NCBI RefSeq assembly: GCF_014692675.1 | Contig: NZ_JABFCZ010000013.1 | Span: 1-64,000 of the forward strand | Length of the DNA stretch: 64,000 nucleotides | Direction of reading: 5' to 3' | Source: Roseibium aggregatum | GTDB lineage: Bacteria > Pseudomonadota > Alphaproteobacteria > Rhizobiales > Stappiaceae | Part shown: one piece after another, positions 1 to 64,000 of the stretch | How the letters are laid out: each line of letters starts with the position of its first letter | Position numbering within the stretch: position 1 is the stretch's first letter | The notes under the pieces: generated by a model | What the model saw: only the letters and a program-made list of their open reading frames with translations | What the model was told of the DNA's origin: nothing | The model's database searches: none | Translations under genes and position numbers: made by a program

Positions 1-11
1 AACTGACCAGC

Positions 12-284
12 ATGGCCGTTCTCAAATGGTGTCAGGAGACTGGCGTCGACTGGCACTACATCCAACCGGGAAAGCCGATGCAGAACGGTTTCGTCGAGAG
101 CTTCAACGGTAGTTTCAGGGATGAATGCCTCAACGAAACACTGTTTTCGTCGCTCGCCGAAGCCAGGTCCAAAATCACATCATGGAAGGACGACTACAAC
201 CGAAACAGACCCCACTCATCCCTGGGCAATCTCACGCCCTACGAATTCGCATTGAAAATGACATTGCAAACACAGGCCGCATGA
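12..284 (+). mobile_element. IS3-family transposase OrfB C-terminal fragment (DDE/rve integrase core), 5'-truncated by the window edge
   Basis: 90-aa ORF with typical IS3 OrfB C-terminal residues ([24 protein letters not shown]...[14 protein letters not shown]). Followed by 250 bp of AT-rich DNA that may contain the IS right end. Confidence 0.75.
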
Positions 285-546
285 GGTCAAAAATCAACCG
301 AAGGACTCCGCGCTAAACCGGACGAGGATCGGGTCTCAGGTCATGGCCAATGCCGCCGTCGCCCGGAGGTGGTCCTGCAAGGCCTGCCAATCGCTTTGAT
401 CTTCAGCGGAACCTGAATGGGCATAAAACATGGATAACTAAAAGTTCCAATTTCTCCACCCACAGCTTACACGAGCTATACTAAATTAAAATCATCAAAA
501 ACTTACGGAGCATCAAAAGATAACAATGGCTCCAAAGTCTAAAATA

Positions 547-1089
547 CTAAACGTTCAAAAGTGCTATTGCATCCTGGACTGGCATGAACAACCGAAGCTG
601 AGAATTCTGCAAAGGCGTGAAACCATATCCGGAATATAAGGTAAGTCTTCGCTTTGTGGCCTCTTCATTTCCGCAATCAAGTACATCCATCAGGACCACA
701 GAGATACCGAGTGTCTCGGAAGCACGGGCGAGGTTCTTAAGAGCCTCAACGAGCAGAACGCCGCCTATTCCGTTGCCCTGAAATCTTTGATCAACGCCAA
801 TCATCGAAATATAGGCGGCAGGGATTGACCCGTGGCTAGGCCTTGCCCGAGCATACTTTTTTGGAAGATCCCCATAAGCAATTGTGTGCGCGTTGACAGC
901 ATAGAAGCCCAACAATTGGTCTCCCGCGTCGATTAGAACAGATACTCGCACATTCCCGGCTTTTTGAAGCTTATTCGCGGTTTTCCTAAAATAGTTATCG
1001 ACTTGGTCTACGCCGCATGAAAAAGCCGTCCGATCGTGTTTATCCGGATCGAACGGCTCGAATTTGAGGGGCCGCGAAATATTACTCAC
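547..1089 (-). CDS. GNAT-family acetyltransferase toxin (TacT/KacT-like) of a type II TA pair. The listed ORF extends to 1221, but the probable start is the GTG at 1089, which overlaps the antitoxin stop.
   Basis: Acetyl-CoA-binding motif QRFQGNGIGGVLLVEAL. Sits immediately downstream of, and 8 bp overlapping, a DUF1778 antitoxin gene. A ~180-aa product fits this toxin family. Confidence 0.7.
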   Translation of the reverse strand: MSNISRPLKFEPFDPDKHDRTAFSCGVDQVDNYFRKTANKLQKAGNVRVSVLIDAGDQLLGFYAVNAHTIAYGDLPKKYARARPSHGSIPAAYISMIGVDQRFQGNGIGGVLLVEALKNLARASETLGISVVLMDVLDCGNEEATKRRLTLYSGYGFTPLQNSQLRLFMPVQDAIALLNV

Positions 1090-1393
1090 TGCCGGCAACC
1101 ATCTCCTTATGCAGCTTTGCAGCGGCCAACAGCTTTTCCGTTGGAGCGGCCGGGCGCTCAAGAGCGTCAAAGAACGCAGCATGATCGACGGGCGCCAGCA
1201 TCGTTCGTTCGTGCGCCGCAATCACATCCTGCGCACGCAGCAATGCTGCATTGGTCGTAAATGTGCTGAGATCCATGCCGGAGAGTTCAGCGGCCTTTTC
1301 AATGGCCGCTTTTATCGAGGCTTTCGTACGGATGTTCAGCCTGGCATCGCTCTTCTCAGGCAGAGAAGATACGAGATCCGCTGCTCCCAACAT
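1082..1393 (-). CDS. DUF1778-family (ribbon-helix-helix) antitoxin partner of the GNAT toxin
   Basis: 103-aa ORF with an RHH-like N-terminus (SDARLNIRTKASIKAAIEKAAELSG). Lies upstream of, and overlaps, the GNAT gene, matching the canonical TacA/TacT arrangement. Confidence 0.7.
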   Translation of the reverse strand: MLGAADLVSSLPEKSDARLNIRTKASIKAAIEKAAELSGMDLSTFTTNAALLRAQDVIAAHERTMLAPVDHAAFFDALERPAAPTEKLLAAAKLHKEMVAGSE

Positions 1394-1518
1394 TGACGCC
1401 TCCTTTGTTTGCGTGGCTCGAAGGGTAAACTCTTTGCTTAATGTACGTCAACTAGACGCACATTTCAAGTTTAAGACCAACCCAACTAATTAAGCGTCAG
1501 CGCACCAACATTGAAAGG

Positions 1519-2001
1519 TTAGTTCGATGAACCATCTGCCGTATCGAAACGTGAATTGGCCGGGAACTTCCGATCAGATGCATCAACAAACTTCCATCCC
1601 TTTTCGCCGGACTTCCGGGCTTCTCTGAGAGAGGTGGCTTTCCAAGCTCCCAGGAGTCTTTCGAGCCGATCAATCAAAAAGAGCTGATAAAACGCGTAAA
1701 TCGTCAAACCTCCAAGCCCAATCCAACAGACGGTGGTTGTTTCCAGCACGCCGCGAAACAGCAGAAAAGCAGCAAACATTGGTAGGGCTAGCGCGCACAA
1801 GGAAATGGCTTTGCTTCGGAGAGCATTCCGCTTCCAGAATTGGAGAATTTCCTCTTCACTCAAAATTCGGCGCTTCTTCCGATAGAAGGAGAGCCCGCTA
1901 AATAAGCTATCACCGCCTTCTAGATCAGACGTTTCAGAAAACTTCTTATTCAGCAATGAAAGAAGTGCTTCAGAAATCGCTTCCGCCTTTTCGCTTTTCA
2001 T
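1519..2001 (-). CDS. Hypothetical small membrane protein (2 predicted TM helices) co-oriented downstream of the XRE regulator
   Basis: 160-aa ORF with a hydrophobic core (ISLCALALPMFAAFLLF...CWIGLGGLTIYAFYQLFLI). There is a 7-bp gap after the XRE gene. Low-GC codon usage. Confidence 0.5.
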   Translation of the reverse strand: MKSEKAEAISEALLSLLNKKFSETSDLEGGDSLFSGLSFYRKKRRILSEEEILQFWKRNALRSKAISLCALALPMFAAFLLFRGVLETTTVCWIGLGGLTIYAFYQLFLIDRLERLLGAWKATSLREARKSGEKGWKFVDASDRKFPANSRFDTADGSSN

Positions 2002-2008
2002 GCAGCTC

Positions 2009-2404
2009 TCACATGACCGTATTAAATATTCTCTTGAGCTCTTTATCCCCGAAATCTCTTCCAGAAATTACCTCTTCATATACAAATCGAATTAACTTGG
2101 CCTTCCTCTCAAGAGGCGGCTCCAAATCATTCATTTTTGCAAATTTTTCCACAGCAAGAACGGCAGCCTCAACCAATTCACCATTCATGTCGCTTTTTAT
2201 TTGCCCTTCCCCCAGAATAAGCCAAGCAGGCGATACGCCGTATTCCTCGCAAATCCTAGCAATCAAGCCGACCGGAACGGGCGAAGCTCCTCGCTCGTAG
2301 TTCTTGTAAGAGCTCTGCGATACACCGAGTTTTTCCGCAAACGGGATCTGCGAATATCCAGCATTCTCACGAACAACCGCTAATCGTTTACCGATATCAG
2401 ACAC
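2009..2404 (-). CDS. XRE-family (Cro/cI-type) HTH transcriptional regulator
   Basis: N-terminal HTH_XRE signature LAVVRENAGYSQIPFAEKLGVSQSSYKNYERG; 131 aa. Confidence 0.75.
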   Translation of the reverse strand: MSDIGKRLAVVRENAGYSQIPFAEKLGVSQSSYKNYERGASPVPVGLIARICEEYGVSPAWLILGEGQIKSDMNGELVEAAVLAVEKFAKMNDLEPPLERKAKLIRFVYEEVISGRDFGDKELKRIFNTVM

Positions 2405-2507
2405 TTCTGGGTTGACCTTGGTACATAATTTTGTACTAAGTAGGAAATACTAACTTCCTACGACGCTAAAGCTAAGTTTTTCATACCAGTGGAGAAAATT
2501 CGATACA

Positions 2508-2720
2508 ATGGCTCTGGGATTGGAAACGATCAAAGAACTGGCCGACCGGACCGGTTGGCCTAAAAGCCGCATTCGCAAGCTCGTCGAAAATCGGGAACTG
2601 CGACACGTGAGGATCGGTGGCGGAATTTTCATTCCAAATGGCGCGATTGAGGAATTCATCAAGAACAATACGATTGCGCCGATTGTTGAAACGCCCACTC
2701 GTTCCCCTTCAAGGGCTTGA
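2508..2720 (+). CDS. AlpA/excisionase-like small HTH DNA-binding protein
   Basis: 70-aa ORF with an HTH_17-like motif (IKELADRTGWPKSRIRKLVENRELRHVRIGGGIFIP). Lies directly upstream of the integrase. Confidence 0.6.
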   Translation: MALGLETIKELADRTGWPKSRIRKLVENRELRHVRIGGGIFIPNGAIEEFIKNNTIAPIVETPTRSPSRA

Positions 2721-2995
2721 CCTTATCCATGACTGCAATGCCCCATTCGCAGAAACACGCTCGGTCAGCGAAGCTAGCTGTCAGCCGCTCTACTGCCGCC
2801 GACATGCTCGACATTTCACCAACCACATTCGACACATGGGTCGGCCGCGGCTGGATGCCCAAAGGTTACAAGATTGGAGGGCTTAGACGATGGTTTGTCG
2901 ATGACCTCCGGTCGAGCCTTCACGATCTGACAGAGGCGAACTCAACCGTAGAAGATGAAGACGCTGAAAATCCGTTCGACTATGCCGTCGGCTAA
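2717..2995 (+). CDS. Second excisionase/HTH_17-like DNA-binding protein; its stop overlaps the integrase start
   Basis: Motif STAADMLDISPTTFDTWVGRGWMPKGYKIGGLRRW is typical of phage excisionase-family HTH proteins. Confidence 0.55.
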   Translation: MTLSMTAMPHSQKHARSAKLAVSRSTAADMLDISPTTFDTWVGRGWMPKGYKIGGLRRWFVDDLRSSLHDLTEANSTVEDEDAENPFDYAVG

Positions 2996-4214
2996 TCGAA
3001 AGAAGATTCCGTTCAAATATTGTTCGGCAGATGTTGACCGGCACGGCAACGTCCGGATTTATCTGCGTCGGCCGGGTCTGCCTAAATACCGGATGCAGTC
3101 GTCCTACTTGGATGATAACGGCAATATTACCGAGGCATTTGCCGCGGAATATCATCGCGTTATGGCAGGCAACGTCGATCAGGTATTGAACACAAAACCC
3201 GACGAGTGGAAACCAGGCTCAATTGGTTGGCTGTTTGCTCAATATCAGCGATCGAAGACTTTTCAGGAGCAGGATCAGGCGACCCAACGGGACAAGCATA
3301 GCGTTTTAGGGCGCTATTGCGCAACTGTTGGTCATCTGCCGTTCCAGATGCTCAGGAAGTCTGATGTCGAAGCCAGCCAGATGAAACGTCGCGAAACGCC
3401 TGCGGCGGCTGACAAGCTCGTGAAATATCTGAAAGCCCTTTTCAATTGGGCGTTGAGCGACCTTGATCTTATGGCCCGGTTTCCAGTGCCCAGAAATCCG
3501 GCTGAAGGGATCTCGAAGATCAGCCGCTCCGACGGTTTTCATACCTGGTCCGCAATCGAAATTTCCACTTTCCGAGAACATTATCCGCTTGGCACTACAG
3601 CTCGCTTGGCGTTTGAACTGCTTTATAATCTGGGCATTCGCAGGTCGGATCTTGTTCAACTCGGTCCAGGCAACCTCGATGGTGACACATTCAAACTGGT
3701 CCCGCAGAAAGGCAGCAAGAATGAGCTGCTCGTCCTGCCGATCACGAGAGCCCTCATGGCCGCGCTCAGGCACGCCCCAGAAGGCCAGGAAACATTCTTG
3801 ACGACCGAGTTCGGTAAGCCATTTAGCTCGAACGGTTTCGGTAACAAAATGCGCGACTGGTGCGATACAGCGGGCCTGAAACAGTGCTCTTCTCACGGCC
3901 TGAGAAAATCCGCTGCGACCGTGCTGGCCGAAGCCGGTGCCACGGAATATCAGCTCATGGCGGTCTTCGGCTGGAGCGATTCAAAAACTGCTCGGATCTA
4001 CACCAAGAAGGCCGAGCAAAAACGTCTCGCCAAGTCGGCGTTCGAACATCTTGAAGTTTCAACAGAACGGAAAAATGTCCCACTTTCTCGTCACAGCAAA
4101 CCGAGTGGGACAAAAAGAGGAAAAAATGCTGGAAAATCAACACCCCAAAAGTGGAGTGGTGGGCCCGGAGGGACTCGAACCCCCAACCAATCCGTTATGA
4201 GCGGACGGCTCTAA
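2982..4214 (+). CDS. int: Tyrosine-type site-specific integrase (phage integrase family). The ORF reads through into the tRNA gene, so the 3' end is uncertain.
   Basis: Catalytic-region motifs RSDLVQL...HGLRKSAAT...Y (ARIYTKK). The C-terminus overlaps tRNA-Met, as is typical for tRNA-targeting integrases. Confidence 0.85.
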   Translation: MPSANRKKIPFKYCSADVDRHGNVRIYLRRPGLPKYRMQSSYLDDNGNITEAFAAEYHRVMAGNVDQVLNTKPDEWKPGSIGWLFAQYQRSKTFQEQDQATQRDKHSVLGRYCATVGHLPFQMLRKSDVEASQMKRRETPAAADKLVKYLKALFNWALSDLDLMARFPVPRNPAEGISKISRSDGFHTWSAIEISTFREHYPLGTTARLAFELLYNLGIRRSDLVQLGPGNLDGDTFKLVPQKGSKNELLVLPITRALMAALRHAPEGQETFLTTEFGKPFSSNGFGNKMRDWCDTAGLKQCSSHGLRKSAATVLAEAGATEYQLMAVFGWSDSKTARIYTKKAEQKRLAKSAFEHLEVSTERKNVPLSRHSKPSGTKRGKNAGKSTPQKWSGGPGGTRTPNQSVMSGRL

Positions 4215-4233
4215 CCAATTGAGCTACAGGCCC
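4157..4233 (-). tRNA. tRNA-Met (anticodon CAT; initiator versus elongator versus Ile-lysidine not resolved), CCA encoded
   Basis: The minus strand reads GGGCCTGTAGCTCAATTGGTTAGAGC-GTCCGCTCATAACGGATTGG...GGTTCGAGTCCCTCCGGGCCCACCA. It has a 7-bp acceptor stem, D, anticodon (CAT) and T arms, and is 77 nt long. Confidence 0.85.
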
Positions 4234-4435
4234 TGACCGGCGGAAAGCAGGGCGGGAGCCCTGCCCGAGCGGTGCTTTCAGCTACCTACACCATTGCAAT
4301 CGGCACGAGCAAGCCTCTTGAGGCGATCCGCGGCATTCCGGCCGTCCTTTGCGCACCGGTTTGCCGAAAAACCCGCTTTGCACCGCCGTTCGGGTTCTGT
4401 ACCACAGGAAAGAGAGCCTCATTTGCGGAGCCATC

Positions 4436-5521
4436 ATGCAGTCGTCCCTGCTCAACGTGACTCTGAGTATCATCCTGGTCGTCCTGGTCGGCTGGCTGCT
4501 GGTGGCGGGCCGGGCCCTGCTCCTGCCCTTCGTCATCGCCCTGATCGTCTGGTACCTGATCAACGCCCTGTCCCACGGGTTTCAGCTCGTCCGCCTGGGC
4601 GGCCGGCATCTGCCCGGCTGGATCGCCTTCCCCTTAGCGCTTGCGACCATCTTCATCGCCGGCACCTTCGTGTTCGACATGGTGGCCGCGAACCTGGCGC
4701 AGCTGGCGCGGGATGCCCCGGTCTATCAGGGCCGTCTGGAGGAGGTGTTCGATCAGCTCGCAGGGCTTGTCCATCTGAGCGATCCGATCAAGCTGGAGGA
4801 TCTTCTGCCAGACGCCTTCGTGCCCAAACTGGTCACCGCAGGGGCCGGGTTCGTGACCACCGTCGCCGGCTCTGCCTCGCTGGTTTTCATCTACACCCTG
4901 TTCCTGCTCCTGGAACAGTCGACCTTCGACCTCAAGCTGGAACGGCTGTTCGCCGATCCGGAAAAGGCGAAGGCGGCCTTTGCCGTCCGGGCGGAAATCA
5001 ACCAGAGCATCCTGCATTATTTCAGCATCAAGACCGCCGTCAGCATCGCCACCGGCGTGCTCACGAGCCTGGTTCTGACCGTGATGGATCTCCCCTATGC
5101 GCCGCTGTTCGGGTTCATCGCGTTTCTCCTGAACTACATCCCGACGATCGGCTCGCTGGTCAGCGTGATCTTTCCGAGCCTTCTGGCCGTCGTCTATTAC
5201 GACACCCTGGTGCCCTTCTTCATCATCGCCACCGGTCTCGGCTCGATCCAGTTTTCGATCGGCAATCTGATCGAGCCCAGACTGATGGGATCGAGCCTCA
5301 ACCTGTCCGGCCTGGTGATCATGCTGTCGCTCGCCTTCTGGGGATCCATCTGGGGGGCCGTCGGCATGGTGCTCTGTGTACCGCTGACCGTGTTGATCAT
5401 GATTGTCTGCTCGAAATTCGAGGCCTCCCGGCCGGTCGCCGTCCTGCTGTCGGCCAATGGCGCGATCGCCGATCCGCCCGGACATGAGAAGGCCGGGCTT
5501 CACCACCATGACAACGGCTGA
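4436..5521 (+). CDS. AI-2E family transporter (PerM/TqsA-like, UPF0118)
   Basis: Multi-TM protein with the conserved C-terminal block NYIPTIGSLVS...GSIWGAVGMVLCVPL. Start chosen at the ATG at 4436 rather than the listed 4349. Confidence 0.75.
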   Translation: MQSSLLNVTLSIILVVLVGWLLVAGRALLLPFVIALIVWYLINALSHGFQLVRLGGRHLPGWIAFPLALATIFIAGTFVFDMVAANLAQLARDAPVYQGRLEEVFDQLAGLVHLSDPIKLEDLLPDAFVPKLVTAGAGFVTTVAGSASLVFIYTLFLLLEQSTFDLKLERLFADPEKAKAAFAVRAEINQSILHYFSIKTAVSIATGVLTSLVLTVMDLPYAPLFGFIAFLLNYIPTIGSLVSVIFPSLLAVVYYDTLVPFFIIATGLGSIQFSIGNLIEPRLMGSSLNLSGLVIMLSLAFWGSIWGAVGMVLCVPLTVLIMIVCSKFEASRPVAVLLSANGAIADPPGHEKAGLHHHDNG

Positions 5522-5641
5522 TCGGGAAGCGACCGATGAACATCCCCCGATGAATATCAGATGAACCGTCGGGCCATCACTGTGCCCCAATCGGTCTGCA
5601 GCTTCTGAAAATTGCTTTATTCAAACCCTTTGAGAGGTTCC

Positions 5642-6409
5642 ATGTCGCAAATAATCCGGCTTTCGACCATGCCCCGCCGGGCTCCGGAACGTTCCCGCGT
5701 TCTGTCTGCCATGCTCCTTGCCATGACGATCGCCATCGTCAGCCCGTCCCCGGCAGCAAAGGCTGCGGAAAAGCCCGCCACCATCAGTCTGGAAGGCCGC
5801 GGCGAGATCTCCGTTGCCCCGGACATGGCCGTGGTGACCACACGGGTCGTCAATGTGGGCGCCTCGGCGCCCGAAGCGCTTCAGGCCAACACTGCTGCCA
5901 TTGCCAAGGTGATCGCCGATATCAAGGCGGCCGGCATCGAGGCGAAGGATATTCAGACCAGCGGCTTTTCAATCTACCCGCGCTACGAGAACCGCAAGGA
6001 CGGCAACAACGAACCTCCGAAGATCGTCGGCTACGAGGTCTCCAACGGGGTTACGGTCCGCGTCCGCGCCCTTGAGAAGCTCGGCGCCATCTTGAACGCG
6101 GTCGTCGCCTCCGGCGCCAATTCGGTCGACGGCATCAGCTTTGCCGTCAGCGACACCAGCGAGAAACTGGACGAGGCCCGCAAGGAAGCGGTCGCCGACG
6201 CCCGGCGCAAGGCCGAGATCTACGCGGATGCCGCTGGGGTAAAACTCGGACGTATCCTGTCAATCTCCGAGGGCAGCGTGGCCATGCCGCGCCCCTACGC
6301 GGTGCGCTCGGAAAAGATGATGGCGATGGCGGCCGCCCCCGTGCCCGTCGAAGCCGGCGAGGAAACCCTTTCGGCGACCGTCAGCATCGTCTGGGAAATC
6401 GCGGAATAG
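5642..6409 (+). CDS. SIMPL-domain periplasmic protein (BP26/Omp28 family, DUF541)
   Basis: Signal peptide followed by ISVAPDMAVVTTRVVNVGASAPEALQANTAAIAKVIADIKAAGIEAKDIQT, which is characteristic of the BP26/SIMPL family. Confidence 0.75.
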   Translation: MSQIIRLSTMPRRAPERSRVLSAMLLAMTIAIVSPSPAAKAAEKPATISLEGRGEISVAPDMAVVTTRVVNVGASAPEALQANTAAIAKVIADIKAAGIEAKDIQTSGFSIYPRYENRKDGNNEPPKIVGYEVSNGVTVRVRALEKLGAILNAVVASGANSVDGISFAVSDTSEKLDEARKEAVADARRKAEIYADAAGVKLGRILSISEGSVAMPRPYAVRSEKMMAMAAAPVPVEAGEETLSATVSIVWEIAE

Positions 6410-6436
6410 GATGGGTCGGCGACCCCGGATCGGCGG

Positions 6437-7024
6437 TCAGAGGTCGCCGATCCAGATCTGCATCGGCTTTTCCGTCTCGTGCGGTTCGCCCACGTCCTGC
6501 CACGGAAAGTAGACGATGCCCCCTTCCAGCTTGCGGTAACCGCGTTTGGTCCAGAAAGGATCGAGCGGCGAATAATCCTTCGGTCTCAAGGAGTGATCGT
6601 CGGGCCGGATGACGGCGCAAAACGCGGCCGTCGAACAGCCAAGCGAGCGGGCATGAGCCTCGCGTTCATCGAAGAACCTGTGGCCGATGCCCCGCCCCCG
6701 GTAGCCCGGATCGAGAACGGATTCAGCGAAATAGAACACCTCCGCCGGATCCAGTCCTGCCTCCTCGAACGGACGGCGGATCGCGGCGACCTCATGGATC
6801 AGCGGCTGACCGGTCGCGGCCCCGACAAGACGCTCGCCATCAAAGGCGCCGACAATCACGGCACCGTCCGTGTCCGCATAGCGCGCCAGATATTTCTCCT
6901 CATAGTCGAGCGAACCGTCATAGAGGTAGGGCCATTTCCGGAACACGGAAATACGCAAACCGGCCAGCGCCGGCAGCGCCGCTTTCAGGCTGTCGCCCTT
7001 CAGCGTTCTGATTTCAATTGCCAC
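6437..7024 (-). CDS. GNAT-family N-acetyltransferase
   Basis: Acetyl-CoA motif (RGRGIGHRFF) in a 195-aa ORF. Confidence 0.65.
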   Translation of the reverse strand: MAIEIRTLKGDSLKAALPALAGLRISVFRKWPYLYDGSLDYEEKYLARYADTDGAVIVGAFDGERLVGAATGQPLIHEVAAIRRPFEEAGLDPAEVFYFAESVLDPGYRGRGIGHRFFDEREAHARSLGCSTAAFCAVIRPDDHSLRPKDYSPLDPFWTKRGYRKLEGGIVYFPWQDVGEPHETEKPMQIWIGDL

Positions 7025-7201
7025 GAATCGCTCCCGATATCGTCAAATCATTAGCCGGCTTAGTAAGAGCGATAGGCATCAAAGCTTACGCCTATCGCTC
7101 TCATTTCATAAAAAACACCCATTGAATCCCGGATCGAAAATTCGTATGTACGCGGCTCCGGTTTTTAAATCCGGTCTCATCTGCTGGTTGGGGAGAGCGT
7201 A

Positions 7202-7720
7202 ATGGAAAACGTCGCCCTCTTCCAACTGGGGATGGACTTGGAGGCTCAGGTTGAAGAAGGCGTCATGGACGCTGCCGAGCCAAGAAGCACCACCCAGAAG
7301 GAAGACGTAAATTCGAACGCGGTCGCTGCGGTGAAAACCGATGACCGTCTGGACCACTTCATCGAAAGACAAGGGGTCCGCTGCGCTGGTGCGCATCTGA
7401 TTATCGATCTCTATGACGCGGAGCGTCTGGACGATCTCCCGTATATCGAGGAGACGCTCAGGTCCTGTGTCGATGAAGCCGGGGCAACCCTGCTGCACAT
7501 TCACCTGCATCCGTTCGAGCCGACCGGCGTGAGCGGTGTCGCGGTGCTGGCCGAAAGCCATATCTCGGTGCACACGTGGCCGGAAGCCGGCTATGCGGCC
7601 TTCGACGTGTTCATGTGCGGCGATGCCAAGCCGGAACGCTGCGTCGACGTGCTGCGCGAAGCCTTCAGGCCGGGACGCACCGCCGTCTCCGAACTGCTGC
7701 GCGGCAAGGAAGTGGCATGA
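7202..7720 (+). CDS. speH: S-adenosylmethionine decarboxylase proenzyme, class 1B (SpeH). The true start may be the internal ATG at 7265.
   Basis: Self-processing site and core motif VLAESHISVHTWPEAGYAAFDVFMCGD match the bacterial AdoMetDC. Confidence 0.85.
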   Translation: MENVALFQLGMDLEAQVEEGVMDAAEPRSTTQKEDVNSNAVAAVKTDDRLDHFIERQGVRCAGAHLIIDLYDAERLDDLPYIEETLRSCVDEAGATLLHIHLHPFEPTGVSGVAVLAESHISVHTWPEAGYAAFDVFMCGDAKPERCVDVLREAFRPGRTAVSELLRGKEVA

Positions 7721-8589
7721 GCAGCGGACTGAAGTTCAACGAGACGCTCCATCCGGGCGTCGAGGTCAGCTACAGCTGCGAGGACATCCTCTATCAGGAC
7801 CGGACCGAACATCAGGATCTGGTGCTGTTCACCAATCCGGTGTTCGGCAAGGTCCTGATGCTGGACGGCATCACCCAGGTGACGACGGCCGACGAATTCA
7901 TCTATCACGAGATGATGTCCCATGTGCCGATCCTGGCCCACGGGGCGGCGCGCAACGTGCTGATCGTCGGCGGCGGCGATTGCGGCCTCGCCGAGGAAGT
8001 GCTGAAGCACGCTTCGGTCGAAAAGCTCACCCAGGTGGAAATCGACGCCTCCGTCGTCGAATTCTCCAGGGAGCACTTCGGCGAGTTCAACACCGGTGTC
8101 CTCGACGATCCGCGGTTCGACCTGGTGATTGCCGACGGCATGAAATTCGTCGCCGAGACGGACCGCCGCTTCGACGTGGTCATCGTCGATTCCACCGACC
8201 CGCAAGGGCCGGGCGCGATCCTGTTCTCGCAAGACTTCTACGACAGCGTCCACCGCTGCCTGACGCCGGGCGGCGTGCTCGTCACCCAGAACGGCGTGCC
8301 CTTCCTGCAGCGCCAGGAACTGGTCACCAGCATCGAACGGTTTTCGAAGACCTACGCGGATGCCGCCGCCTATATCGCGGCGATCCCGACCTATTTCGGC
8401 GGCCACATGGCCCTCGGCTGGGCCAGCGACAATGCGGAGCTGCGCAAAACCCCGGTCGCGGTTCTGGAAGACCGCTTCAAGGCCGCAGAATTCAAGACGC
8501 GCTACTACACGCCCGAAGTCCACGCCGCCGCCTTCGCCCTGCCGCGCTTCATCCTGGACGCGGTCGAGGAAGGCCGGGCCAAGGCCTGA
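7717..8589 (+). CDS. speE: Spermidine synthase (polyamine aminopropyltransferase); ATGA overlap with speH
   Basis: Motifs FGKVLMLDGITQVTTADEFIYHEMMSHVP and VLIVGGGDCGLAEEVLKH...VVIVDSTDPQGPG. Confidence 0.9.
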   Translation: MSSGLKFNETLHPGVEVSYSCEDILYQDRTEHQDLVLFTNPVFGKVLMLDGITQVTTADEFIYHEMMSHVPILAHGAARNVLIVGGGDCGLAEEVLKHASVEKLTQVEIDASVVEFSREHFGEFNTGVLDDPRFDLVIADGMKFVAETDRRFDVVIVDSTDPQGPGAILFSQDFYDSVHRCLTPGGVLVTQNGVPFLQRQELVTSIERFSKTYADAAAYIAAIPTYFGGHMALGWASDNAELRKTPVAVLEDRFKAAEFKTRYYTPEVHAAAFALPRFILDAVEEGRAKA

Positions 8590-8616
8590 CCTCGACAGGA
8601 TCTGCGATCACCTAAG

Positions 8617-8642
8617 AAGCGGGCCTCGGGCCCGCTTTTTTC
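8617..8642 (+). terminator. Rho-independent terminator after speE
   Basis: GC stem GCGGGCC-TCG-GGCCCGC followed by TTTTTTC. Confidence 0.7.
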
Positions 8643-8725
8643 ATGCCCGGTCCGTTCCTGCCTGCTGAGGACTGCGGACCGTCCGCGTCCCGGCCCTCGC
8701 GAAATCTACCAAAGGTTGTTCAGGC

Positions 8726-9136
8726 GTGATATGCTTCCCGCATATAGCGTGGAAACCCGGGCTGGAGGGTGTGGTGTCTCTGGGCGATATCGGATTTCTG
8801 ATTCAATATGCCGTTCTGCCGTGGCTGCTGCTGTTCTTCGCGGTGATCGCGATCCAGATCCTGCGCGGTGACATCAACACCAGGGGGCTGCTCCGCACCC
8901 GGTCCGGAAACCGGGACATCGATCCGGAACGGGTGGCGATCCTGGGCACGACCCTGTTCGCCGCCGGCGCCTATCTCGTATCCGCCCTGCATCAGGGCGC
9001 GGTTTATGTCGAAGCCACCCATTCCTATCAGATGCCCGACATACCGGACGCGCTTCTGGTCGTCCTGACCGGCAGCAACGGGGTTTATCTCGGCGGCAAG
9101 ATCATGCGCAAGACACAAGGGGACACCAGGTCATGA
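8726..9136 (+). CDS. Hypothetical small integral membrane protein (about 3 TM); first gene of a 3-gene cluster with the nuclease
   Basis: Hydrophobic segments (FLIQYAVLPWLLLFFAVIAIQIL; AILGTTLFAAGAYLVSAL). Its stop overlaps the next ORF's start (ATGA at 9133-9136). Confidence 0.45.
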   Translation: MICFPHIAWKPGLEGVVSLGDIGFLIQYAVLPWLLLFFAVIAIQILRGDINTRGLLRTRSGNRDIDPERVAILGTTLFAAGAYLVSALHQGAVYVEATHSYQMPDIPDALLVVLTGSNGVYLGGKIMRKTQGDTRS

Positions 9137-9675
9137 GCAACGGTTCGCAACCAAATCGCAACCCGACCGGTCTGAGGGGCGACGCGATATTGTTCACCTT
9201 CGCATTCGTGTTCGCCATTGTCGCGATCAGCGCGGCGGCCTTTCACTACCAGGTCAAGCCGAAGGACATCGCCGTCCTGGGCTTCATCGCCTTTTCCATC
9301 ATCATCCTGGCGTTTGCCGCGGCGGTGCTGTGGCAGCTTGCGACCGGCACGATCAAGCTCGGCGGCCTGATTTCCGAACCGCTCCAGCCGGGCGAGAGCG
9401 GGCCCTATGGCAAGGCCAGCCTGTCCCGGTTCCAGTTCCTGATCTTCACCTTCGTCATCGCCGGGCTGTTCCTGATGCTGTGCATCGAGACCGGCGGCTT
9501 TGTCGAAATCCCGCCGAACGTGCTTGGCCTTCTGGGCATCAGCGGCGGCGGCTTCATCGTCTCCAAGGCGGTTGGCCTGCCGAAGCAGGATAACCAGTCC
9601 AACGCAGGCGGCCAGGGTGCCGGCGGTCAGGGTGCAGGCGGTCAGGGCGGCGACCAGGGAGGTGGTCAGTCCTGA
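9133..9675 (+). CDS. Hypothetical integral membrane protein (about 4 TM) with a Gly/Gln-rich repeat tail
   Basis: TM segments, then the C-terminal QSNAGGQGAGGQGAGGQGGDQGGGQS. Translationally coupled to the upstream ORF. Confidence 0.5.
   Translation: MSNGSQPNRNPTGLRGDAILFTFAFVFAIVAISAAAFHYQVKPKDIAVLGFIAFSIIILAFAAAVLWQLATGTIKLGGLISEPLQPGESGPYGKASLSRFQFLIFTFVIAGLFLMLCIETGGFVEIPPNVLGLLGISGGGFIVSKAVGLPKQDNQSNAGGQGAGGQGAGGQGGDQGGGQS
9594..9662 (+). repeat. Short imperfect tandem repeat (GGYSAGGGYGCMGGC units) encoding (QGAGG)n
   Basis: ggcggccagggtgccggcggtcagggtgcaggcggtcagggcggcgaccagggaggtggtcag; a possible slippage-prone coding repeat. Confidence 0.6.
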
Positions 9676-9716
9676 AGCGCCGATGCCGGCAAGGGCCAGA
9701 AAGGAGCAGGCGGCGG

Positions 9717-10730
9717 ATGAAGATGCCCAGCAACACCCGGTCACGAAAGCCCCGGAAAGACGACCGGCCGAACCTATTCCGGCAGTTCGCCGTGGCATTT
9801 GCCGCGGGCCTGACAATGACCGCCTTTTCCGGCATAGCGCAGGCAGCCGAAGACTGCCCGCCTCAAGCCGACATATCGGCCTGTGCCTTCCTCTGGAAAG
9901 ACGTCGGAGAGCCTGTTTCCAGAAAGGATGATCCCTGCGACTACGCCGAAATCTGCAAGCCGGAATTCCTGACCCGTTACAATTTCGCCACCAGGACGCC
10001 CGACTGGGTCATGGAGCGGCTGACGAAGGACATCGTCACCGGCACGAACAAGCGTCCGAAGGTCAAGTTCAAGCCGGATCCGGCCGTGCCTGAGGACAAA
10101 TCGGCCAAGGACGACGACTATGCCCGGTCTCTCTATGCCAGGGGCCATCAGGCCGCATCGGCCGATTTCAAGTCCAATCTGGACTGGATGAAACAGACCT
10201 TCGTTTTCTCCAATGCGGTGCCCCAGGAAGGCCCCGGCTTCAACTCCTCGATCTGGAGCCAGTTCGAGGACATGGTCCGCGACCTCGCCGTCAGCCGCGG
10301 CGAAATCATCGTCATCACCGGCCCGGTCTACCAGGACCCGCAAGGCAAAGATATCGTCATTCCAGAGAGCCAGAACCCCTGCGGCCGGGAAATCGTGCTG
10401 CCGGCCCTGAAACGCAAGGCGGTCTGCGGCGGAAAAACCGGCAAGGGCCCGAACCTCGCCTGTTCCGAAGAAGAAGGCGTCGCCATTCCCGCAGGTCTGT
10501 TCAAGATCATCGTCGATCCGGGCATCGGCCGGGTCAACGCCTATCTCCTGCCCAACATCGATCATCCCTCCCGGCGCGAGCGGGGCATGACGTCCGAAGA
10601 ATACCTGAAGATCTGGCGGGTGTCGGTGCTCAATATCGAAGACCGGACCGGTTACAAATTCCTGCCCGAGTATGACCGGCACGAGCGCCGCTCGCAGAAG
10701 GAAAGCTGCCCGGCAACAATGGTGCGCTGA
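9717..10730 (+). CDS. Secreted DNA/RNA non-specific endonuclease (Serratia NucA/EndoG-type His-Me finger nuclease)
   Basis: Signal peptide plus the active-site region YARGHQAASADF...SNAVPQ...FNSSIWSQFEDMVRDL...VITGPVY, which aligns to the DRGH...N...E architecture. Note the Ala in place of the usual Asp of DRGH. Confidence 0.75.
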   Translation: MKMPSNTRSRKPRKDDRPNLFRQFAVAFAAGLTMTAFSGIAQAAEDCPPQADISACAFLWKDVGEPVSRKDDPCDYAEICKPEFLTRYNFATRTPDWVMERLTKDIVTGTNKRPKVKFKPDPAVPEDKSAKDDDYARSLYARGHQAASADFKSNLDWMKQTFVFSNAVPQEGPGFNSSIWSQFEDMVRDLAVSRGEIIVITGPVYQDPQGKDIVIPESQNPCGREIVLPALKRKAVCGGKTGKGPNLACSEEEGVAIPAGLFKIIVDPGIGRVNAYLLPNIDHPSRRERGMTSEEYLKIWRVSVLNIEDRTGYKFLPEYDRHERRSQKESCPATMVR

Positions 10731-10845
10731 CTTTCTCCTGTTACAGTCTGCGACAAAAAATTCAAAACAATGAAATGATTAACCGCTAATCTCGGTTTTG
10801 CCGCCTCCTCCCGCGGCGAACAATATTTTTGTCTGAAGGTGAACC

Positions 10846-11346
10846 ATGTCTGTCAGCCAGCCCGCATCCTACAGTCGTGCCCAGATCATCCTGCACTGGG
10901 TCATTGCCCTCATCGTCTTTTTCCAGCTGATCTTCGGCGAATCGATTGCCGAATACGGCCACGTGCTACGCGAAGGCACAACGCCCGATTCCGGCCTCGT
11001 CATCATGGCCAATGCGCATATCTGGTCCGGGGTTGCGATCCTTGTCCTGATGCTCGCGCGCATTGCCCTGCGCCTCTCCCACGGTGCGCCCGCGCCCATT
11101 TCCGGCCCGAAGCTGCAGGTCATGGTCGCCAAGGCGATCCACGGGCTGTTTTACCTGCTCCTGATCGCAGCACCGCTGACCGGCCTTGCCGCCTGGTATT
11201 TGAAGATCAGACCCGCCGGCGAGGTCCATGAATGGATGAAGCCGGTGTTCATCGTGCTGATCGCGCTGCACATCGTCGGTGCCCTGTGGCACAAGTTTGT
11301 GCTCAAGGACGCCACAATGCAGCGGATGGTTTCCTCCAGCGCATAA
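10846..11346 (+). CDS. Cytochrome b561 family protein (CybB-like)
   Basis: Four-TM di-heme topology with conserved His residues (ILHWVIAL...; ANAHIWSG...; HGLFYLLL...; ALHIVGALWH). Confidence 0.75.
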   Translation: MSVSQPASYSRAQIILHWVIALIVFFQLIFGESIAEYGHVLREGTTPDSGLVIMANAHIWSGVAILVLMLARIALRLSHGAPAPISGPKLQVMVAKAIHGLFYLLLIAAPLTGLAAWYLKIRPAGEVHEWMKPVFIVLIALHIVGALWHKFVLKDATMQRMVSSSA

Positions 11347-11353
11347 CGCGGGT

Positions 11354-12454
11354 TCAGTCCCGCGCCTCAAGCCAGATCCGCGCCTGATCCACGTCGCCGG
11401 AGAGCACGCCGGAGGCGACCTTCTGTCCGACGACCGCGCCGAACTTGTAGCCGTGTCCGGAGCACGCGGAGACGGCGACCACCTTGCCCCGCTCGCTCAG
11501 GAAGAAATGCTCGTCAGCGGTGAAGGTATAGGCGCAGGTGACCACATCGGCGACGCCGTATTCCCCGATCCGCGCAAACGGCGGCGAGAAGTAATCGCGA
11601 ATGGTTTCGCCCTCGCCCGCCGCCGCGACCCGATCGGCATCCGGCGTGGTCACATATTTATGGCAGCCCGCGCCGACCTTCAGCCCCGTACCGGCCACCG
11701 GCGGCAGCACGTAGCCGTCGACCTTGCCGCCCACGTCCAGAATGACCGGCCCCTTTTCCCAGTGCGGTTTGAGATCCGCCGGCGGCGTCAGATAGGCAAC
11801 CGCCGTGCGATAGGTGGTCAGGGACGCAGCAAGATCCGGAAGAAGACCCAGGACCCAGGCCCCGGCGGTTACAACAACCCGGTCGGCCGTCAGCTCGTCG
11901 CCGTTCTCAAGCCGCACGCTGCCCGATGTCTCGTCGAGGGAGACCACCCGCGTGTTCTCGCGCACATCCACCCCGATGGCGATCAGCCAGTCGCGCATGT
12001 CCGACGCGATCCTCTGGCACAGCAGCACCCCGCCTTCCTCGCTGTAGGCGCCGAAGCGGATCGTGCTGCCGTCGATGAAGGGAAAGCGCTCGCCGGTTTC
12101 CGCCGGGCTCATCTCATCAAACGGATAACCGCCGGCAATCAGGCCGTCCCGGTATTCCTCGCCTTCGTCGCCCGGTTCCTGCGACAGAAGCAGGAAGCCG
12201 GTATCGACCAGGTGCTTACGGCCGAGATCTTCCCACATCTGGTCCCAGGCGTCATAGGCCGCGCTGATGCGCCGCTGATAGCCGCCCTGTCCGCCATAGG
12301 CCCGGCGGATGATCCGGTGCTGGTCGCCGGACGCCGACAAAGGATTGGGGATCGGCCCCTGTTCGATGAGCGTGACGTCCGCATCCTGCCGGGCCAGCGC
12401 CCAGGCGGTGGACAGGCCGGAAATGCCGGCGCCGACAACGATGATTTTCATGTG
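11354..12454 (-). CDS. FAD-dependent oxidoreductase (DAO superfamily)
   Basis: N-terminal Rossmann motif MKIIVVGAGISGLSTAW. The listed ORF starts 21 codons upstream, at 12517. Confidence 0.7.
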   Translation of the reverse strand, partial: HMKIIVVGAGISGLSTAWALARQDADVTLIEQGPIPNPLSASGDQHRIIRRAYGGQGGYQRRISAAYDAWDQMWEDLGRKHLVDTGFLLLSQEPGDEGEEYRDGLIAGGYPFDEMSPAETGERFPFIDGSTIRFGAYSEEGGVLLCQRIASDMRDWLIAIGVDVRENTRVVSLDETSGSVRLENGDELTADRVVVTAGAWVLGLLPDLAASLTTYRTAVAYLTPPADLKPHWEKGPVILDVGGKVDGYVLPPVAGTGLKVGAGCHKYVTTPDADRVAAAGEGETIRDYFSPPFARIGEYGVADVVTCAYTFTADEHFFLSERGKVVAVSACSGHGYKFGAVVGQKVASGVLSGDVDQARIWLEARD

Positions 12455-12640
12455 AAATCCGGTTCTGGAGAGTTTCAGTTCAACACTAGCCGCCCGCTTG
12501 TCGGGCGCAAGCAACATTAGGTCGCAATGTTATTCCGTTTGTTCCGATCCACATGTGATACGGATCAAGACCGGAAGGCGAATTTCTTTGACGCAGGAAG
12601 CCTTCCGATTTCCGATGTGAGCGCAAGCCCGGGAGGTGCG

Positions 12641-13309
12641 ATGTTGGAACGACGCTTGGCCGATCTGCCGGACTGGGGATACCTTCTCAGGGAATATTAC
12701 GAGCTTTACCGGTTTCTGTCGTCCGGCGGCAGCGACCGGATCCGGGCCCACCAGCGGGCCGTTCGAGAGGCCATCAGCCGGGTCCTGAAGGCCAACCCTC
12801 CCCTGGAGTTCAACAGCCCGGCCGAAAAGCCGGTCAACGTTCACCTGAAGCGCGCGCTCGACGAAGGCAAGCTGGAACGCACCGCTCCCTTCATCCGCTC
12901 CATAGAATCCATCCAGCAGCACCTCATCTGGCAATACGGCTACGAAAAGGTTCCGCGCGGCCTGGAAAAAACCTACGCCTATGCGGAAATCTGCGGCCCC
13001 AACGGACCGATCCTCACCGATCAGGTCATTCTGGGCTTCGTTCTGTTCGCCCCCGGCTGTACCTATCCCTCCCACGCTCATGACGGGATATCGGAAAGCT
13101 ATATCTGCCTGTCCGGGGCGGTTTCGGAAAACCATCAGGGCGTCTATGCGCCCGGCTCGATGATCTTCAATCCGCCGGAGCACACCCACCGGATCACGGT
13201 TTCCAATCTGGAGCCGGCGCTTCTGGCCTATGCCTGGATCGGCCCCGCGGAACGGCTTGCGAAGCAGAAAATGGTGTTCAGCCGACAGCGGTCGAACAAG
13301 GCAGGTTAG
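12641..13309 (+). CDS. Cupin-domain protein; possibly DddL-like DMSP lyase (tentative)
   Basis: Exact cupin motif 1, G(X)5HXH(X)4E(X)6G, in PGCTYPSHAHDGISESYICLSG, plus a partial motif 2. The ~222 aa measured from the ATG at 12641 fits DddL-type cupins. Confidence 0.5.
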   Translation: MLERRLADLPDWGYLLREYYELYRFLSSGGSDRIRAHQRAVREAISRVLKANPPLEFNSPAEKPVNVHLKRALDEGKLERTAPFIRSIESIQQHLIWQYGYEKVPRGLEKTYAYAEICGPNGPILTDQVILGFVLFAPGCTYPSHAHDGISESYICLSGAVSENHQGVYAPGSMIFNPPEHTHRITVSNLEPALLAYAWIGPAERLAKQKMVFSRQRSNKAG

Positions 13310-14163
13310 GCGGCTGCTTCGGCCGCATCCGGCTGCGTTTTCTGCATGCGGATATCAAGCGTAGTTCGCGTCAGAGTTCCGTCGGCATTGATCCAGGCCG
13401 GCTCGGCGATCAGCTTGGCGCCCACGATGCCCAGCTGCGGAAAATCCAGTCCCATGGAATGGGCCATGGCAACCCGGCTGCCTGCCTTGGGATTGAGACC
13501 GCAGCAAATTGGACCTTTGCCCATTTTCAGGTGATGGGCGATATCCCACTCCAGGGTGACGCCGTCATGCCGGGTCACGACCCAGCAATGCATGTCGTCG
13601 CAGCAACCGTTCTTTTCTTCGGGGAAGAAATAGCCGGTCACATATCCGGCCTCGAAACCGGCCGCGCGCAGGCAGGCGATCAGGTAGGTGTTGATGTCGA
13701 CGCAGGAGCCTTCGGTCACTCCGCAGGCGAGATAAGGGATCTCCTCCAGTCCGTCGTTGAAGCGGACCTCCGGATGCCCGTAGACGAATTTTTCCGCCAC
13801 GTCGTTGACGATCGCCTCGATCGCGGCATGGCCGTCGCGCGTGCTTTCTGCCAGACGACGCGCATCCCGGACCAGGGCATCGGCTGCCTTCGTGAAACGG
13901 TTTTCCTGCGACCGGAACAAGATATCCGGATAGCCGGGGCCGCCATCGGCGAAGGTGTAACTGAATGTAATCTGAGTAGCCGGATCTGGGGAAACGAGCG
14001 CCGCCATCTGTCCGGTCGTCGCCTCGCCGGTCAGCTCGAAATCCGCCCCTTCCACCGCAAAGCGGACCGGCACCTGATGGGGCGTCGGCAGGCCGACGGG
14101 CGCGAGCAAGTGCCGGCCGCCGGTTTCATCCGGTGCAACGGTGACGGTGACATGGGTCAGCAT
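13306..14163 (-). CDS. Transglutaminase-like cysteine protease superfamily protein
   Basis: Cys...His...Asp core (GSCVDINTYLIACLRAAG...HCWVV...). The listed ORF extends to 14271. Confidence 0.6.
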   Translation of the reverse strand: MLTHVTVTVAPDETGGRHLLAPVGLPTPHQVPVRFAVEGADFELTGEATTGQMAALVSPDPATQITFSYTFADGGPGYPDILFRSQENRFTKAADALVRDARRLAESTRDGHAAIEAIVNDVAEKFVYGHPEVRFNDGLEEIPYLACGVTEGSCVDINTYLIACLRAAGFEAGYVTGYFFPEEKNGCCDDMHCWVVTRHDGVTLEWDIAHHLKMGKGPICCGLNPKAGSRVAMAHSMGLDFPQLGIVGAKLIAEPAWINADGTLTRTTLDIRMQKTQPDAAEAAA

Positions 14164-14174
14164 CGCTTCACCTC

Positions 14175-15254
14175 TTACATGAACAGTTGGAAGATCAGAC
14201 CGGAAGCAATCGCACCGGTGACGCCGAGGCCGAGATAGCTTGCAAAGACCCCGGGCCTGACGAGCGACCACACCGCCGCCATCGCGGGGATCGAGCTGAC
14301 GGCGCCGGCCATCATGAAGGCCATGGCCGCCCCCGGGCTCATGCCCTGGTCCACCAGGCCGGAAAGAAGCGGCGGCGCCACGTAGCTGTTGAGATAGGCG
14401 GGCATGCCGACCAGGGCCGCAATCGCGATCGGCACAACTCCGTCACCGCCAACGGCCCGCGCGATCAGGTCCGCGGGCACATAGGTGACCAGCAACGCCT
14501 CCAGAGCGTAGGCGAGCGCCAGCCACTTGGCGAGAAACAAGGCGTTGATCCTCAGTTCCGTGCCGAACACCGCCTTGCGGTCTTCTTCCCGCCAGAACCG
14601 CCACACCGGCTTGCCCTTGAACGGCGACGGCCCGCAGCCGCAGCCGCCCGACGTGATCGGCTTGAGCGGGTTTGAAAAAAGCCCCCCGCTCACCAGCGCC
14701 TTGACGGTGAAGCCGCCGAACAGGCCGAGACCGACGGCAAAGACCGCCTTGCCGATGGCGAACGGCCAGCCGAGAGCCGCGGCGGTGATCAGCAGCGTCG
14801 GCGGGTCGATCAGCGGGGAAGACAGCCAGAAGGCCATGATCGCCGGCAGCGGCGCGCCGAGCGCCAGCAGACCGGCGATGAACGGGATGACCTGGCAGGA
14901 GCAAAACGGCGCCAGGCCGCCGAACAGGGCGGCGAGAACGATCGCCTGGACCTCGCGTCCCTCGAACACCCGCCCAATCGTGCTCTCGGCTCCTGCCGCC
15001 TTCAGCCAGGCAATCAGCAGGACGGCGGCCACGATATAGGGCAGTGTTCCCATAAAAGCCTTGAACGCGAACAGCGTCACAGGCCCCGCCTCGCCCGGAT
15101 CGAGTGCCAGCACCAGAAGCGGTACCGCAACAACAAGCGTCCATGGCGTCAGCAAGACCTGCCTCCACGGGACCGAAGAGGGTTCGGGTGCACAACAGGC
15201 ATCGCCCGAAGGCGTCGCGCAGCAGGCGGATTTAGCCGGCGAAAGATCGGTCAT
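14175..15254 (-). CDS. arsP: ArsP-like permease (DUF318/UPF0718 family) with an N-terminal Cys-rich segment
   Basis: Multi-TM protein containing a PFCSC motif in a TM helix (GLAPFCSCQVIPF), matching the ArsP TPFcSCS signature. N-terminal CCATPSGDACCAP. 4-bp overlap with the upstream ArsR gene. Confidence 0.55.
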   Translation of the reverse strand: MTDLSPAKSACCATPSGDACCAPEPSSVPWRQVLLTPWTLVVAVPLLVLALDPGEAGPVTLFAFKAFMGTLPYIVAAVLLIAWLKAAGAESTIGRVFEGREVQAIVLAALFGGLAPFCSCQVIPFIAGLLALGAPLPAIMAFWLSSPLIDPPTLLITAAALGWPFAIGKAVFAVGLGLFGGFTVKALVSGGLFSNPLKPITSGGCGCGPSPFKGKPVWRFWREEDRKAVFGTELRINALFLAKWLALAYALEALLVTYVPADLIARAVGGDGVVPIAIAALVGMPAYLNSYVAPPLLSGLVDQGMSPGAAMAFMMAGAVSSIPAMAAVWSLVRPGVFASYLGLGVTGAIASGLIFQLFM

Positions 15255-15583
15255 TCCACTGTCTCCTCTCGAGCCGCGCACAAGGCGGCACAGGCGCTTT
15301 CGTCCGCGCAGCATTCCTGCAGGATGTAGCTGGCGAGACCTTCAAGGTGGTCGAAGGCGGCCCGGTTGATCACGGAACGGCCGGCCTTTTCCTGAAGGAT
15401 CAGACCGGCGGATGTCAGGAACTTCAGATGATGGGCGAGCGTCGACGCGGCCATCCCGGTGCGCTCCAGGATGTCCCCGACCGTCAATCCGCTTCGCCCT
15501 GCTTTCACCAGGGTCAGCACCACCTGCAGGCGGGATTCCGATCCAAGGGCGGCAAAGCCTTGCGCAGCTTCTTCCAGATCCAT
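15251..15583 (-). CDS. arsR: ArsR/SmtB-family metalloregulatory repressor with C-terminal Cys cluster
   Basis: HTH region ESRLQVVLTLVKAGRSGLTVGDILERTGMAASTLAHHLKFLTSAGLI. C-terminal CCADESACAALCAA candidate metalloid-binding site. Confidence 0.8.
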   Translation of the reverse strand: MDLEEAAQGFAALGSESRLQVVLTLVKAGRSGLTVGDILERTGMAASTLAHHLKFLTSAGLILQEKAGRSVINRAAFDHLEGLASYILQECCADESACAALCAAREETVE

Positions 15584-15604
15584 GTCCAGTCACCTCATCT
15601 CAAA

Positions 15605-15632
15605 ATAACTATATTTCTAGTTTTATAGTTAT
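15605..15632. promoter_or_regulatory. Perfect 9-bp inverted repeat (ATAACTATA-N10-TATAGTTAT) in the arsR promoter region; candidate ArsR operator
   Basis: Palindrome 22-50 bp upstream of the arsR start, in an AT-rich patch. Confidence 0.55.
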
Positions 15633-15726
15633 AACGAACACCGGACGGAGGCAAGGATTTTTCCGCACACGGTTTTGGTGCATGATGCGCATGTGCACGT
15701 AAACGTGCTGAGAGGAGGATGCGAAA

Positions 15727-16401
15727 ATGCGCATCAAGGACTATTCGGAAGCGATCTCCTCGGTGGCAACGACCTTGCTGCTGGTCCTGCTGGTCGCCTT
15801 CCTCACCGGTGTTTTCTTCTTTCCCGAAAAGCTCTCGGCAACCGTTTTCGACCGGCTGGAACGGGCCGGGCTGAAGGTCAAGGAACTGGCCATTGCGGGC
15901 TGGAAACTGGAAGTGATCGAGCGGGACAAGGTCATTCAGAGCAACGTGGACGATCTCGCCATCGCCAAAGCGGAAATCGAAAGGTTGCAGAAGCTGATTC
16001 CGCCGGACATGCAGGCAAGCAACCGGGAAAGCGCCGACAACGTCGCGAACCAGATCAACACCGCCATCCGGCAAAGCGAGCAGACGGTGACAGTCACCCC
16101 GTCACAAGGCGCGGCAATTACCCAATGGGCCGTCGTCTTCGGCGCGGACAAGGACAAAACCAGTGCCCTGCACGAAATCGCGCGCGTCAAACCGGACTAT
16201 CCCGGCGCGTTCCTGGCGGAGCGGGACGGATGGCTCCGTTCAATCGTCCTGTTCCCGGACCGGGCAAATGCGGATTCCGCTGCCGACGGCATAAGCCAGG
16301 CCGTGGGGCGAACCGCCTATGTCCGGAATTTCGGAGACTGGTGCCCCGGCGCGCCCGCCAATCCGGCGCCCGGGAGCATCGTGGAATGCGGTCCGCGTTA
16401 A
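15727..16401 (+). CDS. Hypothetical N-terminally membrane-anchored protein
   Basis: 224-aa ORF with one N-terminal TM helix and a coiled-coil-like region. No recognisable motif. Confidence 0.4.
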   Translation: MRIKDYSEAISSVATTLLLVLLVAFLTGVFFFPEKLSATVFDRLERAGLKVKELAIAGWKLEVIERDKVIQSNVDDLAIAKAEIERLQKLIPPDMQASNRESADNVANQINTAIRQSEQTVTVTPSQGAAITQWAVVFGADKDKTSALHEIARVKPDYPGAFLAERDGWLRSIVLFPDRANADSAADGISQAVGRTAYVRNFGDWCPGAPANPAPGSIVECGPR

Positions 16402-16444
16402 CGGCGCAAAATGAAGGTCGTCCGGAAACTGCGCGGCGCGCCGC

Positions 16445-16861
16445 CTATCCCGCCTTCTCGACCTGCGCGATCCAGTCGGTGAGATTGTAGTAGGTGGTAA
16501 TGCGGGCGATCTTGCCGTCGCGGATCTCGAAAAAGCTGCCGGCAGGAAGCTTGTAGGTCTGCCCCCTGGCTTCAGGCAGGCCTTCATCGTTTTCCAGATA
16601 GGTGCCGGAGACGATGAATTCGGCCGACGCCCGCGAACCGTCCTCGGAAATCAGCAGGCAAATATCCGACAGCCGTTCCTTGTAGCAGCGGCTCATATGC
16701 ACATTGAAGGCCCAGAACTTGTCCTTGCCGACCCGCCGTTCGCCCTGGTTCACGTCGTGGATCAGATCCTCGGCGACCAGATCCTCCATCTTGCCGGTGT
16801 CCCCGGCATTGAAGGCGGCAAAATAGGTATCCAGCAGAAAGCGGGTCTGAGACTTGGGCAT
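16445..16861 (-). CDS. NTF2-like/SnoaL-like (ketosteroid isomerase fold) family protein
   Basis: 138-aa ORF whose N-terminus (LLDTYFAAFNAGDTGKMEDLVAEDLIHDV) is typical of SnoaL-like proteins. Confidence 0.6.
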   Translation of the reverse strand: MPKSQTRFLLDTYFAAFNAGDTGKMEDLVAEDLIHDVNQGERRVGKDKFWAFNVHMSRCYKERLSDICLLISEDGSRASAEFIVSGTYLENDEGLPEARGQTYKLPAGSFFEIRDGKIARITTYYNLTDWIAQVEKAG

Positions 16862-17202
16862 GATGAGGGACCTGAATGGACCGGAGATAAAGAAAACGGA
16901 AGGGGAGTGTGCCTGTCCTTCGCGGCAGTGGCAAGACGGGAATCGGCCGCCGGGCGGACCCTCAGCCCCCCTTTCCGACGGGTTCTGGACCCGCCACCTT
17001 CAGTTGCTCAAACGCAACACAAAGATGCACACCTGCGAAATTTCACAATATCCCTCTTGCGGATGCCGCCCAACTTCCCTTATGTCACGCCTCCCGGTCG
17101 CCGCACCGGTGCGGATGTCAACGGTTTCGGCCATTTTACGGCCTCCCGCGTGATCGGGCCCTGCCCTTTCATGTACGGACACTGCTCCGGGATCGGATGC
17201 TG

Positions 17203-17273
17203 TCACATGATGCTAATCGGTATAGCGCCGGGTTACCGCCCGGAGAAAGCAGGTTCGACTCCTGTCGTGTGAA
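17203..17273 (+). other. tRNA-like sequence with a degenerate anticodon arm; probable tRNA remnant
   Basis: Perfect 7-bp acceptor pairing (TCACATG/CGTGTGA), a 4-bp D stem and a T-arm-like GCAGG-TTCGACT-CCTGT. The anticodon arm can only form with a 6-nt loop. Confidence 0.4.
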
Positions 17274-17345
17274 CACGGATAGCTCAGTTGGTAGAGCATC
17301 GGACTTTTAATCCGACGGTCGCGGGTTCAACTCCCGCTCCAAGAG
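17273..17345 (+). pseudogene. tRNA-Lys(TTT)-like gene with intact D, anticodon and T arms but a non-complementary acceptor 3' strand
   Basis: ACACGGA-TA-GCTC-AGTTGGTA-GAGC-A-TCGGA-CTTTTAA-TCCGA-CGGTC-GCGGG-TTCAACT-CCCGC-TCCAAGA. Only 4 of 7 acceptor pairs form, where TCCGTGT is expected. Confidence 0.55.
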
Positions 17346-17376
17346 GTAACCCTTCGGGTGTCGGGTTCAACTCCCG
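17322..17376 (+). repeat. 15-bp direct repeat CGGGTTCAACTCCCG (tRNA T-arm segment) present twice, 25 bp apart
   Basis: Copies at 17322-17336 and 17362-17376. This resembles an att-site duplication of a tRNA 3' segment. Confidence 0.6.
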
Positions 17377-17725
17377 AATTGGCCTGTCACGCCAACAGCT
17401 TTAGGTGCTGTCTCAATTGCGGGATTTGAAGGGAGCTTGCGGAGGCAAGCCTGACCCGCTGCGTTCGCGCGGCCGGGAAAGCCTTGCCGATGCCCGGCGC
17501 TCCCGTCCGGCCTGTTGCAACGACCGCACCGCGGACTTGCCGAAACCGCCTGTTTTCGAACGGGCGCGCTCCGCCTGTCCGCCGCAACGTCCCCTTGCTT
17601 CCGGCCCGGCGCGGGCCCCGGTGCTCCCTTCGGATCTCCTGTGTCTGCGGCCCCGGGAATGAAACGAAACAGACAAACAGAAAGGACGACCAAAGTGCCT
17701 TAGCGCGATGGAAGGAGTAACGAAG

Positions 17726-18880
17726 ATGATGCGAATTCTCGAAAGGATCCTGGGCCGCACCCGCGTGCTGATCCAGGAAAACGAACGGGCCCTGCACCTT
17801 GTGAAGGGCGAACTGCGGACCATTCTGACGCCGGGGGAATACTCGCTGGCGAATGGCCAAGGTTCGCTTGTAATCGAGCGGCAGAACCTGGCAGTGCCCG
17901 AATTCCGCTCGCCCTATGAAAAGGCGCTCTTCGACAAGCTCCCCGAGGTTGCAGCTGAGCACCTGACGGTCGTCCGGACCAAGCCGGGCGAAGTGGCGGT
18001 CGTGGAACGCGACGGCCGCATCCACTCCGTCCTGGGCCCGGACCAGCGGCTGGTCCTGTGGACCGTCGCAGGTCCGTGGACGTCGACCGTGATCGACACG
18101 CAGGCGGAACCGGTCGTCCCGGCCGCCCTGATGCGTCGTCTGGGCGATGCCAGGCAGACGGCCCAGTTCGTCATCGTGCCGGTCGCCGACGGTCAGATCG
18201 CGCTCGTCTATATCGACGGTGTGATGACCGCCGTGCAGGAGCCGGGTGTCCACGCCTACTGGAAGGCGGGGCGGACGGTCACCCAGAAGGTGATCGACCT
18301 GAAGCGCCAGAGCCTGGACGTGACCGGCCAGGAAGTCCTGACCCTCGACCGGGTGACTATCCGGATCAACATCACCGCGGATTACCGCGTGGTCGATCCG
18401 GTGAAGGCCGCCCACGATGTGAAGGACTTCTCCGACGCGCTCTACCGGGCGCTGCAGGTCGCCTACCGCCGGACCCTCGGCGCCATGAAGCTTGACCAGA
18501 TCCTGGAACGCAAGGGCGAGGTCAACGCGGAAGCCGCCGACAAGGTCCGCGCCGACATGGCGAAGATCGGGCTTGAGGTCTCCGACATCACCCTGAAGGA
18601 CGTGATCCTGCCGGGCGAAATGCGCGAGATCCTCAACATGGTGGTGCAGGCTGAAAAGGAAGCCGAAGCCAACGTGATCCGGCGCCGCGAGGAAACGAAC
18701 GCCACCCGTTCGCTTCTGAACACCGCCAAGGTCATGGCCGAAAACCCGGTCATGCTGCGGCTGAAGGAGCTGGAAGCGCTCGAAGCCATCGCCGGCAAGG
18801 TGGACCGCCTGACGGTCCACAACGGCACCGGCGGCCTGATGCACGACCTCGTCCGCCTGCGCGACGGGGACGCGGCATAA
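17726..18880 (+). CDS. SPFH/band-7 (slipin-like) domain protein with an N-terminal extension of about 200 aa
   Basis: C-terminal SPFH region VLTLDRVTIRINITADYRVVDPVKAAHDVKDF...EILNMVVQAEKEAEANVIRRREE. Confidence 0.7.
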   Translation: MMRILERILGRTRVLIQENERALHLVKGELRTILTPGEYSLANGQGSLVIERQNLAVPEFRSPYEKALFDKLPEVAAEHLTVVRTKPGEVAVVERDGRIHSVLGPDQRLVLWTVAGPWTSTVIDTQAEPVVPAALMRRLGDARQTAQFVIVPVADGQIALVYIDGVMTAVQEPGVHAYWKAGRTVTQKVIDLKRQSLDVTGQEVLTLDRVTIRINITADYRVVDPVKAAHDVKDFSDALYRALQVAYRRTLGAMKLDQILERKGEVNAEAADKVRADMAKIGLEVSDITLKDVILPGEMREILNMVVQAEKEAEANVIRRREETNATRSLLNTAKVMAENPVMLRLKELEALEAIAGKVDRLTVHNGTGGLMHDLVRLRDGDAA

Positions 18881-18895
18881 GGCCTGACAACACCA

Positions 18896-18930
18896 GCGGC
18901 GCGGGGACTACTCCTCGCGCCGTTTTCTTT
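18896..18930 (+). terminator. Rho-independent terminator after the SPFH gene
   Basis: GCGCGGGGA-CTA-CTCCTCGCGC stem followed by CGTTTTCTTT. Confidence 0.6.
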
Positions 18931-18936
18931 GGCTGG

Positions 18937-20160
18937 TTAAAAGCTCGGAAGCCCGCGCGCCTGCCACTTGGTCGGCGGGATCGGCGGGCCGATCCGGAAC
19001 GAGAATTTCACAACCCGCGTGACTTCCTTGTCCGTCTCGCAACGGAAATTAAGGTCGTACCAATCGCCACGCGACCCATAGGCGGCCTGCCCTGGTTCCA
19101 GCACATTGCCTCCCCGTGGCCGGAACGAGGGCAGCATTTCCGGCGGGCGAGCCGGATCCCAATCGGTTAACTGGGCACGCAATTCGGTCATGCACAGGAG
19201 ATTCAGCCTCTGCCCGGGAGGCATGCCGGCCATAGCCGTCCGTGCCCGGGTACCGCCCAGGATCGAATCGGAAAACAGCTGCCTTGCCTCCGCCAACCTG
19301 GGAGACTGGCGTCCTGAATTCCCGCTGCCGCTTGCGGGATTTGCAGCGGCATTGGAAGCGTTTCGTGCCGCCGGCCGTTGCGCGGGCTTCGGTGCGGGCA
19401 GAGCCGCAGTCACGATCGGCCCGACCGTACCGAAATCCTCTGTCGGCGCCTCGGTTTCGGCGATTGCTTCCGGGGCCGGCGCTTCCGCTACAGCAGCTTC
19501 GGGCGGCTGATCCGGCTGGACTTGCTCGGGTGGCTGCTCATCCGGTTTCGGTTGCTCCGCCTGCTTCTGCTCCGGCTGGGTTTCTTCCGGTTGTTCTTGC
19601 TCCGGCTTTGGTGGCTCCTGCACATCAGCCGTTTCGTCCGGCGGGGCCTGCGAATCCTGGGTGTCCGCGTTCTGGGGGTCTTCGGGCTTTCCGGCATCTT
19701 CCGCCGTCGGGGCCGGATCTGCCGGCTTTTCCTCTGGCTGGTCGGACTTGACCGCGTCTTCCGCCGCCGTTCCATCCAGGGCCTTGCGCGGTCCGCTGTC
19801 GGTGTCTCCGAACTCGACGACCGGCTGCATCACCTTCGGCGTCACCTGCGGCTCGACCGGCTTTTCTTCCAACTGCGGCGGTGGCGGCGGCGGTGGCGGA
19901 GGAGCCTCGGCCTTGGGCGCATCCTGCTGCTTTTCGTCCGGCTTCTTGTCGTCCGGCTCCGGCTTTTTCAATTCCGGCGGCGCCACCAGTTCCACGTCGA
20001 TCGGATCCACATGAGGTGTGTCGAATTGCCGGACCACACCGCCGATCAGGGCTGCTGCGACAAGGGTGTGCAGCAGCAGGGAGACGGCAAGTTCCCCGCT
20101 GAAAAACCAACGGTTCGTGCGCCGTGTCCTGTCCATCGGCCCTTCATCGGCCGGTATCAT
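18937..20160 (-). CDS. Proline/glutamate/lysine-rich membrane-anchored protein (TonB/TolA-like low-complexity linker with a globular C-terminal domain). The start is uncertain; the listed ORF extends to 20238.
   Basis: N-terminal TM (LAVSLLLHTLVAAALIGGVV), then a PPPPPPPPP and PE/PK-rich region, then a C-terminal globular part (WYDLNFRCETDKEVTRVVKFSFRI). Confidence 0.5.
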   Translation of the reverse strand: MIPADEGPMDRTRRTNRWFFSGELAVSLLLHTLVAAALIGGVVRQFDTPHVDPIDVELVAPPELKKPEPDDKKPDEKQQDAPKAEAPPPPPPPPPQLEEKPVEPQVTPKVMQPVVEFGDTDSGPRKALDGTAAEDAVKSDQPEEKPADPAPTAEDAGKPEDPQNADTQDSQAPPDETADVQEPPKPEQEQPEETQPEQKQAEQPKPDEQPPEQVQPDQPPEAAVAEAPAPEAIAETEAPTEDFGTVGPIVTAALPAPKPAQRPAARNASNAAANPASGSGNSGRQSPRLAEARQLFSDSILGGTRARTAMAGMPPGQRLNLLCMTELRAQLTDWDPARPPEMLPSFRPRGGNVLEPGQAAYGSRGDWYDLNFRCETDKEVTRVVKFSFRIGPPIPPTKWQARGLPSF

Positions 20161-20376
20161 CGTCAGGGCGGGGGCATCGGATGCCAAGGTCCGGTCACCT
20201 TTTGTTATCTGCAGTGCAATCGGGAAGCGTTCCGGCATCGACCGTCAATTCCGAACCTAGGTAGCTTGAGTCGCCCCTTTCAATAGATACAAACAAAAAA
20301 CCCGGCGTTACCAAGGCAGGGTCCGATTTTCCGGGACAAGGACCGCGAATTGCCGAATGCGATCGCCGGGCGGGAC

Positions 20377-20982
20377 TTAATGGTCGTCAGTTTCGTCGAC
20401 AATCGAAATTTCGTTGTAGAATAGGCCCTGCGCCGTTCCCCATCCCCCAAGAGCAACTTTCATCCCGGGGCGCAGTCGAGAACGGAAACTTTCCCCGACA
20501 CCGCACACATCTCCCCCATACCATGGCATGGACTTGAGCGTCACCTTGGACTGGCAATATCGACTGTTGGATGCGGTTGGATCGCGCACCTCATAGGTCA
20601 ACTCAATATGGCCTCCGGCAACGACAGCCAGGGTCATCGGGATTGTAAAAACGACAAACATGTTTGCAGTCGTGCCAAACAGAACTGGCCCAAATATCAA
20701 AAAAAGCATCCATTTCAATGGATGCTTGCTGCGATCCAGCCCGCTGTTTTTCCGCCTTTCAAAAAAATCCGTGGCAAGCGTCAAATAAAATATGTAAGCC
20801 CCGGCACCCAGACCGAATAGTATTCGCAATGGGGACGAGGCTTCATAGTATTCGACTGAAGGTGAGAAGGGGTATCCGAATATTTGAGAAAATATCGGGA
20901 TCCCTCCCCCTCCTAAAAAGACGACAAGCACAAGGAAGGCTATGGGCTTTTCAAATCGCTGATCCAGCCGCTCTTCCGCCAA
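20377..20982 (-). CDS. Hypothetical integral membrane protein encoded in a low-GC patch (~50% GC)
   Basis: 201-aa ORF with 4 hydrophobic segments. AT-rich codon usage contrasts with the neighbouring rpoD. Confidence 0.45.
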   Translation of the reverse strand: MAEERLDQRFEKPIAFLVLVVFLGGGGIPIFSQIFGYPFSPSVEYYEASSPLRILFGLGAGAYIFYLTLATDFFERRKNSGLDRSKHPLKWMLFLIFGPVLFGTTANMFVVFTIPMTLAVVAGGHIELTYEVRDPTASNSRYCQSKVTLKSMPWYGGDVCGVGESFRSRLRPGMKVALGGWGTAQGLFYNEISIVDETDDH

Positions 20983-20995
20983 GCGAACCTGTCCC

Positions 20996-23020
20996 TTAGC
21001 TGTCCAGGAAGCTCCTGAGTTTCCGCGACCGGCTCGGGTGCTTCAGCTTGCGCAGTGCCTTTGCCTCGATCTGGCGGATACGCTCGCGGGTCACCGAGAA
21101 CTGCTGGCCGACTTCTTCCAGCGTGTGGTCGGTGTTCATGCCGATACCGAAGCGCATTCTGAGCACGCGTTCCTCGCGCGGCGTCAGCGACGCCAGCACG
21201 CGGGTCGTGGTCTCGCGCAGGTTCGACTGGATCGCCGCATCGATCGGCAGGACCGCGTTCTTGTCCTCGATGAAATCGCCCAGGTGCGAATCTTCCTCGT
21301 CCCCGATCGGGGTTTCGAGCGAGATCGGCTCCTTGGCGATCTTCAGGACCTTGCGCACCTTTTCCAGCGGCATCTGGAGCTTTTCGGCCAGTTCTTCCGG
21401 GGTGGGCTCGCGGCCGATCTCGTGCAGCATCTGGCGCGAGGTCCGAACGATCTTGTTGATCGTCTCGATCATGTGCACCGGAATACGGATCGTGCGGGCC
21501 TGATCGGCGATCGAGCGGGTAATCGCCTGCCGGATCCACCACGTGGCGTAGGTGGAGAACTTGTAGCCGCGGCGGTACTCGAACTTGTCGACCGCCTTCA
21601 TCAGGCCGATGTTGCCTTCCTGGATCAGGTCCAGGAACTGCAGGCCGCGGTTGGTGTATTTCTTGGCGATGGAAATCACGAGACGCAGGTTCGCCTCGAC
21701 CATTTCCTTCTTGGCGATGCGCGCTTCGCGCTCGCCCTTCTGCACCATGGCGACGATGCGGCGGAATTCGGTGATTTCGAGACCGGTTTCGGTCGCCAGC
21801 GTCTGGATCTCCTGACGCAGCTCGCGAATGGTTTCCTTTTCCTTGGCGATGAAGTTCTTCCACCCGCGGGTGGACAGGTTCGCCACCTTGCGCAGCCAGT
21901 TCGGGTCGAGTTCCGCGCCCTGGTACTGTTTCAGGAAGTCCGTCCGGTCGACGTTGTAGCTGTCGGCCAGGCGCAGCAGGCGGCCTTCGTAGCCCATCAG
22001 CCGCTTGTTGATGTCGTAGAGCTGGGCAACCAGGGCGTCGATACGGTTCTGGTTGAGCGACAGGCTCTTCACGTCGATGACGATTTCTTCCTTCAGCTTC
22101 TTGTAGCGCCGCTCCTGGGACGGAGACAGCGTCCGGTTGGCCAGCTTGTTTTCAACCAGCTGGTCCTGCAGGCGGCGCAGCTTCTTGTAGCTGTCGGCAA
22201 CCCGGTCGAAGGTTTCCAGAACGGCGGGCTTCAGTTCCGCTTCCATCGCGGAAAGCGACACGTTGGCTTCGAACTCGTCATCGTCCTCGCCGTCATCACC
22301 CTCGCCCTCGCCTTCGGATTCCGTTTCCTCGTCGGCGCCGCCCTTGGATTCGGGAGCGGCCTTGACGGAGGGAGACTCTTCATCCTCGCCGGGCTCTTCG
22401 TCGTCGTTCGCGCTGGCGGGGCCCGCCTTGGCGTCCGGACCGGCATAGGTCGCTTCCAGGTCGATGATGTCGCGCAGGAGCACCTTGCCTTCGTTCAGTT
22501 CGTCGCGCCAGATGATGATCGCCTGGAAGGTCAGCGGGCTTTCGCACAGGCCTGCGATCATCGCCTCGCGGCCGGCCTCGATGCGCTTGGCAATCGCGAT
22601 TTCGCCCTCGCGCGAAAGAAGCTCCACCGATCCCATCTCGCGCAGATACATGCGCACGGGGTCGTCGGTCCGGTCGGCGGGCTCCTTGGTCGTGGTCGTC
22701 TTGGCGACCGCGCCGGAGCTTGCAGCAACCAGATCGCCGCCGCCGTCGATGTCTTCAGCGGCCGCGTCGTCGACTTCGTCCGAATCGATCACGTTGATGC
22801 CCATGTCGGACAACATCGACATGGTGTCTTCGATCTTTTCGGAAGAAACCTGTTCGGAGGGCAGGACTTCGTTCAGCTCGTCATAGGTAACATAGCCGCG
22901 CTTTTTCGCGGCCTTGATCATCTTCTTGACTGCGGCATCCGACAGGTCGAGCAAGGGGCCGTCCGGGCCTTCTGCGCTGGTTTCCTGCGTGTCGTCTGCT
23001 TGTGTCGCCTTAGCTACCAT
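20996..23020 (-). CDS. rpoD: RNA polymerase primary sigma factor sigma-70
   Basis: Regions 1.1 (acidic), 2 ([66 protein letters not shown]) and 4 ([29 protein letters not shown]). Confidence 0.97.
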
Positions 23021-23442
23021 ATTTTGCTCCAGAACCGCGGCCCGTTGAGAAAGGCCGCGCCGCGCCCAAAATCTGTTTACTCCGACCCGACAACCGGCGC
23101 GCCAGCGTCAAGACTGCGCAGCCCATTGCATTGGTTTATCGAATCGGGTTGTAAACCGTGTCCCTTAAGTCCCAATTAACCGTGGCGTCGAACGGGGCTA
23201 AAAAAACCTGTCGCGAAACCACGAGCGTAACGCTCGGGCAAATGACGTCGCACTTGCCACAAGGCGTCCGATACGGGTTGTTGCAGCCTTTTCGAGAATG
23301 ATTGCCCGGGGCTTCGTGCCATACCGCGGCGTTTTTTGCTGCAGATGTTGTATTTAGCTCGGTGTTTCCGATTCGCAAGTGTGATTCGCTGCAGGTCAAT
23401 CAAATTCAGCTAAAAAAATGCGCTTTTGTGAAGATTTAGCCC

Positions 23443-25401
23443 CTACCCGGCGCCGACGGCGACGGAAACGGGCTCCGGAACGGACATCGGCGTCGCCTTG
23501 ATCTTCTTTGCCCTCTCGGCGAGTTCGGCCTCTTCGCGCACGCATTCCTCGCGCCGGCGGCTCAGATCCTGGGTCACGGCGCGGATGCGGTTCCAGGCAT
23601 CTTCATCCAGCTCGTTTTCGCTTGAGGCCATCTCCATCTCGAGTTCGTTTTCCAGGGTGCGCAGTTCGAGCACATCCAGAAAATGCAGGAAGACGGCCTC
23701 GACAAAATCCTCCGGCGGATGGTTACGCAGGAGCGGGAAGCGCTGGATGAGCGCGGAAAAGGCCCCGCCCTTTCGTTCCTGCAGGCCGGCCGAACGATCG
23801 GCGATCATTTCCGCCAGAAGCTGTTGCAGGGGCTCATCGGCAGAGGCAGCGAGCTCCGTCACCGGCGCACCGTCCCGGTCATCGGCGATCCGGCACAGGG
23901 CATCGCGAAAACGCCGGTGGAGATCGTCGGAGAACCAGAGGCTTGCGATCCGCTCCAGATGGCGGTCGAGCAACTGCGGATAGCGCACGCACAGCCCGCA
24001 AACCAGGCGCTCGGTTCCGAAAAGCGGCGTATCGGGGGCATCGACCCGGGCCGGGGCGGCTCCGGTATAGCTTGCGAAACCGTCCTTGTTCCTGTCTCCG
24101 CGCCGTTGCCGGGACAGTTCGAAAAACAGATTGGACAGCTTGAGCTTGATGTCGAGCTGATAGCGCCGCCGGACCCTCTGGTCGCGGATGGTCTCGATCA
24201 GATCGTCGAAGCGCTTTTCAAGGGCTGCCTTGCGTTCCGGCGTATCCAGCCTGGCAAGGGAAATCTCCCGCTCCCAGACGGCATCGAACAGGGGCTGCGC
24301 CCGTTCGATCTCGGCCTCGAAACCTGCAAGGCCGCGCTCCCTGATCAGGTCGTCCGGGTCCATGCCGTCCGGCAGGAACGAGAACTGGAACGAGTAGCCG
24401 CTTCTCAGAACGGGCAGGATCCGGTCGATTGCCCGGTGCGCGGCCGCGACACCGGCGACATCGCCGTCGAAGCAGACAACCGGCTCGGCCGCGAATTTCC
24501 ACAGCCGCATCACCTGGTCTTCGGTGAAGGCCGTGCCGAGCGTGGCAACCACATGCTTCACACCGGCCTGCCACAGCGCAATGGCATCGAGATAGCCTTC
24601 CACCACGACCGCCTGGCCGGACTTGAAGGCCGGCTCGCGCGCCCGGTGGGCGTTGAACAGCATGACGCCCTTGTGGAACAGCGGCGTCTCCGGCGAGTTC
24701 AGGTATTTCGGCTGGCCGTCCGGATCGAGCGTCCGGCCGCCGAAGGCGACGACCCGGCCCCGCTCGTCCTGGATCGGGATCATCAGCCGGCCGCGGAACC
24801 GGTCATAGGTAGGACGGCCGTCATCGGGCCGGATGATCAGGCCGGCCTCGACCATCATCTCTTCCGGCACGCCCTTGCCGGTCAGATAGCGCTTGAGCGA
24901 GTCCCTGCTGTCCGGCGCATAACCGAAGCGGAATTCCCTTAAGGTTTCCTGCGTGAAGCCGCGCTTCAGAGCGTAGCCCCGTGCCGTTTCACCCCTCGAG
25001 GTGGCAAATTCCGCCTGGAAGAACTGCGCGGCCATTTCGCAAACGTCCGCAAGGCTGGCGCGTTGCTTTTCCCGGCGCGCAGCCTGCGGATCGGGCGCGG
25101 GCAAGGCCACGCCGGCCTGTTCGGCAAGCCGCTCCACGGCTTCGGGAAAGCTCAGCCCTTCCGTTTCCGTCAGAAAGCGGAAATGATCTCCTGACGCACC
25201 GCAGCCGAAGCATTTGTAGCGGTTGCGCCGGTCGTCCACGTGGAAACTCGGGGATTTTTCCTGATGGAACGGACAGCAGGCCCAGTAATCGCCCTTGCCC
25301 GGCTGGGTCTTGCGCCTGTCCCAGGTCACCCGACGGCCGACCAGATCGGACAGGGTGATCCGGGCCCTTATTTCATCGAGTAGCCGATTGTCGAAGCGCA
25401 T
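23443..25401 (-). CDS. dnaG: DNA primase
   Basis: Zinc-ribbon CCPFHQEKSPSFHV...YKCFGCGASGD, a TOPRIM domain, and the conserved dnaG-rpoD operon arrangement. Confidence 0.95.
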   Translation of the reverse strand: MRFDNRLLDEIRARITLSDLVGRRVTWDRRKTQPGKGDYWACCPFHQEKSPSFHVDDRRNRYKCFGCGASGDHFRFLTETEGLSFPEAVERLAEQAGVALPAPDPQAARREKQRASLADVCEMAAQFFQAEFATSRGETARGYALKRGFTQETLREFRFGYAPDSRDSLKRYLTGKGVPEEMMVEAGLIIRPDDGRPTYDRFRGRLMIPIQDERGRVVAFGGRTLDPDGQPKYLNSPETPLFHKGVMLFNAHRAREPAFKSGQAVVVEGYLDAIALWQAGVKHVVATLGTAFTEDQVMRLWKFAAEPVVCFDGDVAGVAAAHRAIDRILPVLRSGYSFQFSFLPDGMDPDDLIRERGLAGFEAEIERAQPLFDAVWEREISLARLDTPERKAALEKRFDDLIETIRDQRVRRRYQLDIKLKLSNLFFELSRQRRGDRNKDGFASYTGAAPARVDAPDTPLFGTERLVCGLCVRYPQLLDRHLERIASLWFSDDLHRRFRDALCRIADDRDGAPVTELAASADEPLQQLLAEMIADRSAGLQERKGGAFSALIQRFPLLRNHPPEDFVEAVFLHFLDVLELRTLENELEMEMASSENELDEDAWNRIRAVTQDLSRRREECVREEAELAERAKKIKATPMSVPEPVSVAVGAG

Positions 25402-25587
25402 GAATTCTGCCGAACCGAGCCTGACTTTACACCAGACGCACACATTATCAGATAGTCCGGCGATATCCGGACAGCAAAGAGCGAAGATAAGAATAAATTG
25501 CGGCCAGAGCGAGTCACTCCGCCCGCATACGGATCCCTGTGGCTAACCTGGGCATAACTCCGGGGCCTGGAACGCTGGAGCAGCCCG

Positions 25588-26091
25588 TCACCCGCCTTCA
25601 CCGGCCTTCTTGGGCGGCGTATCCACGTTTTTCGGCCCGTCGGAGCGCAGCAGGTCCTTGACCACGCAGGAGGCCTGAACGAAATCCATCTTCCCCGGAT
25701 AGCGGGCCTTCAGTTCCGACATGCACCGGCCGATATCCCTCAGGCCATGGGCATTGATGTCGCGCACGGTTTCCTCGCAGATCGACCGGATCTCTGCTTC
25801 GTCCAGCTTCTGCGGCAGGAATTCCCGGATGATCTCGCCTTCCGCGCGTTCCTGCTCGGCCAGATCCAGCTGTCCGCTTTCCTCGAATTCCTGCGCGGAC
25901 ACCTCGCGCTGGCGGACCATTTTTTCCAGGATATCGATGACGTCGTCTTCCGTCACGCCGTCCCGGCCGCTTTCGCGCGCCGCGACATCCCGGTCCTTCA
26001 GGGCCGTCTGAATCAGGCGCAAGGTGGCGATACGGCGCTTTTCGCCCGCCTCCTGTGCCTGCTTGAGTGCGATCGTTATTTTTTCGCGCAT
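25588..26091 (-). CDS. GatB/YqeY domain protein
   Basis: Motifs ALKQAQEAGEKRRIATLRLIQTALKDRD...ILEKMVRQREVSAQEFEESG. Lies upstream of dnaG, as in many alphaproteobacteria. Confidence 0.85.
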   Translation of the reverse strand: MREKITIALKQAQEAGEKRRIATLRLIQTALKDRDVAARESGRDGVTEDDVIDILEKMVRQREVSAQEFEESGQLDLAEQERAEGEIIREFLPQKLDEAEIRSICEETVRDINAHGLRDIGRCMSELKARYPGKMDFVQASCVVKDLLRSDGPKNVDTPPKKAGEGG

Positions 26092-26333
26092 GCTTTTTCA
26101 CTGCCCCCGCGGCTGCGGCAAACTTTAGTGCGCCCCAAGTCCGCCTTCAACCCATATCAAAGCAAGTTATTGAAAGATATAGCCTTTTTTTCACAGGAAC
26201 TCTGTTGACGATCGAGATAGCTTCCCATAGAGTCCCGCGCTTAATGCAGATGGCAATCTGACGGGCCCCGGCCCGCGCGCTCACGCCCTTCCTGCAGCGC
26301 ATGATGTCACCAACAACACCTGGAACGCAAGAC

Positions 26334-27518
26334 ATGACGACTGCAGACGCATGGTCCATAAAGCCGGCGACAGCCCTACTCGTACTTGCCGACGGCAGCG
26401 TGATCGAGGGTGAAGGCCTTGGCGCAACCGGCGACGCGGTTGGCGAAATCTGTTTCAACACCGCAATGACCGGCTACGAAGAGATCCTGACCGACCCTTC
26501 CTACGCCGGCCAGATCATCACCTTCACCTTTCCCCATATCGGCAACGTCGGCACCAACGAAGAAGACATCGAAACGGTCAACATGGCCGCCGACAGCGGT
26601 ATTCGCGGCTGTGTGGTGAACGCCAGCGTGACCGATCCGTCCAACTATCGCGCCTCCCGGCGCCTGGACCAGTGGCTCAAGTCCCGCGGCATCATCGGCA
26701 TCAGCGGTATCGACACCCGGGCCCTGACCGCCCTGATCCGTGAAAAAGGCGTGCCGAACGCGGTGATCGCCTATTCGCCGGACGGCAAGTTCGATCTGGA
26801 TGCCCTGAAGAAGAAGGCCGCGGAGTGGCCCGGCCTTGAAGGCATGGACCTTGCCAAGGACGTCTCCACGACGCAGACCCACCACTGGGACGAAACCACC
26901 TGGAAGTGGGACGCAGGCTACGGCAAGGCCGGCGCGGCCGAATTCAAGGTGGTCGCGCTCGACTTCGGCATCAAGCGCAATATCCTGCGCCTGCTGACGG
27001 AAGCCGGCTGCGATGTCACCGTGCTGCCGGCAACGGCGACGGCTGAAGAAGTCCTGGCGCATCAGCCGGACGGTGTTTTCCTGTCCAACGGACCGGGCGA
27101 TCCGGCTGCAACCGGCGAATACGCGACGGCAACGATCAAGGCGCTCATCGAGCGCGGCATTCCCGTCTTCGGGATCTGCCTCGGTCACCAGATGCTGGCC
27201 CTGGCCCTTGGCGGCAGGACTGTGAAGATGCATCAGGGCCACCACGGCGCCAATCACCCGGTGCACGATCACACCACGGGCAAGGTGGAAATCACCTCCA
27301 TGAACCATGGCTTCGCGGTCGATGCCAAGAGCCTGCCGGACAGCGTGGAAGAAACCCACGTGTCCCTTTTCGACGGGTCCAACTGCGGTATCCGCCTGAA
27401 GGGCAAGCCGGTGTTCTCCGTTCAGTATCACCCGGAGGCCTCGCCGGGTCCCCGCGACAGCCATTATCTGTTCAAGCGCTTCACCGATTTCATGCGGGAA
27501 ACGAAAAAGGCGGCCTGA
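26334..27518 (+). CDS. carA: Carbamoyl-phosphate synthase small (glutaminase) subunit
   Basis: GATase active site GICLGHQMLALALGG and an N-terminal CPSase small-chain domain. Confidence 0.95.
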   Translation: MTTADAWSIKPATALLVLADGSVIEGEGLGATGDAVGEICFNTAMTGYEEILTDPSYAGQIITFTFPHIGNVGTNEEDIETVNMAADSGIRGCVVNASVTDPSNYRASRRLDQWLKSRGIIGISGIDTRALTALIREKGVPNAVIAYSPDGKFDLDALKKKAAEWPGLEGMDLAKDVSTTQTHHWDETTWKWDAGYGKAGAAEFKVVALDFGIKRNILRLLTEAGCDVTVLPATATAEEVLAHQPDGVFLSNGPGDPAATGEYATATIKALIERGIPVFGICLGHQMLALALGGRTVKMHQGHHGANHPVHDHTTGKVEITSMNHGFAVDAKSLPDSVEETHVSLFDGSNCGIRLKGKPVFSVQYHPEASPGPRDSHYLFKRFTDFMRETKKAA

Positions 27519-27559
27519 CCGGCCGGCACTCAAAACAAATTGGCGCGAAAACAAAAAAT

Positions 27560-27587
27560 GGCCCGGAAGCATCCGGGCCTTTTTTTG
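27560..27587. terminator. Bidirectional rho-independent terminator between carA (+) and the MerR gene (-)
   Basis: GGCCCGGA-AGCAT-CCGGGCC stem flanked by an A-run upstream and TTTTTTT downstream. Confidence 0.75.
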
Positions 27588-27646
27588 TCGACAAAGCGTG
27601 CCGATTCGTCCCTGCGCCGGAGAAAGCAGACGCAGTACGAATGCCG

Positions 27647-28093
27647 TTAGTTGGCGGCCACCAGTTTGTTCAACGCCGTCAGGACGGTGTCGACTTCGGT
27701 AACCTGCTCGTCCAGAAGCGCCTTCTGCTCGTGCAGCATTTCCTGCTGCGCCTGGCAGATGCCCTGAAGTTCGCGATACTGGTCGCCTTTCGGCGTATCG
27801 CTTTCCACCAGCTTGATCACGCGGCGGATTTCCGCCAGCGTCAAACCGATCTTCTTGGCCTGCAGGATAACCCGCATCCGCCCGACATCCCTTGAGCCGT
27901 AAAAGCGGCGCGCACCCCGCCTTACAGGATGAAGGAGGCCTTTTTCCTCATAAAACCGGAGTGTTCGGAGTGTGACGCCGAACAGTTCCGACATCTCGGA
28001 AATCGCAAGAACCTCGTTTTCGGTTGCGGCATCTTCAACCGGCCCCGCGATATCCGGAACGGCGACTATGTTCATAGCTATGTTGTTCATCAA
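27647..28093 (-). CDS. MerR-family transcriptional regulator
   Basis: HTH ISEMSELFGVTLRTLRFYEEKGLLHPVRRGARRFYGSRDVGRMRVI, followed by a coiled-coil region. Confidence 0.8.
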   Translation of the reverse strand: MMNNIAMNIVAVPDIAGPVEDAATENEVLAISEMSELFGVTLRTLRFYEEKGLLHPVRRGARRFYGSRDVGRMRVILQAKKIGLTLAEIRRVIKLVESDTPKGDQYRELQGICQAQQEMLHEQKALLDEQVTEVDTVLTALNKLVAAN

Positions 28094-28940
28094 ACTTGCC
28101 CGATAGTTTCTCGTTATTTTGCACGGTCAGGCGACTATCCGGCATTCAACGACACGGCCCACCTCCGTATTCATCGAATCCCACACGCCGGATACTCAGG
28201 ATCGCTGCAACCCCTATCGCTACACATGACTGACAGGCACAACAGCGGCCGACCCCATACCGCGAAAGCTTTCACATAACTCTCTTACACTATTTTCGAA
28301 CAGCTAATCCACGTCGTTTTCAAAAATTTGGCGCGAATTGCCAAAAAATAGCATTTTTTTAATAAGAGAGATGTTTTCACAACACATAAACTGCAACTTA
28401 TGATTTTTATGCAAATTTTGCAGAGAAGCACAGCTTCGAAGTCGCTTTATTATATTAATTATCGATAATATTTACATGAAATATACGTTTGAAAATAAAG
28501 CCAGCGTATAAACAAATGTCCAGATAAAAAACGAGCTTCCATCCTCTTCGCCGGCGAAAAGATAAACAACGACCTCTGTAGAAACGTCAATATTCCAGAG
28601 TGATCTATTCGGCTTTGTTTTATTTGTTAACAATTCCGGCTCGAATAGTCTCAGCTTGAACAGTTTGAAATGCAACCGACACGAAGGTCAACGCCCCCTT
28701 CGAAAAAAATGCAGGAAAACAACACTAGAAGCCAAATACTTTCACGCATGAGACGATTTGTCCGGGCAACCGCCCTCTTCGGCAATTGTGGCACATAGTG
28801 CACTTGCGCATTGACAGTCCGGCCGGTTCGAGATTTTTCTGTTTCCGGATGAAGCTTATGTGGCGCTTCACTATTTTGTCGGTTAAGGAGTTCCCGGCTC
28901 CGGCTTTGCACCCGGGAAGGACCGCCGGCGCCGGAATCGA
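28094..28940. promoter_or_regulatory. Unusually AT-rich (~40% GC) 850-bp divergent intergenic region with no convincing ORF
   Basis: The 28280-28700 stretch is dominated by A/T runs (aaaaaatagcatttttttaataagagag...). The only ORFs listed here have implausible composition. Lies between the MerR start and the HTH/carB genes. Confidence 0.5.
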
Positions 28941-29024
28941 TTGAACCGCCGAACACGAGAGACTTCGGACATCTTGCCCGCAAATGCGCGGATATTTGCT
29001 CGACCGGCAAGCACGATAGAAGAC

Positions 29025-29300
29025 ATGGCCGATACAAAAAATTCAAATGGCGCCCCTGTAATGAGCCCCGACCAGTTCCGTGAATGGCGTCGGTCGCTCG
29101 GGCTGAAGCAGAAGGAAGCCGCCGAACAGCTGGGTCTCAAGAAGCGGATGATCCAGTATTACGAAAAAGGCAACCGGGATGGCCGGCCGGTCGAAATTCC
29201 GAAGTCGATTCGTCTCGCCTGCTATGCCCTGTCGGAAGGAATCGGCGATTTTGACGGCAATAATGTCCTGCCGCCCGACGAAGCTCCGGCCAAGAATTAA
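29025..29300 (+). CDS. Small XRE-like HTH DNA-binding protein upstream of carB
   Basis: HTH motif MSPDQFREWRRSLGLKQKEAAEQLGLKKRMIQYYEKG. Start placed at the internal ATG at 29025. Confidence 0.6.
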   Translation: MADTKNSNGAPVMSPDQFREWRRSLGLKQKEAAEQLGLKKRMIQYYEKGNRDGRPVEIPKSIRLACYALSEGIGDFDGNNVLPPDEAPAKN

Positions 29301-29469
29301 CGTTTTGCGCGCCAACGCGCTGTGAAAAAGGAATTTAGCCCCCGCGCGGGGTTTCCACGCCTCACAGTTTTCCCTATAAGACGCGCTCAGCCAACATTGA
29401 CACTCATAATGGAACGAGCCGAACCGGCGGGCAGCCATGCCTGCACGGAAACGGCCGATGCGAGCCCCG

Positions 29470-32400
29470 ATGCCAAAACGTACTGACATCTCCTCAATTC
29501 TCATCATAGGCGCCGGTCCGATCGTGATCGGCCAGGCCTGCGAATTCGACTATTCCGGTACGCAGGCCTGCAAGGCACTTCGAGAAGAGGGCTACCGCAT
29601 CATCCTGGTGAATTCGAACCCGGCGACGATCATGACCGATCCGGACCTGGCCGATGCCACCTACATCGAGCCGATCACGCCGGAGATCGTCGCCAAGATC
29701 ATCGAGAAGGAACGCCCCGACGTCCTGCTGCCGACCATGGGCGGCCAGACGGCGCTCAACTGCGCGCTCGATCTGGAAAGGATGGGCGTCCTTGAAGAAT
29801 TCGGCGTCGAGATGATCGGCGCCCGGGCCGACGTCATCGAAAAGGCGGAAGACCGCGAGAAATTCCGCGCCGCCATGGATGTCATCGGCCTGGAGAACCC
29901 GCGCGCCGCCATCGCCTCGTCTCCGGAAATCCGGAACGAGAAGGGCAAGATCATCGGCTACGACCGTGCCACCGGCGTCCTGGAGGCCATGAAGGCGCTC
30001 GACGACATCGGCTTGCCCGCCATCATCCGCCCGGCCTTCACCCTCGGCGGCACCGGCGGCGGGGTTGCCTACAATCGCGAGGAATTCGAAACCATCGTCC
30101 GCTCGGGGATCGACGCGTCACCGGTCGGCCAGGTGCTGATCGACGAAAGCCTGCTCGGCTGGAAGGAGTACGAGATGGAAGTGGTCCGCGACAAGGCGGA
30201 CAACTGCATCATTATCTGTTCCATTGAAAACGTCGATCCGATGGGCGTTCACACCGGCGACTCGATCACCGTTGCGCCCGCGCTGACGCTCACCGACAAG
30301 GAATACCAGATCATGCGCGACGCCTCGATTGCGGTGCTGCGCGAGATCGGCGTGGAAACCGGCGGCTCGAACGTGCAGTTCGCCGTCAATCCGGACAACG
30401 GCCGCCTTGTCGTCATCGAAATGAACCCGCGCGTGTCGCGCTCCTCCGCACTTGCGTCCAAGGCGACAGGCTTCCCGATCGCCAAGATCGCGGCCAAGCT
30501 TGCCGTCGGCTACACCCTGGACGAGCTGGAAAACGACATCACCGGCGGCGCGACCCCGGCCTCCTTCGAACCCTCCATCGACTATGTGGTGACGAAGATC
30601 CCGCGCTTTGCCTTCGAAAAGTTCCCCGGCTCCGAACCGGTCCTGACCACGGCGATGAAATCCGTCGGCGAAGTGATGGCGATCGGCCGCAACTTTGCCG
30701 AAAGTCTGCAGAAGGCGCTGCGCGGCCTTGAAACGGGTCTGACCGGACTGGACGAGACCGAGATTGCGGGCCTCGATCAGGGCGACGACAAGAACGCGAT
30801 CCGCGCCGCGATCTCCGTCCCGACGCCGACCCGGCTCCTCAATGTCGCCCAGGCCATGCGGCTTGGCATGAGCCTTGAGGAAATCCATCAGGCCTGTTCC
30901 ATCGATCCCTGGTTCCTGGAACAGATCGCCGATATCGTTGAAATGGAAGACAAGGTGCGCACGCACGGTCTGCCGCAGAACACCCAGATGCTGCGCAAGC
31001 TGAAGTCCATGGGCTTTTCCGATGCCCGGCTGGCCTCTCTTGCCGGCAAGGACGAGGCCGACATCGCGAAGCTGCGCGCGGAGCTTGACGTGCACCCGGT
31101 CTACAAGCGCATCGACACCTGCGCGGCGGAATTCGCCTCCCCCACCGCTTACATGTATTCCACCTACGAGGCTCCCTTCATGGGCAAGCCCGCCTGTGAA
31201 GCGGCCCCGACCGACCGCAAGAAGGTCGTCATCCTGGGTGGCGGACCGAACCGGATCGGCCAGGGGATCGAGTTCGATTACTGCTGCTGTCATGCAGCCT
31301 TCGCCCTGGACGAGGTCGGTTATGAAACCATCATGATCAACTGCAACCCGGAAACGGTCTCCACCGACTACGACACCTCCGACCGGCTCTACTTCGAGCC
31401 GCTGACTGCAGAGGACGTTCTGGAGATTATCCGCAAGGAGCAGGAAAACGGCACGCTGCACGGCGTCATCGTCCAGTTCGGCGGCCAGACGCCGCTGAAG
31501 CTCGCCCAGGCGCTGATGAAGGCCGGCGTGCCGATCCTCGGTACCTCGCCCGACATGATCGACCTGGCGGAGGACCGTGACCGGTTCCAGAAACTTCTGG
31601 TCAAGCTCGGCCTGAAGCAGCCGGAAAACGGCATTGCCTATTCCGTCGAACAGGGCCGGCTGATCGCGGGCAAGCTCGGCCTGCCGCTGGTCGTGCGCCC
31701 GTCCTATGTGCTCGGCGGCCGGGCCATGCAGATCATCCGCGACGAGGAAGCGCTCAATTCCTACCTGCTCGGAACCCTGCCCGAACTCGTCCCCGGCGAC
31801 ATCCGGGCGAAGTATCCGAACGACAAGACCGGCCAGATCAACACCCTGCTCGGCACCAACCCGCTGCTGTTCGACCGCTATCTGGACGGGGCGGTAGAGG
31901 TGGACGTGGATGCGCTGTGCGACGGCAAGGACGTCTTCGTCTGCGGCATCATGGAACATATCGAGGAAGCCGGCATCCACTCCGGCGATAGCGCCTGTTC
32001 CCTGCCGCCCTACAATCTGTCGAAGGACATCATCGAGGAACTGAAGCGCCAGACCACCGCCCTTGCCCTGGCCCTCGAGGTCGGCGGGCTGATGAACGTG
32101 CAATATGCCATCAAGGACGGCGACATCTATGTCCTGGAAGTCAACCCGCGCGCTTCGCGCACCGTGCCTTTCGTCGCCAAGACCATCGGCGACCCGGTCG
32201 CCAAGATCGCAAGCCGCATCATGGCGGGCGAAAGCCTCGCCTCCTTCGGACTTGTGGAAAAGAACCTGAAGCACGTCGCCGTCAAGGAAGCCGTCTTTCC
32301 CTTCACCCGCTTCCCCGGCGTCGACACGGTTCTCGGCCCGGAAATGCGTTCAACGGGTGAGGTCATGGGCCTCAACGGCGCCTTTTCCACCGCATTCGCC

Positions 32401-32832
32401 AAGTCGCAGATCGCCTGCGGGACCGGCGTGCCGGAAAAGGGGACGGTTTTCGTCTCCATGCGCGATCCGGACAAGGCAGGCGTGGTCGAGGCCGTGCGCA
32501 TGCTGGAACAGGCGGGCTTCAACATCATCGCCACCGGCGGAACCCAGAGCTTCCTGCAGGACAAGGGAATTTCCTGCAAGAAAATCAACAAGGTTCTGGA
32601 AGGCCGGCCGCACATTGTCGACGCCATCAAGAACGGCGAAGTCCAGCTTGTCTTCAACACCACCGAAGGCGCCCAGGCGCTGCTCGACAGCCGCTCGATG
32701 CGCCAGGCCGCGCTGATGAACAAGGTTCCGTATTACACCACCCTTGCCGGCTCGGTTGCCGCCGCCAAGGGCATCGTCGCTCACAAGAAAGGCAACCTCG
32801 AAGTGAGACCTTTGCAATCTTACTTCGCTTGA
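29470..32832 (+). CDS. carB: Carbamoyl-phosphate synthase large subunit
   Basis: Two ATP-grasp halves ([24 protein letters not shown]...; [23 protein letters not shown]...) and a C-terminal MGS-like domain. Confidence 0.97.
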
Positions 32833-32854
32833 GGCTATTATCCGGCCCGCCTTT

Positions 32855-32912
32855 CTCACACTCCCTTTGCCCTGCATCACGGAAACAGACAACAGGGCAA
32901 AGGGAGTGTGAG
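32855..32912. repeat. Perfect 20-bp inverted repeat with an 18-nt loop just after the carB stop (stable hairpin or terminator-like element)
   Basis: CTCACACTCCCTTTGCCCTG-catcacggaaacagacaa-CAGGGCAAAGGGAGTGTGAG. No following T-run. Confidence 0.6.
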
Positions 32913-33021
32913 AAATGTGGGCTAGCCCCCCGGCCGGGAAAGAAATCCTTTCCCGGCTGGGTTTCTTTTTATGATGCGAGGTCCTGGAAAGAGGGCCCGG
33001 TAAGCTGAAGGTCTGTGACCA

Positions 33022-33495
33022 ATGGAAAAAGTTCCGATGACCTCCGCCGGTTACGCGATGCTGGAACAGGAATTGAAGCAGCGCATGTCGGTCGAGCGCC
33101 CGCGTATCGTGGATGCGATCGCCGAAGCCCGCGCGCATGGCGATCTGTCGGAAAACGCCGAGTATCACGCCGCCAAGGAAGCCCAGAGCCACAATGAAGG
33201 CCGGATCACCGAGCTGGAGGACAAGCTCTCGCGCGCAGAAGTGATCGACGTGACCAAACTGTCCGGCGATGTGGTCAAGTTCGGCGCCACGGTGTCCCTC
33301 ATCGACGAGGACACCGAGGAAGAGAAGAAATACATGATCGTCGGCGACGTGGAATCCGACGTGAAACAGAACAAGATCTCCATATCTTCGCCGATCGCCC
33401 GCGCCCTTATCGGCAAGACCATCGGCGACAGCGTCGAAGTGTCCGCTCCCGGCGGGGCACGGTCCTACGAGATCGTTGACGTTCAATTCATCTGA
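33022..33495 (+). CDS. greA: Transcription elongation factor GreA
   Basis: Motifs [17 protein letters not shown]...[26 protein letters not shown], and the conserved carB-greA linkage. Confidence 0.95.
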
Positions 33496-33593
33496 TCCGG
33501 ACCCGGTCCTGCGGCCGGATCAGATCCTCCCGTAATCCGCATAGACGGCACCGCGTGGCGCGCTGCAACGGCAGCCGCGCGGGTGCCTGACGG

Positions 33594-33944
33594 TTATTGG
33601 TGCTGGAGGATGTTGACGACGCGGTCAAAAGGGTCGCGAACGAAAAAACGCCTGACGCCCCACGGTTCGTCCACCGGTCCGTAGAGGATCGGGAAGCCCC
33701 GGTCCCGGGCCCGCTCCAGGACCTCATCCAGATTATCGACCTCCACAGAGAGGTCGGGGACTTCGGTTCCCGATCCGCCTTCGCTGGCAATGCTGAGCTG
33801 AGGCATTGCCGATCCGGAATCGGCATATGTCACGAGCCATCCATGGTCCATAACGATGGCCATGCCCAGAACTTCGCCGTAGAAACGGGCGGCCGCCCCC
33901 GTGTCCGGGGAGGCGATATTGGTGACGACGCGTTTGACGGTCAT
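33594..33944 (-). CDS. VOC-family (glyoxalase/bleomycin-resistance fold) protein
   Basis: About 116 aa with a VOC-like N-terminus (FYGEVLGMAIVMD) and a C-terminal WGVRRFFVRDPFD. Confidence 0.6.
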   Translation of the reverse strand: MTVKRVVTNIASPDTGAAARFYGEVLGMAIVMDHGWLVTYADSGSAMPQLSIASEGGSGTEVPDLSVEVDNLDEVLERARDRGFPILYGPVDEPWGVRRFFVRDPFDRVVNILQHQ

Positions 33945-33971
33945 TGAATTTCCTCCTGCATGCACGAGCGG

Positions 33972-35753
33972 TCAGACGGATACCTGCCGGGACCGACCAT
34001 GAATGTCAGGCATGCCGACAGCCTGGATTTCCCTGTCGTCGGACGCCTCGGCCTGACCTGTGGCCGCCGCCGGCGGTTTGCGCCCACCGGATTTCAGGAG
34101 CTTTTCGAATTCGGGGCCGCTGATCGGACGGCTCCAGTTGTAGCCTTGACCGAGATTGAAGCCAATCTGCTGAATGATCTGCGCCTCCTCCGCGGTTTCC
34201 ACCCCTTCGGCGACCGATACCAGTCCGAATTCGCGGGCAAGCATGACCATCGTCCGCAGAACCGCCTGGTTTTCCGGTTTGCCGGCCGACCCTGAGACGA
34301 AGCTGCGGTCCACCTTGATCGTATCGACCGGGTATCTGGTCAGGCTGTTCAAGGAGGCATATCCGGTTCCGAAATCGTCCAGTCCGATCGTTACCCCCAG
34401 GCCCCTGAGATAACCCAGGACCTCGATGAAATTGTCAGACGAATCCAGGATCGTGTTTTCGGTCAGTTCCAGCTCCAGCGATCCGGCGTCCAGACCGGTA
34501 TCGGCCAGCGCCCAGGTCACATCGTTGACGAGGGACTTGGAATAGGTCTGTCTCGGAAACAGATTGACCGCGATTTTCAGCGGTCGTCCGGCAAGCGCGC
34601 GCCACTTTTGCGCCTGGGCGCATGCCTGAAACAGAACCCAGCGGCCGATGCTGACAGACATCTCGCTGCCCGTGATCAGATCGATAAAGCAGTCCGGTGC
34701 CAGCAGGCCTCTTTTCGGGTGGTTCCACCGCAGCAGCGCCTCCGCGCCGACGGTCCGGCCGCTGCGGATATCGATCTGCGGCTGGAAGTGAAGTTCGAAC
34801 TGATCCTTTTCCAACGCCGCCTTCAATTCCGGCATGAGTGCGAAACGCTCTTCGACCGCCTCCCGCAGATCGGGGGTAAACCTGGAAACCCGCCCGCGGA
34901 TGATCTTGGCTTCGTAAAGCGCCAGGTCGGCATTGCTCATCAGCTCGTCGGGAGTAATCCCGTTCTCAGGTGCATGCACGACGCCCGCGCTGCACCCGAT
35001 CGTGATTTCATGGGCACCGATGAAAACAGGCTTGCGCACATTCCAGATCGCCGTTTCGACGAAGGCGAAGGCATTCTGCGGGTCGGCGCAGGTCGGCAGG
35101 ATCAGGGCGAACTCGTCTCCCCCGATCCGGTAAAGGCGCATTTTTTCATGCATGACCTCGCGCAGCCGATCGCAAAAAGCCACGAGCAACTTGTCACCGA
35201 CGGAATGACCCAGCGTGTCGTTGACATCCTTGAAATGGTCGAGATCGAACAGGCCGATACAGACGCCATTCGCACGGGCATCGATCCCGGACATGGCTTC
35301 CGCCAGGTCCTCATTGAAGGCCCGCCGGTTCAAGGCGCCCGTAACCGGATCGAAATAGGCTGATTTCCTGATTTCTTCCGCCAGCCTCACGTGCTCCGAG
35401 ACATCCCGGGCAAAACAGATTATATCGCCGTTCGCGTTCAGCTTGCTCAAGGAGATATCGAGCGGGATTTCCGATCCATCCTTGCGCCTGCCGAAGATCC
35501 GCTGCACCGACCCCATGGGCCTGGAAACCGGATTCAACGCATAGGTTTCACGCAGCTTCGCATGACCTGCAAACCGATCGGGGACAAGGATTTCGATTTT
35601 CCGGCCAATCAGGTCTTCGCGCGCGTATCCGAAAATCTGCTCCAGCGCGCCGTTAAACGCCTGAATGGTGCCGGTGCGGTCGCAGATAAGGACCCCATCG
35701 GGAATATCATCAATGGAAATCTGCAGCGTCGTCCCCACTCCGCCCCCCTGCAA
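33972..35753 (-). CDS. PAS-GGDEF-EAL signalling protein (diguanylate cyclase/phosphodiesterase)
   Basis: PAS region (TIQAFNGALEQIFGY), GGDEF (YRIGGDEFALIL) and EAL (GAEALLRWNHP...DDFGTGYASL). Confidence 0.9.
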   Translation of the reverse strand: MQGGGVGTTLQISIDDIPDGVLICDRTGTIQAFNGALEQIFGYAREDLIGRKIEILVPDRFAGHAKLRETYALNPVSRPMGSVQRIFGRRKDGSEIPLDISLSKLNANGDIICFARDVSEHVRLAEEIRKSAYFDPVTGALNRRAFNEDLAEAMSGIDARANGVCIGLFDLDHFKDVNDTLGHSVGDKLLVAFCDRLREVMHEKMRLYRIGGDEFALILPTCADPQNAFAFVETAIWNVRKPVFIGAHEITIGCSAGVVHAPENGITPDELMSNADLALYEAKIIRGRVSRFTPDLREAVEERFALMPELKAALEKDQFELHFQPQIDIRSGRTVGAEALLRWNHPKRGLLAPDCFIDLITGSEMSVSIGRWVLFQACAQAQKWRALAGRPLKIAVNLFPRQTYSKSLVNDVTWALADTGLDAGSLELELTENTILDSSDNFIEVLGYLRGLGVTIGLDDFGTGYASLNSLTRYPVDTIKVDRSFVSGSAGKPENQAVLRTMVMLAREFGLVSVAEGVETAEEAQIIQQIGFNLGQGYNWSRPISGPEFEKLLKSGGRKPPAAATGQAEASDDREIQAVGMPDIHGRSRQVSV

Positions 35754-35986
35754 AAGCCTTTGAGACCGGGGCCCGTCTCGCCGCCCGATATCAAACCTCG
35801 TCTTTTGCGAGTAAGTTGATCTACGTAGGCAAGCATGTAGAGCGCAGTGTTAATGTGCAGTAAACTCGAAACGATTTTGGCGGAGAATGCCAAAAAATCG
35901 TCTAAATCCGCCCATAATCAAGAATTAATATAATACATATATAATATCACAAATATAGCTTACGTTGCGTTACTCAACATTGATCA

Positions 35987-36541
35987 TCAGTCTTCAATTG
36001 GAACAATCGGTTCATCTTTGGTTCGACGAATGGTCAGGGCAGTGCGCACGCTCGCCACGTTTGGCGCAGCCGTCAATTCGCTGATGACGAAATTCTGGAA
36101 ACTCTGCAGATCCGGAGCCACGCATTTCAGAAGAAAATCGACTTCTCCGGACAGCATGTAACTCTCGCGCACGACATCCCAGGCCTGGACCGTTTTCTCA
36201 AAGGCGATCAGATCGGCCTCTTTCTGGCTGTGCAGCCCGACCATGGCGAATGCGGTCACGTCAAAACCCAGTTGCTTTTCATCCAGAAGCGTCCGGTAGC
36301 CGCGGATCAGCCCGGCCTCTTCCAGTGCGCGGACACGGCGCAGGCAGGGAGGGGCGGATATTCCGACCCTGCGGGCGAGTTCGACATTCGTCATCCGCCC
36401 GTCTTCCTGCAGCTCTTTCAGGATGTGCCAGTCGATTGCATCAAGCCGCGCTTTCACTCTTGGTCTCCCGGGCCGTATTGCGTTGTCCGGCCAGCCCGGA
36501 TACGGCCTTGATCTGGAAAATCGAATACCGTTCTGCCGCAA
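35987..36541 (-). CDS. Lrp/AsnC-family transcriptional regulator. The start is probably downstream of the listed 36541.
   Basis: HTH DAIDWHILKELQEDGRMTNVELARRVGISAPPCLRRVRALEEAGLI, plus a RAM domain. Confidence 0.85.
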   Translation of the reverse strand: MRQNGIRFSRSRPYPGWPDNAIRPGRPRVKARLDAIDWHILKELQEDGRMTNVELARRVGISAPPCLRRVRALEEAGLIRGYRTLLDEKQLGFDVTAFAMVGLHSQKEADLIAFEKTVQAWDVVRESYMLSGEVDFLLKCVAPDLQSFQNFVISELTAAPNVASVRTALTIRRTKDEPIVPIED

Positions 36542-36615
36542 ATCCGGCCGGACGGTTCACCTCAGCCGAATTATGATTTTTTGCGCATTTGTGCAAGACT
36601 ATAACAAAATCGCGC

Positions 36616-37623
36616 ATGATTCAGAAACATCACAACAGGAATCCCGTGCATACACCGCCACTGCCAGAAAGTTGTTGGGTGCTGACAGACGGCAAGGCGG
36701 GGGACGAAACCCAATGCATCGGCGTCGCCGAGGCGCTCGGGACCGCTTACGGGATCCGCCGTGTCGCGCCCCGCCCGCCCTTTTCCTGGATGATGCCGTG
36801 GGGCCCCGTCGACCCGCGCGAAAGCGAAAGCCGGCCCGGCAGCCCGATCGCCCCACCCTTTCCGGATATCGTCATCGCATCGGGACGGCGCGCGGTTCCC
36901 TATCTGAGGCGAGTCAAGAAGGCCTCTGATGGACGGACCTTTACCGTGTTCCTGAAGGACCCGCGCACCGGCCCGAAGACCGCCGACCTGATCTGGGTGC
37001 CCGAGCACGACAGCCTGCGCGGCACGAACGTCCTCGTGACACCCACCGCCCCGCACCGGTTTTCCCGTCAGGTCCTGGCGGATCTTCGGACTAGGCCGCA
37101 CCCGGACATCGATCCCCTGTCCCATCCGCGCGTGGCCGTCCTGATCGGCGGCGACAGCCGGCATCATACCTTTACCCAAGACGATATCGAAAGCCTGATG
37201 GCTGGTCTGGCACGGCTTCAGGAGCAAGACGGCGCCTCCTTGATGATCACCGCATCCCGCAGGACGCCGGAATCGCTCAAGAGGCGGCTGGAACAACTTG
37301 CCGCATCCGGAAGCTGTCTCTTGTGGGACGGCAGCGGCGAAAATCCCCTCTCCGCCTATCTCGCCAAGGCGGATGCCGTTGTCGCGACGGCCGATTCGAC
37401 CAACATGATCGGCGAGGCGGCAGCCACCGGAAAACCGGTTCACGTGTTCACGCCCCAGGGCAATCACCCGAAAATTGACCGCTTTCTGGGGACTTTGACC
37501 TCACTTGGGATCATTCACCCCTTTCCGGGGCCGCTAAAAAACACTACCTACGAGCCGCTGGACAGTACGCCGATGATCGCCAGCGAAATCCTGCAGAGAT
37601 TCGCAAGACATCGGGCGGGCTGA
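36616..37623 (+). CDS. ELM1/DUF1022 family protein (mitochondrial-fission ELM1-like)
   Basis: N-terminal signature WVLTDGKAGDETQCIGVAEALG is typical of DUF1022. Confidence 0.65.
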   Translation: MIQKHHNRNPVHTPPLPESCWVLTDGKAGDETQCIGVAEALGTAYGIRRVAPRPPFSWMMPWGPVDPRESESRPGSPIAPPFPDIVIASGRRAVPYLRRVKKASDGRTFTVFLKDPRTGPKTADLIWVPEHDSLRGTNVLVTPTAPHRFSRQVLADLRTRPHPDIDPLSHPRVAVLIGGDSRHHTFTQDDIESLMAGLARLQEQDGASLMITASRRTPESLKRRLEQLAASGSCLLWDGSGENPLSAYLAKADAVVATADSTNMIGEAAATGKPVHVFTPQGNHPKIDRFLGTLTSLGIIHPFPGPLKNTTYEPLDSTPMIASEILQRFARHRAG

Positions 37624-38667
<1,044 letters not shown>

Positions 38668-38709
38668 GACGGCAACCTGGCAAATAAACAGCAAGCGGGG
38701 GCGTGTGAC

Positions 38710-39606
38710 ATGGATTGGGACAAACTGCGCATCTTCCATGCCGCCGCCCAGGCCGGCAGTTTCACCCACGCCGGCGATGTGCTCAACCTGAGCCAGTCGG
38801 CAGTGAGCCGTCAGGTCAGTTCCCTGGAACAGGATCTGGGCGTGCCGCTGTTTCACCGGCACGCCCGCGGTCTTTTGCTCACCGAACAGGGTGAACTGCT
38901 TTACCGGACCGCCGCCGATGTCCTGATGAAGCTGGAATCGGTCCAGAGTCGCCTTTCCGACAGCAAGGACAAACCGTCCGGCGTGCTGAAGGTGACGACC
39001 ACCGTCGGCCTCGGTTCCACATGGCTGACCTCCAGGATCAACGACTTCATCAACCTCTATCCGGATGTACAGCTGCAGCTGATTTTCGACGACGACGAAC
39101 TGGACCTGGGCATGCGCGAGGCCGATGTCGCGATCCGGCTGCGCCTGCCGACCCAGCCGGACCTCATTCAGCGCAAGCTCTTCACCGTGCATTTCCACGT
39201 GTACGCGGCACCGAGCTATTTGAAACGCTTCGGCACCCCGCGCAGCATCGACGATCTGGACAAGCACCGGATCGTCACCTTCGGCGAACAGGCCCCGGCC
39301 TATCTGCGCGACATGAACTGGCTCGACACGGCCGGGCGGACACCGGCGGATCCACGTCGCTCGGTGTTGCAGGTGAACAACCTGGTGGCCATCAAGCGCG
39401 CCGTCCAGACCGGCGTCGGCATTGCCATACTGCCCGACTATATCATCGAGAAGGACAGCGGCCTGGTGCAGGTCCTGACCGAACTGGAGGACAAGGTGCC
39501 TTCGTTCGACACCTATTTCGTTTATCCGTCGGAACTCAAGAACACCGCACGGGTGAAAGTGTTCCGCGACTTCCTCGTCGCCAATGCCGAAACCTGGGTT
39601 TACTGA
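38710..39606 (+). CDS. LysR-family transcriptional regulator
   Basis: N-terminal HTH LRIFHAAAQAGSFTHAGDVLNLSQSAVSRQVSSLEQDLGVPLFHR and a C-terminal substrate-binding domain. Confidence 0.9.
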   Translation: MDWDKLRIFHAAAQAGSFTHAGDVLNLSQSAVSRQVSSLEQDLGVPLFHRHARGLLLTEQGELLYRTAADVLMKLESVQSRLSDSKDKPSGVLKVTTTVGLGSTWLTSRINDFINLYPDVQLQLIFDDDELDLGMREADVAIRLRLPTQPDLIQRKLFTVHFHVYAAPSYLKRFGTPRSIDDLDKHRIVTFGEQAPAYLRDMNWLDTAGRTPADPRRSVLQVNNLVAIKRAVQTGVGIAILPDYIIEKDSGLVQVLTELEDKVPSFDTYFVYPSELKNTARVKVFRDFLVANAETWVY

Positions 39607-39960
39607 GGCAATCGTCTGCCCATTTGATAGACATGCCCAATCTGACTGCAAATTATGCAGATTCCTGAGATCCGGACCGGGCGCTCATTGAAATCTGCGA
39701 AAATAACATCAAGAGTTGCACTTTTTCACGCCTGATTTTTGCAATAAACCCTTTTAAATCAGCGTATTATAAAAGCCATTCGGTTTTTGCATACCAGATC
39801 TGCACGCCTGCCTCTTGTTTCACCAGCTTGTGCACTGCATATAAGCATCACTGTTGGTCAGTTGGCGCAGCTCGTTCCTCCCAGCAGCGCCTTATCTGCC
39901 AGCTGTTCCCCTCTGGAAGGTGATTCCACTGCAAAATGCAGTGAAATCAAAATCTAAACT

Positions 39961-39990
39961 GCCGGGTCCTTGACCCGGCATTTTTTTTGC
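39961..39990 (+). terminator. Strong rho-independent terminator in the 630-bp gap between the LysR gene and msrP
   Basis: GCCGGGTC-CTTGA-CCCGGC followed by ATTTTTTTT. Preceded by a second small hairpin (CACTGCA-AAA-TGCAGTG). Confidence 0.75.
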
Positions 39991-40233
39991 GCTGCAAGAT
40001 CGAAGCCCGGGCGCCATTTCGCAAAAGCAATTTTCAATTGACAGCTTGTCGCAGCCTCTGGTGCAAGGCCGCACGCATCCCCATATCAAGGAAGACGGAC
40101 AGAAACGGTCCGTCGTCCCCTCCCCGAGATCCGCTCTCCCCCGGCGGATCTTCATAAACTTAGGGCCGGACGCCAAAAGCGCCGGCCCTGTTTTCTTTTC
40201 AGATCAAGTCGGTGGCCGTATCGCCTGTCCGGC

Positions 40234-41196
40234 CTACATGAACAGCTTTTCGTTCTTCATGTCCTTGTAGAGATAGGCGACCTGCTCTTCATAGCCGTTG
40301 TAAAGCAGGGTATCGCGGCGTTCGTCGGTCCCGAGCAGCCTTTCGCTCGCCTGGCTCCAGCGCGGATGCGGCACCTTGGGGTTCACGTTCGCCCAGAAGC
40401 CGTATTCCGATGCCTGGATTTCCTCCCAGAAACTCACCGGACGCTTGTCGGTGAAGGAAATGCGCACGATCGACTTGATCGACTTGAACCCGTATTTCCA
40501 GGGCAGGGCCAGCCGCAGCGGGGCGCCGAACTGTTTGGCGAGCGGCTTGCCGTAGACCCCGGTGACCATGAAGGTCAGCTCGTTGGTCGCCTCTTCCATG
40601 GTCAGCCCCTCCACATAGGGCCAGGGATACCAGCTCTGTTTCTGGCCGGAGGCGACATCGGGGTTCTTGAACGTCTCGAAGCGGAGATACTTGGCCCCCG
40701 ATTTCGGCCCGGCCAGCTTGACCAGCTCGGAAAGCTGGAAACCGGACCAGGGCACGGCCATCGACCAGGCCTCGACGCATCGGTGCCGGTAAAGCCGTTC
40801 CTCCAGCGGCATCTTGGCCAGGAGGTCATCGATACCAATCGTCTGCGGGTTGTCGATCATGCCGTCGAGCACCACGCTCCAGGGCCGGATCGGCAGGGCC
40901 TGGGCGGCGCGTGCGATCTGCTTGTGCGACCCGAATTCATAGAAATTATTGTAGACCGACGTGACGGATTCGGGCGTCACGTCCCGGCCCAGCGTGTAGG
41001 CCTCGTTGCGCGGAACCGGATAGAGCTTCGCGCTTGGATCGTCCTCGGCAAAGGCAGGCCGTGTGAACATTCCGGCTCCCAGCGCCAGGCTTCCCCCGGC
41101 CATGCCGGCGAGAAACCGCCGCCGGTTCCAGAAGACGTCCTCCGGCGTTGCCGCGCTTTCCGGCAATTCCCAGGACCGTTTGTGAATGATGTTCAT
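40234..41196 (-). CDS. msrP: Protein-methionine-sulfoxide reductase catalytic subunit MsrP (YedY, molybdopterin-dependent)
   Basis: Tat signal (RRRFLAGMAGGSLALGAGMF) and the molybdopterin oxidoreductase core. Confidence 0.9.
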   Translation of the reverse strand: MNIIHKRSWELPESAATPEDVFWNRRRFLAGMAGGSLALGAGMFTRPAFAEDDPSAKLYPVPRNEAYTLGRDVTPESVTSVYNNFYEFGSHKQIARAAQALPIRPWSVVLDGMIDNPQTIGIDDLLAKMPLEERLYRHRCVEAWSMAVPWSGFQLSELVKLAGPKSGAKYLRFETFKNPDVASGQKQSWYPWPYVEGLTMEEATNELTFMVTGVYGKPLAKQFGAPLRLALPWKYGFKSIKSIVRISFTDKRPVSFWEEIQASEYGFWANVNPKVPHPRWSQASERLLGTDERRDTLLYNGYEEQVAYLYKDMKNEKLFM

Positions 41197-41370
41197 GGCG
41201 TCTCACTCCTTGTGCTGCCCTGAAAGATCGGCAAATCGGAGTTCAAAGGCAAATAACGCCCAAGTTACTTTTCGCTGAAAACCCGTGACCGTTCTGTCTA
41301 TCGGCAAGGGCGGCCCGTTCAAAAGCCCCTGCGCCGGAGCGAACCGGCGCAAGGTATCATCGAAGGGGTT

Positions 41371-43479
41371 TCAAGCGGCCTGTTGCCCGGCCCGGCGCAG
41401 CGCATCCTCGGCAGCCTTGCCGGTGAGCTCCGCCATGTGGTCGAATTCGGCCGTGTAGCTTGCCACCCCTGCGGTTGCCGATCTGAGCTCGACGATCAGA
41501 TCGCCGATTTCGGCCTGCGGCATCAGCGCGTTGACCTCGTCCCAGCCGTCCCAGCCCGGACGGCCGTCGAACCCGAGCAGCTGACCGCGGCGCGCGGACA
41601 CGATCGCATTGATCTTGGCCGTGGCCTCGCTCGGACAGACGACGACGACCTTCATGACCGGCTCCAGCAGCACCGGCTTGCACTCCTGCAACCCTTCGCG
41701 GATCGCAAGGATCCCCGCCATCTTGAACGCCTGATCGGAACTGTCGACCGAATGATAGGATCCGTCGGTGAGGCACACGGCAACATCCACCACTGGAAAA
41801 CCGAGCGGCCCGGCCTGAAGGGCTTCGGCAACACCGTCCTTCACCGAAGGAATGTACTGCTTCGGCACAACGCCGCCGGTGATCGTATCGGTGAACTGGA
41901 CGCCTTCACCGCGCGGCAACGGCCTGATGTCCAGCACCACATCGCCGAACTGGCCGTGTCCACCCGATTGTTTCTTGTGCCGGCCGCGGACTTTCGTGCC
42001 CACCCGGATCGTTTCCTGATAGGGCACATGAGGCACGGATGTATCGATGCTGAGCCCGTATTTGCCCGAAAGCCGTTCCTTAGCCACCCTGAGATGCATC
42101 TCGCCCTGACCGCCGAGCATGGTTTCGCTGCTCGCCTGGCTCTGGTGCAGGCGAAGCGACGGGTCCTCCTCGATCAGCTTGCCGAGAGCCGAGGACAGAC
42201 GCACTTCGTCCTGGCGCTTGGATGCAGCCACGGAAATCGACAGCACCGGCTGGGGCAGGCTGAGCGCGGACGGGCCGGCTCCGTTGGCCGCCTCATGCGC
42301 CGATATCTGCAGCCGTTCGCCGGTTTGCACATCCTCGAGCCGGCCAAGGCCGACCAGGTCGCCGGTTGCAGCCGTCGCCCGCTTGACTGCCTGCTGACCG
42401 AATATCGTGAACACCCCGGACACCTTCACTTCGCTGCCGTCGGCCCGGTAGAGCGTGTCGCCGTCGCTCACCTGTCCGCCCAGGACCCGGGCGATGGAAA
42501 GCTTGCCGCCATGGAGCGTATGCAGCGTCTTGACCACCTGAACCGCAGCGCCACTGCCATCCACCGAAAGACGGTCGCGGGTGACCGTCACATCCGGCGT
42601 CTCGTGGCGAAGCGCCTTCAGGAGACGCCCGACACCGTTGCCGTGTTCCGCCGACCCGAAAAAGACCGGACAGATCAGACCGTCCCGGAGTTCACGCACC
42701 AGATCGGCGAATACAAGATCCGGATCGGGTGCGATGTCCTCCAGCAACGCCTCCATCAGATCGTCGTCATGATCGGCAAGCGTCTCGAGCATGGTGTAGC
42801 GGGCTTCCAGCTCCCGGGCCTTGTCCGCATCGGACATGTCGACAAGGGTGCTTTCTTCCTGTTCGTGGTAGACATGGGCCCGTTCCAGCGCCAGGTCGAT
42901 AAAGCCCTTGGCTTCACCGCCTTCCCAGATCGGGATCTGCCTTAGAACCAGAGGAACGGAGGACGCCGGCTGCAATACCTGCAGGACATCGCGCACGCGC
43001 CGGCTGCTCTTGTCGATCTTGTTCAAAAACAAAACCCGCGGGACGGCGCGGGCTTCCAGGCTTTTCAGGATCAGCTGCAAGGCGGGTACCTTGCGCTCGT
43101 CGTCCTCCGCGACGACCACCGCCAGATCCACGCCGTCGAGAACCCCTTCCATTTCCGACAGGAATTCGACCGAGCCCGGGCAATCGATGAAACTGTAGCG
43201 ATCACCGAGATATTCGGTCTCCGCGAAGTTCGCTTCCACGCTCATGCCATGGGCGCGCGCTTCCGGAGACCCGTCCCCTACCGTGTTCCCGCCGGCGACC
43301 GTTCCCTGGCGCGCCACCGCTCCCGTGCGCGCCAGAAGCGCCTCCATGAGACTGGTCTTGCCACTGCCGAACGGCCCGACCAGCGCGATGCATCGCGTGC
43401 CTGATCCTGATGTGGAACCGGAATTGTCTGCCGTGTCGCGGGCCCCGCCGTTCTGCCCGCCCTTACTGCCTTCCGCCAT
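41371..43479 (-). CDS. Elongation factor G-like translational GTPase (EF-G paralog)
   Basis: G1 (VGPFGSGKTS), DCPG, and EF-G domains II-V. About 700 aa. Confidence 0.8.
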   Translation of the reverse strand: MAEGSKGGQNGGARDTADNSGSTSGSGTRCIALVGPFGSGKTSLMEALLARTGAVARQGTVAGGNTVGDGSPEARAHGMSVEANFAETEYLGDRYSFIDCPGSVEFLSEMEGVLDGVDLAVVVAEDDERKVPALQLILKSLEARAVPRVLFLNKIDKSSRRVRDVLQVLQPASSVPLVLRQIPIWEGGEAKGFIDLALERAHVYHEQEESTLVDMSDADKARELEARYTMLETLADHDDDLMEALLEDIAPDPDLVFADLVRELRDGLICPVFFGSAEHGNGVGRLLKALRHETPDVTVTRDRLSVDGSGAAVQVVKTLHTLHGGKLSIARVLGGQVSDGDTLYRADGSEVKVSGVFTIFGQQAVKRATAATGDLVGLGRLEDVQTGERLQISAHEAANGAGPSALSLPQPVLSISVAASKRQDEVRLSSALGKLIEEDPSLRLHQSQASSETMLGGQGEMHLRVAKERLSGKYGLSIDTSVPHVPYQETIRVGTKVRGRHKKQSGGHGQFGDVVLDIRPLPRGEGVQFTDTITGGVVPKQYIPSVKDGVAEALQAGPLGFPVVDVAVCLTDGSYHSVDSSDQAFKMAGILAIREGLQECKPVLLEPVMKVVVVCPSEATAKINAIVSARRGQLLGFDGRPGWDGWDEVNALMPQAEIGDLIVELRSATAGVASYTAEFDHMAELTGKAAEDALRRAGQQAA

Positions 43480-43719
43480 GAAGTGCCTCCCGTTGGTACT
43501 GGGGTTGAAACCCTTACCAGCGCCGACAAGGCCACACATGAACTCAGCTCATTCAGGCTGGACGCGGCCCGCCGCGCCTCGCCCCGCCATGGGGGCGGTT
43601 CTTCATCGTCGCGCCGATTGAACCAATAACGCAAGGGAAACATATGCGGCAGCGCAACATGGACAGCGCTCCGCTCTCACCCCACATTATAAGAAGCCCT
43701 ATCCCCGAAGGACTGAACA

Positions 43720-44076
43720 ATGCCGTCAAGTCCCGACATATTCAGCCGAAATGCCGATCGAATATCCGTCACCAGGACCGCACCGCTCGGGATATTGAAA
43801 TCCGCTCTTCTGACCGGCCCAATTCTCCTTGGCCTGACCCTTGGCGGATATGCCCAGACGCAGCAGTTGCGCGGGATCCCCGACGACCCCAGGTCGAACC
43901 TGCCGTCGGTCAAGGGCATGCTCCAGAGGCAGCAGGACCAGCAGATCGGCACCTTTTCCACCCGGCAGTCCATCGAACAAAGCGAGCGGCGGCAGAATGT
44001 GGACCGGATGAACGAAAATAACAGGGGCTGCACATCGTCCACCGGCACGGACTGCCTGCCTCCTCCCGCGAAATAG
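43720..44076 (+). CDS. Hypothetical small secreted protein (start uncertain)
   Basis: Signal-peptide-like segment ILKSALLTGPILLGLTLGGYAQT, then a polar region with 2 Cys. Confidence 0.35.
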   Translation: MPSSPDIFSRNADRISVTRTAPLGILKSALLTGPILLGLTLGGYAQTQQLRGIPDDPRSNLPSVKGMLQRQQDQQIGTFSTRQSIEQSERRQNVDRMNENNRGCTSSTGTDCLPPPAK

Positions 44077-44167
44077 AGGTTTCCGTGCCGACTTCATGCG
44101 CCGGCCCGGCAAAACCAAAAAGGGCCGGCAAATGCCGGCCCTTCCTGAAACGGTCCTTCGTGACGGA

Positions 44168-44650
44168 TCAGTCGATCGGCTTGAGCGTCAGCTTGCTCAC
44201 GCCGACGGTGATATTGGTGCCTGTCTGGCCTTCGATGCTGAGCGGGTTCAAGGCGATCGACTTGTCGAGCCCGCCGATCAGCGCATTTGCCTTGAGGCCT
44301 GCGCCGAGGCTTGCCCCTGCGGTCACGCCGCCATAGTTGCCGGCGAGCGCCCCGGGCTGCATGTCCGCGCTCGGCGCAACCACGCCCCAGATAAGCGTGG
44401 CCTGATCGACGGATCCGATATCGATCCCGAAATCGCCGACCGTACCGGTGTAATATTCGACCGGACCGCCGGTGGCCGGCTTGTAGTTGCAGCCGAGCGT
44501 CGCCGTGGATCCGATGATGAAATTGGTTTTCTGCTCGACATTGCAGGTCAGTTTGCCGACCTGGAGACCAGGTGCATCCTTTGCCAGAAGGGGCGTCGCC
44601 GAAGCGACGGTGGCAATGAGGGAAAGTGCAATCGGTGCCAAACGTTTCAT
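44168..44650 (-). CDS. DUF992-like secreted protein
   Basis: Signal peptide MKRLAPIALSLIATVASATPLLA. Gly/Ala-rich beta-type sequence with two Cys, typical of Rhizobiales DUF992 proteins (tentative). Confidence 0.5.
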   Translation of the reverse strand: MKRLAPIALSLIATVASATPLLAKDAPGLQVGKLTCNVEQKTNFIIGSTATLGCNYKPATGGPVEYYTGTVGDFGIDIGSVDQATLIWGVVAPSADMQPGALAGNYGGVTAGASLGAGLKANALIGGLDKSIALNPLSIEGQTGTNITVGVSKLTLKPID

Positions 44651-44874
44651 TCTTAACTCCTATGCTACCTGACCGTAACGCGGACGGACGGCCTTTGGTT
44701 CCCAGCCCCGGCCCACGGGACTTGCCCTGTGAGGACCTGCACGACACACACACCACCCATATGGCCCAATTGTGTTGTTTAAAAAAAAACGGTTTCTGAC
44801 CGGAGCGGTCATCCCGTCAGGCAACAAAAAAGGGCGGATCGCTCCGCCCTTTTCTTATCCGTATGAAACCGGTG

Positions 44875-46101
<1,227 letters not shown>

Positions 46102-46191
46102 TCAAGCGCGGCGGACCCTAGTCTCGTACGTCGCAACACGCAAGACAAAGCGGCGCTTCAGCGTAAAAAAGACGCTGGTATTGAGACTGTA

Positions 46192-47319
46192 TCAGGAACG
46201 GGCTTCGAGAATCAGCTTCGGCGTGCGGTCCGCATCAATCAGGGACGCTTTAAGACGCTTCTTCTTGGACTGGCCGTTCAGGCTGTTGACCACCACCGAC
46301 TGGGGCACGTCGACGTTTTTCTGCGCCGCCTCCAGGAGCGTGACATAGCTCTTGGGATGCAGAAGCGTTTCCGTGATCGGCTGCTGATCGATCGATTCCT
46401 GCGTCAGGTGATAGGCCTTGTGCGCGGACTTGTTCGCCGCAACGATCATGCGGTTCTTGGTATTGACCACGATGATCGGCGCGCCGCAGATGTCGAAGAC
46501 CTGTGCATAGTCGACGTCGCCGGCGGCATGGCCGGCCGAAAACAGAACCCCGCCCACACTGCCGCCGAACCGGAAATACATGGCCTCGTAGGTCAGTTCC
46601 ACGTTGTCCGACGATGCGAGCAGGAATTTGGCCCGGCCGGTTGCGCTCTGCCTGCGTGCCAGCGAGGTCAGCGCCAGCGAGACGATGGACCGGCCCACCC
46701 TTTTCTGGATATGGGCGATGTTGCGGCCCAGGATCAGCTTGGCGTCGGAGATCTGGAAGCTTTGCAGGAACCCGGCACTGGCGAAGCGGACATAGCCGAA
46801 ATTGTCCACCAGAAGCACGATCCGGTTCGAGCTCGCAACGAAGTGCTGCAGGATCGGCGCAAGGCCCAGGACGATATTACCCGGATTGGCATCGTCCTCG
46901 CCAAGCGAGGGAAAGCAGATGGCCAGCAGCCGGCCGCCTTCCAGCTCATAGCGGTAGGCCATGAGCGGAACGCCCGGAATGCGGTGGTCCGCGCCGCCGC
47001 CGACGTCATAGGGTCCGGCCTTGCCATCCTTGATCGCCCCTTGAACCAGGCGCAGGATTGTCTTGCGGTCTTCCGGCGTGAGCAGACGCAAGGCCTGGGC
47101 GGATTGCGCTTCCTGAAGATCCTTGATCTCGCTGTTGAAGCTTTGCGACCCGCTCTCGTTCCACAGGATGCTCTTGCGGCTGATGTCGGCGATGAAAAAC
47201 TGCAGCCCGGCCAGATGAAGTGCCGGACCCAGCGTGTCCTTATCAGCTTCGGGAGACTTCTCGACGTCAGAGACCGCAGTCTCCTCCGTTTCCCGACGTT
47301 GCGCTACTTGTGTACTCAT
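46192..47319 (-). CDS. Hypothetical cytoplasmic protein, possibly PAS-like sensory folds
   Basis: About 375 aa with no catalytic motif. Confidence 0.4.
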   Translation of the reverse strand: MSTQVAQRRETEETAVSDVEKSPEADKDTLGPALHLAGLQFFIADISRKSILWNESGSQSFNSEIKDLQEAQSAQALRLLTPEDRKTILRLVQGAIKDGKAGPYDVGGGADHRIPGVPLMAYRYELEGGRLLAICFPSLGEDDANPGNIVLGLAPILQHFVASSNRIVLLVDNFGYVRFASAGFLQSFQISDAKLILGRNIAHIQKRVGRSIVSLALTSLARRQSATGRAKFLLASSDNVELTYEAMYFRFGGSVGGVLFSAGHAAGDVDYAQVFDICGAPIIVVNTKNRMIVAANKSAHKAYHLTQESIDQQPITETLLHPKSYVTLLEAAQKNVDVPQSVVVNSLNGQSKKKRLKASLIDADRTPKLILEARS

Positions 47320-47570
47320 TCGCGTGCCTGGCCGATCTGTTCGGCAATACATGGGTTGAAAAGTATGATCAGGCTTAAAAGCAAAAAAGTTATGAAGACG
47401 ATTCAGACAATCCCAAACATCTGACGGTTCTTGTTTCTTCGCCTTTCGTCGTCGCGAATTGCGACCACAATCCGGTCACGAAATGACACCGGAAGTGCCC
47501 CAAATCGGTCGGCAACCCGGCCAAATCGACCGCCATTGTTTTCCTGTCGCAACCAACGGAGGACAAAGCG

Positions 47571-47870
47571 ATGGTGTCGAGACAATACCGTGAAACCGAT
47601 TTCCAGGTCGAGACTCACGACAATCGTGCGCTGCTGAAGGTCATGGCCCTGTCGACACTGGCGCTGTTGGCGATGGTGGCCGGCATCGCGTTTCCGCAAA
47701 ACAACCTGCTGCTTCTCCTGTGCGCAGCCTTCATCGCCATGTTCGCCGCAACGCTTTGCCTTGCCGGACGCCTCGGCGCAGAACTGGCCGGGATAAACGG
47801 TGACGGAGACGAGCTTGATCCCGCCCTGACACGGATCCGGGTTTCCTCCACCGGGAGTTACAAACAGTGA
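47571..47870 (+). CDS. Hypothetical small membrane protein (2 TM). GTGA-coupled to a second 58-aa membrane peptide at 47867-48042.
   Basis: Hydrophobic segments ALSTLALLAMVAGIAF and LLLLCAAFIAMFAATLCLAG. Confidence 0.35.
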   Translation: MVSRQYRETDFQVETHDNRALLKVMALSTLALLAMVAGIAFPQNNLLLLLCAAFIAMFAATLCLAGRLGAELAGINGDGDELDPALTRIRVSSTGSYKQ

Positions 47871-48119
47871 TCCTGACGAAGCTCAAAAAGGCATCGGCCA
47901 ATCCGGTCCTGCATGAGGCGCGGCCGTTGCTGGTTGCCATTACGATCGGACTTGTCCTTGCCCTGACACTGACCGTTGCCGCGGCCTGGCGCCCCGATCA
48001 TCCCGTCCCGACGCAGACAACGGAAACTTCCGGTTCGATATGACGCCCGAACGCACAGGAATTCCGCGACTAGTTTTCGGAAATGATTCAGGGCCGGCCC
48101 CGGTAAAACCAAGCTGGGA

Positions 48120-48152
48120 GCCAACGACAACCACCAGATTGCTGTCGTTGGC
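48120..48152. repeat. Perfect 10-bp inverted repeat GCCAACGACA-N13-TGTCGTTGGC in the leader of the DUF3775 gene
   Basis: Seen directly in the sequence. Potential regulatory hairpin or operator. Confidence 0.5.
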
Positions 48153-48598
48153 CCCCGAGTGCCCGGTCCGCCCCCGGTAATCAGACTTTTCAGCCCTTTT
48201 TCGATCCGGCCCTGCCTTTGCCGTACCCCGCTTATGCCCGGTGCGGGAAAATTCCGACGGCAACATCTTTTCTTCCGGATCGTCTTTCTTGAAATAAATG
48301 CTAATCGGCACCCCTCCGCCCGGGCAAGATATTTCGCCGGGAAAGGACCATATCCGTGATTTCCCGGACCCATCGACTGAATTTCGGGGATAACTCTAGC
48401 TTTCACTTGATTCCGATTTTTAACCGACCATCCCCGGATCGGAGCATTTGGTCCGCACAGATCCACCAGCCGAAAAAGCAGATCCTGTGCCCGGGACCTG
48501 CCCGTCTCAGGGGCAGGCCAATGCGATCGATGTACAAAATCGTTGCTAAGCGGCGAGACCCGAACCATAAAGAAATCAATAGCAATTGGGAGCCTGCC

Positions 48599-49009
48599 AT
48601 GGACGTCGATTTGACCCTGTCCGCGGAAACAATCCGCCTTCTCGCCCAGAAGGCCCGTGCCGTCTCGTCCCACCTCGAAGACACGTTCGAAGATGGCCAC
48701 GAGGGTGACGTCGAATTCGATGAGGAAACCCTGACCGACACCCATAGCCATGACGGCCTGGCGGAAGAAGAAAACGACGACATGTCCGACGAGGAGCTTC
48801 GGGAGCTGATCGAGGATCTCAATGTCGATGAAGCAGCGGAACTGGTTGCGGTTGCCTGGATCGGCCGCGGCGATTTCGACGCGGAAGACTTCGAACAGGC
48901 CGTGGAAGAGGCCCGTGAACGTGCCGTCGGCCCGACTGCCGACTACCTGATCGGCATGCCGCTTCTGCCGGATTATCTGGAAAACGGCCTCGACGCTCTT
49001 GATCTCTGA
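48599..49009 (+). CDS. DUF3775 domain protein (acidic)
   Basis: C-terminal AELVAVAWIGRGDFDAEDFEQAVEEAR matches the DUF3775 signature. The listed ORF starts 81 codons upstream. Confidence 0.6.
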   Translation: MDVDLTLSAETIRLLAQKARAVSSHLEDTFEDGHEGDVEFDEETLTDTHSHDGLAEEENDDMSDEELRELIEDLNVDEAAELVAVAWIGRGDFDAEDFEQAVEEARERAVGPTADYLIGMPLLPDYLENGLDALDL

Positions 49010-49312
49010 CCGGCGGTTTTCCACCGGCAGAGCGTTTCACCGGAATGTTCTTTTGGAAAACCCGGTTAATTGTTCATTTACCAACTTCACGAAACTCCTG
49101 CCCTCCTGCAGGCTGTCAATCAGCGACAAACGGGAGCAAGGAGCTTTCAGGCAATGTTCCAGGATCACTCGGAAAGTGACACCTTCACCGTTCACAAACC
49201 GTCTCCGTGGCCCCTTGTCGGCGGCATTCTCGCCTTGGCTGCGGTGGTCTGCACATTGCTGCTCGCATTCGGGAACTAGCCTCCGTTCCTTCCGCACGCC
49301 CCGGCATCGTCC

Positions 49313-50275
49313 ATGAAAACGCCCCGCATACCGGCGATTGACGCCCTGCGAGGCGTCGCCATCCTGGCGATGATCGCCTATCACCTGTCCTGGGATCTTT
49401 CCTGGTTCGGCTTCGTCGACTGGCCGGTCTCGGAGGGACCGGGCTGGCGGATCTTCTCCGGCGCGATCGCCGGTTCCTTTCTGTTTCTTGCCGGCGCCGG
49501 CCTGGTTCTTGCCCACCGGGACGGGATCCGCTGGAAGGCCTTCTGGAAAAGGGAGGCGGTTATTGTCGCGGCGGCACTTTTCGTTTCCGCGGGCACTTTC
49601 CTGGCCTTCTCCAATATTTTCGTTCGCTTCGGCATTCTCCATTCGATCGCCGCCGGCAGCCTGATCGCCCTTCCCTTCGTGCGTCTGCCGGCCGTGGTAT
49701 CCTATATGGCAGCGATCGTGGTGGTCACCCTGCCCCGCTGGGCAAGCACCCCGGTCTTCGACGGCGATCTGTTCTCATGGACGGGCCTGGGCACGCCGGC
49801 ATCCGGCTCTGTCGACTATGTTCCGCTCGCTCCCTGGCTCGCCGCCGTGCTGCTTGGTGTCGCGGTCTTCAAGACCCCGGGCATACCGGCTGTTCTCGAT
49901 GCGCTGCGTCCCATGCGCCTCGCCTCGTGGCCCGGCCGCATGATCCGGTTATGCGGCCGCAGGTCGTTGACGATCTATCTGCTGCATCAGCCGATCCTTT
50001 ACGGGCTGGTGTGGTCGCTGGCCGCCGCGGGACTTGCCCCCGACCGGGCCGCGCTCGATTTTCAGGAGAACTGCATCAATTCCTGCGTTCTGGCCCGCGG
50101 CACGGACGCGCAATGTTCGAAGATCTGCGCCTGCACCCTGAACACGCTGAAGGAAGACGGCCTGTGGGAGCCTTTGCTGACAAATCCGGAAGATCCGGAA
50201 CTTTTGCAGGACATGAACAACCACTATTCCGCCTGCAGTTTTCCCCCCGAGAACACCGAAACGCCTAACCGCTAA
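49313..50275 (+). CDS. DUF1624 (heparan-alpha-glucosaminide N-acetyltransferase-like) membrane protein with a C-terminal Cys-rich extracytoplasmic segment
   Basis: N-terminal IPAIDALRGVAILAMIAYHLSWDL, multiple TM helices, and a C-terminal CINSCVLARGTDAQCSKICAC. Confidence 0.6.
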   Translation: MKTPRIPAIDALRGVAILAMIAYHLSWDLSWFGFVDWPVSEGPGWRIFSGAIAGSFLFLAGAGLVLAHRDGIRWKAFWKREAVIVAAALFVSAGTFLAFSNIFVRFGILHSIAAGSLIALPFVRLPAVVSYMAAIVVVTLPRWASTPVFDGDLFSWTGLGTPASGSVDYVPLAPWLAAVLLGVAVFKTPGIPAVLDALRPMRLASWPGRMIRLCGRRSLTIYLLHQPILYGLVWSLAAAGLAPDRAALDFQENCINSCVLARGTDAQCSKICACTLNTLKEDGLWEPLLTNPEDPELLQDMNNHYSACSFPPENTETPNR

Positions 50276-51191
50276 GCCTCGCAAAGGTGCCGAGCGCCCG
50301 CTCCAGCCGGGTCCGGGCAAAGGCGTCGAAGTCGGCGGAAGCGTTCCCCTTCCTCGCCTGATCGAGTGCCCAGAGCACGGAAACCGCATCGCAGCGCACC
50401 TTCATCCTGAGGATCTCCGGGACCGGATCTGCCATCCCGGGCCGGTGCGCTGCATAGGCCTCCAGAAACGCCCGCTCCTCGCCCGGGTCAAATTCATGCT
50501 CCAGGATCGCATAGGCGAGATCCCAAGCCGGACTGGCCATGGCCGAATATTCCCAGTCGATCAGAACCGGGCCATCGCTCCCGGCCAGAACGTTGCCCGG
50601 CGACAGGTCACCGTGGCTTGGAACGGAACCATGGGCATCCGCGACCGGTCCCAGTCGCGCAAGCGCGTCCGCCAGGGGATCGAAGACCGACAGCAGGTCC
50701 GGCCGGCCGGAAAGGCTTGCGCGCTGGTGGGCAATCAGTCCGTCCGGGTCGATCATCCCCCGGAACCGCAGCGGCGCCGAATGCAGCCTGCCGACAAGCC
50801 GGCCGAGCGCTGCCGGTTCCACTGATCCAGGCGCACCGCCTTGCCCGATCGCCCGGGTGAGCAATATGCCGGTGCGGGGATCGAGAACGAGCGCCGGCGG
50901 TGCGATGCCTTGTTCGCCGGCAAGGGCCAGATTGTGGGCTTCCGCCTGCCGGTCGATCAGCCCGGCATTTTCCGGCCTTGGAAGACGAAGCGCAAAATCG
51001 CCGCCAGGCGTGGTGACACGATAGACCCGGTTCGTCAGGCCGTTCAGCCGGAAAACGGACAGAACGGGATCGAGGATCTCCTGCAGGTCCGGGTTGGCTT
51101 CAAGAGCCTTGTCCACGGACTCTCGGTCTGCATCTTGCGAGATCGGAAAATTCGAATCTGGCGCTGGCGGATGAGATGTCATTTGTGGCAC
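50265..51191 (-). CDS. Phosphotransferase (APH/choline-kinase-like) family protein
   Basis: Brenner-like and catalytic region HGDLSPGNVL...VLIDWEYSAM. Confidence 0.65.
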   Translation of the reverse strand: MPQMTSHPPAPDSNFPISQDADRESVDKALEANPDLQEILDPVLSVFRLNGLTNRVYRVTTPGGDFALRLPRPENAGLIDRQAEAHNLALAGEQGIAPPALVLDPRTGILLTRAIGQGGAPGSVEPAALGRLVGRLHSAPLRFRGMIDPDGLIAHQRASLSGRPDLLSVFDPLADALARLGPVADAHGSVPSHGDLSPGNVLAGSDGPVLIDWEYSAMASPAWDLAYAILEHEFDPGEERAFLEAYAAHRPGMADPVPEILRMKVRCDAVSVLWALDQARKGNASADFDAFARTRLERALGTFARLSG

Positions 51192-51247
51192 TTATTACTC
51201 AACTTTTTTCAGGCTCTCAAACGCGCCCCTTCATCCGGACAGATCCC

Positions 51248-51532
51248 ATGCAAGACCTGCCTTCCCCGCATATCACCATAACCTACTGCCGCCAATGCGG
51301 CTGGCTGTTGCGCTCCGCCTGGATGGCGCAGGAAATCCTGTCGTCCTTTTCCGAGGAGGTCGGGTCCCTGACCCTGATCCCGGGAACCGGCGGAACCTTC
51401 GTCATCGCCTGTGACGGCAAGACGGTCTGGGACCGGACAATCGACGGCGGCTTTCCCGAAGCCAAGGTGCTGAAGCAGCGGGTCCGCGATCTGGTCTGGC
51501 CGGAAATGGATCTCGGCCATTCGGACCGTTAA
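51248..51532 (+). CDS. SelT/SelW/Rdx-family thioredoxin-like protein (Cys form, CxxC)
   Basis: ITITYCRQCGWLLRSAWMAQEIL with the CxxC redox motif; about 94 aa. Confidence 0.7.
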   Translation: MQDLPSPHITITYCRQCGWLLRSAWMAQEILSSFSEEVGSLTLIPGTGGTFVIACDGKTVWDRTIDGGFPEAKVLKQRVRDLVWPEMDLGHSDR

Positions 51533-51668
51533 GGGCCGGTAGCTTCAGTCGCTTCAGCCGCTTCCGTCTTCACCGCCTCGTGGATCCGGATGACGGCCTT
51601 GCGCTCCCCCGGCAAGCGGGGCGCCGCCGGCCATCAAAAAATATTCTTGAGGCAGGTGATTTCGGTCG

Positions 51669-51829
51669 AAATTCCGCCGCAATCCGGGCGCCAATCTCAC
51701 GACTGCGGAATGACACGCGCCCCGCGTAAGCCCTTCTCCGGCCAGCCGTATTCCAGCTCCGTCAGAGGACCCAAGCCGCTGGAGCCACCCGGGGGAACCG
51801 GGCCGGGCCCCGCCGCGACAGCACCGCAC
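51669..51829 (+). ncRNA. Conserved ~160-nt non-coding leader element, copy 1 (putative cis-regulatory RNA or regulatory region), 100 nt upstream of a DUF1344-like gene
   Basis: About 80% nucleotide identity to 61381-61543, including the block GCGGAATGACACGCGCCCYGCGTAAGCCCTTCT and GGACCCAAGCCGC. Translation is not conserved between copies. A stem GCGGGCGC/GCGCCCGC with a semi-compensatory change can form. Confidence 0.55.
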
Positions 51830-51928
51830 GAGCAAAACAGTTTCGACCTGTTCTCAATCCCGTGGCAGCCGGCAATCCGCCCGGCGGCGGTCCTATCAAA
51901 CATGCCTGCTCTGAATGGAGTAACTTCA

Positions 51929-52186
51929 ATGCGCCTGTCTCTTCTCGCAGCCCTTGCCGTTCTGCTTCCCCTGTCCGTTTCCGCCGCCTACGCGGAAGAC
52001 GCCAGCGGCCAGGTCACCGAAGTCGATACACAGACCCGGACCATCGTTCTGGAAGAAACAACGACCTTCATCGTCGATGACGGCGTCCACATGAACAGCG
52101 TGGATGTCGGCGACAACGTCCAGATCAAATTCAGCTCGGCGGCCGACGGCACGCTCCACGCCTCCGAAGTCACTGTAACGGAATAA
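51929..52186 (+). CDS. DUF1344-like small secreted protein, paralog 1
   Basis: Signal peptide MRLSLLAALAVLLPLSVSAAYA, then a ~63-aa mature domain with the pattern G-V-EVD---RTIVLE--TT--V-D---------GD-V-I-F. Confidence 0.6.
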   Translation: MRLSLLAALAVLLPLSVSAAYAEDASGQVTEVDTQTRTIVLEETTTFIVDDGVHMNSVDVGDNVQIKFSSAADGTLHASEVTVTE

Positions 52187-52240
52187 TGGCCTGGCGCTCG
52201 CCGGACGGAGCTTCTTTCCGGCGGGCGCGCCTCTCCCTGT

Positions 52241-54772
52241 TCAGGCCGTCTTGGCGCGAATAGTCCATCGACGCCCTCTGCCTGGAAGCATTAGATCCAG
52301 TTTGGACAACGGCACCGGATGACTGAAAAGATAGCCTTGAACCTGATGACATCCGACCGCCCGGAGAAAATCCAGCTGTTCGGGCGCTTCAACCCCTTCG
52401 GCGACGGTGGTGACCTGGAGCGAACGCGCCAGCCCGGTCACGGCCTTCACGATTGCGGCACAATCGGCATTGCTTTGAACCTTTGACACGAAAGACCGGT
52501 CGATCTTGATCTTGTCAAAGGGAAACTCCTGCAGATAGGTCAAGGAGGAATAGCCTGTTCCGAAATCGTCGAGAACCACGGACGCACCGAGTTCCCGCAA
52601 GGCGTGAAGCGTTGCCAGGTTTTCTTCGTTCTGCTGCAGCAGGACCGATTCCGTGACCTCCACTTCCAGCCGTTCCGGCGCCAGACCGGTCTGGGCAAGC
52701 GTGGCTTCGATCACCTGGAACAGTTTCGGATCCCGGAACTGAACCGGGGACAGGTTCACCGCGACCTTGATATGCGCAGGCAGGGTCATCGCGTCGGCGC
52801 ACGCCTTTCGCAACAGCCATCCGCCGAGTTCGAGGATCATTCCGGTTTCCTCGGCAAGTGCAATAAACGTGCCTGGAGAAATCGGGCCGCGCACGGGATG
52901 GGTCCACCGCGCCAGGGCTTCGACACCACACGTACTGCAGGTGCCCAGGTCGGTAATCGCCTGATAGTGCAAATCGATCTGTTCAAGGGATAGCGCTTCC
53001 CCGAGATCGGCGGCCAGGCTCCGCCGCGACCGGGTTTCGGCGGCCATCACGGGATCGAAAAACCGGTATCCCTTCCGCCCTTCCGATTTTGTCTTGTAGA
53101 GCGCGAGGTCGGCTTTTTTCAGGATATGGTCGGGCGTCGCGCCGTCTTCGGGCGCGATGGCAATGCCGATGCTCGTTGTAACGACGACTTCATTGCCGTC
53201 GATCAGGTAGGGCCCGTTCACGGCATTCAGGATATCTCTTGCGAGACGGGCCGCCGTTTCCCGCTGCCGGCCGCCATCGGTTGCCTGAAGGATCGCAAAC
53301 TCGTCACCGCCAAACCGCGCCACCGTATCGCGCGCGCCGGCGCAGTCTCGCAGGCGTTTGCCTATTTCGATCAGGAGGGCATCGCCGACAGGATGCCCGA
53401 GCGTATCGTTCACGGCCTTGAACTGGTCGAGATCAAGAACAAAGACCGCGAAGGTCTCTGCCCTGTCTTTCAGCCTGGCAAACGCGCCTTCGACTTCCTC
53501 GAGGAATGTCAGGCGGTTCGCCAAGGACGTCAGGGCGTCCTGCCGCGCCATGAGCGCAATCTTTTCTTCGGCGCGATGACGCTCGGTGACGTCGTCATGC
53601 GTCGCCACCCATCCGCCGCCCGGCATCGGACGATTGATGACATTGATAACCCGTCCGTCATCGGTCTCGATGATATGGGAAATCGCCTCGCCCTTTTCCA
53701 GGGCCGCCATGACTTTTGCCGTGAACGCCTTCACGTCGCCGTAGTCGACCCCCATCCATTTTCGAAATTCGATGACCTCTTCAAAAGACATTCCGGCACG
53801 GATCGCATCCGGCGGAATCCTGTACATGTCGAAATAACGCTGGTTGGACAGCACCAGGCGCGAATTCGCGTCCCACATGTTCAGGCCCTGCGACATGTTC
53901 TTCAACGCGGCGTTGAAATGCATGTTGCGCAGGCGCAGTTCTTCCTCCCGGCTCTTGAGAAGCCGGTTGTCCCGTTCGATTGTTTCCCGGAAGGCGGCGA
54001 CAGCCCGCACCATCTTTCCGATTTCGTCCTTCCGGCCGTTATCGTCAATCTCGACGTCCAGTTTGCCCGAGGACACATCCTGCATGAGATTCGTGATCGC
54101 CTGTATCGGACCGACAATCGATCTCGACAGGACCAGGGCCACGAAAAGACTGACGAGAACGGCCAACAGGCCACCAATGATCAGCAGGCGTTTCCTGGCG
54201 CTGGCCTCGCTCGCCAGATCTCCGGTGAAGGAGCGCGTTTCGTCGGCCACATGGAGGAAGAAGGAATCCAGGTTCTCGGCAACGACCTTGAACTCGTCAT
54301 CGACCATACCCAGCATCATCGTTGCCATCGGCGCATCGACGCTGCCGACGTCTATCGTGTCCCTGGCGACATGCTCATATTCTTTCCACTTGCCCTGGAG
54401 CATCTGGATCCGGTCGCGCTCCGCGGCAACGAGATCCTTTGGCTCGGCCAGTTCCGACAGAAGTGCAAAGGAGGCATCGATATCCTTGAAGACGTCTTCA
54501 TTGACGCCCTCCAGCAAGGCGGAATCGACGCCGTTGCTGGCCCAGGAGACATAACGGAAGATACCCACATGGGCCGCGACCGCCTTGTCCTTGAGCCGGG
54601 AAACCAGGAGCTGTTTGGGCAATGTGGCCGTTGACAGCCGGTTGAGCCCGACGTCCATGTTCGTGATCGTGAAATACGCATTCGCACCGAGAATGACGAG
54701 GCAGACCACGAGCAGGGCATAGGCGGCCAGCATCTTGGTTCGAATGGAAATGTTACGCAGCAGAAATGCCAT
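52241..54772 (-). CDS. Membrane sensor diguanylate cyclase/phosphodiesterase (periplasmic helical sensor-HAMP-PAS-GGDEF-EAL)
   Basis: TM1, a large periplasmic domain, TM2, HAMP, PAS, GGDEF (RFGGDEFAIL) and EAL (GVEALARWTHP...DDFGTGYSSL). Confidence 0.9.
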   Translation of the reverse strand: MAFLLRNISIRTKMLAAYALLVVCLVILGANAYFTITNMDVGLNRLSTATLPKQLLVSRLKDKAVAAHVGIFRYVSWASNGVDSALLEGVNEDVFKDIDASFALLSELAEPKDLVAAERDRIQMLQGKWKEYEHVARDTIDVGSVDAPMATMMLGMVDDEFKVVAENLDSFFLHVADETRSFTGDLASEASARKRLLIIGGLLAVLVSLFVALVLSRSIVGPIQAITNLMQDVSSGKLDVEIDDNGRKDEIGKMVRAVAAFRETIERDNRLLKSREEELRLRNMHFNAALKNMSQGLNMWDANSRLVLSNQRYFDMYRIPPDAIRAGMSFEEVIEFRKWMGVDYGDVKAFTAKVMAALEKGEAISHIIETDDGRVINVINRPMPGGGWVATHDDVTERHRAEEKIALMARQDALTSLANRLTFLEEVEGAFARLKDRAETFAVFVLDLDQFKAVNDTLGHPVGDALLIEIGKRLRDCAGARDTVARFGGDEFAILQATDGGRQRETAARLARDILNAVNGPYLIDGNEVVVTTSIGIAIAPEDGATPDHILKKADLALYKTKSEGRKGYRFFDPVMAAETRSRRSLAADLGEALSLEQIDLHYQAITDLGTCSTCGVEALARWTHPVRGPISPGTFIALAEETGMILELGGWLLRKACADAMTLPAHIKVAVNLSPVQFRDPKLFQVIEATLAQTGLAPERLEVEVTESVLLQQNEENLATLHALRELGASVVLDDFGTGYSSLTYLQEFPFDKIKIDRSFVSKVQSNADCAAIVKAVTGLARSLQVTTVAEGVEAPEQLDFLRAVGCHQVQGYLFSHPVPLSKLDLMLPGRGRRWTIRAKTA

Positions 54773-54805
54773 CGCCAGCGCCCCAGGCGTGTCTTAATTA
54801 TACGA

Positions 54806-55270
54806 TCAGAAGCGGTAGACCCCGACTCCTACGAAGTAATCGCCCATGCGCTCGATGTAGCTCGACTTGTCTTCGATCCTGTTGTTGAGCGGATTGGGCC
54901 ACTTGTAGTCGACCCAGCCGTGGCCGGGCTCGCCCTTGGCAATGTCGATCATCTCCTGGATCAGATACTTGCCGTCCTGGTCCTTGAGCTTCAGCAGGTT
55001 CTTGCCGACCAGCGCCGGCCGCGCTCCGTGGGCGACATTGACGCCGTTCAGGTCATAAATGAAAGGATAGAGATCCCGGTCATGGAACTCCGGGGTCGAC
55101 TGGTCGGTAACGGCCGCAAAGGTCTTCTCCCCGCCGTCGCGGTCAAACCGCTCGACGACACGTTTCACCATGTCGACCGCCTCTTGCTTCGTCCCGTATT
55201 CCGAAGCATGTGACAGAAAAGGGGTCAAAATGAACAAGGCTGCGAACAGCCGAAAAATATTTCGAAGCAT
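54806..55270 (-). CDS. Secreted single Cache-like domain protein
   Basis: Signal peptide MLRNIFRLFAALFILTPFLSHA plus a Cache-type fold sequence (YPFIYDLNGVNVAHGARPALVGKNLLKLKDQDGKYLIQEM...YFVGVGVYR). Confidence 0.6.
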   Translation of the reverse strand: MLRNIFRLFAALFILTPFLSHASEYGTKQEAVDMVKRVVERFDRDGGEKTFAAVTDQSTPEFHDRDLYPFIYDLNGVNVAHGARPALVGKNLLKLKDQDGKYLIQEMIDIAKGEPGHGWVDYKWPNPLNNRIEDKSSYIERMGDYFVGVGVYRF

Positions 55271-55457
55271 TTCACATCCTCCCGCTCCACCGGAAAAGAT
55301 GAAGTAAATATATTTATACAACCTAAATCTCTTAACACAGCGTCATTTATCGTATTTCTGATCGAGGCGATAACCTCCGGAAGGTGAACAAAATTTTTCA
55401 GGTATATTTAAAATTCCTGAGCATTTTTATTCTTCGATCACCACCGCAGCGCGAAAG

Positions 55458-55889
55458 GTGTTACTGCAGAGCGATGAAAGTGAACCGGCGGCAAAATCCG
55501 GCAGTTGCCGGTCCGCTCGCAAATGGGAAAAGCTCTTGACCGACGTTAAGCCCCTGAATGTCCTGTTCGTGTGCAGCCGCAACCAGTGGCGCAGCCCGAC
55601 CGGGGAAGCCGTGTTCAGGAAAATGGCGGGCGTCGCCACCCGGTCCGCGGGCACCAGCCGAAACGCCCGCCGCAAGCTGTCCCTTTCCGACATCCGCTGG
55701 GCCGATCTGATCCTGGTCATGGAGGAGAAGCACGCGTCCCGGATCCGGGCGGACTTCCGCCAGGAAGTTCGTCACAAGGCGCTTCACGTGCTCGATATTC
55801 CCGATGACTATCGCTACATGGATGAAGACCTGATCGAGCTGTTCCACGAAGCCGCCGGACCGATCATCGCCAATGCCATTGCAGATTAA
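55458..55889 (+). CDS. Low-molecular-weight protein-tyrosine-phosphatase/ArsC-like fold protein (start uncertain)
   Basis: P-loop LNVLFVCSRNQWRSP (the CX5R(S) signature). Confidence 0.6.
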   Translation: MLLQSDESEPAAKSGSCRSARKWEKLLTDVKPLNVLFVCSRNQWRSPTGEAVFRKMAGVATRSAGTSRNARRKLSLSDIRWADLILVMEEKHASRIRADFRQEVRHKALHVLDIPDDYRYMDEDLIELFHEAAGPIIANAIAD

Positions 55890-55956
55890 CACTTAAAACA
55901 GCCGGACCAGGACGGTCCCTCCGCCTTCGTCCGGCTGTTTCAATGCCGCGATTCCG

Positions 55957-56342
55957 TCAGGCGGCAGCCCGATCTTCCTCGGCAAACACGTCCATGGCAG
56001 CATTCAGCCCGTTGATTGCCGCCGGCAGGCCGCCATAGACCGCCATCTGCCAGATCGCCTCGACGATCTCGGTCCGGCTCACCCCCGCCGCCAGTGTGTG
56101 TTCGATGTTGATTTTCATTGCGGGCCGGTCTGGCCGCCCAGCGCGGTCAGCGCCGCAATCGTGCAAAGTTGCCGGGTCTTCAAATCCAGTCCCGGGCGGG
56201 CATAGTGCCGGCCATAGGCCCACTCGATCAGGCTTTCGGCGAAATCCGGCAGCAGCGCGCCGTATCGGTCATCGAGGATCTGTTCCAGATCCGGGTTCAG
56301 CTTCTTCGTCAGCTCACGGCCACGTTCCAGTGCAGTGCTCAT
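55957..56342 (-). pseudogene. Carboxymuconolactone decarboxylase (AhpD-like) gene split by a frameshift into two overlapping ORFs
   Basis: The N-terminal half (56115-56342, ...LKTRQLCTIAALTALGGQ) and C-terminal half (55957-56223, ...EHTLAAGVSRTEIVEAIWQMAVYGG) are in different frames and overlap around 56115-56223. Confidence 0.55.
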
Positions 56343-56360
56343 TCATCAGTCCTTTGAAGG

Positions 56361-56777
56361 TCACTGCGCGCCGTGTCCGGTTCGCGCGCAGTTTTCGAAA
56401 GACGGATCGACGGGTCCACCCGCTTCCATCTTCCGGTAGAGGTCGATCTTGTCGTCCAGAACGCTCAGCACCTCGGTGAGTCGGGCAATGTCTTCCGCCA
56501 CCTTTCCCCGGTGACGTTCCAGCATCTGCCGGCGCAGACCGAGCGAAGCGGCCCCCTTGCCGCGCAGATCCGCATACCGCAGCCGGTCCTTGATCCCCAT
56601 GCCGGTCGCCTTCAGCCGGTCGAGAAAATCGATCCACCGCAGCATCGCTGCATCATAGACCCGCCGGCCACCGCCATCGCGCGGCGCTTTGGGGATCAGG
56701 CCGATCTTTTCGTAATAACGCAGCGTATCGACGCTGAGCCCCGACTTTTCCGCAAGATCACCGATCAGCATGGACAT
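56361..56777 (-). CDS. MerR-family transcriptional regulator
   Basis: HTH MLIGDLAEKSGLSVDTLRYYEKIGLIPKAPRDGGGRRVYD. Confidence 0.8.
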   Translation of the reverse strand: MSMLIGDLAEKSGLSVDTLRYYEKIGLIPKAPRDGGGRRVYDAAMLRWIDFLDRLKATGMGIKDRLRYADLRGKGAASLGLRRQMLERHRGKVAEDIARLTEVLSVLDDKIDLYRKMEAGGPVDPSFENCARTGHGAQ

Positions 56778-56973
56778 TCTCCGAACAGGACGATTTGAAA
56801 GACCCTAGGTGCTGGAGTGCACTCCAGGTCAAGAACCGGTTTTCGCTTTTTTCGCTCCAAAGATGGCCGCAAGACGCCTCTCATCCACAAAGCGACGGTT
56901 TTTATTGATCCACCATTCAAAAAAACGCTAGAAAAACCGCGAGGCCAGAAATTTCTTCAGACGGAGATCCCCG

Positions 56974-58491
56974 ATGAGCCACGCCAAGAACATTCTCGTC
57001 CTGATGGTGGATCAGTTGAACGGAACGCTGTTTCCGGACGGGCCTGCCGGGTTTCTCCATGCACCGAACCTGAAGAAGCTCGCCGCCCGCTCCGCCCGCT
57101 TCCGCAACGCCTATACGGCCTCGCCGCTCTGCGCCCCCGGCCGGGCAAGTTTCATGTCCGGGCAACTGCCGCAGCGGACCCGGGTCTATGACAATGCCGC
57201 GGAATTTGCGTCCGATATTCCGACCTACGCCCATCACCTGCGCCGCGCCGGCTATACCACCTGCCTCTCGGGCAAGATGCATTTCGTCGGCCCGGACCAG
57301 TTGCACGGTTTCGAGGAACGGCTGACCACGGATATCTATCCGGCCGATTTCGGCTGGACGCCGGACTACCGCAGGCCCGGCGAGCGGATCGACTGGTGGT
57401 ACCACAACATGGGCTCGGTCACCGGCGCCGGCGTCGCGGAAATCACCAACCAGATGGAATATGACGACGACGTCGCGTTCCAGGCGGTGCGCAAGATCTA
57501 CGATTACGGCCGCGGCAAGTACGACCGGCCGTGGATGCTGACCGTCAGCTTCACCCATCCGCACGACCCTTACGTGGCGCGCAAGAAGTACTGGGACCTT
57601 TACGAGGACTGCGAGCACCTGCTGCCGGAAGTTCCCGCCATCCCCTATGAAGACCAGGACGCCCATTCCAAACGCATCTTCGATGCCAACGACTGGCGCA
57701 GCTTCGCCATCACCGGGGAGGACATCCGCCGTTCGCGCCGGGCATATTTCGCCAACCTCTCCTATCTGGACGACAAGATCGGCGAGATCCTGACGGCGCT
57801 CGATGCCATGCGCATGACCGACGACACGACCATCGTCTTCGTGTCCGACCACGGCGACATGCTCGGCGAGCGGGGACTGTGGTTCAAGATGACCTTCTTC
57901 GAGGGCTCCTCCCGCGTGCCGCTGATGGTCGCGGACCCGGACATGCCATCCGGCCTCTACGAAACCCCGGTGAGCACGCTGGACGTGCTGCCCACGCTGG
58001 CCGAACTCGCCGGCATCGACATGGACGAAATCATGCCCTGGACCGACGGCGAAAGCCTCGTGCCGCTGGCGAACGGCGTGAAGCGCCTGTCGCCGGTACG
58101 CATGGAATATGCCGCGGAAGCGTCCTACGCGCCGCTGGTCGGCCTCCGCCGGGGCCCTTACAAATACGTCCATTGCGAACTCGACCCGCCTCAGCTTTTC
58201 GATCTGGAAAAAGACCCGCTGGAACTGAACAACCTCGCTGAGGACACCGCATTCACCGACATTGCCGCAGAGCTCGCCGCCGAAGTTCGCGACACCTGGG
58301 ACATGGCCGCCTTCGACGCGGATATCCGCCAGTCCCAGGCCCGGCGCTGGATCGTCTACGAGGCGCTGAGAAACGGCGCCTATTTCCCGTGGGACTACCA
58401 GCCCCTGCAGAAGGCATCCGAGCGCTACATGCGCAATCACATGGACCTGAACGAGGTCGAAGAAGGCCAGCGGTTCCCGCGGGGCGAGTGA
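56974..58491 (+). CDS. betC: Choline-sulfatase
   Basis: Sulfatase signature SPLCAPGRASFMSG (the C-x-P-x-R formylglycine site), at the ~505 aa typical of BetC. Confidence 0.85.
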   Translation: MSHAKNILVLMVDQLNGTLFPDGPAGFLHAPNLKKLAARSARFRNAYTASPLCAPGRASFMSGQLPQRTRVYDNAAEFASDIPTYAHHLRRAGYTTCLSGKMHFVGPDQLHGFEERLTTDIYPADFGWTPDYRRPGERIDWWYHNMGSVTGAGVAEITNQMEYDDDVAFQAVRKIYDYGRGKYDRPWMLTVSFTHPHDPYVARKKYWDLYEDCEHLLPEVPAIPYEDQDAHSKRIFDANDWRSFAITGEDIRRSRRAYFANLSYLDDKIGEILTALDAMRMTDDTTIVFVSDHGDMLGERGLWFKMTFFEGSSRVPLMVADPDMPSGLYETPVSTLDVLPTLAELAGIDMDEIMPWTDGESLVPLANGVKRLSPVRMEYAAEASYAPLVGLRRGPYKYVHCELDPPQLFDLEKDPLELNNLAEDTAFTDIAAELAAEVRDTWDMAAFDADIRQSQARRWIVYEALRNGAYFPWDYQPLQKASERYMRNHMDLNEVEEGQRFPRGE

Positions 58492-58822
58492 GTTGGACCC
58501 GAGCGCGACCAAGCGCTTAAGCGCATGCCTTGGCGGCACTTTCGCTTACTGATTAAAAGATCAGCCGCGATGCGTGCTTCCGCATAAAAAAGAAGCACTA
58601 TTTAGCGGTTGTAATGGCCCGACCTACGCGTTCCTTTGCACTTCCTTAGAGTTTTGCCGCGATAAAATTTGCGAGGAGTTTTCTCATGGGCCTGTTGAGT
58701 GGGGTGTGACATTGCTGTTCAAACGATCGATCGGGCACAAGGAGCCGGCAATTGCCGGTTCTTCGAACCTTTCCGGAAAAAAGCGCATCCGGCTTCCGCA
58801 GTTTTCGGTCAAGACCCAGTTC

Positions 58823-61198
58823 ATGGGCGGTCTCGGCGTCATGCTGCTGTGCGCGGTCGGAGTCGGCGCCAGCGGCCTTCTTGCCGCCGGACAGGTGCAG
58901 CAAACCGTTTCCATCGCCAATCAGGCCAGCGGAATTCTGGGCAATGTTCCCGGCCTCCTGCGCCATCTGGGCGATTTCGGCCAGTCGGGAACGGACGAAG
59001 CCTCGGATGCGGTCCGCGCCGAAATCGCCGCCATCACCGGCCGGGCCGACCGGCTTGCTGCGGAGCGGCCTGACGAAGCGAACGAACTGGCAGCGATCAC
59101 TCGTGAACTGGACGGCGCGTTCGATACCCTTGCCGGCGCGCGGCAGAACCGGGACGATGCGGTTCAGGTGCTGAACGACATGACCTCCAGCCTGCTGGCG
59201 ACAACCGGCACGGCCTTCGAACAGATCGAGGCACTGGCAAGCCAGCGCGTCGCGGCGACCCTAGTCAATGAAGGCAAGCTGCAGAAGCTGTCGGGCGTGG
59301 AGTCTCGCATCAGCGACATGCGCGTTGCCATCGTCATGATCGGCAAGGACACCGCCGAGATAACGCAGCAGGCGGACAAGAAGCTGGCCAAGAACGTCGT
59401 GAAACAGATCAAGGATCTTGAGAAAGACGCCAAAGCCGTCCGCAGGGCGGTCAAGCTTGATACGGTCAAGAATCTGGCGAAGACCTTTCTTGCGCAGACC
59501 AAGGATCTCGCAAAGAAGGTCGGCTCCGCCGAACCGGGCGACTTCGCACCGGCCGTGGCGTCCCTTTCCAGCCTGATCGGCGACCTGCAGGCCGCGGTCA
59601 AGACACCGATTTCGGACATGAAGACGGAGCTGCGCGCCTTCGAGACGGTGAACGCGGCCATCGCCCGCCTGTCGACCAACACCCAGACCCTTGCCCGCGG
59701 CGCCGTCAGCATCAGGAGCACCTATGCCGATTACCTGAAGCAGCCCTCCGCCGAAGCGGCAACGGTTCTCCAGGGCATCCTCGACGAAATGACGAGGGTC
59801 TCCGGCAACATGGCCGATACCCTGACCAGGACCATATCGGAAACCGGCGACAAGGACGTTCTGGCGGTTCTGAACGGTTCTGTTGCGGCCCTGATCGAGG
59901 AAACCCGGGCGGCAACGGCCAAGGTGCCCGATACCTTCGCCGGGGTCATGTCGGCAACGGAGACGCTGAATTCTGCGGACAACGTCTTTTCGAACACGGT
60001 CGCCAACCTGGCCGATGCCGCGCGCGGGATCAGCGAACAGTCCGGTTCACAGGCCGTTGCTGCCGGACAGGGCGCGAAAATCGAGATCGTGGTCGCTCTC
60101 GGCCTGGCGCTGGCGATCAGCGCCCTGCTCGCGGTCATGCTGTCGCGCACGATCATGACGCCGCTCCGCCTCCTGACCGCCGCCATGCGGCATCTTCAGG
60201 ACGGGAAAACCGATCTCGACATCCCGGCGGAACACCGGCGCGACGAGATCGGCGACATGGCCCGCGCCATCGGCACCTTCAGCGACCGGGAACGCGAACG
60301 GTTCCGTCTGGAGGAAGAGCAGCGTGTAAACGCCGAAGCGACCCACCATCGCCAGCAGAAGGTGGACCGGCTGGTTGCCGAGTTCCGCCAGGACATCGAA
60401 ACCGCCCTGTCGGCCGTCACGGAAAACATGCAGCAGCTCGAAGCCACCGCGGAACTCCTCACCGGCATCGCCAGCAACACCAGCGGCAAGAGCGAGGAAG
60501 TTTCGCAGGCCTCCCGAGACGCAACAGACAACGTACAGACCGTGGCCGCCGCCACGGAGGAACTGACCGCCTCCGTGCAGGAGGTCGGCCGTCAGGTGCA
60601 TGACACGCTCGGACGGGTGGAAGACGCGACCGGCGCAACCAGAACCTCGACCGAACAGGTGCGCGGCCTGTCCCGGGCCGCAGAGCGCATCGGCGATGTG
60701 GTGTCGCTCATCCAGGAAATCGCCGAACAGACGAACCTGCTCGCGCTCAATGCCACCATCGAGGCGGCGCGCGCCGGGGAAGCCGGCAAGGGCTTTGCCG
60801 TCGTCGCCTCCGAGGTCAAGTCGCTGGCCGGCCAGACCGCAAAGGCGACGGATGAAATCTCCAGCCATATTTCGGATATCCAGCAGTCCACCAATACGGC
60901 GGTTCAGGCGATCACCGGCATCATGGACATGATGGAAGCCGTCAACGAGACGGCCGCCGCCATGGCGGCTTCGGTGGAACAGCAGTCGTCCGCGACCGAG
61001 GAAATTTCCACCAGCATCAGCATCGCCGCTGAACGCACCTCCCACGTTACGGACAACATCCGGATCGTGTCGCAGGGATCTGGCGAAACCAGCCAGTCGG
61101 CCCAGCAGGTCGAACAGGTGACCGACGAGGCCACAAGACAGCTCGGTGCCCTGACCCAGCGGATAGAAACCTTCCTCAAGGACGTGGCGGCCGCTTAG
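58823..61198 (+). CDS. Methyl-accepting chemotaxis protein with a large N-terminal helical sensor and HAMP domain. The start may be an upstream non-ATG codon.
   Basis: TM1, a ~400-aa sensor, TM2, HAMP, and the highly conserved signalling domain ([42 protein letters not shown]). Confidence 0.9.
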
Positions 61199-61380
61199 AG
61201 TGTTTCCAGCAAAAGTGGATACCGGTTTTGCGGTTCGGAAACACGACAAGGAAAAAGTTCAGAACGTATCCCGAGATTGAAAGATCTCGGGATACGTTCT
61301 GAAAAATAAGAATTTCCCGGAGGCGCGGGACACGTTCCCGTCTCCGGGAAAAATTATTTTTCAAGCCTCTTTTCCAGCCT

Positions 61381-61543
61381 AAAATCCGCCGCAATGCGGG
61401 CGCTCATATCTCGATCGCGGAATGACACGCGCCCTGCGTAAGCCCTTCTGGGGAAACCGGAATCCGGATCCCCAAAGGACCCAAGCCGCCTGCTTCCCCG
61501 GACAGAACGTCCGGGAAAAGACAGGCCGCGACAGCTCCGCACC
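61381..61543 (+). ncRNA. Conserved ~160-nt non-coding leader element, copy 2, 111 nt upstream of the second DUF1344-like gene
   Basis: Paralogous to 51669-51829 (see that entry). The 147-aa ORF listed over it (61422-61865) is out of frame with the downstream gene and is not conserved at protein level. Confidence 0.55.
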
Positions 61544-61653
61544 TTTATTAAAAACCAAACCCCGATACCCCCCGGCAGGATCCGAGGATACGGCTCCCCG
61601 CGCCTTGAGGCCGGCCCGTCCTCACCTTCGGGGCTCTCTCTGGAGATCCTGGA

Positions 61654-61917
61654 ATGCGCATGTTCAAACGCCTGGTGGCCGTCCTGGCCGTGATGGTCGT
61701 CCTGCCGCTCTCGCACGCCTTTGCCGACGAGACCACAGGCACCATTGTGGAGATCGACCCGGACGCGAAATCCATCGTTCTGGACGACGACACCGTCTAC
61801 GTCCTGCCGGACACCATCGATCCGGAAGGATTGAATATCGGCGACGTGGTGCAGATCACCTATAGCGAATCCGACAGCGGCACCCTGGTCGTGACCGCAC
61901 TTTCCGTCACCAACTGA
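61654..61917 (+). CDS. DUF1344-like small secreted protein, paralog 2
   Basis: Signal peptide MRMFKRLVAVLAVMVVLPLSHAFA plus a mature domain GTIVEIDPDAKSIVLDDDTVYVLPDTIDPEGLNIGDVVQITY that aligns to paralog 1. Confidence 0.6.
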   Translation: MRMFKRLVAVLAVMVVLPLSHAFADETTGTIVEIDPDAKSIVLDDDTVYVLPDTIDPEGLNIGDVVQITYSESDSGTLVVTALSVTN

Positions 61918-61960
61918 CACGCATCGCCCGGTCCCTCCAAAGGGGCCGGGTCTCGCCTTG

Positions 61961-63346
<1,386 letters not shown>

Positions 63347-63485
63347 GGGGGAACTCCTTTCCGAGGGTGAACATCATCAAAATAGTGCTGGAAGAGACGC
63401 GATGGGAGAATGCCCCCTGAATTTATTGCAATGGCACGTCCATCTCGTCTAAGTTGAATTAAAGTCAGTCACTTATGCGCAAACA

Positions 63486-64000
63486 TGGCCCAAGCAATTT
63501 TCTATCATAAGCCAGACAGCGAGTATGACGACGTCACAGGCAAACAGTATCATTTTCCCAAAACGTATTTGTCTCGTGTCGAGAAAACGCTTGGTGATTG
63601 GATCGTGTACTACGGTCCCCTTCCGCCGCTAAAAGGCCGTTACTACTCCGGAATAGCCAAGGTCGATGCCATTGAAAAAGACCCTTCGAAAGAGGGGCAC
63701 TATTATGCGTTCTTGAGCCAGTACTTGGATTTCGATCGTCCGCTCGATTACACCGAGAACGATGGATACGAGAAAAAGCTGGTCCGTCCCGATGGGACAG
63801 TGAACGGTGGGGTTAGTGTTCAAGCTGTCCGAATTCTTGACCGCGATGAGTATGTGGCAATCGTAAATGCCGGTCTTTCTAGCCCTGACGAATGGCCAGA
63901 TCGATATGATTTGCCGACGAACGGAAATCAAAACGAAAGCGATCGTTTCGAAGATGGTCCACAATCGCCATTAATCGACATACCAGGCGAACGAACGATC
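63486..64000 (+). CDS. Open reading frame not in the provided track (it runs off the window end), in a low-GC (~47%) patch; hypothetical protein, truncated
   Basis: ATG at 63486, then more than 171 sense codons with no stop (MAQAIFYHKPDSEYDDVTGKQYHFPKTYLSRVEKTLGDWIVYYGPLPPLKGRYYSGIAKVDAIEKD...). AT-rich codon usage differs from fumC. The listed minus-strand ORF 63629-63964 is its antisense shadow. Confidence 0.5.

Follow-up and report, generated by a model that had tools for sequence, protein, structure and literature searches.

Gene content next to the tRNA gene

The window analysed here is a stretch of 64,000 nucleotides from Roseibium aggregatum (GCF_014692675.1 NZ_JABFCZ010000013.1:1-64000), and its left end carries a compact series of genes that runs into a tRNA gene with the anticodon CAU (Table 1). 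Between positions 344 and 4172 it holds a TacT/TacA-type toxin-antitoxin pair, an XRE regulator accompanied by a two-helix membrane protein, two excisionase-like genes and an intact tyrosine integrase. The integrase, two excisionases, XRE-membrane cassette, GNAT/RHH pair and IS3 piece listed in a first-pass annotation of this DNA were all recovered where it had placed them. The lower GC content that it had noted to the left of the tRNA is likewise real, at 0.50 for positions 344-4156 versus 0.62 for the adjoining 10 kb.

Table 1. Features identified in the first 4,233 nucleotides of the window
Feature	Position	Strand	Evidence
Right end of an IS3-family insertion sequence, terminal ...CAGGTCA at 343	1..343	+	rve_3, transpos_IS3 profile end, blastn
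Spacer between IS end and toxin gene, non-coding	344..546		no ORF with a family match
Predicted GNAT toxin, TacT/KacT/AtaT type, 179 aa, GTG start	547..1086	-	phmmer against PDB; phrog_1758 acetyltransferase
Predicted TacA-type antitoxin (DUF1778, ribbon-helix-helix), 103 aa	1082..1393	-	PF08681 TacA1, E 3e-19
Small protein, 160 aa, two predicted transmembrane segments	1519..2001	-	hydropathy profile; downstream of XRE gene
XRE/CI-type helix-turn-helix regulator	2009..2404	-	HTH_3, E 1e-12; phage repressor PHROGs
Divergent intergenic region, 103 bp, candidate operators	2405..2507		read from sequence
xis1, excisionase-family winged-helix protein, 70 aa	2508..2720	+	HTH_17, E 2e-7; TIGR01764 'excise'; phrog_66
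xis2, second excisionase-like winged-helix protein, 92 aa	2717..2995	+	phrog_66, E 9e-6; HTH_17
Tyrosine integrase (int), 419 aa	2955..4214	+	PF00589 Phage_integrase, E 4e-19; phrog_1 integrase
Conserved inverted repeat inside int tail, TGTCCCAC (4076-4083) and GTGGGACA (4105-4112)	4076..4112	-	alignment of 21 loci
attR core, last 16 nt of tRNA, CCCTCCGGGCCCACCA on tRNA strand	4157..4172	-	junctions of relatives; published att site
Target tRNA gene, anticodon CAU	4157..4233	-	ARAGORN (anticodon CAT); Rfam tRNA, 66.8 bits

The translated integrase retains all of its catalytic residues (R229, K252, H314, R317, W340 and Y349). Upstream of it, the product of xis1 scores 36.3 bits against the TIGR01764 'excise' model, above the cut-off of 28.8. 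The xis2 product matches HTH_17 weakly when taken alone, while 14 of 18 members of its family match this model and the family profile also matches BldC (6AMA). This second gene overlaps both xis1 and the start of int, and it is kept directly upstream of int in 52 loci. It is likely that xis2 encodes the recombination directionality factor.

The XRE gene is transcribed divergently from the xis-int genes and is kept in about 30 related loci. Two inverted repeats in the region separating them, GTAC-N8-GTAC (2421-2436) and TAGGAA-N8-TTCCTA (2441-2460), are candidate operators. The 160-aa membrane protein is conserved in four related loci (L002, L003, L090 and L092), and searches of Pfam, NCBIfam, PADLOC and PHROGs returned no family match for it; in islands of Rhizobiaceae its position is taken by a protein of 118 aa that is not homologous to it but likewise has two hydrophobic segments.

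Over nearly its full length, the GNAT protein is matched in phmmer searches of PDB by TacT (7AK7, E 5e-13), followed by 6G96, KacT (5ZGN) and AtaT (6AJM), with E-values of 5e-13 to 1e-8, and it scores below the cut-offs of the Pfam GNAT models. Its GTG start, read from the sequence, overlaps the end of the antitoxin gene, and the pairing of antitoxin and GNAT genes recurs in more than 30 metagenome loci. By homology and gene order, the pair is thus predicted to be a GNAT/RHH (TacAT-type) type II toxin-antitoxin system.

Beyond a spacer without homology to related Roseibium islands, the edge of the window is taken up by an IS3-family element. The C-terminus of its OrfB (3-284) matches rve_3 with an E-value of 3e-35, and the frame stays open from base 3 to the window edge. 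In blastn comparisons the IS3 homology found on more than 1800 plasmids stops at a common end at 343/344, and a Logan contig (L001) breaks at window position 314, as expected of a repeat. This stretch had been described as a fragment indicating later decay or a nested insertion. A nested insertion fits, and nothing marks the element as a decayed remnant: its right end is intact, and the truncation comes from the window edge alone. Its insertion may have damaged the island.

Target tRNA and attachment core

As had been proposed, the 3' ends of the integrase and tRNA genes overlap: on the strand opposite the tRNA, the int frame runs over the last 58 nt of that gene. Of 40 related loci, about 32 retain the same frame with the same stop inside the tRNA. 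The extent of the attachment core could be read from the relatives. At the junctions of int, core and non-tRNA sequence in three related loci (L027, L028 and L030), identity to the tRNA ends after exactly 16 nt, and the left copy of a complete element (L046) limits the core to the same 16 nt, CCCTCCGGGCCCACCA. A direct repeat of 20-50 nt had been expected; in this integrase family it is shorter, at 16 nt. The core derived in this way, independently of any published site, has exactly the sequence of the att site listed as 'tRNA-Met (a)' for Mesorhizobium ICEs and IMEs (PMC8627217 Table S7). As the core is only 16 nt long, int ends in host sequence: its codons 407-419 and its stop codon are read from the antisense strand of that part of the tRNA gene which belongs to the host, and in an excised circle these last 13 codons would be swapped for element sequence.

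The target had been labelled tRNA-Met, a call made from the anticodon alone that does not agree with the stems of the molecule. In the acceptor and anticodon stems, the pairs C4-G69, C5-G68 and C29-G41, which we take to be identity elements of tRNA-Ile2, agree with E. coli ileX (tRNA-Ile(CAU)) and not with the elongator tRNA-Met gene metT, the two reference sequences having been verified against annotated genomes. Judged by these pairs, the target is probably tRNA-Ile2 (CAU, lysidine) rather than tRNA-Met. The ambiguity of anticodon-only ARAGORN labelling for CAU tRNAs has been described (PMC8450103). If the target is tRNA-Ile2, the name of the site in the literature on rhizobial ICEs would need correcting.

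An inverted repeat lies within the tail of int, a short distance from the core. In the alignment of related loci, 90% of the cells in its arms are paired, versus 29-51% when the partner is slid, with one compensatory pair. The predicted fold has a 9-bp stem, followed on the tRNA strand by UUUUU (4075-4071). The hairpin is a candidate for a replacement terminator of the tRNA or for a protein-binding site in the P arm. It is possible, although we would hold this tentatively, that the Hyphomicrobiales 'tRNA-Met(a)' integrases form one uncharacterised family with three common features: a tRNA-Ile2(CAU) target, an int gene that obligatorily ends in the host tRNA, so that its last 13 residues are host-encoded and swapped on excision, and an antisense hairpin with a U-run in the int tail that replaces the tRNA terminator severed by the element. 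If this design is real, the amino-acid conservation of the tail (NVPLS...) would reflect a nucleic-acid constraint and not a protein constraint.

Distribution and nature of the island

The comparison with related genomes proposed earlier was carried out and reveals an insertion polymorphism. In an island-free Roseibium relative (L082), the right flank and the whole tRNA, which is identical in sequence, are homologous to the window, and the similarity breaks off some 2 nt after the 3' end of the tRNA. The module is also missing from three further lineages (L083, L085 and L086/87) that keep the tRNA and right flank, but it is present in L002, L003 and L090. Within Hyphomicrobiales, about 40 species have the XRE-xis1-xis2-int module at the orthologous tRNA, with Int identities of 40-89%. 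The module thus extends to at least Stappiaceae, Rhizobiaceae and Phyllobacteriaceae. More distant Int relatives (42-47%) occur in Bradyrhizobium and Afipia, and Mesorhizobium matches (L073-L077) are partial (43-52%), without the 16-mer nearby. Native chromosomal DNA with a coincidental overlap of int and tRNA, for which nothing speaks beyond the lack of a visible attL, is ruled out because four Roseibium lineages with the same tRNA and right flank lack the block, and is further opposed by the 12-point drop in GC, the same module at the same tRNA in distant genera and the identity of the core to a published att site.

Positions 344-4172 are therefore very probably the attR side, proximal to the integrase, of a genomic island that has integrated into the Roseibium chromosome at the 3' end of a tRNA(CAU) gene. 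The proposal of an integrative island at this tRNA is borne out by the lack of a counterpart in four lineages and by the family-wide link to the same tRNA. The other boundary had been placed outside the window, and in agreement with this no second copy of the tRNA 3' segment was found in 1-4156, even with 4 mismatches allowed in 16. A point against the island reading is that L090, the closest relative for which more sequence exists, shows no second copy of the core within 14.8 kb.

Under the island reading, an IntM-like tyrosine recombinase would have joined the 16-bp core of the element to the identical 3' end of the tRNA(CAU) gene, rebuilding an intact tRNA at attR and leaving the displaced original 3' end at attL, to the left of the window. 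Control of the xis1-xis2-int operon probably lies with the XRE protein, which would repress it by way of the inverted repeats of the divergent intergenic region. Upon derepression, the arms would be bent by an excisionase-like protein of the winged-helix type, which would thus drive excision by Int, and xis2, being putatively coupled to int in translation, appears to be the best candidate for this driver. The TacA/GNAT pair may act as an addiction module that stabilises the element, and the IS3-family element would have been inserted later, 200 bp beyond the toxin gene.

Conjugation or mobilization genes, including a relaxase, are not present in the visible 3.8 kb (344-4156). Among the genes of the related islands are those for a type IV coupling protein, a MobA/MobL relaxase, HipBA, type I restriction-modification and HEPN proteins; a T4SS-DNA_transf coupling protein occurs in 8 related loci and a MobA/MobL relaxase in 4. 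These relatives suggest that the unseen cargo may consist of a conjugative or mobilizable backbone together with defence and toxin-antitoxin genes.

An unlikely but more serious alternative is an immobile relic: an old island would have lost attL or most of its body, for example by an IS3-mediated deletion, and its integrase end would have become fixed in the lineage. It would account for an IS3-family element so close to the last island gene, for the lack of a visible attL, and for the homology to L003 and L090, which stops inside or just past the GNAT gene, their similarity beginning only at about 569-619. On the other hand, int, both xis genes, the XRE gene and the toxin-antitoxin pair are intact open reading frames, the catalytic residues are conserved, the attR core is perfect, and sister islands in other Roseibium, with Int 66-89% identical, demonstrate recent mobility of this type of element. 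The island in the window may still be mobile.

Distinctly less probable is a prophage or phage satellite instead of an ICE, an IME or a plain genomic island. A CI-like repressor facing xis-int is a phage-like trait, phage integrases match Int at up to 36% identity, and a distant member of the family with Int 43% identical (L046), complete at 10.5 kb, has a Phage_capsid gene. However, a PHROGs search of the visible 3.8 kb detected no virion, lysis or phage replication genes, its matches being limited to the integrase, excisionase, repressor and acetyltransferase. Moreover, what the closer relatives (Int 57-60%) contain is not virion genes but a type IV coupling protein, a relaxase and genes for toxin-antitoxin and defence systems, the closest island (L090) encodes an AAA ATPase together with an S8 subtilase, and the same att core occurs in Mesorhizobium ICEs and IMEs.

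With the integrative island as the preferred reading, the first 4.2 kb is an ordinary mobile island end, of a kind of element already known, and the current understanding of how such elements work is unchanged. The value for annotation is that the left 4.2 kb of the window can be treated as horizontally acquired DNA, and the exact 16-bp CCCTCCGGGCCCACCA provides a search sequence for delimiting the island.

Comparison with known systems

The insertion sequence at the window edge resembles IS3-family elements in the C-terminal rve_3 domain of OrfB and in a terminal ...CA end common to hundreds of annotated copies; compared with a full IS3, with OrfA/OrfB and both terminal inverted repeats, just the last 343 bp fall within the window. 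The toxin-antitoxin pair shares with TacAT, KacAT and AtaRT a toxin homologous over its full length, a TacA/DUF1778 antitoxin, an antitoxin-first order and overlapping genes. It differs from them in being a predicted pair carried as island cargo, a position in which Rhizobiaceae relatives carry HipBA.

In myxophage Mx8, attP lies inside the integrase gene intP, and integration alters the C-terminus of the integrase. Similarly, the int frame here crosses the crossover site, and the integrated and excised forms would differ in their C-termini. Only 13 residues beyond the catalytic domain would be exchanged, whereas Mx8 replaces a much larger segment, and little or no effect on activity is therefore expected.

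The closest parallel is the IntM/RdfM/attM ('tRNA-Met(a)') module of Mesorhizobium ICEs and IMEs, including the tripartite ICEMcSym1271 (PMC5882170, PMC8627217), in which rdfM, a gene for a MerR-like winged-helix excisionase, lies directly upstream of int (PMC5882170). The present element differs in its host, Roseibium (Stappiaceae) and not Mesorhizobium, and in having two excisionase-like genes and an adjoining XRE/membrane-protein pair, with no conjugation genes in the window. The link to IntM is one of att core and gene order: both systems share the identical 16-nt core in which the same tRNA(CAU) ends, and both combine a tyrosine recombinase with a winged-helix excisionase gene (here xis2) directly 5' of int. 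As in the IntM/attM elements, a type IV coupling protein and a relaxase are encoded on elements that bear relatives of the present Int, and an element of marine Roseibium is thereby linked to the attM-type module studied in the symbiosis ICEs of Mesorhizobium.

Gene content of the visible island end

The visible 3.8 kb of the Roseibium aggregatum island holds a recombination and regulation module together with a toxin-antitoxin pair, and nothing else. Its GC content (0.50 for 344-4156) is lower than that of the next 10 kb (0.62) and of the whole window (0.60); a second GC dip was observed at 28001-30000 (0.53 versus about 0.61).

Features of the visible island end and its tRNA boundary, in window coordinates
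Feature	Position	Strand or orientation	Evidence or sequence
IS3-family OrfB C-terminus	3-284		rve_3 3e-35
GNAT toxin, 179 aa, GTG start	547-1086		full-length homology to solved TacT, KacT, AtaT
TacA antitoxin	1082-1393		PF08681 3e-19
160-aa protein, two hydrophobic segments	1519-2001	divergent from xis-int, with XRE	
XRE regulator	2009-2404	divergent from xis-int	
xis1	2508-2720	+	HTH_17; TIGR01764 'excise' above cut-off
xis2	2717-2995	+	phrog_66 'excisionase' 9e-6; HTH_17 weakly when queried alone
int, tyrosine recombinase, 419 aa	2955-4214	+	PF00589 E 4e-19; phrog_1
Inverted repeat, first arm	4076-4083		TGTCCCAC
Inverted repeat, second arm	4105-4112		GTGGGACA
Core	4157-4172	+	TGGTGGGCCCGGAGGG
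tRNA, 77 nt, anticodon CAT	4157-4233	-	ARAGORN; Rfam 66.8 bits

The integrase (Int) has the full set of residues R229, K252, H314, R317, W340 and Y349 in place, and its comparison with PDB sequences gave no match. Upstream of int lie the small overlapping genes xis1 and xis2. HTH_17 was matched by 14 of the 18 xis2 homologues, and the xis2 family profile matched the MerR-like BldC structure. No similarity between the xis1 and xis2 family profiles was detected with hhalign; the two genes are not recent paralogues, though excisionase families are matched by both. The end of the antitoxin gene overlaps the GTG start of the toxin gene. No family match was found for the 160-aa protein, and PADLOC returned none for this protein or for the toxin-antitoxin pair.

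At the left edge, the first-pass annotation took the IS3 piece for either later decay or a nested insertion. The OrfB frame is open up to the window edge, blastn matches to IS3 copies from over 1800 plasmids stop uniformly at 343/344, on ...CAGGTCA, and the only contig with an identical Int (Logan SRR11673300) breaks 30 nt inside the IS end, as assemblers usually do at repeats. These observations are consistent with an IS whose right end is intact and that would be nested in the island or border it; decay is not borne out. No further copy of the piece was found in the window.

Insertion at the tRNA gene and the 16-nt core

Every feature listed for the proposed integrative island at the tRNA is present, and the insertion itself is borne out by presence and absence among relatives, a check that had been suggested beforehand. 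The host of the island is Roseibium, and the AI-2E transporter of the right flank shares 92% identity with its counterpart in an uncultured Roseibium (L082) that is free of the island. L082 has an identical tRNA and a syntenic right flank; divergence begins about 2 nt past the tRNA 3' end, and a LysR gene (LysR region 8839-9701) stops 1 nt from the tRNA. Three more Roseibium lineages (L083, L085, L086/87) have kept the tRNA, AI-2E and SIMPL genes and, like L082, are without the integrase module. The module is present in sister islands of a Roseibium MAG (L002, Int 89% identical), R. algae (L003, 66%) and a metagenome contig (L090, 77%), all with the same gene order as the window from the toxin-antitoxin pair to int.

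The left flank differs in each Roseibium lineage examined (L082, L083, L085, L086/87), and the 3' side of tRNA(CAU) is therefore a recombination hotspot in this genus. For the LysR gene of L082, close homologues are lacking in Roseibium and the best matches (81%) come from Rhodobacterales; there are hints that this flank is integrase-less DNA acquired at the same hotspot. Because the flanks are lineage-specific and this LysR gene is without a Roseibium counterpart, the left flank of the window's genome is not predictable, and its inference from L082 was rejected.

A scan with one genome per species identified 80 loci with Int relatives. About 40 of these have an int gene whose 3' end overlaps the orthologous tRNA(CAU); they are mostly from Rhizobiaceae (57-60% identity), the others from Pseudovibrio, Hoeflea, Pseudochrobactrum and Bradyrhizobium. 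Relatives below 40% identity are located at tRNA-Leu, tRNA-Phe or tRNA-Glu. In 30-50 loci, int occurs together with XRE, xis1 and xis2. Two contigs, labelled as an Arenimonas MAG (L015) and Nostoc sp. CHAB 5844 (L023), carry a Rhizobiaceae-type island and a tRNA nearly identical to Rhizobium loci, and are probably binning or culture contaminants of those assemblies.

At several relative loci only the tRNA 3' end, without the remainder of the tRNA, comes after int. The tRNA identity ends after exactly 16 nt in L027 and L028, and in L046 a 16-nt copy 10.5 kb leftward bounds a complete element, the only one that the search for the far end (attL) yielded among relatives. On one scaffold of Rhizobium mongolense subsp. 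loessense (L030, 11185-11383), int-core-non-tRNA and int-core-tRNA junctions flank an N gap, with the 79 nt preceding each core identical, an indication that the sequenced culture contained excised or tandem copies. These four loci define the core, which reads CCCTCCGGGCCCACCA in the tRNA sense. For this integrase family the tRNA-derived repeat to expect is 16 nt long, shorter than the anticipated length of about 20-50 nt; in a Bradyrhizobium/Afipia sub-branch (L042, L047) identity extends over about 49 nt. Most relative loci contain no core copy within 10 kb, and the closest island, L090, has no second copy within 14.8 kb; exact-protein look-ups of TacA and xis1, meant to extend the locus leftward, gave no matches.

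The target tRNA and the integrase tail

Any CAU tRNA is labelled Met by ARAGORN, and this anticodon is common to fMet, Met and Ile2 tRNAs (PMC8450103). An initiator tRNA is ruled out by the G1-C72 pair. When the tRNA was compared with E. coli by distant blastn, the only match was a variant rRNA-operon tRNA-Ile, which does not discriminate Met from Ile2. This search was replaced by direct comparison with ileX (annotated as tRNA-Ile) and metT, each confirmed by a 100% match in annotated genomes. The target carries C4-G69, C5-G68 and C29-G41, as does ileX, versus U-A, A-U and U-A in metT, and the Rhizobium-type orthologue matches ileX at 61/76 without gaps, compared with 53/79 for a gapped alignment to metT. 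The nucleotides thus make tRNA-Ile2 the likely target, in which case 'tRNA-Met(a)' may be the wrong name for this site in rhizobial ICEs. Two adjacent tRNA-like pieces were also noticed at 17203-17345: an odd 'tRNA-???' from ARAGORN (17203-17274), and a plus-strand piece (17273-17345) with an Rfam tRNA score of 60.7 bits, a Lys-UUU-like anticodon loop (CTTTTAA), no ARAGORN call and an acceptor stem in which, by eye, only about 3 positions pair. They may represent a pseudo-tRNA or the scar of an old att site.

In the int frame the core is read as GGPGG. The 13 codons after it (TRTPNQSVMSGRL) belong to host DNA, as does the TAA stop, which complements the D-loop TTA. About 32 of 40 loci share this frame and stop, and at attP-like junctions the tail differs (20 other residues in L030, for instance). 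As it occurs well past the catalytic Tyr349, this exchange is probably neutral. A parallel on a larger scale is Mx8 intP, whose integrase C-terminus is reportedly exchanged in a similar way.

The int tail also contains an inverted repeat conserved over 21 loci. In it 90% of cells are paired, whereas sliding the partner column lowers this to 29-51%. The Bradyrhizobium branch shows the only compensatory pair, altered at both positions; it probably represents one event and is too thin for a structure claim from covariation alone. At 44 nt downstream of the tRNA, the repeat folds on the tRNA strand (minus, 4071-4112) into a 9-bp hairpin with UUUUU after it, and a second hairpin with a T-run abuts the CCA end. 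The repeat is a candidate for a replacement terminator supplied by the island to the tRNA, or for a P-arm binding site.

Element type and relation to known systems

In relatives, HipA/HipB (19 and 13 loci) take the place of TacAT, and further on there are type IV coupling protein (8 loci) and MobA/MobL relaxase-helicase (4 loci) genes, as well as a type I restriction-modification system and HEPN, DitA-like and ORC/Cdc6-like genes. The cargo of L090 includes an AAA ATPase and an S8 subtilase, and the 10.5-kb element of L046 a capsid-family gene. Given this variety, the integrase module serves several backbones. The window element is most likely an island of the ICE/IME type or one devoted to defence and toxin-antitoxin functions. 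The slot beside the pair of XRE and small membrane protein is occupied by TacA/GNAT in Roseibium (window 547-1393) and by HipB/HipA in Rhizobiaceae (L005-L043, about 1-3 kb upstream of int); the small membrane proteins of the two groups are non-homologous, each with two hydrophobic segments.

The finding is real and was correctly interpreted, the element being an ordinary tRNA-borne integrative island. In Table S7 of the Mesorhizobium mobilome study (PMC8627217), the att site recorded for tyrosine recombinases that integrate at 'tRNA-Met (a)' is exactly CCCTCCGGGCCCACCA. This site is used by ICEs, IMEs and the IntM step of tripartite ICEs. In the IntM/RdfM system, the MerR-like winged-helix protein RdfM, encoded directly upstream of intM, is required for excision (PMC5882170), and the position of rdfM is held here by xis2, directly upstream of int. 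The island is a further member of this already described attM-type group.

Follow-up and report, generated by a model that had tools for sequence, protein, structure and literature searches.

A genus-restricted candidate leader RNA upstream of DUF1344-like protein genes in Roseibium

A conserved non-coding element of ~165 nt is present twice in the 64,000-nucleotide stretch of Roseibium aggregatum DNA analysed here, hereafter the window, and recurs upstream of genes of four diverged types, every one of them in a Roseibium-like contig. The element is an undescribed, genus-restricted candidate cis-regulatory RNA, and we think it somewhat more probable than not that it acts in cis as the 5′ mRNA leader of small periplasmic OB-fold (DUF1344-like) proteins.

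Two copies of the element in the window

Copy A, from block 1 through block 4, occupies 51669..51832 on the + strand (covariance-model score 143 bits, E 3e-35; nhmmer E 3e-40; also seen in the alignments), and copy B occupies 61381..61545 on the same strand (191.5 bits, E 1e-47, with an nhmmer match). Both lie where an earlier note on this DNA had placed them, and its four shared blocks, which are near-identical, were recovered by MAFFT alignment and by a repeat search, which returned repeats D1 (78 nt, 83%), D7 and D8. The 64 kb contain exactly two occurrences of the 18-mer GCGGAATGACACGCGCCC, where 0.2 would be expected. The similarity of the copies, put at about 80% in that note, is real but comes to 74% when taken globally (122/165 columns, block 1 to block 4); identity is 59% in the downstream coding sequences and 47–49% in the outer flanks and in the linker between element and ATG, no higher than shuffling gives (48.9 ± 2.3, maximum 54.7).

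In copy A, block 1 (AAATTCCGCCGCAAT, 51669..51683, + strand) is invariant except at W in 10/10 full copies, block 2 (GCGGAATGACACGCGCCCCGCGTAAGCCCTTCT, 51705..51737, + strand) contains a small hairpin, P2, and block 4 (GCCGCGACAGCACCGCAC, 51812..51829, + strand) was delimited by alignment and repeat search. The corresponding parts of copy B, also on the + strand, are block 2 at 61417..61449, with its own P2 at 61427-61439, and block 4 (GCCGCGACAGCTCCGCAC) at 61525..61542, found by alignment and repeat search.

The open reading frames that overlap the element are as previously described: 51590..52186 reads into the downstream gene A in the same frame, and 61422..61865 is in a different frame from gene B. 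Frames are unpreserved among the copies, which bears out the view that conservation acts on nucleotides rather than on protein, and a protein-coding sequence or leader peptide was rejected on either strand for the same reason. The distance from block 2 to block 3 is 60, 62, 63 or 75 nt, varying even among orthologues; one homologous locus, L003, has a 1-nt deletion within block 2; and in neither candidate frame do the variable positions fall at third codon positions. A mobile repeat of the MITE or REP-like kind was likewise rejected, as there are 2 copies in 64 kb and every occurrence precedes a member of the same gene family.

The element had not been assigned to any named RNA family, and the Rfam covariance-model search gave no relevant match. 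At gathering thresholds, Rfam 15 returned two tRNAs only across the whole window; with the limit relaxed to E 10, the only matches to touch the elements were weak ones on the minus strand (sul1, MNV_3UTR and SAM_alpha), at E 0.89 or worse and all far under their gathering scores.

Downstream genes and occurrence in relatives

Gene A (51929..52186, + strand), whose ATG is at 51929 and not 51930, encodes an 85-aa signal-peptide protein that is DUF1344-like or CusF-like, and gene B (61654..61917, + strand), with its ATG at 61654, encodes an 87-aa signal-peptide DUF1344 protein with 100% identity to a Roseibium aggregatum protein. The elements end 99 nt (A) and 110 nt (B) before these start codons, so that the near-equal placement proposed earlier holds with figures slightly different from the original 100 and 111 nt. 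The tie to paralogous DUF1344-like genes holds too, with the proviso that gene B passes the Pfam DUF1344 (PF07076) gathering threshold of 23.1 bits, at 37.4 bits, and gene A, at 20.6 bits, narrowly misses it. The A and B proteins share 32% identity; the type C protein has no Pfam match and is 28% identical to A (E 7e-6); and identities between the three gene groups compared, among the four that carry the element, are 28–35%. The predicted structure of the gene B protein is a small OB-fold barrel. A fold search with it gave PilY2 and CusF at TM ~0.6; no match reached E 0.001, and metal-binding residues are missing. The outcome is a generic OB fold without a functional clue. A literature search on DUF1344, PF07076 or riboswitches in Labrenzia found nothing useful.

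The earlier proposal depended on conservation beyond this genome, and the element is indeed found in other Roseibium-like contigs. Copies of types A, B and C are complete, and the type D element, interrupted by a contig end, scores 30.6 bits (E 2e-6) against the model. In all cases the element shares its strand with the gene that follows and lies past the end of the gene before it, at 46 to ~300 nt from the start codon, and blocks of 14–18 nt are identical across the four paralogue types and several species. The known range is a single genus with ~10 distinct sequences. Searches of a genome collection, metagenomes, plasmids, phages and viral contigs found none outside Roseibium-like contigs, the last three being empty altogether. 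The genome-collection pattern, GCGGAATGACA-N8-12-GTAAGCCCTT, was too strict: a single Roseibium MAG was returned, and the type C variant GCGGAATGCAA escaped it. The metagenome pattern search gave two contigs already known and two apparent chance matches (L017 and L018). Weak nhmmer matches in a neighbouring acyltransferase gene (50157-50212 in the window and 1222-1301 in the orthologous stretch of L007; E 0.2–0.3) were also judged to be chance, and a supposed PhyR gene beside the type D locus was rejected, its product being a double-receiver protein.

Hairpins and covariation

The earlier note had proposed a structured 5′ leader RNA built on a particular stem. The comparative alignment supports the general idea, through covariation in some hairpins, and not that stem: GCGGGCGC/GCGCCCGC has 0 covarying pairs across nine sequences, and 7/7 variant cells break its pairing, including GG>AA in L007 and G>A in L010 on the 5′ side, both uncompensated. 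The position read as semi-compensatory (S/Y) faces an invariant C or falls in a bulge.

Three other hairpins can be drawn. P2, of the form ACGC-loop-GCGT, is at 51715-51727 on the + strand in copy A, within block 2. The variable Y of block 2 and the 1-nt deletion of L003 both fall in the P2 loop, a placement that fits an RNA hairpin and that a spaced DNA palindrome would not tolerate. P3 of copy A (51732..51768, + strand) has a base of CCTT/AGGG-like pairing drawn from blocks 2 and 3 and a variable distal part, and is the weakest P3 among the types (z −0.4). Its counterpart in copy B (61444..61478, + strand; CCTTC TGGGG AAA CCGG AAT CCGG AT CCCCA AAGG) folds at −19.9 kcal/mol (z −4.6), and one of its pairs goes from G-C to G-U to A-U among B orthologues. 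P4, at 51775..51816 on the + strand in copy A, has the form GC.GC...GC.GC with a variable interior and covarying pairs between types; in copy B (61485..61529, + strand) it reads GCCGCCTGC...CCCGGAC-loop-GTCCGGG...CAGGCCGC, again with covariation, at −26.1 kcal/mol (z −4.7). P3 and P4 are formed in every type, from differing sequences.

In the MAFFT alignment 94% of cells are paired, with both-side changes in 3 pairs. A model-fitted alignment with types C and D added, which is biased towards the model's own structure, has both-side changes in 10 pairs, a number matched by 0/500 shuffles, and a covariation score of 0.143 against 0.077; slid controls gave 0–4 pairs. The retention of P3 and P4 shape despite this sequence change favours a function at the RNA level. 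The covariation is almost all in P4 (helices 5 and 6), P3 sharing in it partly. G-U cells (10) and A-C cells (11) are balanced, so the pairs do not reveal which strand is transcribed.

The candidate closing stem of copy A joins CCGC at 51824-51827, in block 4, to GCGG at 51705-51708, with an ambiguous partner, GCGG being able to pair with five different CCGC sites. This stem, P2 and the base of P3 show no variation in any copy, and covariation therefore lends no support to a junction architecture. The remaining fold, possibly a four-way junction of the kind exemplified by the SAM-I aptamer, would be formed by invariant GC-rich repeats and is ambiguous from sequence.

Predicted promoter at the 5′ edge and possible output

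A sigma-70-like promoter, defined by −35 and −10 hexamers at 16–18 nt spacing, is predicted together with an AT-rich box at 61349..61385 (+ strand) in copy B. Its hexamers, TTTTCA-16-TAAAAT at 61358-61385, make 9/12 matches and place the predicted transcription start near 61391-61393. As copy B has its 5′ edge within this promoter, the element would be a transcribed 5′ leader. In copy A no sigma-70 site was called; an AT-rich box (AAAAAATATT) followed by a −35-like CTTGAG at 51636..51651 (+ strand) is a putative promoter part, and a weak −10-like hexamer, GAAATT, at 51668-51673 on the same strand overlaps block 1. The −10-like hexamer of types A and C is GAAATT or CAAATT, and an equivalent AT-rich box, AAAAWWATTTTT, is at a fixed distance from block 1 in all types.

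Read as a leader, the element would be transcribed from a promoter at its 5′ edge, made of the AT-rich box, the −35-like hexamer and AAAWT of block 1 as the −10, so that nearly all of the conserved sequence would enter the RNA. The transcript would fold into at least two hairpins, P3 and P4, with stems that tolerate compensated change, as the covariation partly shows. These would be held by the invariant strands GCGGAAUGACA, GCGUAAGCCCUUC, AGGACCCAAGCCGC and GCCGCGACAGCNCCGC, which may close into a four-way junction, although their pairing is ambiguous, and could form the functional site for a small ligand, a protein or an sRNA. With no conserved intrinsic terminator and a distance to the start codon that ranges from 46 to ~300 nt, the output would most likely be translation initiation or mRNA stability; at neither window copy was a + strand terminator called after the element. 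One possible route is that the pairing of CCCUUCU (anti-SD-like) with AGAGGA (SD-like) at the base of P3 is set against the pyrimidine tract and GGAG where ribosomes would actually bind. In the two window copies and in L002 and L004, the P3 3′ strand shows complementarity to the ribosome-binding region of its own gene (z −3 to −4.4), a significant result for 4/9 scorable sequences; the insignificant ones are L007, L010, L001, L005 and L013, and the complementarity is not specific to the cognate gene. A more specific proposal, in which the element serves as the aptamer in a new class of riboswitch or protein-sensing RNA restricted to this genus and a signal at the junction strands sets production of the periplasmic OB-fold proteins, is a long shot.

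Alternative explanations

A DNA-level regulatory region, in which a promoter and several transcription-factor sites co-regulate the paralogues and the hairpins are incidental, is unlikely but has points in its favour. The blocks are invariant even at predicted paired positions, as sequence-specific DNA recognition predicts; GCCGC recurs in blocks 1, 3 and 4; the AT-rich box and the −10/−35-like hexamers are within the conserved region; and copy A carries no thermodynamic signal, its stability not exceeding that of shuffled sequence (z +1.2 over the full leader and −0.1 to −0.4 for P3/P4). Against this, inter-block spacers differ in length between types by as much as 15 nt, so that binding sites would lose their rotational register; in L003 an altered spacing is tolerated in the candidate palindrome ACGC-N5-GCGT; and compensated changes maintain P3 and P4. 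An operator array of 165 bp downstream of the predicted −10 would also be unusual, and the EcfG motif is absent.

A separate small-RNA gene, acting in trans or with a dual function, that uses the same promoter, ends near block 4 and is merely linked to DUF1344-like genes seems decidedly improbable. The discreteness of the conserved unit, ~150 nt, and its variable distance to the gene would suit such a gene, as would the anti-SD-like (CCCUUCU) and SD-like motifs that it contains and a T-rich run right after block 4 in several B orthologues. That run, however, is missing in types A and C and in L002, L005 and L013, and no + strand terminator-like site was called past the element. Its exclusive position directly upstream of one gene family, on the same strand, fits cis action, and it would be unusual for each of several sRNA paralogues to accompany a paralogous gene. 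Least probable of all is an absence of function, the element being a remnant of paralogue duplication or of patchy gene conversion: restriction to one genus and the presence of only two copies in the window are compatible with this, but flanks and linker have decayed to the shuffled level while the 14–18 nt blocks stay identical across types and species, and gene conversion would not leave the inter-block spacers diverged.

Relation to known systems

As a cis-acting leader, the element resembles riboswitch candidates and orphan cis-regulatory leaders in its length, in its invariant strands between hairpins that vary in sequence and keep their pairing, and in its tie to one gene family across paralogues. 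It differs from them in that it matches no Rfam family (E up to 10), lacks a recognisable expression platform, has junction-proximal stems that are invariant rather than covarying and is found in one genus. ROSE-type RNA thermometers are likewise multi-hairpin alphaproteobacterial leaders able to act on the Shine–Dalgarno region. The SD hairpin is part of ROSE, whereas the conserved part of the element stops short of the start codon by 46 to ~300 nt; none of the genes downstream is a heat-shock gene; and the ROSE models are among the Rfam families without a match.

If confirmed, the element would be a structured leader RNA not yet described among alphaproteobacteria and would offer a first way into the regulation of DUF1344-like periplasmic OB-fold proteins, which are widespread in Rhizobiales and Stappiaceae and for which we know of no function. 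Whatever the invariant strands might sense would then hint at the role of these proteins; were the strands an aptamer, the proteins would be linked to a specific metabolite or envelope signal. The narrow distribution makes the present importance of the element modest.

In alphaproteobacteria, EcfG (general stress) promoters often drive small secreted proteins, and the element is likewise upstream of genes for small periplasmic proteins, with GGAAT...CGTAA in block 2. The alternative-sigma recognition region that the earlier note had entertained is nevertheless not borne out: the spacing between GGAAT and CGTAA is 13 nt, too short for an ECF promoter, for which 16–17 nt is the norm, and the EcfG motif GGAAC-N16-17-CGTT is absent from both loci. 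The lone match to that motif in the window, at 44677-44702, is unrelated to the element.

A duplicated non-coding element upstream of two diverged genes

The element, about 165 bases long, occurs twice in the window, as copy A (51669–51832) and copy B (61381–61545), each made of four near-identical blocks (block 1 to block 4) and each found where the earlier note had placed it. A repeat search recovered a 78-nt repeat of 83% identity plus two distal blocks, and the 18-mer GCGGAATGACACGCGCCC has exactly 2 occurrences in the window against 0.2 expected. Identity between the copies is 74% across blocks 1 to 4 and 59% in the downstream coding sequences; in the linker before the ATG and in 100-nt flanks taken upstream and past the stop it drops to 47–49%, the shuffled level (48.9 ± 2.3). 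Neither nhmmer nor the covariance model found a third copy in the window.

Gene A (51929–52186; 85 amino acids) and gene B (61654–61917; 87 amino acids) encode signal-peptide proteins that share 32% identity, with gene B above the Pfam DUF1344 threshold and gene A just below it. A protein search retrieved a Roseibium aggregatum protein with 100% identity to protein B. The structure model of protein B is a small OB-fold barrel; solved small OB folds, PilY2 and CusF among them, resemble it only weakly (TM about 0.6, E above 0.001 throughout), and the fold comparison gave no functional clue.

Signalling genes adjoin both window copies: beside gene A is a convergent gene for a HAMP-PAS-GGDEF-EAL protein (52241–54772, minus strand), and the gene for a HAMP methyl-accepting chemotaxis protein (58574–61198, plus strand) ends just upstream of copy B. 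A CHASE4-GGDEF gene is also found near B orthologues. Between the chemotaxis-receptor gene and copy B, the stretch 61200–61324 holds a perfect 20-bp inverted repeat (TTCAGAACGTATCCCGAGAT...ATCTCGGGATACGTTCTGAA; core 61258–61303), covered by a sub-threshold Rfam match to the Brucella sRNA CI27 (34.4 bits against a gathering threshold of 59.8, E 8e-6). The orthologous intergenic region of L001, an outside locus, lacks the stretch, which suggests that a palindromic repeat element was inserted here.

Four gene types preceded by the element

Orthologous loci were collected from Roseibium MAGs and marine metagenomes through protein searches and contig look-ups, and the genes preceded by the element fall into four diverged types. 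Copy A and L007 make up type A, and copy B with L001–L006, L013 and L014 makes up type B; type C is L010, from a Roseibium sp. assembly, at a locus syntenic with copy A; and type D is L009. In type C the element lies 46 nt before the gene for an 87-amino-acid secreted protein only 28% identical to A. The type D contig begins inside the element, with only the 3′ third present (30.6 bits, E 2e-6 against the covariance model), and its gene follows after a gap of 300 nt that holds no convincing ORF. Comparison of the paralogue types shows conservation in the element alone; between it and the start codon, identity falls to 29–48%.

At L010 (2628–3291), which belongs to another Roseibium species, two small secreted genes are arranged in tandem 3′ of the element, the first encoding the 87-amino-acid protein, without a Pfam hit, and the second a 96-amino-acid DUF1344 protein, with a terminator-like hairpin between them. 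In one B orthologue (L013, 590–620; also L014), a 15-nt tandem duplication (AAGACAGGCCGCGAC twice) doubles the start of block 4, so the element tolerates insertion at the boundary between block 4 and the predicted hairpin P4; block 2 of this orthologue also carries substitutions (GCGCAAGTCC).

Searches with a two-block pattern added no credible copy from the metagenome collection, whose only new matches seem fortuitous, and nothing from viral contigs; plasmids and phages, searched with blastn, yielded no copy. On the unrelated metagenome contig L018 (968–1018), GTAAGCCCTTCC, a hairpin (CGGCCG...CGGCCG) and GGACCCAAGCC lie directly upstream of a predicted membrane-protein start, with the other blocks absent; this match is probably chance, though its layout mimics blocks 2 and 3 with hairpin P3. 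Known copies are restricted to Roseibium, and the evidence as a whole comes from about ten distinct sequences; the spread within Stappiaceae is under-sampled because the pattern used for the genome collection was too strict and excluded type C.

Predicted fold and covariation

The stem proposed in the earlier note (GCGGGCGC with GCGCCCYGC) did not hold up: it is 92% paired, yet has no covarying pairs, and every variant cell breaks pairing, including uncompensated changes on the 5′ side in L007 (GG>AA) and L010 (G>A). RNAalifold and single-sequence folds gave an alternative architecture. It has three predicted hairpins. P2 is small (ACGC-loop-GCGU), and its loop takes up both the deletion of L003 and the variable Y. 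Blocks 2 and 3 supply the CCUU/AAGG pairing that closes P3, and blocks 3 and 4 the GC.GC/GC.GC pairing that closes P4. With a possible closing stem, GCGG/CCGC, these hairpins would form a four-way junction, whose joining strands AAUGACA, AAGC, ACCCAA and GACAGCN are invariant. We offer the junction as a hypothesis, since the closing stem, P2 and the base of P3 are invariant throughout and GCGG has five possible CCGC pairing sites.

Nine sequences aligned with MAFFT, independently of structure, have 94% of cells paired and three pairs changed on both sides; 20 of 500 shuffles reach the covariation score of this alignment. An alignment fitted to the model, which leans towards that model, adds types C and D and has 10 pairs with both sides changed, a count reached by no shuffle; slid controls gave 0–4. 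Nearly all of this covariation falls in P4, whose distal stem reads CCGGAC/GUCCGG in B, CCCGG/CCGGG in A and UCUCUU/GAGAGA in C. Among B orthologues, one P3 pair appears as G-C, G-U and A-U, and one P4 pair goes from C-G to U-A. Copy B has a leader z of −2.65, with P3 and P4 at about −4.6; copy A gave no thermodynamic signal. Counts of G-U against A-C did not discriminate the strand of the RNA.

Leader RNA or promoter region

The element is real, selectively conserved, non-coding and previously undescribed, and we rate it as a candidate orphan cis-regulatory RNA motif. The likeliest reading, at slightly better than even odds, is a structured 5′ leader RNA that controls small periplasmic OB-fold proteins. 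The main rival, a DNA-level promoter and operator region, appears rather unlikely. An AT-rich box (AAAAWWATTTTT) precedes block 1 by about 30–40 nt in all types, and a promoter scan of copy B called TTTTCA-16-TAAAAT at 61358–61385, which would cast AAAAT of block 1 as the −10 and put the predicted start near 61392; no site was called in copy A. By inference, the mRNA would carry the element in its 5′ portion.

As a leader RNA, the element would pair an anti-SD-like CCCUUCU with an SD-like AGAGGA at the base of P3. A second complementarity links the 3′ strand of P3 with the pyrimidine tract and GGAG at the real ribosome-binding site; it is significant in both window copies, L002 and L004 (z −3 to −4.4). 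A translational switch through this pairing would be a reasonable guess only, because in five other sequences the complementarity falls short of significance, and it shows no specificity for the cognate gene.

Excluded identities and a tRNA-like cluster

The earlier note had placed the conservation at the nucleotide rather than the protein level, and this is borne out: the block 2-to-block 3 distance takes the values 60, 62, 63 and 75 nt, differing modulo 3 even among B orthologues, and L003 has a 1-nt deletion inside block 2, which excludes a coding sequence. An EcfG promoter was ruled out. A classical attenuator was rejected, as no plus-strand terminator follows the element; a T-rich run past block 4 occurs in some B orthologues only. 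None of the behaviour expected of a mobile repeat was seen. The Rfam search that the earlier note had suggested places neither copy in a known RNA family: gathering thresholds return only two tRNAs in the whole window, and permissive searches nothing relevant on copy A or copy B.

Elsewhere in the window, tRNA-like pieces cluster at 17203–17380. At 17203–17274 ARAGORN reports an odd 'tRNA-???' whose anticodon has only 2 nt, Rfam calls a tRNA at 17273–17345 (60.7 bits, UUU anticodon, acceptor stem unpaired), and a further T-arm-like repeat, GGGTTCAACTCCCG, lies at about 17363. The cluster may be an integration-site remnant or degenerate tRNAs.
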